From contig CM106586.1 of assembly GCA_048013815.1 (NCBI GenBank), forward strand, positions 20,646,001 through 20,710,000: a DNA stretch of 64,000 nucleotides. Direction: 5' to 3'. Below, piece by piece: positions 1 through 64,000 of this stretch. Source of the stretch: Setoptus koraiensis (taxonomy: Eukaryota > Animalia > Arthropoda). Position 1 is the first letter of the stretch. Each line of letters begins with the position of its first letter. A model generated the notes under the pieces. That model made no database searches, was not told where the DNA came from, and saw only the letters and a list, made by a program, of their open reading frames with translations. A program made the position numbers and the translations under genes.

Positions 1-1139
1 TAGTGTTTCCAGCGCGGCGCGCATAATATCGGGCTGTTTTTTGTTGCGGCCGGCGCCCTCTCGGGCGCGTCTTGGGCGCCGCTGTCTTCGGGCCGGCCGC
101 TGGGCGCGTCCGCCGGGGCGGCTGCAGCGGCGGCGGTAATTCCTTATTAACCCAGTTATAGATTTGCCTCATTTCGCGCTGCCCAGTGCGCACGTTGTTT
201 TTATCAAAAAAGCAACTACTTGTCGCCTGGCTACGCACAATTACCAAACACAAAGAAGCGACGGCGCCATAGGATCCGATTTGCGGTTTTGCGCCGGCCT
301 CAATTGTCGCGCTCGCTCCAACGCCCTGTCCGGGGCCCGGCGGCCGGCCGCTCTGCGAGCCGCGCGCCACGACCAGTGCGCAGAGGAAATAAGACGCCTA
401 ACAAGCTCGCCGCTGGGCCGCCCAGCCGGCGAAACGGGCCCGTCTTGGCGGATATTTTTCACTCTGTCTCGGGCCCATTGCTGCTCATTAAGTTGGCGCT
501 GGTTCGCGTGCTTAATCGCGTAGAAACGCGACAACACGCCGCCGCAACCGGCAAAGGCGGCAACAGCGCGCCACCGTGAGCGATATATGGAGTGCGAGCA
601 CACAAGCAGATAGCGCCCCCGACGAGCGTAATGGGCGCCCGCAGCTCGTTGCTGGAGCGAAAGGAAGTCGCCGGAGCGTCTGGGCGTGCGGTGGCCGCTC
701 TCGGCGGCGCTCGGATGCACGAGAACGCGTCGCGGGGCCCAGCGGAACGCGCAGGGCTCGCTGGCTGGCGGCGCAGGGCTCGCTGGCTGGCGACACGGCG
801 CGGCCAGCGACAACATTGAGCGAGCGAGACAGAAATTGAGGCCAGATCGATAGCGCGCCGGATGTCAGTCGTTTCAAGTGGCGCCCACTCGGGCCGCGCT
901 CACATGGCCGCTCGGACGACTGGCCGGCTGGCTGGCGGGCCGACCCGGGCCAAGAACAAGGGCGCCCAGCGGTAGCCTTGTCGCTCGTGTGCAACTTGCA
1001 CAGTGTAAGTGGGCGCGCTGGCCGCGACGGCGGGCGCACTATAGCGCCGTTCGCGACTCGCTAATGACCTATTGCCGTTGCCAGCAGCGGCGGCCGGGGC
1101 CAATTCCCGCTCTCTGCGTCTGCAACTTGCCCGGCCAGC

Positions 1140-1184
1140 CAGCCAGTCGGGCCGTCAGCCAGTCGGGCCGTCAGCCAGTCGGGC
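1140..1184. repeat. 16-bp tandem repeat (CAGCCAGTCGGGCCGT) x~2.8
   Basis: Directly visible tandem units at 1140, 1156 and 1172 (partial). Confidence 0.85.
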
Positions 1185-2478
1185 AGCGATTGCACAAGCG
1201 TGCGACTAGCGGCCAGGTGAGCACAGGTGAGCCAGTGCGCACGGCGGCGCCACTGCCGCGGCACGGCAGAGGCGTCTTTGCTTTTTGCGTTCCAGCGGGC
1301 TCAGCTTTTTTCCATATTGCACACACTATTTTTTTATCTCTTGTTTCAGCGCTACTCACGTTTGCGCTGCTACGCAACGTTACGTAACGTAACGCCGCGC
1401 TGGCATGCAGCTAGCGCGACGTTTAGCGTAATCTGGGGCGCGCGCGCGCGCGCGCCTCACACACAACACAAACAAACGATTGCAATCATGGAGCAATCAG
1501 AAGACGAGCCTGATCAGGCTGCCCTCCCCCCGTCCCCCCGCAACTGCCCGACTGTCACTTGCGCCCCACAGTCAGCTGACACGGGCGCCGCAATAGTGTG
1601 CGGCTGCAATAATTTCTTTTTGGGGCCCCTTTTCAATGGCTGGACAGGATTTATTGTAATTGCAGCTATTCCCGGCTGGCTGCCTGGCTGGCAATGAACA
1701 AGGTTGGCTGGTTTGTGTAAAACTGGCTGTTACGCAACCGTCTCGTGCTCGCTGTCTGCGCTCGCTGTTGGCGCTCATTGATTCGGCACAATCTCTGACA
1801 CATCAATTTACAATTTACAATTAAAATTACAATTTCAGCCCCCGCTCAAATCCCCGAGCTCATTCAGGTCACAGAGCAAGCTAACAACGCACGCCTCTGA
1901 CAACTCTGCCCATAGGACACCCGTTTGGGCACGACACCACCAACCAGACCCAATGGATATTCACTAACGCCGCATATCTAGCACTGGGCTGCATTTGAAT
2001 TTAAAAATTGCAGCTCGTCGACCCGTCCATGGATATGATGCTCCAATTCAATATCCAGTGGATATCCATGGATATCATCGGCCATCCGCTCGGGCAAATC
2101 CATTGAATGGAGCTTCAGTTGGCCCAAGTATAAATAAATACTGAAACGTCAACTTTTGGGCTCGTGCGGTGTCTGCCGCGATCAAAATTGGTCTGCAGAT
2201 CGAGAATTGTAACGACCCCTGGCGGGCGTAGATTCATCTGGATATCCATGCATGCCAAGTCGGTGCCAGTGGTGTCTTCTCTCTCGAATTTATCGCTGGA
2301 CAATCGCGCGCATTGACTCAAATAATTCTAAACAAAGCTCAAATTTAATATCTGGCTAGGACATCAATCGAACGTGTACCGGTCAGGCCAGCCACTCGCT
2401 TGAAATCCGCATAACAGGCTGTTGTTAACAGCGGTGAAGGCAAGATGTCTTTGGTTGTGCGAATGGCTTCGCTCCGCG

Positions 2479-2526
2479 AAAACATTTGATAAAAACATCT
2501 GATAAAAACATCTGATAAAAACATTT
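2479..2526. repeat. 13-bp tandem repeat (AAAAACATCTGAT) x~3.7
   Basis: Directly visible tandem units. Confidence 0.8.
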
Positions 2527-3259
2527 AATTGCCCATGAGTGTGGCACTAGAATAACGGCAATTTCGATGCAAACGCACTCACGCACAAATAGTGAAAATT
2601 TCTTCGAGTCGACATTGGTTTTTCTTGGAACAATGTAACGATAGTTGTTCGTTGTTTTCGTTTGGAATTTTGCGTGCCGCTAAGCGCACTGATCTTGCCA
2701 CACACACAATCCAATCGATTGGCTGAATGAAAATAATTTGATATAATAACATTTGATTGGCTCGTGCAGCACAATCAGCACTGTTGTGAGACGATTACAT
2801 TAGACGAGAATATTGTAAACGCCGCGTGTTAGCCGGATAAAGCAAACAACGCGCTCGCTTCGAACGCGCACACTTACCTTCGTTATTGCGTCATCAAATT
2901 GCTGTTTATTTTTTGCACTGTTGTCGGCGACACCGCGATTGATTGTTGTTGTTTACAAGTGTTTGCACTATTCATGTGTGGATTTATTATTATGAAGTTG
3001 TTTTATATGTTATATGCATCAACAACAACACTTTGCTAATTGGTGCGGCCGATGGCGGCATCGAGTGGCCGATCGTTGACCACTGAGAGAAGAATATTTT
3101 TTCTACTTCTATTGCTGGCTTGCATGGCACTGGCACGTTATCTAGAGACAGACAAAGTTATATTGTGTGTGTGTATGTGCATAGATTGATGTGATACGCA
3201 ACGTGACGTAACGGTCGTTGATTGGCAAATTTTCTAATTTCTAATTGACGTTGCCACCG

Positions 3260-3380
3260 TTGTCGTTGTTGTTGTTGTTGTTGTTGTCGTCGTCGTCGTT
3301 TGTATATATCATGTGTGTGTGTGTGTGTTGGTGTGTGTGTGCGTGTGTGTGTGTGTGTTGGCGTGTGTGTGTGTGTGTTG

Positions 3381-3421
<41 letters not shown>

Positions 3422-3425
3422 TGTG
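3260..3425. repeat. Compound (GTT/GTC)n and interrupted (GT)n microsatellite
   Basis: Directly visible; explains the spurious His/Thr and Cys/Val ORFs at 3158-3578. Confidence 0.95.
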
Positions 3426-3979
3426 TGATAATAATAACAACAACAATAGTTCTGGCGAGCGCATAAATATAAATAAAGCGTCGTAAACAACGTTGTTTGC
3501 TGGTATGTGATGAGGCCAGTCAGATGAGATGATCAGCAGCGATGTGAGAGGAAAAAATTCCAATGCTGTTGGCCCCATTCATTGCGTGCACACACGCACA
3601 CGCACGCACACACTCACAGTAGACCATAGCGATGCAACGATGACACAATCGGCCATAGAGAGTGCGCCAAACTTTTCGTGCGCCAGCGCTTCTATCTGCG
3701 AAGCACAATGCGAGCCGCTCACCGCGTTGCCCAGCAAGCAACGCGGGCCCCAGCGCGGGCCCCAACGCACACTCACCCGCCAGAACAAGTCCGCAAACCG
3801 AGAAGCTTCCGATCGTGATATGATGAGACCAGATTTCAAATGTGTGCCCTTGTGCCGCCTAGGTCTTTATGCCGTCTAGATCTTTATGCCGCCGAGATCT
3901 CACTCAAAGTATCTTGGCACTCACTTCCGACCTATTCGACCAATGAGCTTAGGACAGAATTAGCTCAGGTCGAACGACA

Positions 3980-5116
3980 TTAATGCTCGCTCTCTCTTGA
4001 GACATATAATTTTGCATTTTTTTTGGGGCAATTTATTAATAAAAAATAAATTATTAATAGTTGTATGATATGAAAATATCGATATTGTTCAGTCTGGCGC
4101 CATCTGCCATTATCTGTTTTCATTTCATAAGCTCGTGATATGTTAACACCGATAGTGGCTGCCCCTCGCGAACAACACTCAAATGTCTTGAATAATGTGT
4201 GGCATTTTTTGTAAAATTGTATAGCTTTTTCATATTCTCTATTGGAATAATATACACTGGCCATATAACTGTTTGCATAGGCACTCAGATAGGCAGCATC
4301 CTCGACTAAGGCTAAGTTTTCACTGAACGATGTAGAAGCTCGAGAAAAGTCTTCGTTTTGCTGCGCTATCATGCCAAAATTGCACAAGGCCTGACTTTTA
4401 CCTGTTCTATCACCAATTTCTGACGCCAAGTCCAGCTGCCTTTGGAAGCAATTCTCTGCCTCTAGGAATCTGTTTGTCAATCTGAACGTGTGACCCAAAC
4501 CACCGGAAGCTCTCATTTCATAGATTTTACCTTGTCTGCCTCCCAATCTTTGTGCCATCTTGATTACCTGCTCACGATAGGTTCTGGCCTCTTCGTATTT
4601 TTTGTTCTTTGTAGCCAAGAACGCCATGTTTGAATTGGCCATAACAAGGTTAGTTTGACATTCCTCATGGCGACTGATCAAGCTGGCGCTGGTCAATTCA
4701 GAATGATATTCTTCAGCTTTGTCATACTGTCCCATCAGGGTGTATATGTGGCACAAACAAGTCAATTCGCGACTCAGCGCACTGTTGTTATCGCCAGCAA
4801 CATGTTGCTGTTGCTTAATTAATTGTAAGCATCTAGTAAGGCTGAGTAGGGCACTGTTGGGATCATTTAGCTAGACATGGATATGGCCAAGTGCATTTAA
4901 GGCTATAATCGCCTGCTGGGCATTGCCTGTGATTTTCATTGCCAACTCGAGCTGTTTCCTATGAGCCTTGAGACTCTCTTCATAATTCTTCAGAGTATAA
5001 TAGGCAAAACCAAGATTGCCAAACACTCTACATTGTCCATTGAAATCTCTAATGAGTATTTGTGTCTCCAAGTCCTCTTGCATATATTCGATAGATTTAT
5101 CGTATTTTTTCAATGA
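3980..5116 (-). pseudogene. TTC28: TTC28-like TPR-repeat gene fragment with one in-frame stop
   Basis: ORFs 4871-5113 and 3980-4765 are in one frame, separated only by TAG at 4873-4871 (..ALGHIHV*LNDPNSALLSLTRCLQLIKQQQHVAGDNNSALSRELTCL..). KSIEYMQEDLE / GQCRVFGNLG / HRKQLELAMK / EMRASGGLGH / QRQLDLASEIGDRTGKSQALCNFG follow the TTC28 TPR array as recalled. An AG acceptor sits at 5118-5117. Homology fades near 4130 and no CHAT domain follows. Confidence 0.75.
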
Positions 5117-5914
5117 CTAGGGACAACAAAATCGGCGGTTAAGAATTGAGAAATTCGGTTCTCAAACTAACGAAACCTACGGTTTCTCGTTCTTTTTTTT
5201 CGGTTCTAATTCACATTGATATGATTCGTTCATCATTTTCGAAGAGAAATGAATATCTAGTTGTAAGTTGTAACAGTCAAAAAAAAAAGAGAGCTATCGA
5301 TCTTAGCGAACAAGGAGGCGCTGGGTGAAGCAATTTGAACAACAACACAATCAAAGATTGTGTGCTGGTCACTTCAACTGATCGTCTGTCACGGCAACAA
5401 CAGCACACTTACGATACAATTTGAAAAAAAAAAACGGTTTTCAAGCATAAAACATATGAAAATCGGCGTTTTCGGTGTGAACAAATACGTCTCAAACGAC
5501 GTATCTAGTTGTACTATGTTGCCCTACATATTTTCAGGACTCTACTCGTTGTGGATCGGTTTTTAATCGATTTCGTTTTCCCTAGATATCAGTGTTCAAG
5601 TAATTGTTGCCGCTTTTTTTCTTACTATTATGATCTCTGTCCGAGTAAGAGGACAATGAGGAACACTTTCGATTTTTGTCGGAGTGACATTGCTAAATGA
5701 GTGTCGATGTTGGTGTTGTTTCTTTGCCTTTTCGCATTGCAATCTAATAAGACGGCTGATATTTAAATAACCGATTCAGATCTCTGAGTTTCGTTGTAGT
5801 CTCACCGGGATTGGCTAAGCGGGATGTCCATAGAATGAGGTCAAACAACTGGCGACAATGTGATTACAACTGATGATCATTGATGATATAGATGATATGT
5901 CACTTTCTCTGTAT

Positions 5915-7012
5915 TTATCTTTGATAATTTTGGCCCAGTTGTCGTCTGAGAAACCTTTCAATCCAGGCCATCAATTCAGTTACCTTCGGAAATGTGGTAT
6001 TTCCGTTGTGTCCGTCTTCACGATGACAACCTGAACGAGAAATGATACCATAGACTTCCCATCGACCATTTCGGACATATAAGCCCGGTCCCCCCGAATC
6101 ACCGCTGCAGGCTGAACGAGGCTTGCTCGTAGGAGATGTTGCACAAAATTCAAATATTTGACTGATCCAAGCATCATGCCTCTCGCAATGTTCCGGAGAC
6201 CGGATTGTCACAATGGCGGCCCTTGTTTTAGTTGTTCTGGTTGGCCTGCCGCCTCCGTCGCCCATAAGTCCCCAGCCAGCTATAGTGATATTAGTGCCAG
6301 GGTCTAGATGGCCAGGATTTTCACTGGCTGTTCTCGCGGGTGGCAAGCAAGCGGGTCTCACATTATTTGTCCATTGCAACGGCTCGTTCAGTTTGATCAA
6401 TGCTGCATCCTGGGATGGGTGAAAATCAATAGATAAATCTTGTAGCACTTGATCTCCATCATTTGTTGATATATCGTAGACACCAGCGAAAATTTTAGTG
6501 TATTTTGTGCCTTTCAAGCAATGGGCAGCCGTTAGTATAGCTTGATCATGTATGATTGTGCCGGCACAATACCGACTTTGTCCATTTACAAGTTTTGATT
6601 TTAAAAACACTAACCAGGGGAAAGCACCCCGAGAGGCCTCCTCGCCTCCGATAATTCTTTTCGACGGCTTATTCGGTATCCATTTATCACCAACGGCATT
6701 GGGATTTATACCACACTTGACATGATCATCTCTACGTTTCTTGGCCTCCGATTGCTGTGATCTCAAGTATCTACCCTCTCTCGATGGCTTCAATTTTTCT
6801 CTCTCTCGTTTGTTTGTCTGTTGCTGGGATACTGGTGACTTGATATTTTTTTCTGATTCAAAAAATTTCAAATCGCCACATTCCGCTTCGTCCGTTGGCT
6901 GTAACTGTTTGAAAGCACTTGTTGCTAAATGTTCATCAGGACCCAGAACAAAAATAGCCAATGCAACACATGATGCTACATACACAAGTGCTCGCACTAG
7001 CAAGGGAGCCAT
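5915..7012 (-). CDS. Secreted S1A (trypsin-fold) serine protease, single exon, 365 aa
   Basis: Signal-peptide-like MAPLLVRALVYVASCVALAIFVLG from ATG 7012, activation site KR|IIGG, catalytic motifs TAAHC, DAALIKL and GDSGGP, pro-region linker Cys (CGINP). Confidence 0.93.
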   Translation of the reverse strand: MAPLLVRALVYVASCVALAIFVLGPDEHLATSAFKQLQPTDEAECGDLKFFESEKNIKSPVSQQQTNKREREKLKPSREGRYLRSQQSEAKKRRDDHVKCGINPNAVGDKWIPNKPSKRIIGGEEASRGAFPWLVFLKSKLVNGQSRYCAGTIIHDQAILTAAHCLKGTKYTKIFAGVYDISTNDGDQVLQDLSIDFHPSQDAALIKLNEPLQWTNNVRPACLPPARTASENPGHLDPGTNITIAGWGLMGDGGGRPTRTTKTRAAIVTIRSPEHCERHDAWISQIFEFCATSPTSKPRSACSGDSGGPGLYVRNGRWEVYGIISRSGCHREDGHNGNTTFPKVTELMAWIERFLRRQLGQNYQR

Positions 7013-7829
7013 CTCGTACGACCTATTCCAATCTCTTGAGATGTCTGTCTGCTTGTCTATCTTCCAAGAGTCTCTCCGTCGACAAATCAATCTAATCTCC
7101 AGAGTTTGTATGTGAAATCAAAGTTTCGTGATTATTTGGGATAGTTGATGTTTTTGAAAACAGCTCAACCTGTGTCCTGCGCCACAAGTCGATCAAAATT
7201 AATGTGTAACTTGATCAGCCTCAAGTCAAAAGAGAATAACCAGTCTGACGATCACATTGCTCCATATGATGGATAGAATACAATAATAATAACACGTAGA
7301 TCTCACCGTCCGGCGAGCAATTCTATTTCTGACTCAGAGATAAGTACTCATCTCATTAATCGCGTATGAGTCGCTAGCTGATGGGTCGATCATGTGTCGA
7401 AACTAGAGATGCCCATGGATATGCATGTTGAATTTCGAACCCTCGAATAAACTAGATATGCAAGTCCAACCTTAGATTTCAAGTTCTAGAGTGTCGAACA
7501 AATCCATCGATAGGTTCAAGAGAGAAGATAGAAGCTTCCGGATCCGACTGTCACTTCCTTCAAAACCATGATATCCAGATGGACAGAGCGGGCGCCCAAT
7601 GGATCATTACTAGGGAGAACATAGTCGGTAAAGCAAACAATCAATCACAATCAAAATCACTACTGGCTCTAAGATGGCCAGAGGAGGTGAAAACTCCACT
7701 TGAGGTAAAATTTTAGTCTGCTGTGAATGCATGGTGACAGAAACTCAAAAACGTGTTCTTGCTTCTAATTTCGCCTTTCGCTATACCGAATGAGATGCAG
7801 CAAGCTGATTAGCTCAGCAGGATCAGTGA

Positions 7830-8015
7830 AAATAATCTAGAGCACAAGATGAGACCTTTTGGTGGCGAGAGCCCGAAAATTTTCAGGTCACTGTTTTTAA
7901 TCATACCTGTATGATGTTGATGAAAGCTTCCCTTTATTCTGGTAGAATTTGTTTTCAAGATCCGAATCAATCTCGGTGATTTGCTCATTTACAAAAAAAA
8001 AATCTTAGGTTCGAC
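7830..8015 (-). pseudogene. 3' fragment of a paralogue of the orphan secreted protein at 12180-13232
   Basis: Translates VEPKIF..VNEQITEIDSDLENKF versus ADPKTFDVTEQIHEIDSDLVNKF in the intact gene, with a poly-T frameshift. The downstream ~80 nt align with 11690-11775. Confidence 0.7.
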
Positions 8016-8016
8016 T

Positions 8017-8620
8017 TCAGATGATATCCATTGCGGTAACATTGTCTGATAATTCCCATTCTGAGTCGGATGGGTCATCACTCGGACCTTGCTTACTTGG
8101 ATCATAGAGGTCCTCAGTGATTAAAGTAGTGTCCGAGCTGAAGCAATCATCTATCTTTTTGCATAGATCCTCGTCGTCGAATTCAAATGTGACATGGCGA
8201 CCTAGTGCATAAATATACAAATCAAATAACAGTAGTAGATTTTTAGTTGTCTTGCGTGGGGTCATTAATGAAATATCTATACCTTGAGACAGACATAAAT
8301 GTATAATATTGATATTCAATTTGGCCACATTGTATGTGAATTGGCAATCAGTTAATAGGTCGCTATTAAAAGTATCGAATGTCAATTTAGCTGGCAATAT
8401 AATATCTAGCTGATAGGCTAAATTATTTATTTACTAATTGTGTTACGCAAGCGAGGCAAGCACTAATGCGAAAAGCAGCATTTCTTTCGCCCAACTGAAC
8501 CAATGAGGCCGGCATCATGTCCTTGTGATCGTTAATCCACAAACTGTAGGCATTGTAGTCTCCGCTACTTGGTAGCCAAGGTTCAACAATTGATTGATTA
8601 GTCATCTGGTGCTGAGAACT
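8017..8620 (-). pseudogene. ATG14: ATG14 (Barkor) C-terminal fragment, frameshifted
   Basis: PWLPSSGDYNAYSLW...NAAFRISACLACVTQLVN(K)/LAYQLDIILPAKL...FTYNVAKLNINIIHLCLSQGI...TTKNLLLL...LGRHVTFE matches the recalled ATG14 C-terminal half. A 4-nt duplication (AAAT) near 8421-8428 shifts the frame and creates TAA. Confidence 0.8.
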
Positions 8621-8699
8621 ACTAGAGAAGGTCAATAGTGGCGATGTTTCCATATTTAACGGACCCAAACCATTGTGTTTGTTGAGCTCTCCAATACAT

Positions 8700-9128
8700 G
8701 CCGAAAATATAGAAGTCCAACACATAATTAAGGCATTGAGTATCATACTTAACCAAATCATCATTCTTAATCTGCCAGATTTCAGGTTGTTGGAAGTTCC
8801 CAAGTTTGATTTTTGTAAGTAGATCATACATACGGACCGATCTGTCTTTTTGGTGGGTGAGCCAATCTTCTAAAATATTGAATGATTTCATCTGGGGTCC
8901 ACCGGGGAATTGTTTGTCCTCGAGAAACTCACATAATTCTTTGTAGCTTAGTAGCGCCAGAGTAACATCCGATATGTCATAGAAATTTTTCAACATGAAC
9001 TGCTTTGTACCTTGTGCCACCTCATAGTTGATGGATGATAGCTTGTCGAAGAGGTGAGTATAATTGTGAACATTCATTCTCTCCAACAAAGAAGAAGCGC
9101 ATATAAATTTTAACTGGCGCAGCTTCAT
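8700..9128 (-). pseudogene. BACK-domain fragment of a BTB-BACK-Kelch protein
   Basis: QFMLKNF...LLSYKELCEFLED...SFNILEDW...RMYDLLTKIKL...IKNDDLVKYDTQC fits the BACK consensus (NF..V..EFL.L..EEL..LL...VFEAV..W...R..LL..VRL...D.LI....C). No BTB domain upstream and no Kelch repeats downstream. Confidence 0.65.
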
Positions 9129-10422
9129 TTTTAGCGCTTAATTTTAATTATAAGCGCTTAATTTTAATTAAGTAGCTACTGGGGTAGTGATGATGGATAC
9201 GTTTATTCACGTGACTATGTAATCCTATGGAGGTTTGACTTAGTCAAAGGACCTCTCAGAGTTTGATGGTCACAATTGGAAGTTCGGTGGTAACAATCCG
9301 AACTTCGGAATTGAAAATTCGAATTTCTGATGATAGTTTCAGGTCCTTAGCTCTTCTTCTTCGGTGAGCAGCAACTCTTTCTCTGTTACACCGTCTTCTG
9401 TAATCAGCCAGTAATTCACTGGCATCAATATTATCCAGAGAAACCCAATCCACTTCATGATAGCCAGTCCATTTCACTAGATATTCTATCCCATTTCCGA
9501 CACCCGTTCGACGATGATCGAGAATGATGTCTATCTCGAAATATCCTCCTTCTTCTTCAGCATCATCATCAATTATAATTATTTCAAAATTTTGCTGTTC
9601 TAATTCAGCATTTTCCGGTAGTCCATCTGCCACCCATCTTGTTAAAATTTTTCAACAAATGAAACACCTTTTAACCGGAGAATTTTGGAAGGAGAAACTA
9701 GCCGGCATGCAGACCACACATGCATTATGTTTGCATGGTGAGGTCATCATCAAATTGTCGGCGAAAGTTTCTTGACAAATGGATTATTCGGTCGTCATTT
9801 TAATAAATAGATGATAAGAAACAATAGATGAGCAATCTGTTAAATAAATGGATTTTTCTAAATGATAGAAGTGAATTCCAAAAAATGATAATAGCCAGTA
9901 ATTGATGAATAGTAATGAATTAAATGCCAATTTAAATAAATATCGAGAACAGAATAAATGATTGTAAATTTTAATGATAATGAATGGTTAAATAAATACC
10001 AATGGAAATAGATATGAATGACTGTTGGATTTGAGTGTCTAAATTGATAATGCTAAGATAGAGAGAATCAATAAGATCTGTCCCGAGACAGTAGATGAGA
10101 TTGATCTCAGACGATTTAACTCCTCGCGCAGACCGATTTCATTTTCACGCACTGTACTTCAATGAACGAGTTGAGATACGATTGAAAAGTTTTTTTTTTC
10201 CAAGAAGAAATTCATTTGAAAGCCACCAAACTCGCACTGTCGAACAGTCTATCTATGGCTATTATTACTACGTGATACACATGTTAACCGACTATTCTGA
10301 TCTGACAGGCATAGATGTTCATCTCTGACATGGTGTCACATACTCGCATCCATATTCCAACGATACTTGTCTATTCAAAAAATTAAGCGCTCGAGATACT
10401 GACAGAATCAGTATCACTTGTT
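9129..10422 (+). mobile_element. Putative non-autonomous Helentron (HINE/DINE-1-like) element, ~1.3 kb
   Basis: 13-bp subterminal inverted repeat AGCGCTTAATTTT (9133-9145, repeated at 9153-9165) / AAAATTAAGCGCT (10379-10391). It is followed by the stem-loop GATACTGA-cagaa-TCAGTATC (10395-10415) and ACTTGTT. A T-run lies at the left end, no target-site duplication is visible, and the right end recurs at 23519-23584. Confidence 0.6.
9256..9798 (-). pseudogene. RING (C3HC4)-chromodomain fusion gene with two in-frame stops
   Basis: From ATG 9798 a single frame reads MTTE*SICQETFADNLMMTSPCKHNACVVCMPASFSFQNSPVKRCFIC*KILTRWVADG... (stops at 9786-9784 and 9654-9652). An acidic linker follows, then the chromodomain YFEIDIILDHRR...EYLVKWTGY...DWVSLDNIDASELLADY and a basic tail. 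Confidence 0.75.
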
Positions 10423-10460
10423 CATGAAAAATCGATCTTTTTCATGAAAAATCGATCTTT
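10421..10460. repeat. 20-bp direct duplication (TTCATGAAAAATCGATCTTT) x2 at the element's right boundary
   Basis: Directly visible. Confidence 0.85.
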
Positions 10461-10680
10461 TTTTGGTGCTTTCTTGATGGACTCTCTTCTCAATAGATCT
10501 GTTTCTGTCTGAGATATAGCGCCTAATCAACAAGAGCTTGTTATCTCTAGATTTGTTTATCCTATCGACGTCTACGAGGGTCTTGTTGTATTCGTATTTT
10601 AGTCTCATGGAGCTTCTTTTCTTGTTCATCATATACATCTTTGAGTACAATTCTTGCCGGCTCTATCATCGACGCCCCTC

Positions 10681-11007
10681 TCAACCTCGATCCATTTGAT
10701 TGAGCATATAATGTTGACCTTCTCTCAACTTTTCTATGATGTGAAGCACACCAACGTGTGCTCTACCTACAATCATCTTGGACCGGCTATGCCAGGCCTC
10801 GGCACTGTTCTGGGTTCGAGGCAAACCGAGGTCAACCAGCTCGATAACAGACCAAAACTTGGATCCCAATTTCGGTGACCGGCGGTTACGTGATGAACCA
10901 CCAACAACATAATTACGCCGAAACCATTGAATTAATTCATTTGCCTCAGCTACAGGAAGATCACAAGCTAAATCTTCAAAAGCGTCTTCTATCTCTCTTG
11001 GCTTCAA
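10681..11007 (-). mobile_element. Mutator-like (MULE) transposase C-terminal fragment
   Basis: LIQWFRRNYVVG...FWSV.E....GLPRTQNSAEAWHSR....VGRAHVGVLHIIEKLREGQ resembles the MULE C-terminal pattern (YF..NY.G...W.V......PRTNN..E.WH..F...V...HP.I...I..L..EQ). No DDE core in the window. Confidence 0.7.
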
Positions 11008-11465
11008 GAATGCAAGAGCAATAATTTTGCGAATAGTGGTCGCACATGATTGCGATGAAACATACTTTCTATCAAATATTCGTTATATGAAATGTACGTT
11101 GATGAAACGAGCCAGACCTGCCTATTCATATATCAGTAGTACATCTCATGGCAACACAACAACAACAAAAGAAGAAAAATCTAGAATAGAAGAGCTACAA
11201 CAACATCTCTCTCAACCGACAAACGAAGAGCGGTTGAGTAAACCATTGGCCGTAAAAGTTGCCAACCACTATGTCAAATTCTTGGAGGATATGATAAAAA
11301 AAAATCTTACCATCAAACAAATCACGGACTGAGTAGTCCCTCGCCGGGACCTTGACAGAATGCCGTCAGACGATGTAGTCGACGACAATCACATCGCCTG
11401 GAGGCTTATAGATACAGATTATCAAAATCTTCGTGAGTTCTCGAGGGAAAAACAGTTTGAAACGA

Positions 11466-11675
11466 CAGATTGTATCATCGATTACCGCTAAGCTGAGATT
11501 CGAAGAAGCATGCAACGTTGATTCGCACGAGTTTCAAACTAATCTGGTACCATACCATCGTATTCATTTTCCACTTGTCACTTGTGCGCCTGTTATCTCT
11601 GCGGAGAAGGCCTACCATAAGCAATTGACAGTATCTGAGATCACCAACTCCTGCTTTGAGCCACAAAATCAAATG
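11466..11675 (+). pseudogene. Alpha-tubulin internal fragment (about residues 233-302), degenerate
   Basis: [70 protein letters not shown], with substitutions at near-invariant positions. No N- or C-terminal tubulin sequence on either side. Confidence 0.9.
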
Positions 11676-11684
11676 GAGAGAGTC

Positions 11685-12179
11685 CAAAGTGAAAGGGAGC
11701 ACACAAAATTTAGTGGCAACAGGCTGAACATTTTGAGGGCACTGTTTTGATTCATATGATATTGATGAAAGTTATATTTAAAGGCTTTTTTTTCGCCCAT
11801 GAGAGTTCATGATTGAGATTGTCCATAATTGTCTGGAACCAAAGTTCAATTCCGCTTGATTCCGTGTGGCCGGAATTAGTTTACAAGATCCGAGTCAATC
11901 TTGATCACTTGATGAATATGAGAAGCATGAGTCGTGACATTTGAAATATTTCCAGAGACTTTCTTTTAGAAGGCAGTTTTCTTCCATCAGTCCTGCATAA
12001 ACAGATGGAAAATTGCCGCACGAAACATTTCACAGTTGTTCAATGTTTTTATTCATATGATAGAAATACAAGCTCCACATCATGCTTTTATCGCTCATTG
12101 GAGTTTATGATTCAGATTGTCACTACCTGGATGGAAGCAGCGTTTGATTCCGAATCGGAACTTCCGATTGATTCAGTGC
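11685..12179 (-). pseudogene. Decayed downstream continuation or second repeat of the orphan secreted-protein gene
   Basis: Contains a second NVTT..HIHQVIKIDSDLVN*FRP motif (~11870-11940) and a hydrophobic tail ([24 protein letters not shown]) homologous to 7830-7930; multiple stops. Confidence 0.5.
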
Positions 12180-13232
12180 TTAGTCTTCTTCCTCTTCCTC
12201 TGATTCATCCTGTTGGCCCTGTTGTTCCGGTTGGAATTTGTTCACAAGATCAGAGTCAATCTCATGGATTTGTTCTGTCACATCGAAGGTCTTAGGATCC
12301 GCGGCCAAAAACAGGCTTTCAGGTATCGCATTCCACGGTTGAGGCAATGCTAAATCTACAGTAAAGCAATATTGGAGAGTATTTAGCCAGTGGCTGACTC
12401 TTGGGCTGTTCTTCAACTTTTTGTCTGTCGCATCCCCATTGTCGCTTGCCTTGAAACCTCTGTAAGATAATCTCATAATCGGATAGATTGAGCTTTCAGC
12501 ATAACTACTAAGCAATTGGCAAGATTGTCTAAGATCCGTAAATTGGTTAATCACTTCTTGGTTATCTAGACGAAGAAGAAGGGGTTTCGCGTACCCGTCC
12601 GTATGAGTACGGGCAAATAACAAAAAGCCCGATGAACGGAGGTCTTCCGGTAAGTTAACTTTGGAAGACACATGGTCCTCGAAAATTTTGCGGGCAGTTT
12701 GATCATTTTCCACAACATTAAAGCTCTTTTTGAGAGCCTCGTCTGACTGTTCTGCTTGCTCTAGTTTTGTTTCGACACTTCTTTTGCATGTTAGAGCAAC
12801 CTGGCCAAAGAGCAATGAAGTGAATTGAAGCAATCCATTAGTTGTTGCTTTCTCCTTCGCTCGAGACCCGAATCCAGTGATGTGTTTGTCGAATTGGATC
12901 AACTCATCAACTAAACTCTTTTCGCACACAGACTGTACTGTTCGTATTTTTTGAACAATTTCGTACAGCTCTCTCACATCTCGCTCGCCTCCGTAACTCT
13001 GCAAACAGTCGTTGATGAGTTCGGCGGTCGTTGTGCTGTTCAGTTCCGGTGTTTGGTCTAGTTCGTTTGCAAATTCTATGAATTTAGACACTGAGTCGAG
13101 CGATTTTACTCTGCTCTCGCAAAGCGAATTTGATGATGTCCATAGTTCTCTCTTGCCGACTGAAATGCCAGCAGCCGAACAACCAACGACTCCTGCGATC
13201 AATAAGAAGAATGACACTTGTTGTATTGACAT
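12180..13232 (-). CDS. Orphan secreted protein, 350 aa, single exon, Cys-spaced helical-looking body with acidic tail
   Basis: Intact ORF with signal-peptide-like MSIQQVSFFLLIAGVVGCSA and a TATA-like element upstream. No family recognised. Confidence 0.8.
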   Translation of the reverse strand: MSIQQVSFFLLIAGVVGCSAAGISVGKRELWTSSNSLCESRVKSLDSVSKFIEFANELDQTPELNSTTTAELINDCLQSYGGERDVRELYEIVQKIRTVQSVCEKSLVDELIQFDKHITGFGSRAKEKATTNGLLQFTSLLFGQVALTCKRSVETKLEQAEQSDEALKKSFNVVENDQTARKIFEDHVSSKVNLPEDLRSSGFLLFARTHTDGYAKPLLLRLDNQEVINQFTDLRQSCQLLSSYAESSIYPIMRLSYRGFKASDNGDATDKKLKNSPRVSHWLNTLQYCFTVDLALPQPWNAIPESLFLAADPKTFDVTEQIHEIDSDLVNKFQPEQQGQQDESEEEEED

Positions 13233-13310
13233 CTTTTACTGTTCATAATTTTTCTTTCAAACACAATCTTTAGGATATCAATAATAGTAATATTTAGTCA
13301 GACGCCACCG

Positions 13311-13320
13311 CTATTTATAC
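13311..13320 (-). promoter_or_regulatory. TATA-box-like element (GTATAAATAG) upstream of the 350-aa secreted gene
   Basis: Lies ~80 nt upstream of ATG 13232 on the coding strand. Confidence 0.5.
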
Positions 13321-14245
13321 CAGATCGGAATTTTCCGCTCCGAGAGGCCATCTTCACGAAGTTCTATTTTTACGTTGACACCATTTGTTGGATATCAGCA
13401 GTGAGAGCCGTGACATTCGAGATATTTTCAGAAATTTTTTAACCTGGAAAGAACTTACTCTTTTTGAAACAACAGTCGAAAATTTCTCTTGTAATGTGTC
13501 TATCAGTTCTACATGAGAAGATGCAAGAGTGTCACATGCAAAATTCATGAAAAAATATTTTATTTTCTGGTTGTTATTTTGAAAAGAGGGGATCGAAATC
13601 TGGTGTATTCGTCGGAGACAAATTCATCTTAACAAACGTATCTGGGTAGGTATGGCCCAAATACGAAGCAAACTGTAACCTGCGACTAGATTTCTAATAA
13701 ATTTGTTGTAATTATATTCATTCGGTCGTTGTGACGCGTTGATAACCAATAGCTAGAACAAAATCTGAGGTTAGGAAATTCACTCGTTGGCTTTTTCAGC
13801 TTTTTTTTCGACAGAAAGAAACGAGCTTCTGAGTTTCTGTTGGAAACAAATAGGGTTTCAAAGTCAGCAGGCCCATTCTAAACACAAACTTCAAGAGTTG
13901 TCACCCAACCATGAATATTTCTGAATTCTGTCAACCCCAGTGATAGGGAAACGTCGTAAAATCATTAATGTTGCACTTATGTGCATCTCATGAGGCAATT
14001 GAGTAAAGATATAGGGTAGAAATTGCTTTTATTATCATTCTACCACCATCGATCCTAGCCAATTAGATTTTCTCAAGCCTGAAAATCACGCCAATCTGGT
14101 CTGGCACTGCTTAGTATGGCGAGCCCCATAGTTGCTCGTTAGTTCCCAACTTAGAGCTAGTTTGCAATGAACCTATGCCCGTCGCGCATCTGAAATGAAA
14201 TCCATGATGAATATCCTCAAACATTCTACTTCGGGGGGTCGGATT

Positions 14246-14964
14246 TCACTCCACTGGACACATGTGAGCCTGCTTGGGTTTTCTTCGCCTAATACTTTTG
14301 CTATTGTATTTGGTTTTGCGATTGCTTTCGTCGGTCAATCTAATATCCAACTGATTACAAACAAGGTCGCCTCCGGAACGACTGTAGATCTTAAGGGTGG
14401 CATAGCCCGACAACTTCGGCCAATGGGGCTGAACAAACAAGTCGATCTCGATTGTAACCGGTTTGTCTGACGGCAGTGGACAGTCGATATTGTAATGGCC
14501 GCACACTTGTTCGGATTCTAACGGAACATTCACTGCCGGAAGCAGAAAGGACACTTTGGCATAGATTTTGACATACAGCTCATCGTACTGGTGTTGAGGA
14601 ACAAACGTTACTTTAATCGTGTGATTTTTGCCCAATATTAAGGAACATCTCTTGTCTTCCATGAGATCGCAACCAGAGAATTCGACCTTTTTAATTACCG
14701 CCATGGAGCCTGTTTGTTTGTGGTGTCGTTTTGTAAATGCATTTTTGTGTTTCATTACTATCATGTTCAATTGAAAACATCCGTCTCGATGCGAGTTCGA
14801 GCATGGAAACTTAGATGTCGTCGTTCGTGGGCTTGAATAATCAGTTAATACTTACCGCAATCGTTACAATTTTTCGGAATTGTCCCGTCTTCGTTCATCC
14901 AGCAAGCACTAGCTGATTGGCCCAAGAGAATCGAGAGGCCTACAGCCAACAAAACTAACGTCAT
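14246..14964 (-). CDS. ML-domain (NPC2/MD-2/mite group-2-like) lipid-binding protein, copy 1; exons 14964-14856 and 14709-14246, 190 aa
   Basis: Signal peptide MTLVLLAVGLSILLGQSASA; GTAAGT donor at 14855; AG acceptor at 14711-14710 (phase 1, frame restored); six ML-type cysteines (DC, SGC, RC, VC, DCPL, LVC). Confidence 0.85.
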
Positions 14965-15620
14965 GATGACAGATTGAACAATCGAGAGCACTTCATACAG
15001 TGTTAAAGTGACTCGTGATTTATTAGGAGGCGTCGATTGATTCTCCTTAGAGCTAATACAGTAGATAGGCTTTTCACTGAGAGTGTTGGCAACTGAAGAG
15101 TATCTGATTACCAGTGCAAACATTTAATACGAAATCTCGACTTCAAATGCAGACTCTGGAGAGTGGTTTGATTTATCAACGAAAACGCTCTAGGATGGAT
15201 AGGCAAGTAGACATAGAGCGACGAGATTTGAAGAGATGGCTCCCAGGCTAATGGAAATATCTTTGTGTTTTGCAACTTGCAACATGTGTCTGATGAGCAG
15301 CAGGCAACAAGTGGAATAAGTAGAGCCAATGGACGAGGAAAAATGAGGAATCTTGCGGCCCTAAAGAAACATTTAGTCGCCTGTGTCGTGGCGCTTAGCA
15401 AATAAAAAAGAAAAAAGGGAAACGGGACCCATGAAAAGCACGCCAACCGGAAGATGAGAAACGCCAAGATGATGATGTCAAGTGAGGTATCCCGTTGATG
15501 ATAAATGGATAAACCGAATAAACAGCAGAAAAGAAGAGACATTTTCGAGGCAACATTTCATATCTGGGTACAACGAAGGTATTCGTTGTCTTTATTTCTA
15601 CTTTAGGTGGCCGATAATCA

Positions 15621-16343
15621 CTACTCCACAAAATTTGACATGTCGGCCTGGCTGGGCTTTCTTCTCCGATTGTATTTTGCGTCCACCAGTTGAAATTTTA
15701 TCTGCCCACAAACTAATCTCGTGTATTCATTGTGACTCGACTTGGGACTGTATAGCTCAAAGGTGGCTGAGCCCGATAACCGGGGCCAATTGGAATCAAA
15801 GAACAGCTCCAGCTCGAATGTAACCTGTTGGTCTGGCTTGAGTGGACAGGTGACATTGTAATTGTCGCAGGCTCGTGCTGGACTCAACGGAAATCTCATC
15901 GGTAGCATGACTATTCTGCCCCAGACGTTGACATACAATTCTTCGTAATATTGATTAGGAACAAAAGTTATTCGGACCGTGTGATTTCTGCCTAGCATTA
16001 TGCGACACCTGTCGTTTTGCATGAGATCGCAACCAGAGAATTCTACGCTCTTAATTACTGCCCCGGAGCCTGTTTTTTGATTGTCGCCAACGATTCGTTG
16101 GTCATTTCGGAGATGTATTATCGTATTGTGTTACTATGTATTGTATTGGATTGAGAGTATCCATTTCAGGGCGAGTTTTCGCATGCAAACAGAGTGCTGG
16201 TCATGGGATATATTGATCGATCAATACCTACCGCAATCGTAACAATTTGCCGGTCTACTCTGAGTGGCTTCGTCCGTCCAACAAGCGCTCGCTGATTGGC
16301 CCAAGAGGATGGCGAGGCCGGCGGCCAACAAAACCAACGTCAT
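15621..16343 (-). CDS. ML-domain (NPC2-like) protein, copy 2; exons 16343-16232 and 16069-15621, 186 aa
   Basis: Tandem paralogue of copy 1 with the same intron position and phase (GTAGGT donor at 16231, AG at 16071-16070) and the same cysteine pattern; TATATAAG upstream near 16467-16474. Confidence 0.85.
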
Positions 16344-16964
16344 GATGAGAGATTTAACAACTGAGAGGATTTCGCACAATATTGAAATATTAAAATAAAT
16401 TGTCAGCAAACTGAGTGAGTGAGCTCGGGCGGCCAATGCAAGCGGATATTGGCGCAAACACTCACTTATATATTGCTGCCAGAAGCCGTCAAGTTTGTCT
16501 AGCTAGGCTCGGAATTGACAAAAACAATGCGAGTTCATTGCTAGGTTTTCATCTAGCGCATTCGTCGTAATTATCGGTGTTTATTAGGCGATGACTCGCA
16601 AAAAAGGCAGCCAGCCCATGAATGAGCAAGTGGCAAATTAAATCGTCGGTCGCCTTGAAATCGGCATCATCGCGATCATTCACTCAGAGACTCTGAGTGA
16701 GAGTTGCCGCTCGGAACTGTGTACTGCCAATTATTGTAATACGATCGCCGAAAATAGCTGCCTCATTCTGATGACACTTTGAAGGGCACTGCGGCGAGTT
16801 TCGACGAGTTTTGACAAGTTTGGCGAGCTTGCCAGTCAATTGACAGCAATTGTATCGGCGAGTCTTTCGTTTGATTGTTCGACACCAAATCGGTGGTCTG
16901 CCTGAGCCTGACAAACAAACAAAAACGACAATAGTTGTGACGCCTACGCTTGCAATTGGGACCA

Positions 16965-19900
16965 CTAGCTCAGCGAATTGGCCGACTCTAGCCAGTAGGT
17001 GTCCATCAGGCCCTTGCCCTTGACGTCGATCTGGCCGCGCGGCTCTATTATGAGGCCTTGAACATTGTCGAGGAGACACTTTGTTTCGTGTGACATTTGT
17101 ATCTTGTTGGCCTTGCTGTTTGTTTGCATTCGCGACGCAACATTCACTGTGTCGCCGATGAGACAATATTTGGGCCGCTTGAGGCCGACGACGCCCGCGC
17201 ACACCGAGCCCGAATGGAGCCCGATGCGCACGTTGAACATTATGTTGGAGGCGTGCTGAAATTGGAAGGATTTCACCGAGTCGCGAATGCACAACGCCAT
17301 TCGGGCTATCTGTTCGGCACTGATGCGTCGCTGATAATCCCGCAATCGCTCGTCCATCAGTTGCGATTGCAAATCGTCCTTGGCGCTGTCCATCGACTGC
17401 TGCTGCTGCTGCTGAGCCGGCCCGATGGCCACAGAATCGCGCTGCTCTCGCGTTGGCGCGCCAAAATTGGCCGGAAGTTGCTGCTGTTGCGCCTGACCGT
17501 CGGCACTGGCCTGCTTTGGCTGACCTCGCAAACTGCCCGTCAGTGTCGTCTGGCGTCGCCATTTTCCACTGGACGTGGACTCTTTACTTCCGCTTTTCGA
17601 TTGTGTCCGGTTCTTTCGCAACAGTACCCGCCGGAATTTGGCCGTCCGGTTCGCACCGGCGCCGTCGGCCGCCGTGTCGTCCGCCTGCTGCTGATCTTGG
17701 CGCTGGCCCGCGTCCTCGAACTGATCGTCGCCGTCAAAACTGGCCACTTGTTGCAGTGATTGCTGCTGGCGCGGCTGTTGCGCTTGCTTGGCGGGCGCCG
17801 CCTGCGATAACGATATGCCCGACGCAATGAGAAACTGATCGACGATGGTCTCGATTTTGATCACATCGAAACTGTTGATGATGGAATCGAAGCGCGAATA
17901 CAGCTCGTTGAGCAGCTCGACCAATTGATTTGGTTGCATCATTCTGGCAAATTGCTCGAAACCGATTATGTCGCTGAAGAATATTGTAACCGCTTCAAAC
18001 GATTGCGGCGTTATTGTGTCGTTTCGTTTCAGCTGATCGGCCACAAATTTCGGTATCAACTTGTACAATATTTCCTCGTTGCGGCGCTTCTCGTCCACAA
18101 TATCGGCGCTCTTTTCCTCCACTATCCGTTCCAAATTGCTTGCATAATTCTGCAACCTGTCCATCATGTTGTCCAAATAGTTCTTAGTGGTCAGTCCGTT
18201 GGTGACGCGCTTCAAACGGGTCTTGATCATGCCAAACGAGGGCCTCTTCTGCGGCTGTTCCGACCAGCAAAACTCCATCAGCTCCATCAGCTCGTGTTGC
18301 GCCTCAAAATGTTTGCCCGGCACCGCTGGCCGCACGGGCGGATTTGTGCCCATTCGCAATTGGTCCAGTATCTCGTCAAAGTCCAGCTTATTCTCCACAT
18401 TGACAATATTTTGCTGCTGCTCTTGCTGGCAGCCGCTAGCCTGATGCTCGGCGTCGCTGTCGCCCGAACGGGCCGGTCTGAACTTGCCGCCGGCCAGCGA
18501 ACCCGAATGAGCGCTAATGGGATCGGCATTCGGCGGTTTGCCCGTTCGGTGCAAATTTGCCCGTATTGTGGGCAGGTCCTGACTGCGCCTGCTGCTGCGC
18601 GCCGTCCGGGACCCGTCATTGCTGCCGACGTGCTGCGACACACTCGACGACACATCGTCGTCCGACGTCTCCCGATCGGCCGCACCGGTATGCGCGTCGG
18701 GTTCCTCTCTCAGCAACATGCTGGCGCTGTCCGAGTTGAGATTGGATTTTTGCAACGCGCGCCTGAGCGACCGCTCGTGCTTGCCCTCGCCGTCGGGCAA
18801 CCGCGTCGGGGCGGCCATTCTGTTGGCGGACGGACTCAGGTACGAGGTAGGCCTCAAACTGGAGCCCGGCGTCACAGAATGCACGCTGCCCGTCACAGAC
18901 AAGTTGCCGCCGGTCGACTCGGCCCCCACTGAATTCTGTCGCCGGCTCGCCATAATTTTGCTGTTGCTCGCTGCGGCCGACTTGAGCCTCTGTCCGTTTG
19001 AGGCAAGTTGTACGGATGCGATGTTTGTGCCGTACGCAAACGGCCGGGCCCTGGTGATGATTTCCGACAAGATTATGCCAAACGAGTAAATGTCGCCCTT
19101 TTTGCTTCCCTTTAGGTGCGGATATCGCTGACGCAAATGCTCGGGCGCTATCCACAGATATTTGCGACTGGCCGCATTGTCCTTGGGCAGCGCTCTCGAT
19201 TGATTGGCGCTAGGCTTGTTGTTGCTGATACAGTGGTCCTTGCCGACTATCCGACTGACCGAGTCGCCGATGGCCGACATTGTGTCGGCGTCGCGATGAT
19301 TGCCGTTGGCGATGTCGCGCTGGGGCCCGGCCGACCGGCCGCGATGATTCACGGCCGACCTCAGACTATCCACTTGGCCCACCGACGAGCCGGGCCGCTC
19401 CGTGCCCATGGCGGCGGCCCCCTGGTCGCACAATGTGGCGCCCTCCTCCACCGATTGGGTCTGTTGATACAATTTGTGCAGGCCAAAATCTGTTATTTTC
19501 ACCGTGAATCTGCTGTCTATTGTGCAATTGGACGACTTGAGCCGGCCGTGATAATCCAACAGGCTGTTATGTATGAAATTCATGCCGTTTATGATGTCGC
19601 CAATGATGGAATATTTGAAGGTCCAGTCCATTTGCATGTTGCCGTTGAGCAGAATGTCCTGCAAGCTGCCCTTGGCGCAGTATTCGCTGACCACACAAAT
19701 GTGTTCCGTTTCAAGACACAAACCGATGAATTTGCACAAATTGTCGTGCACCAATTCGCGAATCGCCTTCAGCTCAATGAGAAAATCGCGGCTTATGTCG
19801 ATTTTGGTCACATTCAACGGCTTCACCAGCACCACTTGATCGTTGAACTTTGCCAGGCCCACGCCAACCATTGTGACGAAACTGTTATCTGACCGGATGA

Positions 19901-20793
19901 GGCCAATTGTGTTGTTGGGCCCGCTCGCCAGCGAGCTGTGACCCTGCTTGATGGTGTTGCTTGCGTACAAACCGCTACTTCCGGACGCGCTGCTCGCCGC
20001 CCCCACGGACGATAGGGCGCACGAAGTTGCACCGCCACCAATGGGCACATTGAGAAAGGAGCCCTCGGGTGCCAATTGATGAATGGGCCGCGATTGGGCG
20101 GCCAGCTCGACGGCGTCGCCGCCGCCGCCGCCGCTCAAGTCGTCGGGGCCGTGACATTCGAGCACATTGATGCGGGCGCATGCCTGCAATCCGGGCGCCC
20201 CAACCTCGCTGGCGATCATAGAGGGCGCTCGCACCACTGAGGTACACAGCGAATCAACGGTTTGGCCGTGCGCATCCAGCCTAACAAATGTCAAATCTTT
20301 CCAGTCGATTTGCCACCAATAATCGTTCAATTGTAACTGGTACGTGATTTGCCGGTAGCGCCACAGCGACAACAGCGACACGGCCACCATGATGCCGATG
20401 AGAATGACACTGACCGCCAATACGACATACGTGTTGCGCCTGTCAACACACTGGTCGGCGTCGTTGCGGAAACCGCACTCGGGTATGTCGGGCGGGGCGC
20501 TGTCGCTGCCGGCCGAGGCCGATTTCAGCCCAGATAGATCGCCCGAGCCACCATAACTGAAATAACTGTCCAGCGGCTTCTGGTTGGCCCGTCGTGTGGG
20601 CCAATGAATAAACGTTGACGGCAGCATATCTATGCTGTTGGACAAAGAATTGTAGCCGGCCACTGGGCGCATAATGCCCGTTTCCGGTTCCAAATCGAGC
20701 ATGACGCAATCGGGCTGGTAGTCGCCGTTGGCGTTGATGAACAGGCCCGATGTGAGGCCCAAATCGTAGCTAGAGTTCCACAGCAGCAACCGG

Positions 20794-20879
<86 letters not shown>

Positions 20880-22758
20880 GGGTTCGCTCGCTTGGCTTCG
20901 ATTGTGGGCCTCGACGGCCAGCAGTACGGCGTCGTGCAGCAGCACGGCCGCATTGTTTACCTGTTCCTTGGCGAACACTGCCGCTGGTCTGGAGTGGTCT
21001 TGGCGGGCCAGCTGGAGGGTGCGCTCAACGAACACCTCAAAGTCTTGCGACAGTGGCGTGCGAATTGTAAACACCAGCAACGATTCGAAGATCTTTTGAG
21101 CGGCCACATTGTTGGCCTGGTCGTTGGCGTCGTACCAGCTTATGACGGATTGTTGCGAGCGGTGCAACGGCTGCTGACTCATTGCGTAATCGCCGTCGGA
21201 CGACTGTTGCGCTTGGTCGGACGACTGCTGCAGCGGCGGGTCGGTTTGCAAATCGGTTTGCAAATCGCGACTTTTCGCCGAATTTTGCTCTGGCCAGTTT
21301 TTGCGCTGTTGTCGCTGGCTGCGGCTGTCCGACGAGCGGCCCAAATCGAGACCTATGAACGTGTAGTCGCCGCTGTCCATTTGCAGCCGCTCTTGGGCCA
21401 CAAGCAACAATTGTCTGTACAGGTAATTGTCCATGATAAACACAAACACTCTGGCCACGTAACTGGCCTCTCGCAGCAACGTTTCGCTGGCCGCGCTTTG
21501 CTGCTGCTGACTGAACTTGTCGTTGTGAGTCGCTTGTTGCAACTTCCGGTCAATGGTGGCGTTGTCGTCCAAGTAACTGTTATTGTGGTTGTTGTCCACG
21601 AACAGGGCCTTCAAATCGAACAATTTGTGGTGAACGTGGTACGAGTAGCGGCGGGCGTTCATTGTTGCCTCAACACTCCTGTACATAATCTCGTAATGGG
21701 TCTGACTCAGGTCGGCCAAAATGGCCACATGGCGCCAGTTGTATTTTTGTAATGTGGCCAATAGAAAGAGCGACATTTTTTCTGCGCGTTTTCATCAGCA
21801 CCCAAAGGGCCAATTTCGCAATTTCGCAATTTCGCAATTTCGCAATTTCGCAGCCAAAATTTTTGGAGCCCAGTTTTCGGAAAGAGCGTGGCAAGAGCGG
21901 AAAAGGGATTAATTAGTAATGGAAGCAAATTACAGAAAATGTCCAGTACAATTATGATGGAGGCCGGAATTTATGCTCACCTGTCGGCAGTGTCAGGCGG
22001 GTGAGGGTTGAGTAGATGTCCTTGCGGGAGAACATCGAGCTCATGGCGCCACTCGAATAAATCGGCTTTTGCCAATAAGAGGCCATTCGAGCGATTATAT
22101 CCAGAGAGAAATCGCACGTTGGCCCCACTATTGCGTCGAATGAGTCAGCTAGACCAGGCCATCTCGTTGTGCTCTTCGAATGATTATTCTCAGATCGCTC
22201 GCTAAATCTTTTTAATCTATTCAATGTGGCTGCAAAAAAACCTGCCGTTTCATTGCGCGCATACCTCGGTTGCCTGGCCAAATTTCGCCTCGATGGCCCC
22301 AGTGTAGAATCGCCACCAATGGACGAATTGAGTTGATGCCTTGATTTGTTTGTTGCTGGCTGCTCACCAGCGGACAAAATCAACAATTTATCTATGGTGT
22401 TGCGTTTGCTGTTCCATCCACTAGAGGCCCGTATACTTGCATAATACTCATTGGCAAGCTGGTGTGTGACGCTGTTAAGATAGTTGCATTCATTTGTGTC
22501 AGATCTGACCTCCATAGATATATTCACGTGTGGATATAGTTGTTGGGCACGCTCTGTAGCCAACTTGAGCACTTGTCTGGCCAATCTGAAATCGAGACCT
22601 GTCTCCTTTGGCTGGCCAGCAAACAATGTCAGCAGTTTGAATTGATTGCTGCCTGTCGAATCGCTCAATTTCGGACCCCTTTCGATGACACTAGCGAACA
22701 TCTTCGGCAGCGAAGCTATCGATATGACACTGATCAATAACAGATATGTAGCACGCAT
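16965..22758 (-). CDS. Receptor-type (natriuretic-peptide-receptor-like) guanylyl cyclase; exons 22758-21981 and 21781-16965, ~1,864 aa
   Basis: Signal peptide from ATG 22758; ANF-receptor extracellular motifs (AIVGPTC, LARMASYW, YNWRHVAIL); TM helix (TYVVLAVSVILIGIMVAVSLLSLW); kinase-homology domain (HGRLKSSNC, DFG, GDIYSFGII); coiled coil (LDNMMDRLQNYASNLE); cyclase domain (VTIFFSDIIGF, RIGLHSG, YCLIGDTVN.ASRM). The GTGAGC/AG intron 21980-21782 joins the frames. Confidence 0.93.
20793..20879 (-). repeat. Coding (AAC)29 poly-Asn tract in the cyclase ectodomain
   Basis: Directly visible and in frame. Confidence 0.95.
21811..21850. repeat. (CAATTTCG)5 tandem repeat inside the cyclase intron
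   Basis: Five exact 8-bp units. Confidence 0.95.
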
Positions 22759-23416
22759 TTTAGTTCGGATAGAGTGCCGCAGTGTATGAGCGGATGCAAT
22801 TGATAAAACCTTTGCAAATTTTTCTTCACGATCTTGTTTCTTCAAAAATTCTTCAATATCTGATCAAAAATAATGATGGAACTTGTAAATATAAGACTTG
22901 TCGTAAAGAATTATCGGTTGCTGTATCTCGTGGTTGAAAGGAACGTTTGCTTCAATTTTGTTTCTCGGTGAGCGTGCGAGGATTAAATGACTCGATTGTT
23001 GTAACCACCGCTCGACTGACATACATTTGACAGGATCTTTCAGCACAATGTCGGCCAAAGAGGCCGTTCAGAGGTTTTCGTCTGATCATGCGCTTAGCCA
23101 ATGGATATGACACAGAAACAATAGAATGAGGAACGATTTGACGCAAATTTGCGGATATGTTTGGACAGTGTTCAGCGGTGACAGGTTGCAGTATTCAGTT
23201 CCCTAACCCCTAAGTGACTCAACTGGACCTGTTTGCACCCCGTTTCGATCCCTTCGTGCTTTGTTCACTGCGATGTGAGGTTCGAATTTAGTGTTTAAGG
23301 CTGACGAACGCCCTGACCCTGGGCCACATAAATTTTCTCTAAAATCTAATTCAGAGCCAAGTTGAGCCAGGAGTGACACGCCAATATGTGCTGGGCAAGA
23401 TGGACACAAGAATCAG

Positions 23417-23454
23417 TCCGTCAGGCTATGAGGAGAGTGATATAGCCTGACGGA
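23417..23454. other. 13-bp perfect inverted repeat / hairpin (TCCGTCAGGCTAT...ATAGCCTGACGGA, 12-nt loop)
   Basis: Directly visible; probably internal to the TE remnant ending at 23584. Confidence 0.7.
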
Positions 23455-23518
23455 TTCTGAATTACCTCATTGTCTCGCAAAATTATTAATTGTGGCAAAA
23501 CTGACAGCTAGAAATGCA

Positions 23519-23584
23519 CCAACGATACTTTTACATTCAAAAAATTAAGCGCTCGCGATACTGACATGGTCAGTATCACTTGTT
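23519..23584 (+). mobile_element. Second copy of the Helentron-like 3' terminus (subTIR plus stem-loop)
   Basis: 66-bp block matching 10357-10422: AAAATTAAGCGCT at 23541-23553, hairpin GATACTGAC-atg-GTCAGTATC at 23557-23577, then ACTTGTT. Differences fall in the upstream spacer, one base before the stem, and the loop region; the stem is conserved. Confidence 0.6.
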
Positions 23585-23789
23585 TGGCATCGCTTAGTTG
23601 TCGTTACTGATAATCGGACATTATCTCGTCCTCGCCTGATTTGTTTCAGTCTTCCGGTGTTGTTTTCATTTGTTGTAGTTGCTGTGAATGTCTTATTTAA
23701 TTCTCTTTGGCCTCAAGAGCTTCAGTCATCTTTCGATACGTTTCGACGAGTCGTTATTGTTGTTATTATCATTATTTTTATTACTATTA

Positions 23790-24245
23790 TTATCATCACC
23801 AAAACGGTGCCACCACCACCGAGACCGACAACAACAACAAGAACACCACCAACAGAACCGACAACAACAAGAGCACCACCAACAACACCACCAATAACAG
23901 CACCAGAACCAACAACAACAACCTTTTCAGAGGCCGTTCGCCCCCCCCCCACAACATTTTCATTATAACGTTGCATCCCGATGCAACGTGACGTTTCGGG
24001 GGGAACCACTGTCCAAGGGGGAGCCACCGGGGTTGAGATTGGTAACGGGCTATGGGGAGGGTGGAGGGGGCGCGGTGGGGACTATAAATAAAAAAACAAG
24101 GAGTGGGACCCCGGTAGCAGCATCGGCCTCAACAGCATCCTCGGCAGCAGCCGTAACTACAGGGCCCACAACAACAGGACCTACAATAACAACAACTTAA
24201 TCAACAGCTGCAGCAAAAGCTACAACAACAAAACGGCCCAAATAG
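23790..24245 (+). pseudogene. Pro/Thr-rich mucin-like coding remnant
   Basis: Repeats such as PPTEPTTTRAPPTTPPITAPEPTTT and AAAVTTGPTTTGPT in broken frames; no start or signal peptide identified. Confidence 0.3.
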
Positions 24246-25426
24246 CCTCCAGAGTCTGCGCGATGGACTTGTCTGTCGCCCAGACTCCCGAAGAGCCCTC
24301 GCACCTCGGCTTGATGCCGAGGTTGAGGAGCATTCAAGATTAATAATAATAGTGATCAGGGAGTAAGACTCGATCACTAATTAATAAGCAACATTCGAAA
24401 ATATCGCGCATTTTATTTCTCTCTCTCTCTCTCTCTCTATGTCACGATCTCCTAGTCATCAAGTCCCTTCCCATTCTTTGCAAATTCTTGCAAACGCTTG
24501 TATAATTTTATATTTTGTTTTTAATTTTTATTGTGATTGAGCAGTCTATCTACTAATATCCATTATACAATACTAGAGTTATTTACACATTTAGTGGAAA
24601 CATCGTTTTGTCTATTATTTGTGTCACAAATACAATTTATGCAATGTTACATCTTTTCTGCCTTTTTGCTTGTTTGTGCGCGATTGTGGCTGGATTTGAT
24701 GATCAGCAACCGACAAATACAAGCAACATTTACAGGTGCATCGACATCGAGCGGACAAGCAGTATTGATAATAAAGTAGTTATAAAAGTATAATAATATG
24801 ATAATATGATGTTCTACTGGGTTGATATCTAAATTGTTGGACTACATCATCGATGATTTGTCGCTGTGTTGTTTGCACTTCGGGCCGGCCATTGTGAGCA
24901 CCAATTATCTAGCCTTTGGGCTGCTGTTACAGGTGACAAGTAAATGTTAGGAACATCTCTCTCAGGTAGATATATAGATAAGGTAGATATGTAATGGAGA
25001 AGCTAGTTGTTGGTCGCGTTTTCTGCTTCGCTATAGACTCTGTGGCCTACAGGCCAATGACGGCCAGTAAGCCGGCCACGCCATTCGGATAAACAGATAC
25101 AGTGTATTACGTAAGACACGATTATGTGAGACGCAACAAACTGCAGCGACTGTACACACTGGCACACTAACACACGACCATGACATTAGTATCTATATCT
25201 ACTTATATACTAGAGCTATACTGACTAACTTGGTACACACTAGATAAAATGATGCGGTCAATTACGGAATAGAATATACAATTAATATAGCAGTGAAAGT
25301 AATAATAATAATAACGGGACAACTGGATGTAATTAGTTTAAATATTTTGTATTATATAAAATGTCTATTTATATATAATTTTTCTTTTCGCTTTTTTTCT
25401 TTTTCTTAGTAATAGTATTGGTGTGT

Positions 25427-26368
25427 TTAGTATGGACCGGAAGAGCCGTACGATGGGCCGGCTCCGTATGGGCCCGCCGATGATGGACCGGCTCCGTATG
25501 GAGATGGGCCACTAGAAGAGTATGGCGATGGGTATGATCCGCTCATTGCTGATGAAGCTCCCGATGAGGCACCGTATCCGCCGGCACCGCCCATTGGCGA
25601 TGGGCCGTATGGGCCGGATGGTCCTTGGCTAGCGGCACCGTATGGTCCCGATGTTGGACCGTATGGGCCAGATGACATACCTGATGAACCGTATGACGAT
25701 GATGAACCATAAGATGACATTGAGCCACCGGCTGATGATGGACCATAAATGTTAGAGCTCTTTGGCGGGTAAGCGCCACCCGAACTAGCTCCAGCCGAAC
25801 CATAAGCGTCTCCGCCGTGTCCGCTCGAACCGGAACCGGCTCCGTAACCGCCTGCGCCACCCTTGCTTCCGGCGTCTGAGTATGTGTCGTCAGCGCCTGA
25901 GCCGCCTACCTGTGATGCGGCCTCGTCGTATGAGTTGCCTGACATGGATTGTGGTGCCGATGGATAATGTGATTGCTGTTGGCCTTTGCCTGAGTCACTT
26001 CCGTAACCGGCATCCGATTCTGAACCGGAATCACCGTACGCTGGCTTGGGCGCTGGTGCCTCGTAAGATTGTGACTCGTAACTTGGCGCGTAACTAGGCT
26101 GATACGATGGCTCTGGGTACGATGGGTACGACGCTGGTGGATAGTAGGCCTTTTGGGTTTTTGTTGGCACTGGCAATGGGATTGGTAGTAGGATGTACTT
26201 CTTTTTGGCTTTCATTAGTGCCAATAATGGTAGCAATTCTTTTAATTTTTTGATCATCTTCTTCTTGGACATAGCACTAGTTGGCTGACCGAAATGGCTG
26301 ACGAGCACCATTTCGCACACAACTATGGATAATAGGAAGAAGGCCGACAATTTGAAATAATTTGCCAT
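25427..26368 (-). CDS. Secreted Gly/Ser/Tyr/Pro-rich structural (cuticle-like) protein, 313 aa
   Basis: Signal peptide, then KKKMIKKLKELLPLLALMKAKKKYILLPIPLPVP and GPYG/SSYG repeats. Intact single-exon ORF; polypyrimidine plus AG acceptor in the 5' UTR at 26552-26551. Confidence 0.85.
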   Translation of the reverse strand: MANYFKLSAFFLLSIVVCEMVLVSHFGQPTSAMSKKKMIKKLKELLPLLALMKAKKKYILLPIPLPVPTKTQKAYYPPASYPSYPEPSYQPSYAPSYESQSYEAPAPKPAYGDSGSESDAGYGSDSGKGQQQSHYPSAPQSMSGNSYDEAASQVGGSGADDTYSDAGSKGGAGGYGAGSGSSGHGGDAYGSAGASSGGAYPPKSSNIYGPSSAGGSMSSYGSSSSYGSSGMSSGPYGPTSGPYGAASQGPSGPYGPSPMGGAGGYGASSGASSAMSGSYPSPYSSSGPSPYGAGPSSAGPYGAGPSYGSSGPY

Positions 26369-29093
26369 TTTGATGTGACTACTTGTTTGCTATTCGCTTG
26401 CTGCGGTTATTATTATTATTAGTTATATTATTTGTGTATTTGCTGTTGCTACTGATATTGTGTGCTTGTGTTTGATTTGAGGCGACTTGCTGTCTTGACG
26501 ACGTTGTTGCAACTGACTGACCGAGCGAAAGTTGTGTAAACTCACTCTCTCTGATATGATGTAAAATCAAAAAGAAAGAAGTGATCAAAAGTTGATGATG
26601 CTGATCGCTTCAACTCTAATAGATAAATGATGCAAGTTTTATATTATTAGGTATCATTTAATGTGTTGTTGTTGTTGTTGTTGTTGCTGATAATAGTTGA
26701 TTGAAACTATACAATGATATGACTACTCGACTCTAACATTGCCTGATATTAATATTAATGGGGAGTGTGCAAAAGTGATAGTTGAGTGTTTGCGATAATG
26801 ACGATGACGATGACGATGATTATTATTATTTTGATACGACAAGACGACGAGACAGCGGCGGCACAGGACGAGAGTTAGCGCCGGACAAGACGGCGGGACG
26901 AGACCGGACAGCGAAGAGGACGAGATGAGACGAGACGCGAGAGGCGCGATGATATGAAGCGATGGTACGAGGCGATAATACGAGGCGCGATGGTACGAGC
27001 GGCGACGGCCAGCACACAAGATGCACACAGCGATAGCTTGAGTCGGATAAAACGAGAGTGATGCAAACAGGTGACCGGCTGAGGCAAAGGTGAGCAGCTT
27101 GTCAGGATGTAGATCATTTCACTATTACTACTACTACCGTTATATTTGCCGGCTCAGTGGGCTAACTGATGATGAGTTGTTGTTGTAACTGTTGTTGAGT
27201 TATGCTCAGCAGCAGTTACACACTACGAGCCGGCCCGAACTACCCGGCAAGCCGCTACCCCCTGGCAAGTGGCCGGCACAGTCGGCAGCCGGCAATTCAG
27301 CCGGCCATGCAGCCGGCCATGCAGTAGTTGGCCCTCGGCCAATTGCGCCAGCTACCCAATTGCTGCAGCCGGTGGCCGCTGCCCAGCGAGTGCCGGCTAA
27401 TCAAGCCAGCGGCTACCTGGCCACTCCAATTGGCGTATGGTATGTAAATAGAGCTAGTAGCAGCGGGCTTTGCGCGCGCTCCACATCACTCAGCTTGCTG
27501 ATCAGTCAGCTTAGCTGGGCAGCTAACTTGCGCCAGTTGGCTGCATTTATTAGCTGGCCGGCTGGCAAGCTAGCTCAGATAATATGAGCCAACAAAAGCA
27601 AGCTAGTGCAAGGCAACTGAGCTGAGGCAAGGGAGGGGAGGCGCTTCATTGGGTGATGCTTTCACCAATGAAAAGCGAAAGTTTTGCCGCTGAGCTAGTG
27701 AGCAAAAGTGAACACTTTTACTTGTTGTGTGTCTCACTTTCTCCTCGCTACACGCCAACACTGAAAGGGGAAGCCAGCTCACCTGTGTGTTACCTGTGCC
27801 TGCCCGCTACTATTGGCGCTAGCTTGTCGCAGCAGCAACAGGTGAGCTGAGCTGAACAGGCGGACATCACACTCACCTGGCTGGCCGGCTTGGCGGCGCT
27901 AAATGGAGCTGCGGAGCGGACCTGTTTGCGGGCTCGAGTCCGGCGAGTCCGGCGAGTCCGTGAGTCTGGCGAGTCTGGCGAGTCTGTGAGCCGATCGGAT
28001 CCGATTCGAGGCGACCGAAGCTGCAAAGTGGCCACTGGTCGCCCACTTGAACAGCGGCAGCCATTCGACACACTGATGCTGGCTCGACTGGCATAGGCCT
28101 ATCCACTACCGCCTATCCAGCTGCCGCCCCCTATTGTATGCATTGTGCGACTAACATCGGCTCAGGTGAGCTCAGTCGCTGGTGGCTGCCACCAGGCAAA
28201 CTGAGCCTAACGACTAAAATAACTGGCTAGATCAAGTGATCAAGCGGTTTGGCGTTGATGGCGATGACGACCACTGTGATGATGACGATAATGATGATGA
28301 TTATTATTACTATTATTATTATCACTATTATTATTATTATTATTATTGTGCAAAGTTACGCAATAATAATAGTGGTGCCAGTAATGATAAGCGCTAATGG
28401 AAGGCCATTGTGAGTCACAATTTGTGACTCATGCGGCCGGCAACTAAAGCGAAAACGGAGCGAAAGACGAAATTCATTAGCATTCTGGAGCAAGCAAACA
28501 AGTAAACAAAAAGCGCCCCCTCTCTCTCTCTCTCTTAAAGCACGACAACAAGTTGCAATCGGAGGAGCTTCCATTTGGCCAGCTTCAAACGTGAGTCGTC
28601 GTGTTCCTTATTGGTGGCGCTGTCCACCATTTAGTGGCTAGTGCATTAATCTATCCATATCATTTGGCAATTATCGCCATCGGTGACGATAACAATTATG
28701 TAACGCACACAACCAGTGCGCCAGTATCGCCAGCAACAGCGATCGGTTGTTATTTTAAAACAAGCGGCATGCGGCAAAAATAAGCCCAATCGATAGACCA
28801 AACCGATCGAGATATAAATAAATAAATAAATAGGCCGAAATAGTCGGCTTCGCAAGTGGTTTCAGGACTTGAAATGGAGCCTACAACAAGCTTCTTTTCT
28901 CGCATTTGCATACATTATTTTATTGCATATGTTTGTCGATCGACATCACTGAATAGCACTGACTAGCACTGATTAGCTCTGCAAAGCACTCGACAGCACA
29001 CCTACAATTAACGGCAAGCTCGCAATTAATTGCCGGTGGCCACCATACGGCCAATGCCGAGGCTCGTCGGCTTGGCGGCGCCAAATCAGACCA

Positions 29094-29142
29094 CTCATAT
29101 ATTATCGCTCGCTCATATATTATCGCTCGCTCATATATTATC
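29094..29142. repeat. 18-bp tandem repeat (CTCATATATTATCGCTCG) x~2.7
   Basis: Directly visible. Confidence 0.85.
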
Positions 29143-29461
29143 CGGCCGGACGATAGATAATGTATGATAAATCAATAGATAATACATAAATAATAATAAC
29201 TGATCGCTGGGAACAAAGTGATACTGTGACAGTGCTCGTGGCGCTTGCTAAACTGGCGGCGGCAACAAAATGCACACCAGCGATATTAATTGAATGGGTC
29301 GAATGGGAAGCGACAAACAATTACGTATACGTTTGTATCGTATGGCATGCGGACATAATGACGTTGTTGGCACCCAGGGTGTCATTTAATTTAGCGAGTT
29401 GATTTATCGCTGCAAAGGTCACACACACAACAAACATTGGCCCTGATGCTGTCCAGTTGGC

Positions 29462-29503
29462 GCTGTCCGGTCGATGCTGTCCGGTCGATGCTGTCCGGTC
29501 GAT
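29462..29503. repeat. 14-bp tandem repeat (GCTGTCCGGTCGAT) x3
   Basis: Three exact units. Confidence 0.9.
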
Positions 29504-32104
29504 ACCGTCGGGTTGTTGGGGATTCTCTGTCAAGGCGCGAGCCACATTAATCATGGGCTGACTGCGTTGACCGGCCAAGAGGAGCGCATCTTAATCGATT
29601 TTAATCACAATGTCAATTCACGGCCAATTCAAACAGGCAACTGTTTGAATTGGGTGCCCGCAGTGGCCAAAAGTCGCTGTCACACAGGTTGCAACAACAG
29701 GTGACAAGCGTCGGGTTGAGCAACGCTTAATGTGACGCAACGGCTGATTATAATTAAGACGGCCAACAATTAAGCCATAGAGCTTACGTAACAGCTTACT
29801 TATTAGGTGTATTGTATTATACGGTTATGTAGCGCGATTATGTACACATTATGCGCATTATGATTTGCACACAGTGTGTACACATTGTGCACACAATTAT
29901 CATTATTAAATTGTGTGTGTGTGTGTGTGTGACATTTTTGCCAGATTATCCTATTAGCCGGCCGGCCGGCCGGCCAACAATCCAGCAAACTCAATCTCAC
30001 CTGACACAGGTGAGTCAGGTGACACAAGTGACACAGTTGCGCAAGCGAGCAGGTGAGGGGCACAGGTGAATAAGTGAGAGCGCAAGGCGGATAAGTGGCC
30101 ACACTCAAGTTCAGCGCCGGCCAAATCGGGACACGGTAGTGGCAACGCGATAATTATCGCTATAAGCCTAAGCGTACCATGTATGTATGAGTATAGTGTG
30201 AGCTGTGAGTGTCGTCGTCGTCGTCGCTCGGAACGGAAAGAAGCGACAATTTTCACAGCATACACGCTCTTGGAATATTTACACATTTATTATTTATCCG
30301 ACGACACACACGCACTCACACATAAGCCAGAACAATGTTCGGCCTGGCAGTCGAATTATGAGTGCGAATTATTATTAATTGTTGCGCTGCCCGAACCCGA
30401 GAATCCGAGCGCAATTCGGACAGAGCGGCGCAAAAGTTCATTAGGAATTGTTGCACCCATCGGCAAACGGGCGAGCTGGGCGACACTCTCATCAACTTGA
30501 TCGGCCGACTACCGTTTGTGTGCGGTGCGTGAGTCGAGCGGGCAACCCGGGCGACAATTGCGCTCACCGCAAGCGCAACTTGAGCGACTCGGAACGCAAT
30601 CTGGTGCGAATTCGAGCGGAATTCAGTTCATATTGGGTTGCTGGTGCAGTGAGACCGTCGCGTAGAGAGCGAAAATTTCCGATTGTCCGACGATTTTGTC
30701 GCGGCGAGGGCCCCCTCGCAACAGAATGAGTCGCAGCGGAGGCTCGCTTCGGTTTGGCGCCGTCCAGCCGCCAAACTCTAGCGAGCCAACTGATGCCAGA
30801 ATCTGATGCGATTTGTGCCAGAATGAGAGCGCCGCATTTCAGCTATTAAGTAGATGACGCAACCAGGCCAACTACAATCGCCAATGTTGGCCCCTGTTTA
30901 TGTGGCCGGCGCTGCTTTTTATTGTTGTTTGCCATCTAGGGATAATCTTTTTCATCTACTGGCTTCTTTTCGTGTGGCTGTGACTCGCCTACTGGCCGCT
31001 TGACCACAATAATAAATTTAAAATAAACTCACACACAAGCGAGCGCATGATTATAATCATGCGCTCGGCTCCTCTTATCTGGCCAGCGGATCAAGTTGCC
31101 ATGATCCGCAGACCACCAACCACTTGCCTGCCTGTTACCGCATATCCGGCCATGTGAGCTTTGCGAGCACTTTGGCCACTATTGGTCATCTCGGCGGAAT
31201 TAGATCAGCGGCAGCAGCAGCAGCAGCAGCGGCATCGACAGTCGGCGGCGGCGGCGGTCGCATGTCGGTGGCTCAGATTGGCTGACCTCAGTGGTCGGTT
31301 GGCTGGTCGTTTAGTTGGCGGTGTCGCGCTCAGGTCACGCTGGCTAACGATGAGTAATGAAGATAAATATCAGGCCCGAGTTACATATTGGGGATAAATC
31401 ATGTTGCGCTCGCCATTAATGACACCCAGCGATACAAAGCGATACAAAGCGATACACAAGGCGATACAAGGCGCTGCAGAGCTGGCTGCACAGCGAGCGA
31501 CAGATAGGAAAAGCGAGCGACACAAAAAGAGATATTCGACCAGAATTGACCGGCCGGTGGGGGAGCGGCACAAACAATTGATGAGATGGCTGCAACAGTC
31601 GCAAAAGCGCACTAATTTACATTACTGTGCCGTCGGCGCCACCAGCATCAACAGCAACAGCAACAACAGCAGCAACAACAACAACAACAACATCAACAAC
31701 GACAACAACAACATCAACAGCAACATCAACAACGGCAACATCGGCAACAACCAAATCGGCAACCACTACAGGTAAATCGGATTGCGGAAGTCAGCATAGC
31801 GGGCTGCGTGTGTTCCGTCAATCCGCTGGCTATATCCATATAATAATCATAATTTGATTCGATTGCATTATCAATAATAATAGTACGACGACCTATGTGA
31901 CTAGATTAAGCGATGGGCTAGCTAACCAAGCGACTAACTAACTTTAGTTGGTCGCTTGCTTTACTTGTCCTTTGACCATCTCCGTTGCTCTTGCTCTTGG
32001 TGTTGCTCTTGGTCTTGCACTTGCACTTGTTTTAGGCAGCCAACGGTGGGACAACTGGCTTGCTCTTGCACTTGTCTCTCTCTCTCACTCGCTGTCTTGT
32101 TGCG

Positions 32105-32174
32105 CTTTCATTTAGCTACTTTCATTTAGCTACTTTCAGTTAGCTACTTTCAGTTAGCTACTTTTAGTTAGCTA
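32105..32174. repeat. 14-bp tandem repeat (CTTTCA(T/G)TTAGCTA) x5
   Basis: Five units with stepwise variants. Confidence 0.9.
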
Positions 32175-32277
32175 GTTTCTCATTTGCAGTTGCTCCTTCT
32201 CGCTTCTTTTAGTTGGCTCGCTTTTATGTAACCAAACTGTTGTTAGCTCATATCATATGTTAGTTAGTTGTAACTGT

Positions 32278-32314
<37 letters not shown>

Positions 32315-35300
32315 TGCGAGACAAGACAGATAACAGTGAGTTACAGTTATGGCGCCCAGTGTTTGTTTTGTGTGCCACCGACTCCCACATCATTTTCGTC
32401 ATTACATTACATTATATCATATTATTATATTATATAATATCATGTTATATTATATCACATTATATTACGCCATATTATGCCATGTTATATACAGCTCGGG
32501 CTGTTTCGCTTAGATGCGTTGATTTGATATTAAATTAGAGCAAATTATTGCATAACAAAGACACCATTGATCGCCTACTAATTGTTTATCATATTATGTA
32601 ATGTTATCATATTATACTGAATTGCTCGCTCTTTTTGCGCCTCTCGTCTGGCCGGCACACACACACACACACACACATTAATATTCCGGCCAACAACATA
32701 TGTATTATGTATTAATAAATACGATTACGATATATTAATCTCGTTTGTGCGCTCTTGGCTCAGACGGGCCAACACAGTCCGACAGACAGTCTGTCAAGCC
32801 GACCGGACACGAGCCAACAACAAACGTCTGAAAATGTGATAATGTGCGCTTACCTTGTTAGGAAAAACAAAAAAAAGTTTGTTGCAGCGCGCGATATCGC
32901 ACAATTTGATTTGACGCTGACACGACCAAGCCGCCGGTTGGCGAACAAACGAAATCGCAATCTATTCCAAATCACTTAATGGATAAATGGATAGATTGAT
33001 AGATTGATAAATTGATAAAATGAGGGATGAACGGCGACTGGATGTGGAGCAAAACAAACGATTGTACAATTCAAAAGTTGATCAGTTCGTCTGTTTTGCA
33101 GCCTCTTGGGCGCATGAAGAAGCTGCAAAACACACAGGCGACCCGTTGAGTGGTATTTGGTAATTCGCATGCACCCATCATCAGACAGAGAGGATATTAA
33201 TTGGCTGGCAAGCAAACGGCGCGACACGAAAAGAGAGCCAGCATGAAAGGCTGGCATCTAGAGAGGAATAATTGGCCCGAGGCGTCAAGTGATAGCATGC
33301 TGATGATGATGATATTTTGTGATATCTCGTCATTGTCGTCGTGGTCGTGGTCGTTTTAGCTTCGTTTTTAATTTACTACAGCCATCGCATTACTGTGACA
33401 GCCAACAGTGTTATGGGCAACAAACAGCCTGTTTGTTTGTAACGCACACAGGTAAATTGTAACAGGTAACAGGTAAATTGTAACAGGTAAGTGCTGGCTG
33501 CCGTATTTGAGGATGCACACATGTTGATATGATAACTTATGTCAGTTGCTGTTATTACGTTCCATTACAACAATCAATGTTGAGTGCATCAAGGAAGCTT
33601 GTGAGCTGTCCAGTGTGCGCATGATGGACACAACAAACAGTTGCCAGCACAGTTACATAATGGCAAACAGTTTACTTTTATTATCGGGCCGACATAAATA
33701 TTCATTTATTCAATTCACCGGCAGTTAAATATTATTATTTATGTTGGTTTGTCGTATTGACGAGCGAAATCAGTTATTCAGTAGCGAATCGTGACTGTGT
33801 CTGTATTGGCTTACAATGTTGCCTGGCCTGGTCAATCTATCACGGTGAGAGGGGCTCTCGTATCGCAAACGCACCTCATTCGTTCATCGAGCTGCCGCCA
33901 GAATTCGCAGAGAATTACGCCAGAGCGTTATGCGCTCAAAACGATGGCAAGCGACGCGCCCATTTACGATCGAGCGCCATACTGTCGTCGCATAGGCATT
34001 TTATTATTATTCTTTTATACACACATTATGTGTTTATTATCGATGATATGACCACATTGGCCGATTGCTGCCGATGCTCACCCATGTTCGAGTGGGCGAT
34101 CCCCCCAAAAATCTGCACCGCTCAATCGCTTGAATGGGCGCCGTCGCTGTTGACAAATCACGGCGACAAATTATCAAATAATTATCAAATTATAAATTTA
34201 ATTGTTTATCCATATATAAATCCTATCAAAAAATACTATCGCGCATGCACCTGTTGATGGCAAGCATCGATCGACGTCCACTGACACTAATTATTGCGGC
34301 CAAATTGGCGCTCAAACAGTTGCTACAGCAACTCGATTATAAGCCATTAATAAAAAGATAACATCACACACACAATAACATGTAATCGATAATATTATGT
34401 AACATAGTTGCGACACTATAGTTGTGTTTATCGTCGCCAGTTGCCAGTGTCTAGCCGGCCACAGTTATCGTGTGTGCCTGATAATGGCATCACCAAGTGG
34501 CATCAACAGTTGCCCTATCGGTGCCATTATCAGGTGTAGTTAATCTCATCCGCATTGCCGCTCCAACGGTCCAGCAAGCGACAACAACATCAGCTGACCA
34601 GCGACAGGTGAGCGGCCGACAATTGCGTCGTTGCTGGCAGCAGCCGCCAGCACTAACTAATGCTGGCGGCAGCGACCAGCTACCTGTTAGCCGCAACAAC
34701 AAAATCAATATACAATGTATTTCAATGTATGCAAATCGATTGTGGCCAACAGGTAATGATGCCAAGGTGATGCAAATCCATTGGCGGCCGCAATTAGACT
34801 CACTCCGATGTGACAAGCGGAACAGCAGCGCCATATTGATAAATAAAATAAATCATCAAATGACAAAGGTGAGCGGCAGTCGACCAGTGACAAACCACTG
34901 ACGCCAGTTTGCAAACAATGACATGACAGCGCCAAGATAATCACTGCGCACAGTCAAGTGGGCGTCAGTTGTTGTCAGCTTCTCGATCAGGAAGCTTCTC
35001 GAACCTTCTTTGGCTTATGTGGCCGCCAACTGTGTGTCTTGGTTGGTCTTTGTTTGCGGTCGTGCCGGCGACAAACTCGCCCGATCTTGGCCGCATCTTT
35101 GAGAGTGGCCCAAATGTCATCGGCCAAAATTGAACTGAAATTTGCCGCTCCACAATCATCAATTCACTTGTATTCATTGGGCGCTGCTTCAGCACGGCCA
35201 ATTCACAATTGTCAGTTATTCAAGTTTCTTTACAATTATCGCTGCCCATTCACACCTCAGGTTGAGCCGCTTGATTTTGCAACCTTCATCTTGCAACGAG

Positions 35301-35916
35301 CCCGGCTAGATCAACCACAATTGGCCTGTCACTTCCTTGCTTGCCTCGGTCCTTTGTCCTTTGTCCTTTGTCGTGTAAAACAAGCGGCCGAGAGACGATG
35401 CCATTTGCCATGATTTGCTGCTCTCACGATTGCTCTCGCTGGCCAGTGGCCACAGCGGCGCTGACCAGTCTTGAGGCACACTCATGCAAATATAAACAAA
35501 ATAAAAATATAAAAAATCGGATAATATAATACATACTGGCACTATGAGCGGACGGGACATTGTGCGTGGGCGAACTTGTTTAGAATCATGATGAATTGCG
35601 TTGCATTCAATCTATTCTAATTTGTATCTAGTATGTAGATTATTTTATTGAGGCGGCCGCTATGCTGACACAGTTGCTCACAGAGTGCGGCTCGCTAGTG
35701 GCAGAGGATTAATTAAGTTTATAGTCATGTTAATCAGGTGGCGTTGGACGGAGTTCTCACGCTTCTGCAGCAAATATCTCTGAAACAATCTCACTGTGTT
35801 GTCAGTTGGTGCGCTAGTCAATTAGCTGGCTGGCGCTGTCGAGCCAGATGAACCAGAAGTGCCCTTGCTCTTCTCGAATGAATGGAGTCGGGCTTCATTT
35901 GAATAATATCCACTTG

Positions 35917-35953
<37 letters not shown>

Positions 35954-38900
35954 TCGGCTCGCTTAGCTTGTGCACAGTCGGCCCATGCAACTGGACGAGG
36001 ATTGTTCTCATTTTGATGACGATGCTGCCGCTACTTTTGTTGGCGATTTGTAACAATTATCCAGGTACTCTCATCTGCAGCATTTAGCGCGCACACACAC
36101 ATGAATGGTCAGTCACTCCGGCCTCGTTGGTTATGTAATTGAACAATTAGAAGAAGAAAGAGAGGAAGAGCGTCGCCCTGAGTGTGTCGCTCTTTCTCAC
36201 ACTTGTCAGGAGGGCCAACTGTCCAACTGGGTTGCTGTTGCTGTTGCACACACAACAGTCAGTCTGATTAATGCTAATTTGCATGATACTAAACAGTGCG
36301 AGGGAGAGGGAGAGAGAAAAAACAACATCGTGATTCTATTGCTGCTGCTGCTAAACACAAATATGGACGTATCATGTTCATTCAGTTAGCCAGTTGATTT
36401 ATATGCTTAATACTTTGTTAATGTATGTATGCCCGGTTGCAACTTGGCCAACTTGTGAACAACCGCTATACCACGATCACGACCGAGAGCAAAGGGTTCC
36501 TAAGTGGTTAGTAGGTTTCTTTCAAATGCCTCTTCCTCTTATTATTATTTGTTGGCTTGCTCACTCACTCACCAGTTCACATATACAAACATTTGATATA
36601 TTTCATCATCATTAGGCGATTTCACTTGTTGCTTGTTTCACTTGTTGTGTGTGTGTGTGTGTGTGACTCTCTTTCAGCGGTGAGTCCCACAAATGTAATT
36701 GCTGCTAGCTTGTTTGTTTGTCTGTTTGTTTGCATATGAGCGAAAGTAGAGGTACAGCTAATCGATTTTGCTGTCTGTGTGTTGAAGCAAACAAAACGGA
36801 AAAGGAAATGAAATGAAAGATATAACTACACACGCTACCGGAGTGCTCACGTTTTTCTCATCACCGCGACCCATGTCCACTGTTTGTTGAACACATTCTC
36901 AGCACAAACAACTGGATCATCATTAGCTCCATTTCTTGAAACTATGTTGCTATGTTGAACTATGCAAGCAACAGCATACAACCTGAGTTTAACTAATTGA
37001 ATCATTGTTGTTCCAAGAGATGCTTCTTGGGCTGCGTGATCGCAGCCGAGCATCATGCAGCTAATCGCATGATAACGTTACCTGCATGGTGGCTAAAAAC
37101 CGCGCGCTTAAACGCATGTGAGCCTCAAAAATGATGTGCGCCTTTTTCCCATTCATCGGTGGCAAACTCGCATTTTTCGCAATAAATCGCTTTTTGATTG
37201 AAAACAAATGAAATCCAATGAAAAATCGCCATCGATGGGTTTTCAGCGGGCCAAACCGCCGAAACACTGTTATTCGCAACATTTTGCCAAAATTTGCCCA
37301 TGTGCTGTGAAAGTCACCCATTATGGCTTTCAGCGCGCATGTTTTGCCCATGTGTGTATGCATTGTGTAGCGCAAACCGAGCGCACTGGGAATCAGCATA
37401 GATGGGGGCAACTGTTGACACACACGAGCGTTGCCGCACGCGTGTTGCAAGTTGTGTGCCCAATATATGGGTTTAGTTTGGATGAAAAGAGTTAAAAATG
37501 AATCAGATTTGCTGTTGTTGTTTCCCAAAAGCGCATCCATGCACGATTTCCTGCTTGTTTTCTTTGTGTGCTGTTGCAACTTGCAAGTGCGTTTTCGCAT
37601 TTTTGGTATATTTTTGGCTAATCTTTGCTTGAATGGTCGCCACAATCACAGCCGCCAAATTACTATACACAGCATATATCAGCGAAACGGTTAAAAAGTT
37701 TACAACACAAACATCAACACTCAAGTCAGCGTGAGTGTGTCTGTAATTTTCTGGTGGTTGAGTCTCTTTGGTCTGATAGTTTCGAGATTATTTCGCTAAT
37801 TTAGAGATATTCATCATGAGATGATAGTGATGATAGCGTGTAGTGATGTGTACGATGATGCAACGCAAGTAATCATTATTAATCATTTGATTCACGTGAC
37901 CAGTTTAAATACAACTCACACTCATGCATGTTGCCGTATCCGAAGGTATCGGCAGATTTGCACACACTGTAAACATTTGTTGCGCATTGCAAACAAATGG
38001 CATGATGATATCGGTGGATTTGTTGCACTTGCACTTACACAAAGAGAGAAAGCATTGCACTCGGCGACTCGTTGGACTCCATTGATTGGAGACAACGATC
38101 GATCATCGAGTTTAGATCTGGCTAGATGTTTGTGTTCAGTTATCGTGCTCGTAGTACAGTTATCGTCGTCGTTATTAACTGTCTCGTCTGGCTAGCACAA
38201 TCAATTATTGGCGGGTCACATCATGAATTATGACGGATGCTGGCGCTGTTAGTTGGTCAACTGTGTATATATTCACAATTCTTTATATTCAGCCTTGTTG
38301 TGAATATAAAGAATAAAGTGAAATAAAATGTGTATTAGAAGTGTATTGGATGAATGGCGTCAACGCATCAAGTCAATTCCTGGCTGCTGACTGTTGGGCC
38401 GCCCGAATGACTGGCAATTGAATGGAATCGAGCTGAGCTGAGCTGAGCCGAGCTGAATAGAAATGCAAGATTTGAATGATTCCATTGGAATCAATTCAAT
38501 TCAATTGGAACGAAATGAAACGGAATACATTCATTGGCGTGCCTACCAACGTATGGAATTAAAATGGAATTAATGCAACAACAACAGACCTCGTATACAC
38601 AACTCTAGGTAGCGCCCGCAAATACCTAGAGAGCGACCAGGTAGCAACGTCGAGCAAAAGTGCTGATGGATCCATTCTCGCTTCCCGTTGATCGATTGTC
38701 GTCTCACAACTACTCCACAAGTCATCAACTGCGCGCCAGTTGACCAAGCAGCACTCACTCTAAGCGCATTTATCCGTCTTCTCAGCCATAGGCGCTCGCT
38801 AATATTTCGCCGACGAACTCATCGCGCGTTCCTTTCAATTATTTATCTGTCTATCTATGTGCATTTGTCGAGTTTATACTATATACTCTATAGTGTGTGC

Positions 38901-41900
38901 CGTCGAATGGTGGGCACGACCAAGATAATGATGAATTATGCACGCACACGCCGATGCAATAGCCAACAAGTTGCCGCCTCAACCCGAGATACTTCGACGC
39001 TGCAGCAATTAGTGGGACTTTCGCTAGACACTCGGGGCAAAAATGGCCGATTGTGTCCACTGTGCAGTGGCAACAAGTGTAATCGTAACAAGTGAATGGC
39101 GTGTTATTATCAAAACTATTATCTACATTTTATTGATATAGTCGCTTTAGCGTTACATAACACAGCTTTTACAGGCATTTGCTGAACGGGTTTGGGTGCA
39201 TGATCTTGTATAATAGCATACGATGAATATAATAATAAGCAGCAACGTTTAATTCTTGGCCAGTCACTCAAAATGGCGATGACTTAGGATGATAGAGGAG
39301 CGAGTTAGGAGAGATATTTTAGATTTAGATCAGTTGGTCAATTGATGGTGGTCATTCAACTGGCGCTGACCACCGGCCACCACTGTTGCTGCTGTTGATG
39401 GTGATTTAAATCAGGAGTGAGCTATTTATTAGTATTCACTCACTACTCACCCATCTAAATAAACACACTCAGTCGGTCTGATACACTCATGATGAATGAA
39501 TACGCTGTTTATACACTGTCGTCCAAACTAGACTGCTACACAAACACACACACACACTGATGATGGATGACCGTCCACAATGGCGCCGGTAACCGACACC
39601 GGTTACGTCATCGGGCAACTACATAACCGTGCAAGTGTACTATTGATGTTGGCCAAACGACCAGAGTGAGCAGTGAGAGTGAAAGCGGTGACAGCGAAAT
39701 GTAACGAGATATATGTGAAATAGACGAGAAATTAATAATGAAAGTAAACTCGCTGCTTACAGTGGTTAGGGCCGGTTGTTGTGGCCGACGTTTGTGGCGG
39801 CGGCTGCTTGCAAATGTTAGTAATAAATCAAACTCAATACTTTGGACATACTTTCCAGTAGACACTCAAACTAACAAAGTAGTTGCAGTGAGCCCAACGA
39901 TGCCAAGCCGCTTGAATAGAGCCAATGAAGATAGGCATAAATTAATAAATAAATTAATGCATAACCACAATACCATAATGCACACAAACGGTCGGCATAA
40001 TGGGTGCATGACAACATTATGGGTACATTACTGCATTATGGGCACTAATGGCCGCGCAAAGCTAACAAAGCAAGCGTTTCACGCAACATTTGGGGTGCCC
40101 AACGGTATCCTGGTGTAATTACGCTGAATACTGGACATGATGCGCAATGATAGACTCTATTGGTGACATCGATTCATTAACACTGACAAGTTAGCGTATG
40201 TGCGACTGGTTGTCGATTAACGCTAATCGCCAACATCAAGTCAGTATTTATAGTAACAGCAATAATAAATGAATTAATTGTATTGCATGATCGGCACACA
40301 GGATAAGCAAACTCACGACTTGTGAGCACTGTCACAACAAACAAATCGGTGTTGATAATATTGGTAGTTGATAGCAGCAGCAGCAGCAGATGTATGATGA
40401 TGAGCTCGAAAGTAGTTGTTGCATAACAACAAGTTTATTGACGAAAATGAGCGCATATCAGCGATGTGTTGAGCTAAAGACTGTATATGAGCTAGGCAGA
40501 GAAACGACTTATCTCATACACGGTTATATGTTGTCTACAAAGTGTTGCACAAAGTGAACGGGAGCCGAGCGAGACAAGGGAGTGCGGATAACATGACAAC
40601 GTATCGGCACAACATCTCTCTCCTCCCGTAGCGGTCATCATAGCGCGATTCAGGGGAGCCTCCCTGGTCGCTTGTAGCTGCCGGCGAGGCGGAGGAGGCT
40701 ATCGGGATCGGTATGATGAGCAGCTAATCGCATTAGCATTATGCTTCCTCATAACTAGATCGGGCAACCAGACAAACAAACAGACAAACAAGCAGCAGCT
40801 TGTTGTAGGCACACACAATTAGAGCGACTACACAGGGTTCAGGTAGTCTGGTGGTGAGAATAAATTATTGGTGGTAGTAAACGACGACATAATGAATATA
40901 ACAAGTGTAAGAAGAGCGACAAGAAAACGCTAAGTATTATTTAATTTGACGATGTTGACCACTATGACGATGACCACCGCGATGATGACGCTTATCCGTT
41001 ATTGTTTCACCCAAGAAACAATTTTTAGCTGGTAACCCGGTTACCAGCTAACTGACTCTGGCGTGCCGCTGCCAAATCGAGTCGAGTCGAGTCGAGTCGC
41101 ACCGCGCCGGGCCGGGCCGAGTCGAGCCACTCACCGGTCTTGCTAAGCTGTTTATTAATTTGACTCTCACTCACACTCTCATTTGGCTCAACACTGGACT
41201 GTTACTATCACTGCTATTATATGACGCAACTGAACTAAAAATATCGAAATGCCGCTTATCAGAGGGCCGTTATTTTATGTGCTCACTTTACAGATAGCTT
41301 ATATATGCTTTTATATGTATATATGTATCAGGTTTAGCTTTGCAGAGGTGGCCAAGGAAGAGAGAAAGTGAGTCCGATTGTCGGCTAGAGAGCCCGTTGC
41401 AGCAGCCAAGCGGACAGTTAAATCCACGTTAATTGTTGCTGGCCGGCAGCAGCAGCAGCACCAGTGAAAACGTAAATTTAAGTAAACGGAGATGATATGG
41501 CATCTCACAGGCCGTTACAAGTGATCTAGCTCACTTGTTACGGCCATGATGCTTAGCGATTGCCTCAAGGCTTCATCTACTAAACTGTTTAATCGACTTG
41601 TCGTTGTTGTTCGTCGCCGGCAACGCCGTAATACGATTGCGCCGGCCGGTCGGCCAGCCAGCAACCGGCACACTGACCAATTGAGCCAAACCAGATTGAG
41701 CTAGCTCACTCACTCACAACTCGGTCGCTACTGGTGCCAATTGCAACTTATTATTTAATACCATTTACATAACTGTAATCTCCTTAAATTCACTTCTGGC
41801 CACTGTCACTATCCGGCAGGCTATTTGTGTAATTATCATGGCAAGCAATTACGACCAGATATTGAACGACAGCGCGATAGGCGATTATCGATGCATCGGC

Positions 41901-44900
41901 GCTCAAGGGTCTTTCCGAGAAACCGAGAGCAAGCGACCGATCGAGCGACACAGATGCAAATACCAAATGCCAGGCGAATGGTGTTGCAGGCGATCGTCGC
42001 ATCAAGGCTAAAATTGGCCAGTATATTTACACATATTGCTATTATATCTTATATGTATATATATAAATATACTGACAGTACAGCTACACAAGCCCGATAC
42101 AGTTATGACGGCAGCGTGATTAGCAGTCAAGTAGTGTGCGAATCAGAGGCGAATCGCCGGCAAATATATTGCAAGTTCCAGGAAGCGAGCAAATCCGTTG
42201 TCTTGTATCTTATTTGTTTATCGATACGTCCGAGATGCGGCAGTAATCCGCCATTGCACACTCACAGTCAAAATAGCCATTTCGTCGGCTACCACATATA
42301 CATATATTCTTAGGTATATTCTTATTCGCAGCTATCAACTCGAATCAAATGGCGTCAGCTCACACGATGCAGGGCCTTAGGTTGGATTATGCATTGTGTG
42401 CCGATGCCAGCTGAGACCTGACAAATTAATTCAGCGGCCGTTATAATCAGTTTAATGCGAGCCAGCACAGTTTGATGGAGACTGGCTGGATTTGACATTT
42501 TCTGACCGTTTGACATTGAGTGCCCCAGTATCATTTGTCGGTGTAACAGTTGATTACGTTTTGCAGCAATGCTGTCGAACGCAACAATCATTTGTGCAAT
42601 TACCACTAGTCTAGATTGTCAACCCGTCATGCAGCTATGAGCCCGGCGCTATGACGAACGCAAAGCAAACTGACCAGACGCTGCAACTTGAACGCGGATC
42701 TGGCGAGCCTCTAGGCTCTCTCTCTCTCAAATACTTTGCACGACTGATACGACCAAGCTAACGATGCATCGGCACGACAAGCGCCAGCCCCGTTCCAGTT
42801 GCGCTTAATTGATGGGCGACAAATCCGAAGCGGATGAGACAGCTTGACGGTACACATGACACATCGCTGGCCCACTGGCCGGCCGCACATTTTAACGGGC
42901 GACTCACGGGCTCACGAGAGGCCCGATTTACTCAAATGCGATGGCAAAAATGGCAAGTGCGATAAGTTTCATCAGAGCTTCGGTGCGACTGATATTAATC
43001 GATTGTGTCGCGACACATTGCCTTCAGAGACAACATCGACATTTAGTTGAAAGTAATATCGTCCAGCAGCGGCAAGCGACCATTGGCTAGCTAGCTGCGT
43101 TTTGGGCAGCTCGTTACGCCAATCAGTGGCCGTGCCAATCAGTGTGCAGCGTCTAATGATTGTCCATCACGTCAACCCAAAATAACTGACAAAATCGCCA
43201 TGCCAGACAGTTGCATGGCGATGATAATAATAATAATATCGCCGGAAAATCCCTCAATCTCGAAGCAATATGTCAGTGGCAGAATTTGGACAAGTGGCAC
43301 CACCTTCAGACAAATATATGTACATGTATATGTTGGATAATTGCAACTTGTTAGTGCTGCCATCTGTCAATAAGGCATAACTGTAATATATTTGAAAAAA
43401 TAATTAGCCTGCTGCTCCACCTGATGACGCAAAGTGCCACTACTATGTGCGATGACACCTGTCAAATTGGCCCAATCCGCCGACTTAGCCGGGCTCACAA
43501 TTGTCAGTGTCGGCTCACAATTGGCTTGTTTGAGCAGTTCTCGGCAGGCTCATCTCACACCATCCACAATGAGCCAATTGCGTAACAGTTTATAAGGCCA
43601 CTTGTGACTGGAGCGCAAATCAGCCAATTAAGCCGAACATCGCTGCCTTCTAAAATCCATTCACCACAAGAGCACTATTAAGCAAAATTGAGCCACTACA
43701 GAGACCGGCAACATAGATATAGAAGCAATATTTTTGAGTTTTTTGCAGTATTTGGCCTGCTGAACAATAATCACCACAAATGGGATAATGTGTGTGCGTT
43801 GAGCCACCGAAAAAAAGATGGTCTCCTTAGGAGAATTCAAGCCACTCGGACACAGGTCTCACTAGAAAGAAACAAGCTTATCCTCACAAGACCGACTGGA
43901 ATCTTCTTCAGTGTAAACTACAACAACTGCGCATAAGTCTCATGTTTGTTGCAACAGGCTCATATAGTCTGGTGTTTACTTAGGTGAAAACTCGTTTTCA
44001 AGCTCAGCGCCGGCGATGCTCGACGCCACTTGGCTGCCCCTTACATACACATAGATATATTCACATATAAATATATATCTATGTTTATATGTGGCTCTCT
44101 TAAACGGCTCGCTAGGCCGCGATGGGCTAGCCGCTGCTTTGTGAGCCTGGCAAGCTAGTTCCTGCCACTGTTGCTATTGCTGTTGTTGTTGTTGTTGTGT
44201 TGATGTTGTTGTTGTTGTTGTAAACAGCTAGACCAAACAAAAAGCCGGGGTACAGAATATGGAGTGAGACCAAAAATAGTACACAATCGTAACATTTTTA
44301 TCTTTTAGCGTTCATTGCTACTGTCGCTTTTGTTGTATTAAATTGTTATCATCATTTTATCTGTTTTTTGTTGTTGGACAAATCAAAAGCAGCAAACGCT
44401 TGATAGCTGTCAACGGGATAGGACGAGACGAACACACATAATTGGAGCTAATTATTCCCATCATAATAATTGCAACATTAAATCGGAGCGGACATTTCAA
44501 CAGGTAAAGTTTGAGTGCAATCATCAACAAATACGTCACAACAATCGTTAGTACACAACGTTGTTGGTAAGTACAAAGACGGGGCTAATCAAACAAACAC
44601 GGCATACAAATTGAATCTTGTCACCATGACAAGCGTGGCTTGTCGCGCTAGGCGACCATTTCGAAGTTGCTCGTAATTTTTGCACAAAATTATCACTTTT
44701 AGAGAAAACGAACCTTGAAAGCAGCTCTAGCCCACACTACTGAAGGTCGAGAGAGCCCCACGGCTGAACTGAGGCCCATCAATGCTGGCTGGCTGGCTGG
44801 TTGAATGCTGTTTGCCGAGATTGATTCGATCTATTATCGGAGAGCATTCTGTTCAGCCGGGCTTTTTTACAAGTTTTGCGCCCACATAGCGAGCGGAGAT

Positions 44901-45448
44901 GTAAAATGACGATTGAGTCGTTAATTAGCTCAATGAAAGCTCAATCAATTAACTGAGTGAATAGACGTCAGTCGTCCGACAATGAGGATCTGTCATGTCA
45001 GGCGACTCGCTGACAACTGTGTACAAACGCCGCGCGATTTCGCTCATGTGCGCGCCCGCTCACAAATGCTTTTTCTGTGCGGCTCAATTTGAGCGACTCA
45101 GATCAGAGTCGAGGACTCAGCAATTGAAGCACAACTTGCATCGAGTGCACACTAAAATCTAGATTGACACTGTTCCAGCCACTGACACAGTTGCATGATG
45201 ATAATATTATAATCGTTATTATTATTAACACTGTTATTACATACGATTATATCACAACAATATAGTTTATTATTTATTCCACACAATAATACGTTTCTCT
45301 TATATTTATATATATCCCATACATATATCTATATATATTTGTATGTTTTGTATCTTCTCGCAGGAAAGAAGCTGTACGGAATAGAGGCACCACCATATTG
45401 TGCGGCAATCACCATACTTTACATAATACTATTAGTTTATATTGCTAA

Positions 45449-45691
<243 letters not shown>

Positions 45692-46366
45692 GCCAATACA
45701 CACACACACATACACACATACAAACACAAATACATGCACATTCTCTAGCTCCTCCAATCCATTAACTTGAGGATGATCAATCGATAAATGGCAGCAGACT
45801 TGCTGCCAGCAAATGTTTAACTGTGTTCAACCTCTCACACAAACACACCCTTACGCGTTGGCACAATCTAATCAATGGCCAGCTCTTTTCTTTTAGCGAT
45901 GGTTGTCTGCAAATCAAAATAGCTATCAATTTAATACTATTATGCGAGTGAAAAGATGTGTCTGATCTTCCAGCTTAAATAAAAGTTCTAATAACAAACC
46001 TCTACGGCGCGTGCCTTTTTTTGCTAATTAAAAACTGTCGCTCTCAACAGTCCAGTATAGACCCTGACTATAAATATAACGACCGCTGATATCCGGTGGG
46101 CTAAGTTGTATCCCTCGCTCATCGATGCCTAGGACAGAGACAAAAATAGAAAATTGAATCGTCATCTAATAAATATTTAAAACTTTGAGGCTTTGAATTT
46201 CGCGCAAATAACAACGGTATGAGCGGTTGAGGCAATCGGTGCCAGTGGAGACATTAATTTAGGTGTGACACCTATACTTTGTTTACAATCGCTCCGGGGA
46301 CCATTAATGGCAACGCAACTATAGTATTAATCATCACTTGACCTATCACTGAACGCAAGAGGGAAG

Positions 46367-48111
<1,745 letters not shown>

Positions 48112-48241
48112 CCTTACACCACAACAATTCTACATTACTCATTTCTGTTGTCATAATACAGGTAAACAGTTGTTATCTTACTCAAGTTGATATGCATCAT
48201 TAATTAACACATTCACCTAGTGTCACAAACCCCTCAAGAAA

Positions 48242-51200
48242 ATGTCAGTATCTAACTTGTCGTCCACCACGGACGAGTACCAGCAATCACTTTTGGGTCA
48301 ATCTATGATGTCCACCACTGGCATCAATGACACCAATAAATTGTTTGAGGCAGTAAAAAATGGTCGCTCAAATCTGCAAACTCTCGTTGACGAATGGATC
48401 GAACAGTATCGTCAGGATCGCGAAGGAGCCATTATAGAGTTGCTAAATTTCATAGTTAAATCATCTGGATGTAACGGTAGAATAACACAAAGAATGCGCG
48501 AAACTATGGACAACTCCGTTCTTATTAGATCTCTAGTAGACGAGTTCGACATTGATGGCGCTGATTATCCACTAGTAATGTCAGGTCCACAATGGAAAAA
48601 ATTTCGACAGACATTCTGTGAGTTTATAAATACTCTCATCAAACAATGTCAATATAGTGTCATCTATGATCAATATATGATGGAATCGTTCATATCATTC
48701 CTCATCAGTTTAAGCGACTCACAAGTAAGAGCTTTTAGACATACGGCCACTTTAGTGGCCATGAAACTGATGACCGCTCTGGTTGATGTCGCTCTAACAT
48801 TGAGTATTAATTTCGACAACATATCCCGCCAATGCGAACAAGAAAGAAGGAAAGTCGACGCTAGGAGGCGCGCCAACGAAAGATTTGACTCGTTGATGTT
48901 GAGACGCCAAGAAACCGAGGTCAATATGGAAGATATTAGAACAATGTTAGGATATCTATTCAAATCCATATTTGTCCATCGCTACAGAGACACCTTCGCT
49001 GAAATACGCAGCATATGTATGCAAGAGATAGGGGTCTGGATGAGACGTTTTCCAAATCACTTCCTCGATGATTCATACTTAAAGTATGTTGGTTGGACAC
49101 TCCATGACAAAATGGGAGAGGTCAGATTGAAATGTTTGAATACACTACTGCCATTGTATGAATCGGAAGAGATAGCACGTAAAATGGAACTATTCACTAA
49201 CAAATTCAAGGATCGTGTATTAGCCATGACTTTGGATAAGGAAAGCGAAGTTGCTGTCAAGGCTGTGAAACTTATAATTAGCATCCATCGATACCACCGT
49301 GAAATACTAGGCCCGAAAGATTGCGAGCATGTTTACGAGTTGGTATTTGCTACCAATAGAAGCGTTGCTTGTGCAGCAGGAGAGTTCTTAAATGAACGAC
49401 TATTCCAAGTTGACGAGGAATCAACTCGAGGTCTTAGAACGCGCAGGGGTAAGAAACGCTCAATGCATACACCTTTAATTAGGGATCTCATTCAGTTTTA
49501 TATCGAGAGTGAGCTCCACACCCACGGAGCTTATTTAGTTGATTCACTGATTGAAAGTCATCCAATGATGAAAGATTGGGAGTGCATGAGCGATCTTCTA
49601 TTGGAGGAACCCGGGCCGGATGAGGAACCTCTCAATGACCAACAAGAGTCGAGTTTGATTGAAATCATGGTCTGTTGCGTAAGACAAGCTGCCACAGGAG
49701 AATCTCCTGTCCTAAGAGGAACTCAACGTAGACAACTCTCAGCCAAAGAATCCAAAGCCATTCAAGATGATCGTCAACATATATCAGAGCATTTCATCGT
49801 CACTTTGCAGAAATTGCTTGACAAATATAAAACAGACAAAGACAAGGTATCCAATCTCATGCAAATACCTCAATACTTCGAATTGAATCTCTTGACCCAA
49901 CATAGCGACCAACTATGTGATCTTTTGGTTCTTATTCAGCAGCTGGTGGAAATACACAACGACGAAGAGGTGCTAGAAAGTTGTGCCAAAACTCTACTAT
50001 ATCTCAATGACGACACATTCACATTCGGACGAAATGTTTCATTGTCGATCGGTGAAATATTGGATGCGTTACGAGATAAATATTATACAGCCGGAGACAA
50101 TTATACTACCAATCCCGAAGGGGATGAAGAGAGAATGATGTTATCGTTAGCTATCTTCAAGATTTCAGTGTTCAACTCCTGCCATGACATGTCCGCCATG
50201 ATAAATTGGAGGGACATGTTTGACAAATGGATCAGAAATCGACATCAAGAAAACGAGATGGTACCATATGAAGCTACTCAGCACGCCGTTGGTTTTTGTC
50301 ACATGGCGCTTATCTGGGAGTTGAACAGGACTATACTCAACGATACAGAAACTGAATCTCTCAAAAAAATGCTCTATGAATTTGTTTTGGAATGTCACGC
50401 GATGTTGTCGTATGGTAACCAATGCTTGAGAGATAGTGTCTACAAAGTCCTGTGTGACACTTTGGTTGTCTTCAGTCCAAAGCTATCGGAAACTCTACCG
50501 AAATACTCAAATCTATCTTTTCAGGTTGATCGATATCTTGTCAACTCATTAGAACAATTTCTCGAGACGAGAGTCTTTGTTCCCGACGAAGAAGCGGACG
50601 AACAAAAACGTATACTATCATTACATCAACGAAGACATTTTCTGTCAGCTTATTGTAAACTCATAGTTTATAATATAGTGCCTATCCGCCACGCAGCTTG
50701 TGTCATAAAGCACTATGTTCGGTACTCACTTCCGTATGGAGATATAATCAAGAATACATTGTCGAAGATACGAGAAATCAACAGAGTAGCGTGCGCGCGA
50801 ACAATGGCTGTAGCTTTGATAGATTTGTTCACACAAATTCGTCAAGAGTCAACAGGAAATCCTAATGCTTATACAAGACAAGATGAGAACTTTCAAGCTC
50901 TCAAGGAGCTTGGTAAAAGATTCGCCCTTTCATTCGGATTGGATCTAATGAGAAACCGAGATGCTGTTGCAGCCCTACACAGATCAGGAATTCAGTTTAC
51001 ATTTACCACAGTGGAGAATCCGGATAGTATACTGGGACCGCCACCCAACTTACCTTTCTTGGAAATTCTAAGTGAATTCTCAAATAAACTGCTTCGACAG
51101 GATAAAAGAACAGTATTAGCTTATTTAGAGAAGTATGTCAGAACAGCTTTACCAGGTCAGCATAGCGTCGAAGAGCAACCCTTGATAAGTTATAGAAACT

Positions 51201-51355
51201 CATTACAACAAAGCACCGATTTCGATATGCCAGCAAACAGAGCCCCAGCCCCGCGTCATTACAGTAAAGGCAAGAAACGCGGTCATGATGAAGGCGATGG
51301 AGAAGATGTTCCTGATGACGACCAGTCCGTGACCTCTGGTATGACTGGTGATTGA
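48242..51355 (+). CDS. STAG1: Cohesin subunit SA/STAG (stromal antigen, Scc3), single-exon CDS, 1037 aa
   Basis: STAG/SCD motifs: LSDSQVRAFRHTATLVAMKLMTALV, IFVHRYRD...EIRSIC..EIG.W, FLDDSYLKYVGWTLHDK..EVRLKCL, KDWECM..LLLEEPG, FALSFGLD...NR.AVAALHRSGI.F. Vertebrate paralogue number not resolvable. Confidence 0.95.
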   Translation: MSVSNLSSTTDEYQQSLLGQSMMSTTGINDTNKLFEAVKNGRSNLQTLVDEWIEQYRQDREGAIIELLNFIVKSSGCNGRITQRMRETMDNSVLIRSLVDEFDIDGADYPLVMSGPQWKKFRQTFCEFINTLIKQCQYSVIYDQYMMESFISFLISLSDSQVRAFRHTATLVAMKLMTALVDVALTLSINFDNISRQCEQERRKVDARRRANERFDSLMLRRQETEVNMEDIRTMLGYLFKSIFVHRYRDTFAEIRSICMQEIGVWMRRFPNHFLDDSYLKYVGWTLHDKMGEVRLKCLNTLLPLYESEEIARKMELFTNKFKDRVLAMTLDKESEVAVKAVKLIISIHRYHREILGPKDCEHVYELVFATNRSVACAAGEFLNERLFQVDEESTRGLRTRRGKKRSMHTPLIRDLIQFYIESELHTHGAYLVDSLIESHPMMKDWECMSDLLLEEPGPDEEPLNDQQESSLIEIMVCCVRQAATGESPVLRGTQRRQLSAKESKAIQDDRQHISEHFIVTLQKLLDKYKTDKDKVSNLMQIPQYFELNLLTQHSDQLCDLLVLIQQLVEIHNDEEVLESCAKTLLYLNDDTFTFGRNVSLSIGEILDALRDKYYTAGDNYTTNPEGDEERMMLSLAIFKISVFNSCHDMSAMINWRDMFDKWIRNRHQENEMVPYEATQHAVGFCHMALIWELNRTILNDTETESLKKMLYEFVLECHAMLSYGNQCLRDSVYKVLCDTLVVFSPKLSETLPKYSNLSFQVDRYLVNSLEQFLETRVFVPDEEADEQKRILSLHQRRHFLSAYCKLIVYNIVPIRHAACVIKHYVRYSLPYGDIIKNTLSKIREINRVACARTMAVALIDLFTQIRQESTGNPNAYTRQDENFQALKELGKRFALSFGLDLMRNRDAVAALHRSGIQFTFTTVENPDSILGPPPNLPFLEILSEFSNKLLRQDKRTVLAYLEKYVRTALPGQHSVEEQPLISYRNSLQQSTDFDMPANRAPAPRHYSKGKKRGHDEGDGEDVPDDDQSVTSGMTGD

Positions 51356-54120
51356 TTTTGAATCAGGCGAAGATGTATATATTCGTATATATTTTTAATG
51401 GTGTTTCAAAAACCAATGTTCAACATTAGGTTCGCGAGAGAATATGTATCATAGCGCTCAAATCTTTATTTATCGATATAATAAAAAAATATCTGAGTTA
51501 GTAATCATTGATAACATTTATGTTGTATATATTTGATAAAGATGACATCTGTATGACGATTGAAGAATAAACTACACCCAATGATGATAATTCACCTTTT
51601 GAATCATCGTGCAAGCAGTGCTCACTGGATAGATCCATTTACACTGAGCTCCAGATTTTTTTGTTATCATTGGAGCAGCTATGAAAGAATCAGGTTATAT
51701 CACACGCTTAACGCACTAGTATCGAGCAGAAACTGCGGTCATAGGTTATTGTGGACTCTGCCTGAGCTTTATTTCGTCCAAAATAGAGAGGGGAAAATCT
51801 GAGCAAGCAAACGCTCCCTCAGAGGCCCCCTGCAAAAATATGTTGTATCTGTCACGGCGTTAGCCGTAACATTATTTTCCTTGCCCATTGGCTCAGAGCA
51901 CAAAGACCAGAAAAGGGGCGCGTCTGGTTTCTTGTACCCATCAAAGCGGATGCTACAATACTGTTTGTCCGAGTTGTACTCTGATAAAGTTTACATACAT
52001 AATGACTGCTTTCTGTTATTCTCATAGAGAATCGAGTATCTTGAGAGTAACCTCACGAATCGATTCATGAGTCTTGCTATGGCTTGGCTCTGTGAATGTG
52101 CAAAACGTAAAGATTGTAAAGATTGTAAAGCCAAACTATCAAACGTGGTTCGGCATGAGCAAGCCCCAAACAAGCGCCAGCAATTCGCACATTGCCACCA
52201 CCTTGCTGGCGCTTGTTTCTTATAATTTGCTATGGATACATGACTCAGTGACCACATACGTGTCTTTAGAGAGCCCTAGTCGAAAGGGCCCGAGCCTCCC
52301 AGGGAGGCTGGAGTAACCAAAAATCAGTTCAAGAGGACAATAATCTTGAGTTGGATTTGGTCGGTGGATGCCTCAAGCGCAACCTTCCAAGGCGACGTAT
52401 ATTCTGGAAGCTACATGCGTATGGTTTTTTAGTGGTTGCACTGAAGTTTAGTTGAGGTGATAACGTCTATCTCTATTGATGGATCCTCGATTTGTGAAAC
52501 TAAGGATGAGCAGAGCGCCAGAGATTCTTGTACTGCAATTCCATGTTCATTTGAGCGTGTAAATCTGTGTGTGAGCAATTGTGTCTACTCAATCGACTTC
52601 GGCAAAAACTTGTTTTGACTGACTCCTTCTGGGTCAGTCACTACCTCATATAAATACATACCTGTATCAGCTTCATTGGTCATCTTAATAGGCCAACCAC
52701 TACTCTTCAGGTGGTTGTGGCTATTGTTAATGCAATTGTTGTTGTTGCTGATGCTGTCTTTGGTGTGATACATGTACGAAAAAATGTAGCAAAGTTAGAT
52801 TAATATCTAGCTGTGTAACTGTATTATATCGGTATCAAAACTTATATTTTTTGCGATATGGCATAACAAGTAGCTTGAAGACAACCAAAATATATTGAGT
52901 TCTATGCTAAGCTTCGGTAGTCATGAGAAAAATAGTATCATACCTCACACATTGATTCACCAGGTCGGTGGGTTTCGATAAAATGTGTCTGCCTAACTGT
53001 CGACACACTTCAACAAAGGAATATAAGGACACGTTGAACCCACAATTGACTGTAAATTCATTCATAGGAAGATTCGCGCTCTGAGATTGCACTTTTCGAA
53101 GCACTCCTCGAATTGAGATGCAATCTACAATTCATTGTAAGTTTCGGATACTTTGTGCCACCTCAAGTCCATAATCTTCTGAATCCGTTTCTACATTATT
53201 TATGTGTTTGCCCCATCGAGATGGTTCGACATCCCTAATAATCCAGAACACTCACACAACAACAGTAAGTTCATCATGGCAGCCAGTCAGAATACTCTCT
53301 GTCGTGTGGCAACATCATCAATAATGTCGCTATAATTATCCTAACATTAATGGTGTTGTTGGTGGAAAATCACGATACATGTTTGTTGGAAGCGAGAATG
53401 TTTTGTTTTAGGTGCAACACCCTAGCCTGGGGTGTTGTTAAAAAAATGAGTCAGTGAGAAATATTTCATCGGAACAATAAATCATATCAACGCAGTCAGC
53501 TGTTTCTAAGGGAACGCACTAAACGAACAAACATTGCAGCAAGAGGGGATAGAAACAGAATGAATGAATTTTGCATGCAAGGAACAAGGGGGAAACACAC
53601 ACACACATTCTCTCACAAATGGACATTTACATTCGCACCTTGGTAAAGAATTTTTATCATTTTTATTATCACTGTTGTTAGGCAACAACAACTAATTGTG
53701 TCTTGGCGACAAATATAGACAAGATTCATTATTCCATAGGAGCAAGATTAATACTATTAATAGAATCCCAGTGTCGCAAATAACAACAGGTGTTGATATC
53801 AACCATGGTACATTCGCTAGTGGTTTTCGTTTCAGCAAACATATCGATGAATACAAGGGATCTCATTAGACTCTGCTAGAGGCCAACCGATGAAGTTATT
53901 CTCATAATTACTCATTGGACGCCTTGAGCATCAATCCGTCAAATTATTATTTATTCAATGATACCTACTCTGCCACGATAAGCCAAGATAATTTGAGCTG
54001 AAGAAAAAAGACCACTCTAGACAAATCATGCCCATATATCGGCCAGATTCCGCCCATTCTAGAGGATTTCCATATGAATTTAATTATCAAGTTACCAATA
54101 GCATGTAATGAATTTACAAA

Positions 54121-56840
54121 ATGACTCTGAATAACAGTCTTATACATTGGCTATCCACCTTTTATTGCGACATCCCTGAAGGCGTCAACATTAAGTCCTC
54201 AGATGATCTCGCCGACGGTCTTGTGTGCGCAAAAGTCTTGCATCAGATGTAAGTTCAGGCATGAATATCACAACTATCTATCCGAATCGGATCCACGTGT
54301 TTGTGCCAATAGCTCGAATTTGAACTAAAAATAACCTCTCTCTCTCTCTCTCCCTATAATGCCCATCGGATATTCAGTGCACCGCAATATTTTAAGAATG
54401 AATGGCTCGAAAGGATAACGCCTGTGCCGCTGGACGGAGAGTGGAGATTTCGAGTGTCGAACCTCAAAAGGATTGTGCAAAAAATTCAAGATTACATCAG
54501 TGATGTTATAGGTTTACACTTTGCACCGGACGTTGTTTTGCCTGATGTTGTTGTGATAGCTCAAAATTTCGACCAAGACCAGATAGTTCGCCTGTTACAA
54601 TTGATACTGTGTTGTGCGGTGAATTGTGATAAAAAACAAACCTACATTAGCATCATAACAAACTTACCCTATCAGGTACAATGCGATGTCATGGCCACCA
54701 TAAAGGAGTTTTTGTCAAACGATGCTAATCAATCGACTAACATTCATACGCAATCGAGTGCACATGGCAATAGCAATCATCCTGATGATACGTCAAATAA
54801 TAACAAGTCGGAAATCTCTACGCCAGTCAGAGCTATTAGAAAGTCACAATTCGACTATGAAAGCTCACAAAATAAGTCATCCTTCAATAGGTCCAATCAA
54901 AGTTATAATACTGACAGCCGTCACTCAACAACAGGCCATCGGCAAGATATCACGACCGACGAGGATTTAGTTGATAAGCTTCGAAGAGTGACCCAAGAAT
55001 TAGAGAAAGCTAATGCTTTCAATGATGAGAAGGCTCAAGCGTGTCATGAACTAGAATTAAAACTCAAACAACTACGGTTAGAACGAGATCAATTGATCAT
55101 GGAAAATGAAAGATTGGCCTCCGATATCAAGAAAGATACAATGGACCACCACGAGGCTAACACTTCGCGTAAATCTTCTACTAGTGCAAGTCATGCAATC
55201 CTATCCAATACTGGAAAACAAGAATCACTTCTAACTGAGAGTCTTTTATTGGACATGGATGACAACCAGAGCACAGCAATGAAGATCTCTCAGCTACAAG
55301 ACCAAATCCAAGCACTAACAGATAAGCTATTCAATGCTGAATCATCTAAAGAAGACTACAGAATCAAAGTCAATCTACTTCAGGAGGATCTAGATGTTTT
55401 GAACCGAAAGCATGCTAATATGGAGAGGATGGCTGATCATGCCAAAAGATTGCAAGATGAACTTGATGAACAGCGGCACTTGACTGGAAAGCTTGAAAAG
55501 TGCGAGGCGATGATTGAGAATTACGGTAAAAAATTTTCCGAATCAAAGAAAAACATGAAAGCCTTAGAGGAAAAGAATATAGCTCACGTTAAGAGAAACG
55601 TAGAGCTTGAGGAAGAAATAAAAAGACTTTCTAGTATTAACTCCCAATTAGACATGTGCAAACGCCAGATCCGCGATCTTCAATTGAAATTGGGCGAGGA
55701 ATCCCACCGAGCCGATAAAGCGGAATATCAGCTGGCTAGATTAGATGAAAAGTATTCTTTGTTGAAAAATGAAAACGATAGACTTATCAAAGATGCCAGA
55801 CAATTTAACACCGCACGTAAATCAATAGAAGAAGAGAAAGCTGTAAATATATCTTCAGAGTTGGGTAGCCTAACTAATGATAGGGTCGAATTGGATTCTA
55901 CGTCAAAAGGCAGTCCAAATAACATAATTGATCTCAATTCCGAGACGGCAGAGCAAGACATATCATCATTATCTATGACCAAAGTGCCTAATGTTGTCAG
56001 AGAGAAAATAGTCAGACTAGAGCACGAGAATCAACTATTGCAAAAGAAGTTTGAATTAGATTCACAAAATAATTACACCGTCTTAGAGGCCTTATTGGAT
56101 GAAGCCAACAAACGTTGTTCAGCTTTGGATGATGAAAATCGAAACATCAAACGTCAGGTTTTATTGCTAGAGGGTCGTTTGAGGAACGTGTCGGGCCCTC
56201 CAAGTAATAATAGTAATAGCCAAGGTGAAGGACCACGAAAGGCAAGCGACATTAGTAATGAATATGCTATGCAATTAAAGATTGAAGAACTACAGGCAAT
56301 AATAAATATGAAAGATCAGGAGCTATCAAAGGCCGAATATAGATACAAAAGAAACTTACAAAAAGCAAAACAGGCAGTTCAAGCTTTAGAGCAACAGACG
56401 AATAATTTAAATCTCTCAAATTTGATGCAATCGTCTGTGTCTTCTTCATCTTCATTTATACCCTCGTTAGAAGATTGTAATCTTCTACGTCAGCAAGTCA
56501 TTGATAGAGACCGCCGTATATCAGACCTTGAAAGAGAGTTTTCAGATTTTAAGCGGCTCAAAGAGATACATGAGCAACTAATATTGAATGTATATTCTGG
56601 CCAGGTAAGAATTTATCCTATTTGATATTATACCTCTTAATCAATTGTCTGACCCAGGTGATTTAGAAGTGTTCTATAACTGTATACAACCATATTTTGA
56701 ACTCATATCTTACCACAATATAGGGGACCTCGAAACAATGGTTACATTCCAAGAATCAACTCAATGAAGGCAATCTTATGGGGTCCAACCAAAATGCAGC
56801 CAGTAGCTCATCATTTGATTCTCGGCAGCACACCAGTTAA
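54121..56840 (+). CDS. HOOK: Hook microtubule/dynein adaptor; exons 54121-54248, 54378-56604 and 56724-56840, ~823 aa
   Basis: Hook domain SLIHWLSTF...DLADGLVCAKVLHQI|APQYFKNEWL...WRFRVSNLKRIVQKIQDY...RLLQLILCCAVNC. Long coiled coil with AESSKEDYRIK, HRADK.EY, EKIVRLEHEN, EYRYKRNLQKAK. GT-AG introns 54249-54377 and 56605-56723 keep the frame; the last exon is less certain. Confidence 0.9.
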
Positions 56841-57278
56841 TGATTGAGTTTAATTTTAATGAAGGACGTTTTATCTTTAAGTAGTGTAATACATTATGTG
56901 ATATTCGTAGATGATTAGTTTATCAATAATCTGCAGCATACTTAATTGACATAATAATCACACAAAATATCAGATTTTCAAAAGACATTTTCTCTGATAG
57001 AAAATATTCCTTCCCCTTAGTCTCAACTTAAATATCAATACCAAAGTTGAAGTAATTCCATTTCGAGAGACACGTTTTCTCTTTGGAATCTGCACGATGC
57101 AATAAAGTAGCTAATATTCTACATCATCTGCGATCATTGGCGAGACTCATTTACTTCATGATACTACAATTGTTTAATAGCTCTACTAAACTTTTCCTAT
57201 AATCAATACTTTCGTCATCTTGAAATCTAATCTTATGAAATAATAAAATGATGAATTTTCAATTCCTGCCTCGACATA

Positions 57279-57323
57279 CGATCCTGTAACGAGGATCGCG
57301 TATAACTGGAGGTTATACGCGAT
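57279..57323. other. Two overlapping hairpins (CGATCCT/AGGATCG 7 bp; ATCGCGTATAAC/GTTATACGCGAT 12 bp)
   Basis: Directly visible perfect stems. Confidence 0.7.
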
Positions 57324-60077
57324 TTAGAATATAATTAACTCGAGTTTTGATTGCCTATATCTGGAATTTTGGTGTGATTGCAGAGGATGGATCTAGATGG
57401 GTAACTAATGACTTTTCTTGGAGAATTTCTCCGTATTGGTCAAACAATAAACTATTGTCCACCTAAAGATCTATCTACTTCCGGACGCACCATGTATTCA
57501 TATACGATTCAAATTATCGTTCAATCTGAGATCATATTTGCAAACCGAAAGTCCTTACCGTCATACTATCACCGAATATGTAAAGAATCGTTAGCCAACA
57601 TTACATGACAAACTACGGCTAATTAATTATACAATGAGATAGCTTCGTTTGAACAAGAATCATTATCACCATGCTGATGATGACATTTGTGCCACATTCC
57701 TTACTTGTGACTATTTAGTTTGTTTTCATCTAGTCATTTTCGGATCGCAAAGCGGGATCGGAATATTGCCGGTGAATCAAAATTCAAACGAAATCATAGT
57801 GCAAATTAAGATCAATATACTTTACTGCCGACAACCAAGATAGATCAATGCTACGCACTAATCTACTTGACACCTTTGACTTGCTGTATTATGTAGATTT
57901 GTTATGGGGCAGTATAATGCCTCTCTCGTTAGAAGCATTGTTTGCTCAATATTATTTATGTTTACTTGATGTAACAATTGATTTGAAAACGAATCACCAT
58001 TGATGGTGCCAAAACACAAAGAGGAAACTTGGCGATCTAATCGAAGATCTCATATTACAGAACTAAATACAACTTTCATGTATAACACATCCATACAACC
58101 GTGACCACCTCCGAGTTGATGTGGCGATCATCGTTATCAATCTTTCTAGTAGACGATCTATAGTTATGCAAAAATAGAGCTAATATCTAATCTTGAATCT
58201 ATCTTTGTGGGATGGGTGTGAACGACGATCAGAGGTTATGTCTGGTCATGTTCATTAGTTGCTTTAAATATACATGGTTTTTGTGAGTCTAACTTTCAAT
58301 AGATCTAGGTAGAAACATTACCCAGGTTAACCATCATCACCTGATTCTTTTTGTTATATTCAGGTTGGCTATTCGGTTAAAAAGCTCGATTTGACTAGAC
58401 ACATTGTGTAGGGAGAAAGGAAATAAAAGTAGACTAAATAAAAGGATCTGCGTTGTGGCGGGAAGGGGGGGGGGTGTTGCAATTGATAGTTGTAATTGGT
58501 GAGCCAACCCTAAATTTCATTGATAATAGAGAGAAGGTAACATAAATTAAATGTACATTGTTGCGAACTACGTTGATACACTATATTAGCATATCCCTCG
58601 TCTGATTTTTCTTTGGCCAGCGCAATCATGTTGGTAAATTGAGCATTCAAGAAATTTAATCAAATTAACTCTATTCCAAAAAAAAAAGAATGTGCAACTA
58701 TCTACATAATAATCGAAAGTTTATACTCATGTATATACCATTCACTCACTCGAATACTGAGCGAGGGAGAAAGAGAGAGCTATTTTAGTAAATCTACACA
58801 GAAATGGGACTGACAATTGTGAGTGCAATTTAGAAACCAAGTTGCAACTTAGAAGGCGTTAGTAGCGATCCATCATGAATCGATTGATCTGTGAGATTGC
58901 GTGTAAACTGGTAAGCGTGCTTGTCTTGATCATCATCCGATAATACCACCATCCATAATACTACCATCTCATGGGCGATATTGTTTTTATCATAAATCAG
59001 CATGAATATATAATTACAGCCCCTGCTACAGGTAATGGTTAATCTTCTGAATCAAGGTCCTTGATTTGTGTGATTCGTATTCTAGTCTGTCTAAGCGAGA
59101 ATAGATCCGACAGAAAAAAGAAGCATCATCAAGAGCGAAGCTCAACGAGGTATCGCATCGTTGATTTAATCAATGCTGACGAGAACTAACAACGTTAGTG
59201 TCAATGTGTGTGTGTGTATTCAATTATACGCTTGATTGTCCCTAAAACAATCAGGCCAATCAACAATTTGTAACACAAGTCAGCTGATAACTGCCAGAAG
59301 ATATGACAATCATGTTAATCGAAAGAAATGATGTAGTGTTAATTAAAACTATTGAGCGTGCACTGTCGCATCATACGACTCGTACATGTATGTGCGAAAA
59401 GTTTATAGTCGCATATTATCAAAACTCGTTACATAATCAAAATCATAATCAAATAAATCAACAATATTTTTGTCAGTATAAGTAAATAGCCGTCAATCAA
59501 ATGAATGCCATTTACTGATTTCACTGACAATTTGTGAGCCACGAGGCTCGTGAAAGATTGCGATAGAGTAAACGGATTAAGTCGCGCGCGCGCGCATGCA
59601 AAAATTAGATATGTAGTATATTGAATAACAAGATAATAAAAGAGAGGAGATATCTTGATCCATCGATGCGTATTCACGAGAATGTGCAAATGATACACTG
59701 ATGCCCTATAGGAGCGGCTCGATTTCTTTCTGGCAGTGGCTTTTATAAGTTCGATGCGTTCCGATAATCGTTCCCGGAGTGCGAGAGCTTTATCGATGGC
59801 GGAAAAGAGATAAAGCTTCGAAGCCCGAAGCACAAACGAATACGAATACGACGACAACGACGCCGACGATGAGAGAGAGAAGTGCAATATAACTAAGATG
59901 ATAAAATTGATCATCGTCATCTCTCAAACACATATTTTCTGTTGAGTGTGCCTGATAAATTTGATGATGATAATGATGATCTTAATGATAGTTCGCTGTT
60001 AGCGAGAGAGAAATATATATATTCGGATGATAACTTCAACCAATATGTTGTTTTAGCTCCACCAGTTACCTGTATCC

Positions 60078-60192
<115 letters not shown>

Positions 60193-62004
60193 TGTGCACC
60201 TTACTCGCACCAGCTAAACTCCGCTTCTATTCGGCTTTGTAATGAGAAAGAAGGAGAGAAAGATAGCGAGAGAGAAAGAGATTTGTTACGTAATTTGCGA
60301 TCATGTGTGTGTGTGTGCGCGCATAAAACTATTAGTGTTTTAATTCAAGACCATCGAGAAAGAAGCGGGCAAAAGAAGAAGAAAAAGAAGAAGAAGAAGT
60401 GCTGTGGTGAGAGGAGGAGCGCTCCTAAGATAGAAATAGAAGGGGATATAGATGGAGCAGTGGTAATGGCAGACACATGGCAATGGTGCAACAAGTGAAC
60501 TAAAATAAATCATTAACTAAATTGAATGCAATAAATTTGCTTAATGAAATGAGCGCCATCGACATCGACTGAAAACCATCCCCGAGTCTCGCTTTTCGCC
60601 CGCTCGCCGGGCTTTGCTTATGCCTAAAAAGTGAGCCCTTGAAATTGTTTGGTTGTGCCTAGGCAATGTGCGAGCGAGCGAGCATTAAAATTCATTGGTG
60701 ATGGAGCAAAGAAACATGAGCAACTTGTTACGTAAGAATATATACACAGGTAATATTATACATGCACTGAGAGAAAGAGCGAGCGAGTGAGAGAGAGGTT
60801 TTCTAAAGTTTGCCCTACAAGTGCCATCGTTCCCTATGAGAGATAAGATAGGCCGCTTGTAGAGATGGTTGCACCACGGAGAGACGCCAAAATAGAGAAG
60901 AGAACGCTGCAAATGAATGAAACATTCTATCTATTTGGCTATCTATATATTATATGAGTAATTACAAATGATAAATGATGCTAATCATTATTAACAACAG
61001 CCACTAAGGTGAACTCTTTCTCTGCTGGCCCGGTGACTGCATGCTCGCTCTCTCTCTCTCTCTTCCCCTCCGGACACCGAAGCTTTGAAAAGTTTGTTGG
61101 TGGGGACAGCGGCAAGTTGGTTGGCTCAACACTTGCGGTGTCCATCTGTCGCTGTCAGCTTGTCGACATTGGTCACCAGTCGCAGGATATATGGATGCAA
61201 TGCGAGTGTGACGTCAGTTGCTTGATCAGGTTGATTGGCGCTGTAGTGGCAGTATTTGCCAGTGATAATAATGATAATAATAGGCGTTGCGAGAAGAGAG
61301 CGGAAGACGCGGTGGCAATTCTCCGGCTACAGTTGAACTATTTGCGGTGCCATTGATAATAGCTGCTATTGATCCGGTGGCGGTAACAGTAGTGCAGTGT
61401 GTGTTCGTTAATTAACATAAGTTGTACGGCAATTGATTTTGACAGGAAAGTTATGCGCGCCTAGTTCAACATTGTGTGCCGCAGTGTGTATATTATGTAA
61501 TATGTTAACGAATGAATGGATTACGTCAGAGGAAGAGCGGGGAGGATGCTGGCACGAAACAAAAGAGGGTGGACACACCGAGTGGCGCCGGCAACAACAA
61601 GCGGACGTATGCGTTTGCCAAATGCTAATTCCGTCAGGTATTGATCTCGGCCTGGCCCGAACAGTCACCTGTGAAATGGCGCACACACACACACACACAC
61701 ACACGACAACACACAAACACAGACACGGTGATTATCGCGTTACTTGAATCACAATTTAACACCCAGTGACTATTATGCACGCTACAATGGAGCGTTGCAT
61801 AATAGTCAGCGGCTAGCTTGTGGCTGGCGATTGCAGGCGGCGCCACCGTCGACCGACACTATCTATATGTAAGTGTTAGCATGCTGTATGGCCAGGGCAC
61901 CTATAATGGCAACTGCAAACGGCTGCTGATCCAATGGCAACGAATTACGTAATAATCACCACCAGTCGGCCGGCGCCTGTCAGCCCATGGTGCTGGTCAG
62001 GGCT

Positions 62005-62065
<61 letters not shown>

Positions 62066-62474
62066 GCCAGGGCGCATTCCATGGTCGTGAGAGCGGGCCG
62101 AGGCTGGCAAGCTAGTGCGGCACTTTGGCGCAAATGCGCTGGCTGCGACTTGGCGAGCCGATGACGATTGTATCGAATGGCGATAGCGGTAGCGTTAATG
62201 ATGGCAACAAATGTATTTGCGCACACACACACACACATTAATTGCGCCTTGTGCGAACCCGATACGAGATGGGTATGAGATAGAGGGAGAAAATTGGAGC
62301 GGACCTGGCTGCGACGGGCCGCCGCCGCCGCCGGTCGCTCATTTGTGTATCGGCATTGCCTGCGGGCGACCATTTAAGCGGAGAGCGAGAGATAAGCAAG
62401 CGCAAGACAGAATTGAGAAGTCACGAATTAGACATTTTGGCTCGCAAAACTTTCGCTCGATGCCAGCCACTCGG

Positions 62475-62515
<41 letters not shown>

Positions 62516-63269
62516 CGCAGCGATTTGTGTGAGTCGTCGTGTCGTGTGCGTTCAAGGCGGGGGAGGGACGCACGGCCGAGTGGCAAGTTCGGAGGAGCAG
62601 CCGCGAAGCTTGCTCGAGCGCACGGCGTGGAAGGCCAAGTGTGTTCCACGGGCATAATTAGATGCAATCGCACACACGCAGTATTTCGCGACCGTCGAGG
62701 CTTCGCCCGGAGCCGCGCCGGCCGCCGCCGTTGACGCTGCTGGGCCGGCCCGCAAGTCGGTGGCGCTGGGAGCAGGCACGCAAACATTCTTAGCATTTAT
62801 GATTGCGTGTGTTTGCCAGCAGTCAGCCTTACATAAGCCAGCTCTTACATAAGCGCTCGCTGCCATTACGATTGAAGCGTCAATTCTGCCGATGAGAGCT
62901 CACCTGTTGATAGCGAGCGGCGCTACGCAACAGCAGCGCCAGCGCCGGCCGAGTGTGTTTGATTATCGCCTGTTTTATGGCTCTCTCTCTCTGGGCACAG
63001 TCGGCTGGTGTGTGCCCGTCATTAAGGTTTCTTCCACTCGCTGCAGCGCCTTCGACCGTGGATACAGCCCGAGCGAATTATTGTCCATGTTGTGTGTGTG
63101 TGTGTGTATTCGCAGGGCTCACGAAAGCCACAGGTGAGGCACACACACACACACACAACTTTTCCCTTTGGGCGGTGGCTCGCTGCTGGCTTCGCCAGTG
63201 TGCGATTGCCTATTCTTCTCCGCGCCAGCCAATTCCCCGACCGACGGCGCGCCTATTCGCCTGACCTCG

Positions 63270-63335
63270 CTCACTGACGGCTCACCGACGGCTCACCGAC
63301 GGCTCACCGACGGCTCACCGACGGCTCACTGACGG
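63270..63335. repeat. 11-bp tandem repeat (CTCAC(C/T)GACGG) x6
   Basis: Six contiguous units; the first and last carry the T variant. Confidence 0.95.
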
Positions 63336-63385
63336 CGCCGTGTGTGCGTCTGTGTGCCACGTAACATCTTGGCGGGCATTTCCCA

Positions 63386-63423
63386 AACGTAGCGCATGCG
63401 GGGATCCCCGCATGCGTTACGTT
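63386..63423. other. 38-bp near-perfect palindrome (one mismatch), no loop
   Basis: AACGTAGCGCATGCGGGGA|TCCCCGCATGCGTTACGTT. Confidence 0.9.
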
Positions 63424-64000
63424 AGCTGCGCCGTCGTGGATCGGGCCGCCGCCGCCGCTGCCAGCGACGACAACAGCGGCAAGGGCGGCCGACGGGGGAC
63501 GCGCATCGCTGCATTCACCTGTCTGGCAGCGTCATCAATTGTGAGCCAGTGTGCGCCGCACAGCCGCCACTTGTCAGCTCCCACGTAGCACACACTGCGC
63601 GCCATTCACTGTTGCGTTGAGTCCGAGCGCCAGCCAGTTGAGTCCGAGCGGCGTCCCCGTCCCACAAGCTTGCAAGCTGCGGCGCGGCCCCCTCCGCGGT
63701 GCAGACCGTAGCGAAGCGCATGCTGTAGCCGGCGTAGCTGTCAAACTGGTGCCACTGCCAGCGTCGCGGTGCAGTTGCAGTTGCAGCCAACGCACGGCGG
63801 CGGCGGCGCATTCAATGCGCCGCATTGTGCAATTGCGAGCGGTGCCTGCATCGCGCACTTGCACCGCCGCACCACTGCAGCGCAGCATCATCACGGCGCA
63901 TTCGGCGCTGCCATCGCTCGCCAGACTCTGGCGGCCAGAGTCGCTGGCTCTGCCGGGACTGTGGGCTCGCCGCGACTCGCAGTCTGCTGCAGCGAGCAGC

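Follow-up and report, generated by a model that had tools for sequence, protein, structure and literature searches.

Probable capture of a broken RING-chromodomain gene fragment by a Helentron/HINE-type non-autonomous element

HINEs, the non-autonomous elements of the Helentron type, are recognized by 13-bp palindromic subterminal inverted repeats (subTIRs), central repeats, a 3' stem-loop, boundaries of 2-5 Ts and TT insertion (Thomas et al., 2014; PMC4067079). HINEs and DINE-1 elements cluster and form head-to-tail arrays, encode no protein and leave no target duplication (PMC4067079). Capture of gene fragments by Helentrons has been reported, and either end bypass or composite transposition was proposed as the route (PMC4067079). 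For example, Helentron-Cq-32A of Culex, present in eight copies, carries fragments of histone H4/H1 genes and has a parent gene of 84% identity; the capture of gene fragments by Helitrons in maize and bats is summarized in the same work (PMC4067079). Because gene-fragment capture by Helentron-type elements is already known, it is not new here as a phenomenon. Such capture is expected, yet it is sparsely documented outside Culex and Phytophthora.

The coupling of a histone-mark reader to a ubiquitin ligase is likewise familiar. UHRF1 is a single-chain chromatin reader and RING ligase that reads marks via a tandem Tudor and a PHD, and in PRC1 the CBX reader and the RING1/2 ligase are located on separate chains. 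The initial annotation of a 64,000-nt stretch of the Setoptus koraiensis genome (the window; C2:20646001-20710000) proposed a transposable element family carrying both activities in one chain, possibly with a role in targeting or silencing. We searched two chromosome-scale pieces of this genome, C1 and C2 (~24 Mb each, 48.7 Mb in total). Our best explanation, to which we give a probability of roughly 0.72, is a composite HINE of the Helentron/Helitron2 type that captured a dead RING-chromodomain fragment and inserted once as a unit. Judged from sequence comparison, the locus would represent the ordinary capture of a gene fragment, as opposed to a transposon family equipped with a functional chromatin protein.

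The element occupies window positions 9128-10422 (~1.3 kb; C2:20655128-20656422). Its parts, together with a truncated relative located further along the window, are:

9128-9248, plus strand: 5' part, with a T-run (9128-9132), the 5' subTIR (9133-9145 and 9153-9165) and then a palindrome; assigned by 98-99% identity to the 5' ends of three other copies (L047, L048, L049)
9256-9342, plus strand: one unit (~86 bp) of the central tandem repeat, 77-93% identical to units in other copies
9343-10196, minus strand: putative captured fragment, ~854 bp, its right edge placed to within +/-7 nt inside the T-run 10190-10199
10197-10422, plus strand: 3' part of type A, with the subTIR (10379-10391), the hairpin (10395-10415) and the tail ACTTGTT
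23519-23584, plus strand: solo truncated 3' end of the same family, 66 nt, with subTIR, hairpin and tail

The 13-nt inverted repeat AGCGCTTAATTTT is perfect, 9133-9145 pairing with 10379-10391. By a rough estimate, ~0.01 such pairs would be expected by chance in 1.3 kb, and the motifs lie at an equal distance from the ends in at least 12 other family copies. The subTIR has the core AGCGCT; a palindromic CTTAATT..AATTAAG adjoins its 5' copy, which recurs at 9153-9165 via a 20-bp tandem duplication (9127-9146 / 9147-9166). This subTIR was not found in PMC4067079 or its supplements, nor in the wider literature texts searched. The 3' hairpin, which has the sequence GATACTGA in the family, pairs 10395-10402 with 10408-10415 in an 8-bp stem of -6.4 kcal/mol. 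It stands out from shuffled sequences (z = -2.9, with equally stable folds in 1/200), and the same hairpin recurs, with differing loops, at 23555-23575 and in other copies. Downstream of the hairpin, the 7 nt ACTTGTT form the tail and reach the 3' end at 10422, and the solo 3' end terminates in ...CACTTGTT in the same manner. The 5' end, TTTTT+AGCGC, is at 9128 and not at 9129 as originally placed. The sole coding capacity within these limits is the broken captured gene, with none for a transposase, and comparison with an empty site (see below) revealed no target-site duplication. The initial annotation had pointed to 13-bp subTIRs, a 3' stem-loop, T-rich ends without target-site duplication, and a second right end 13 kb away; each of these was recovered. 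All structural HINE features that can be examined here are present, and these structural criteria support the classification of 9128-10422 as a Helentron/HINE-type non-autonomous element, as first proposed.

A DNA search of the 48.7 Mb with the 1294-nt element returned 222 matches in three groups: the first 120 nt, the ~86-bp unit (query 128-214), which forms tandem arrays in other copies, and the last 135-160 nt. The query core (215-1079) matched only itself and one place on C1. We excised 12 complete elements of 0.9-3.3 kb and aligned their ends. All start with TTTTTAGCGCTTAATTTT, and their 3' ends read ...AAAATTAAGCGCT, then the hairpin, then CACTTGTT. The 3' boundary coincides in 13 copies, beyond which the flanks are unrelated, and the 5' flanks of 13 copies diverge directly before TTTTTAGCGC. 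Repeated termini with coincident boundaries, proposed earlier as a check on the element, were thus found in 12-13 copies. Most copies display T-rich junctions and no duplicated target, and one (L051) contains a head-to-tail junction, with a 3' end, a T-run and a 5' end in succession. These copies constitute a new, well-delimited HINE family that is usable for annotating the genome.

Two subfamilies meet in the window copy. Its first 120 nt are 98-99% identical to type-B copies (L047-L049), and its 3' part, from ~10197, is 95-96% identical to type-A copies (L004, L005) as against 90-92% to type-B ends. A 55-nt stretch at 10208-10262 is found in type A only. Type-A copies, in which the array is of a separate ~62-bp repeat and the 5' end has diverged further, contain ~220 bp more at the junction of 10262 and 10263; in this extra sequence, missing from the window copy, 81 nt of the 3' region recur in inverted orientation. 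Across the family, copies hold arrays of ~86-bp and ~62-bp units, of which the window copy keeps one unit. The window element is a chimera, with the 5' end and the repeat unit derived from one subfamily and the 3' region from another.

As for an autonomous partner, the Helitron Rep domain occurs twice in the 48.7 Mb. A 1671-aa ORF at C2:613418-618433 contains Rep and a PIF1 helicase, is directly followed by type-A-like tandem repeats, and has a weak C-terminal match to Exo_endo_phos (APE-type endonuclease; E = 2e-4), which is below the cut-off. The second Rep ORF (2535 aa) contains Rep, a helicase and an Ulp1-type protease. The family termini were not found around either ORF in the 48.7 Mb searched, and the 1671-aa ORF is suggestive only as a possible partner and as a link to an autonomous Helentron. 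Looking instead for family ends near the window element, we detected no 5' end upstream of it in the first 9 kb of the window and the 20 kb before the window. We accordingly rejected a composite starting at an upstream family 5' end, as there is no such end within 24 kb upstream.

The insertion can be read directly from an empty-site paralogue at C1:13411919-13412258, where the two flanks adjoin each other (...CA TTTTT CAGGAAAAATCG...). The window has this CA as well, but the element, running from TTTTTAGCGC to CACTTGTT, comes next, with CATGAAAAATCG... after it. The left flank (8835-9127) is 92.6% identical to the empty site over 298 nt and the right flank (10438-10484) 97.9% identical over 47 nt. 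Two features border the element:

8622-9127, minus strand: BACK-domain ORF, the target of the insertion (Pfam BACK, 26.3 bits)
10423-10462, plus strand: right-flank tandem duplication, the 20-bp CATGAAAAATCGATCTTTTT being present twice here and once at the empty site

According to the empty-site paralogue, the insertion point lies upstream of the BACK ORF, 5 nt from its ATG (9128-9126). The BACK fragment is itself embedded in a copy of an Atg14-like gene (parent L079, a 513-aa ORF at C1:11.97 Mb). Other genes nearby are long, nearly intron-free animal ORFs, and include a receptor guanylate cyclase, a cohesin SA/STAG, a Hook, a trypsin and a TPR protein.

The empty site shows that the boundaries 9128 and 10422 are exact, that the target was a T-run and that it was not duplicated. 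It also shows that, compared with the BACK-gene sequence, all of the 1.3 kb constitutes a single insertion, with the cargo as part of it. The same observation is compatible with entry of the fragment, in place, into an element that had already inserted, because no independent second cargo-bearing insertion was found: in the 48.7 Mb, none has different flanks on both sides. Under such a scenario, a plain HINE or two partial HINEs would have been present, the fragment would have been stitched in by ectopic repair or template switching, as in the building of the surrounding mosaic, and the unit would never have transposed. A two-subfamily chimera with an internal deletion is what stitching might leave behind, and the absence of a second independent insertion points the same way. 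So do the surroundings, in which 8 kb (3781-12179) are a patchwork of gene fragments (TPR, trypsin, Atg14-like, BACK, MULE-like) with parents elsewhere, and therefore some other stitching process was active here. However, both canonical termini are exact, are in the same orientation and lie in a T-run that is contiguous at the empty site. Stitching would require an insertion and then an internal replacement that spared both ends, whereas capture before insertion requires one transposition, and we consider stitching in place unlikely.

In the capture that we favor, rolling-circle transposition of the composite or end-bypass kind would have collected the fragment at a donor locus, the 5' end of one element being paired with the 3' terminator of its neighbor and the intervening DNA being carried along. 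This composite would have inserted once, upstream of the BACK-domain ORF, and would later have been copied by segmental duplication. The fragment would do nothing for the element and would be a passenger pseudogene.

The one other copy of the cargo is found at C1:7242956-7249723, which matches window positions 3785-10427 (at least 6.6 kb). The left ~5.3-5.5 kb are 99.7% identical and the element 97%, a lower value that mainly corresponds to one extra repeat unit and a 10-bp indel in this comparison, the C1 duplicate having one more ~86-bp unit than the window copy. The duplicate carries both stops of the broken frame and displays a single coding difference, at 9651; the dN/dS comparison that had been suggested can be made between these two copies and is uninformative with this one difference. 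A 500-N scaffold gap (C1:7242456-7242955) forms the left edge of the duplicate. On the right, homology ends exactly at the 3' terminus of the element, and the other half of the BACK gene is missing there; the window locus is therefore the older arrangement. The C1 copy is a segmental duplicate and not a second transposition. Its right edge, being exact, may point to a rolling-circle event that stopped at the element's 3' end, although the 24 kb upstream of the window element contain no 5' end of the family and the scaffold gap conceals the left edge of the duplicate.

The cargo comprises ~400 bp of 5' flank and the first ~150 codons of a gene, lies antisense and is 3' truncated at 9343. Family homology resumes to its right at ~10197, and ordinary family copies hold tandem repeats alone where the window has the cargo. 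In the 48.7 Mb, its DNA matched only itself and C1:7248555-7249717. We searched the RING piece and the chromodomain piece separately and never joined the broken frame, and identified the following domains:

9655-9783, minus strand: C3HC4 RING finger, 43 codons (Pfam PF00097 zf-C3HC4, 22.7 bits against a cut-off of 21, E = 9e-5)
9541-9651, minus strand: acidic linker, upstream of the chromodomain
9391-9540, minus strand: chromodomain of the HP1/CBX/cpSRP43 type (Pfam PF00385, 33.4 bits against a cut-off of 25.1, E = 4e-8)

The antisense frame opens with an ATG (9798-9796) and three codons, which are followed by a TAA (9786-9784), the RING and a TGA (9654-9652). After the TGA come a short conserved linker, an acidic run, the chromodomain, a basic stretch and then the repeat unit. 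The two stops reported by the initial annotation are therefore real. Aligned with paralogues found elsewhere in the genome, the TAA replaces the first zinc-binding Cys and the TGA an Arg, which a CGA-to-TGA change would explain. Seven of the eight zinc ligands are in register with the paralogues, the first Cys codon being the TAA, and the RING profile match is a marginal pass; this domain was probably once a RING finger and is no longer one. The chromodomain has kept the Y..W..Y cage positions, as judged by alignment with cpSRP43/HP1-type domains, and its half of the frame has no ATG. The antisense RING, acidic linker, chromodomain and basic tail first described all hold as domains, except that the last 29 codons of the tail belong to the element: in the 125-aa ORF listed for this region, they (9342 down to 9256) are antisense read-through into the ~86-bp repeat. 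The window copy is 3' truncated, because the longest paralogue runs ~100 residues past 9343. We thus interpret the cargo as a dead, twice-stopped and 3'-truncated pseudogene fragment, and the appropriate annotation for the "RING-chromodomain gene" and its 125-aa ORF is a pseudogene fragment joined to repeat sequence.

Two other origins for this frame were considered and rejected. The first was a remnant of a chromovirus (Ty3/Gypsy) integrase: the RING and the acidic linker lie upstream in frame, the pieces yield no integrase signal, and the order RING-linker-chromodomain is common to four paralogues, leaving no sign of the integrase origin that had been raised as a concern. The second was recoding of the stops through an alternative code, selenocysteine or a tiny intron; the stops align with Cys and Arg, and the frame is the same across both.

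Could the cargo nevertheless be a working one-chain methyl-lysine reader and ubiquitin ligase that aids target choice or counters host silencing? Both domains score above their Pfam cut-offs with the cage residues and seven of eight zinc ligands kept, and related small RING-chromodomain proteins elsewhere adjoin mobile-element genes. Against this, both copies contain the two in-frame stops, the repeat unit cuts off the 3' end, and no ATG is available for the chromodomain half, so that targeting or silencing is not a credible role of this copy. Nor did we recover a transposable element family carrying the gene: among the 222 matches, the 854-bp cargo is present only here and in one segmental duplicate, and no other family copy seen contains it. 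The idea of a working protein is largely refuted for this copy, and we regard it as highly implausible.

Related sequences do exist in the genome. Six-frame searches of the 48.7 Mb with the two cargo pieces, and then with a family profile, detected RING-chromodomain sequence at five independent loci of C1 and C2, counting the window locus and its duplicate as one. The four others are:

C1:2009819-2010199: RING-chromodomain paralogue
C1:21678393-21679007: RING-chromodomain paralogue
C1:7402877-7403461: RING-chromodomain paralogue
C1:21674956-21675701: RING-chromodomain paralogue

The alignment reveals the same layout in all five loci, a RING, an LTxW..G[ML]P linker and a chromodomain. All four paralogues are degenerate: one has a TAA inside the chromodomain, one a frameshift, one is without the first Cys pair, and one is missing two ligands and has a ~290-bp insert. 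The best of them reaches 47-54% protein identity, and a close parent gene of the cargo was not found in the 48.7 Mb. None of the four lies within HINE ends, though HINE pieces are nearby, and the expected association of RING-chromodomain copies with these ends failed for four of the five independent loci. The paralogues are low-copy and have no larger repeated unit in common, sharing only the gene and scattered repeats.

We then turned to public proteins. Queried with the longest open paralogue (248 aa), a word-index search of proteins returned nothing at E <= 0.001, and for a public RING-chromodomain protein the ESM Atlas gave no usable match. When 1.84 billion representatives were searched exhaustively with a profile, 110 matches at E <= 0.001 were obtained, mostly to ordinary chromodomain or RING proteins. 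Five proteins, all small (149-196 aa), match RING, linker and chromodomain in one stretch (E = 3e-8 to 2e-5) and have the same layout as the genome family, including the basic tail; a sixth has the linker and chromodomain only. Close relatives of the family were absent among the 1.84 billion proteins. The architecture, which the initial annotation had not recognized from any standard animal gene, is indeed unusual and very rare, and the five collinear public proteins mean that it is not unique to this genome.

Four of the public homologues have informative contigs, and three of these are beside mobile-element genes. One is at the end of a 17-kb Polinton-like contig with an rve integrase, a protein-primed polymerase, an adenain-like protease and an A32-like ATPase. 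Another, found on three contigs that derive from different samples, is 82 bp away from where a Copia polyprotein gene ends and has a PHD-chromodomain gene next to it. The third is 370 bp from a hAT transposase, and on another contig of this gene a lyase gene lies on the other side; near the fourth, on a contig of 297 kb, no mobile-element gene was called. We detected no LTRs around the Copia-adjacent gene and no terminal inverted repeats on the Polinton-like contig. These neighborhoods may serve as a lead for a survey and are not a finding.

They do bear on the nature of the donor, which might have been no ordinary host gene but one carried as an accessory by an endogenous virus or a different mobile element, the paralogues in the genome being its remains. 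Such a donor is compatible with our best explanation and alters the donor only. It would fit the state of the five loci, all degenerate and in repeat-rich areas close to HINEs, as well as the lack of close relatives among the 1.84 billion proteins and the Polinton-like, Copia or hAT genes beside three of four public homologues. Yet the paralogues are low-copy and without a common larger repeated unit, the protein-primed polymerase that marks Polintons is absent from the 48.7 Mb, and LTRs or terminal repeats enclosing the public genes were not found. Moreover, one public copy neighbors a lyase gene and another is on the 297-kb contig, and proximity to transposable elements may just reflect a heterochromatin-like location. 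We consider this donor possible, if doubtful.

A broader proposal is that RING-linker-chromodomain proteins of 150-270 aa form a class of accessory genes not described so far, moving together with mobile elements of unrelated kinds or being repeatedly recruited by them (Polinton-like, Copia, hAT-adjacent and, here, a HINE), the window copy being a dead relic. If true, its members would link the reading of methylated histone tails to ubiquitin ligation, for instance in order to steer integration into heterochromatin or to blunt silencing. We judge this rather improbable on present evidence. The one-chain RING and chromodomain architecture is real, very rare publicly and tends to sit near mobile elements, and this locus cannot establish such a class.

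Compared with described systems, the locus is closest to HINEs and DINE-1 of Drosophila, with which it shares the subTIRs, the 3' stem-loop, insertion in a T-run and, in the family, the central repeat array and a head-to-tail junction. It differs from HINEs in that the window copy is a chimera of two subfamilies and in that one repeat unit and a gene fragment replace the array. With Culex Helentron-Cq-32A and the Helitrons of maize and bats it has in common a non-functional gene piece between intact termini; in contrast to the Culex element, there is here one insertion and a segmental duplicate, with no close parent in the 48.7 Mb. The locus provides a clean example, backed by an empty site, of a gene fragment captured by a non-autonomous element of the Helentron type.

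The protein that the cargo once encoded can also be compared with known chromatin factors. The best solved-structure relatives of the chromodomain are cpSRP43 and HP1/CBX1/CBX5 (E = 8e-9 to 1e-4), with which it shares the cage positions and the C-terminal helix motif. HP1/CBX and cpSRP43 are without a RING, whereas the cargo protein is without a chromoshadow domain, ankyrin repeats or a Pc box. The resemblance to UHRF1 and PRC1 would be in concept only, that of a histone-mark reader coupled to a RING E3 ligase. UHRF1 is far larger and has no chromodomain, whereas the members of the family described here span 150-270 aa, with a RING, a short linker, a chromodomain and a basic tail.

Positions 3781-12179 of the window form a mosaic of gene pieces whose parent loci can be named on C1 and C2, the two chromosome-scale pieces searched. 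The pieces are as follows.

3781-5117 and 5584-5771: counterpart at C2:20773746-20775977, inverted, 82-90% identity
5915-7090: trypsin ORF
8024-8689 and 10456-10638: counterpart in an Atg14-like 513-aa ORF at C1:11.97 Mb, 91-95% identity
8835-9127 and 10438-10484: counterpart in a BACK ORF at C1:13.41 Mb
10681-11007: MULE-transposase-like ORF

A duplicate of window 3785-10427, at least 6.6 kb long, lies at C1:7242956-7249723 (loci L036, L040 and L041); its left 5.5 kb is 99.7% identical to the window. Its right edge coincides exactly with the 3' terminus of the HINE, the Helentron-type non-autonomous element at 9128-10422, and its left edge is a 500-N scaffold gap. The duplicate could have arisen through a rolling-circle event ending at the HINE 3' terminus or through ordinary duplication, or could reflect an assembly issue.

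The family ends have further features. In type-A elements (L004, L005, L012, L014, L017), an 81-nt part of the 3' region is present again, inverted, about 37 nt upstream of itself (for example, L005:1226-1660), creating a long foldback immediately before the terminal hairpin; this foldback has been lost from the window copy. A 20-bp unit with the 5' subTIR is tandemly amplified in the window (9127-9166; two copies), in L047 (two) and in L049 (C2:588000-589400, around 927-1023; at least five); the HINE 5' end readily undergoes slippage or repeated initiation. A solo 3' end of the same family is also present:

23519-23584: 66 nt, with subTIR, hairpin (9-bp stem, differing loop) and the same tail, then T

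Among paralogues of the RING-chromodomain cargo, the best preserved is in L034 (C1:21677379-21680483), yet it lacks the first Cys pair. It is followed by a separate chromodomain-only ORF, whose stop abuts a HINE 3' end and which has a copy at C2:6056239-6056531 (81% identity).

L034 865-1611, minus strand: RING-chromodomain paralogue, 271-aa open frame
L034 521-850, minus strand: chromodomain-only ORF, 109 aa

Two long Rep/helicase genes with open frames are candidate autonomous rolling-circle elements, and no element termini were identified around either.

L058 (C2:611000-620999) 2418-7433, minus strand: 1671 aa; C-terminus with weak APE-endonuclease likeness, followed by type-A-like tandem repeats
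L059 (C2:638000-647999) 1370-8977, plus strand: 2535 aa; C-terminal Ulp1 (C48) protease domain

One of the few small RING-chromodomain homologues found in public proteins is encoded on L083, a Polinton-like contig of 17076 nt that showed no long terminal inverted repeat. It carries genes for three RING proteins, of which two occupy the two ends of the contig and face outward.

L083 13-864, minus strand: RING protein gene, left end, outward-facing
L083 2920-3927, plus strand: RING protein gene
L083 16531-17052, plus strand: RING-chromodomain homologue, right end, outward-facing
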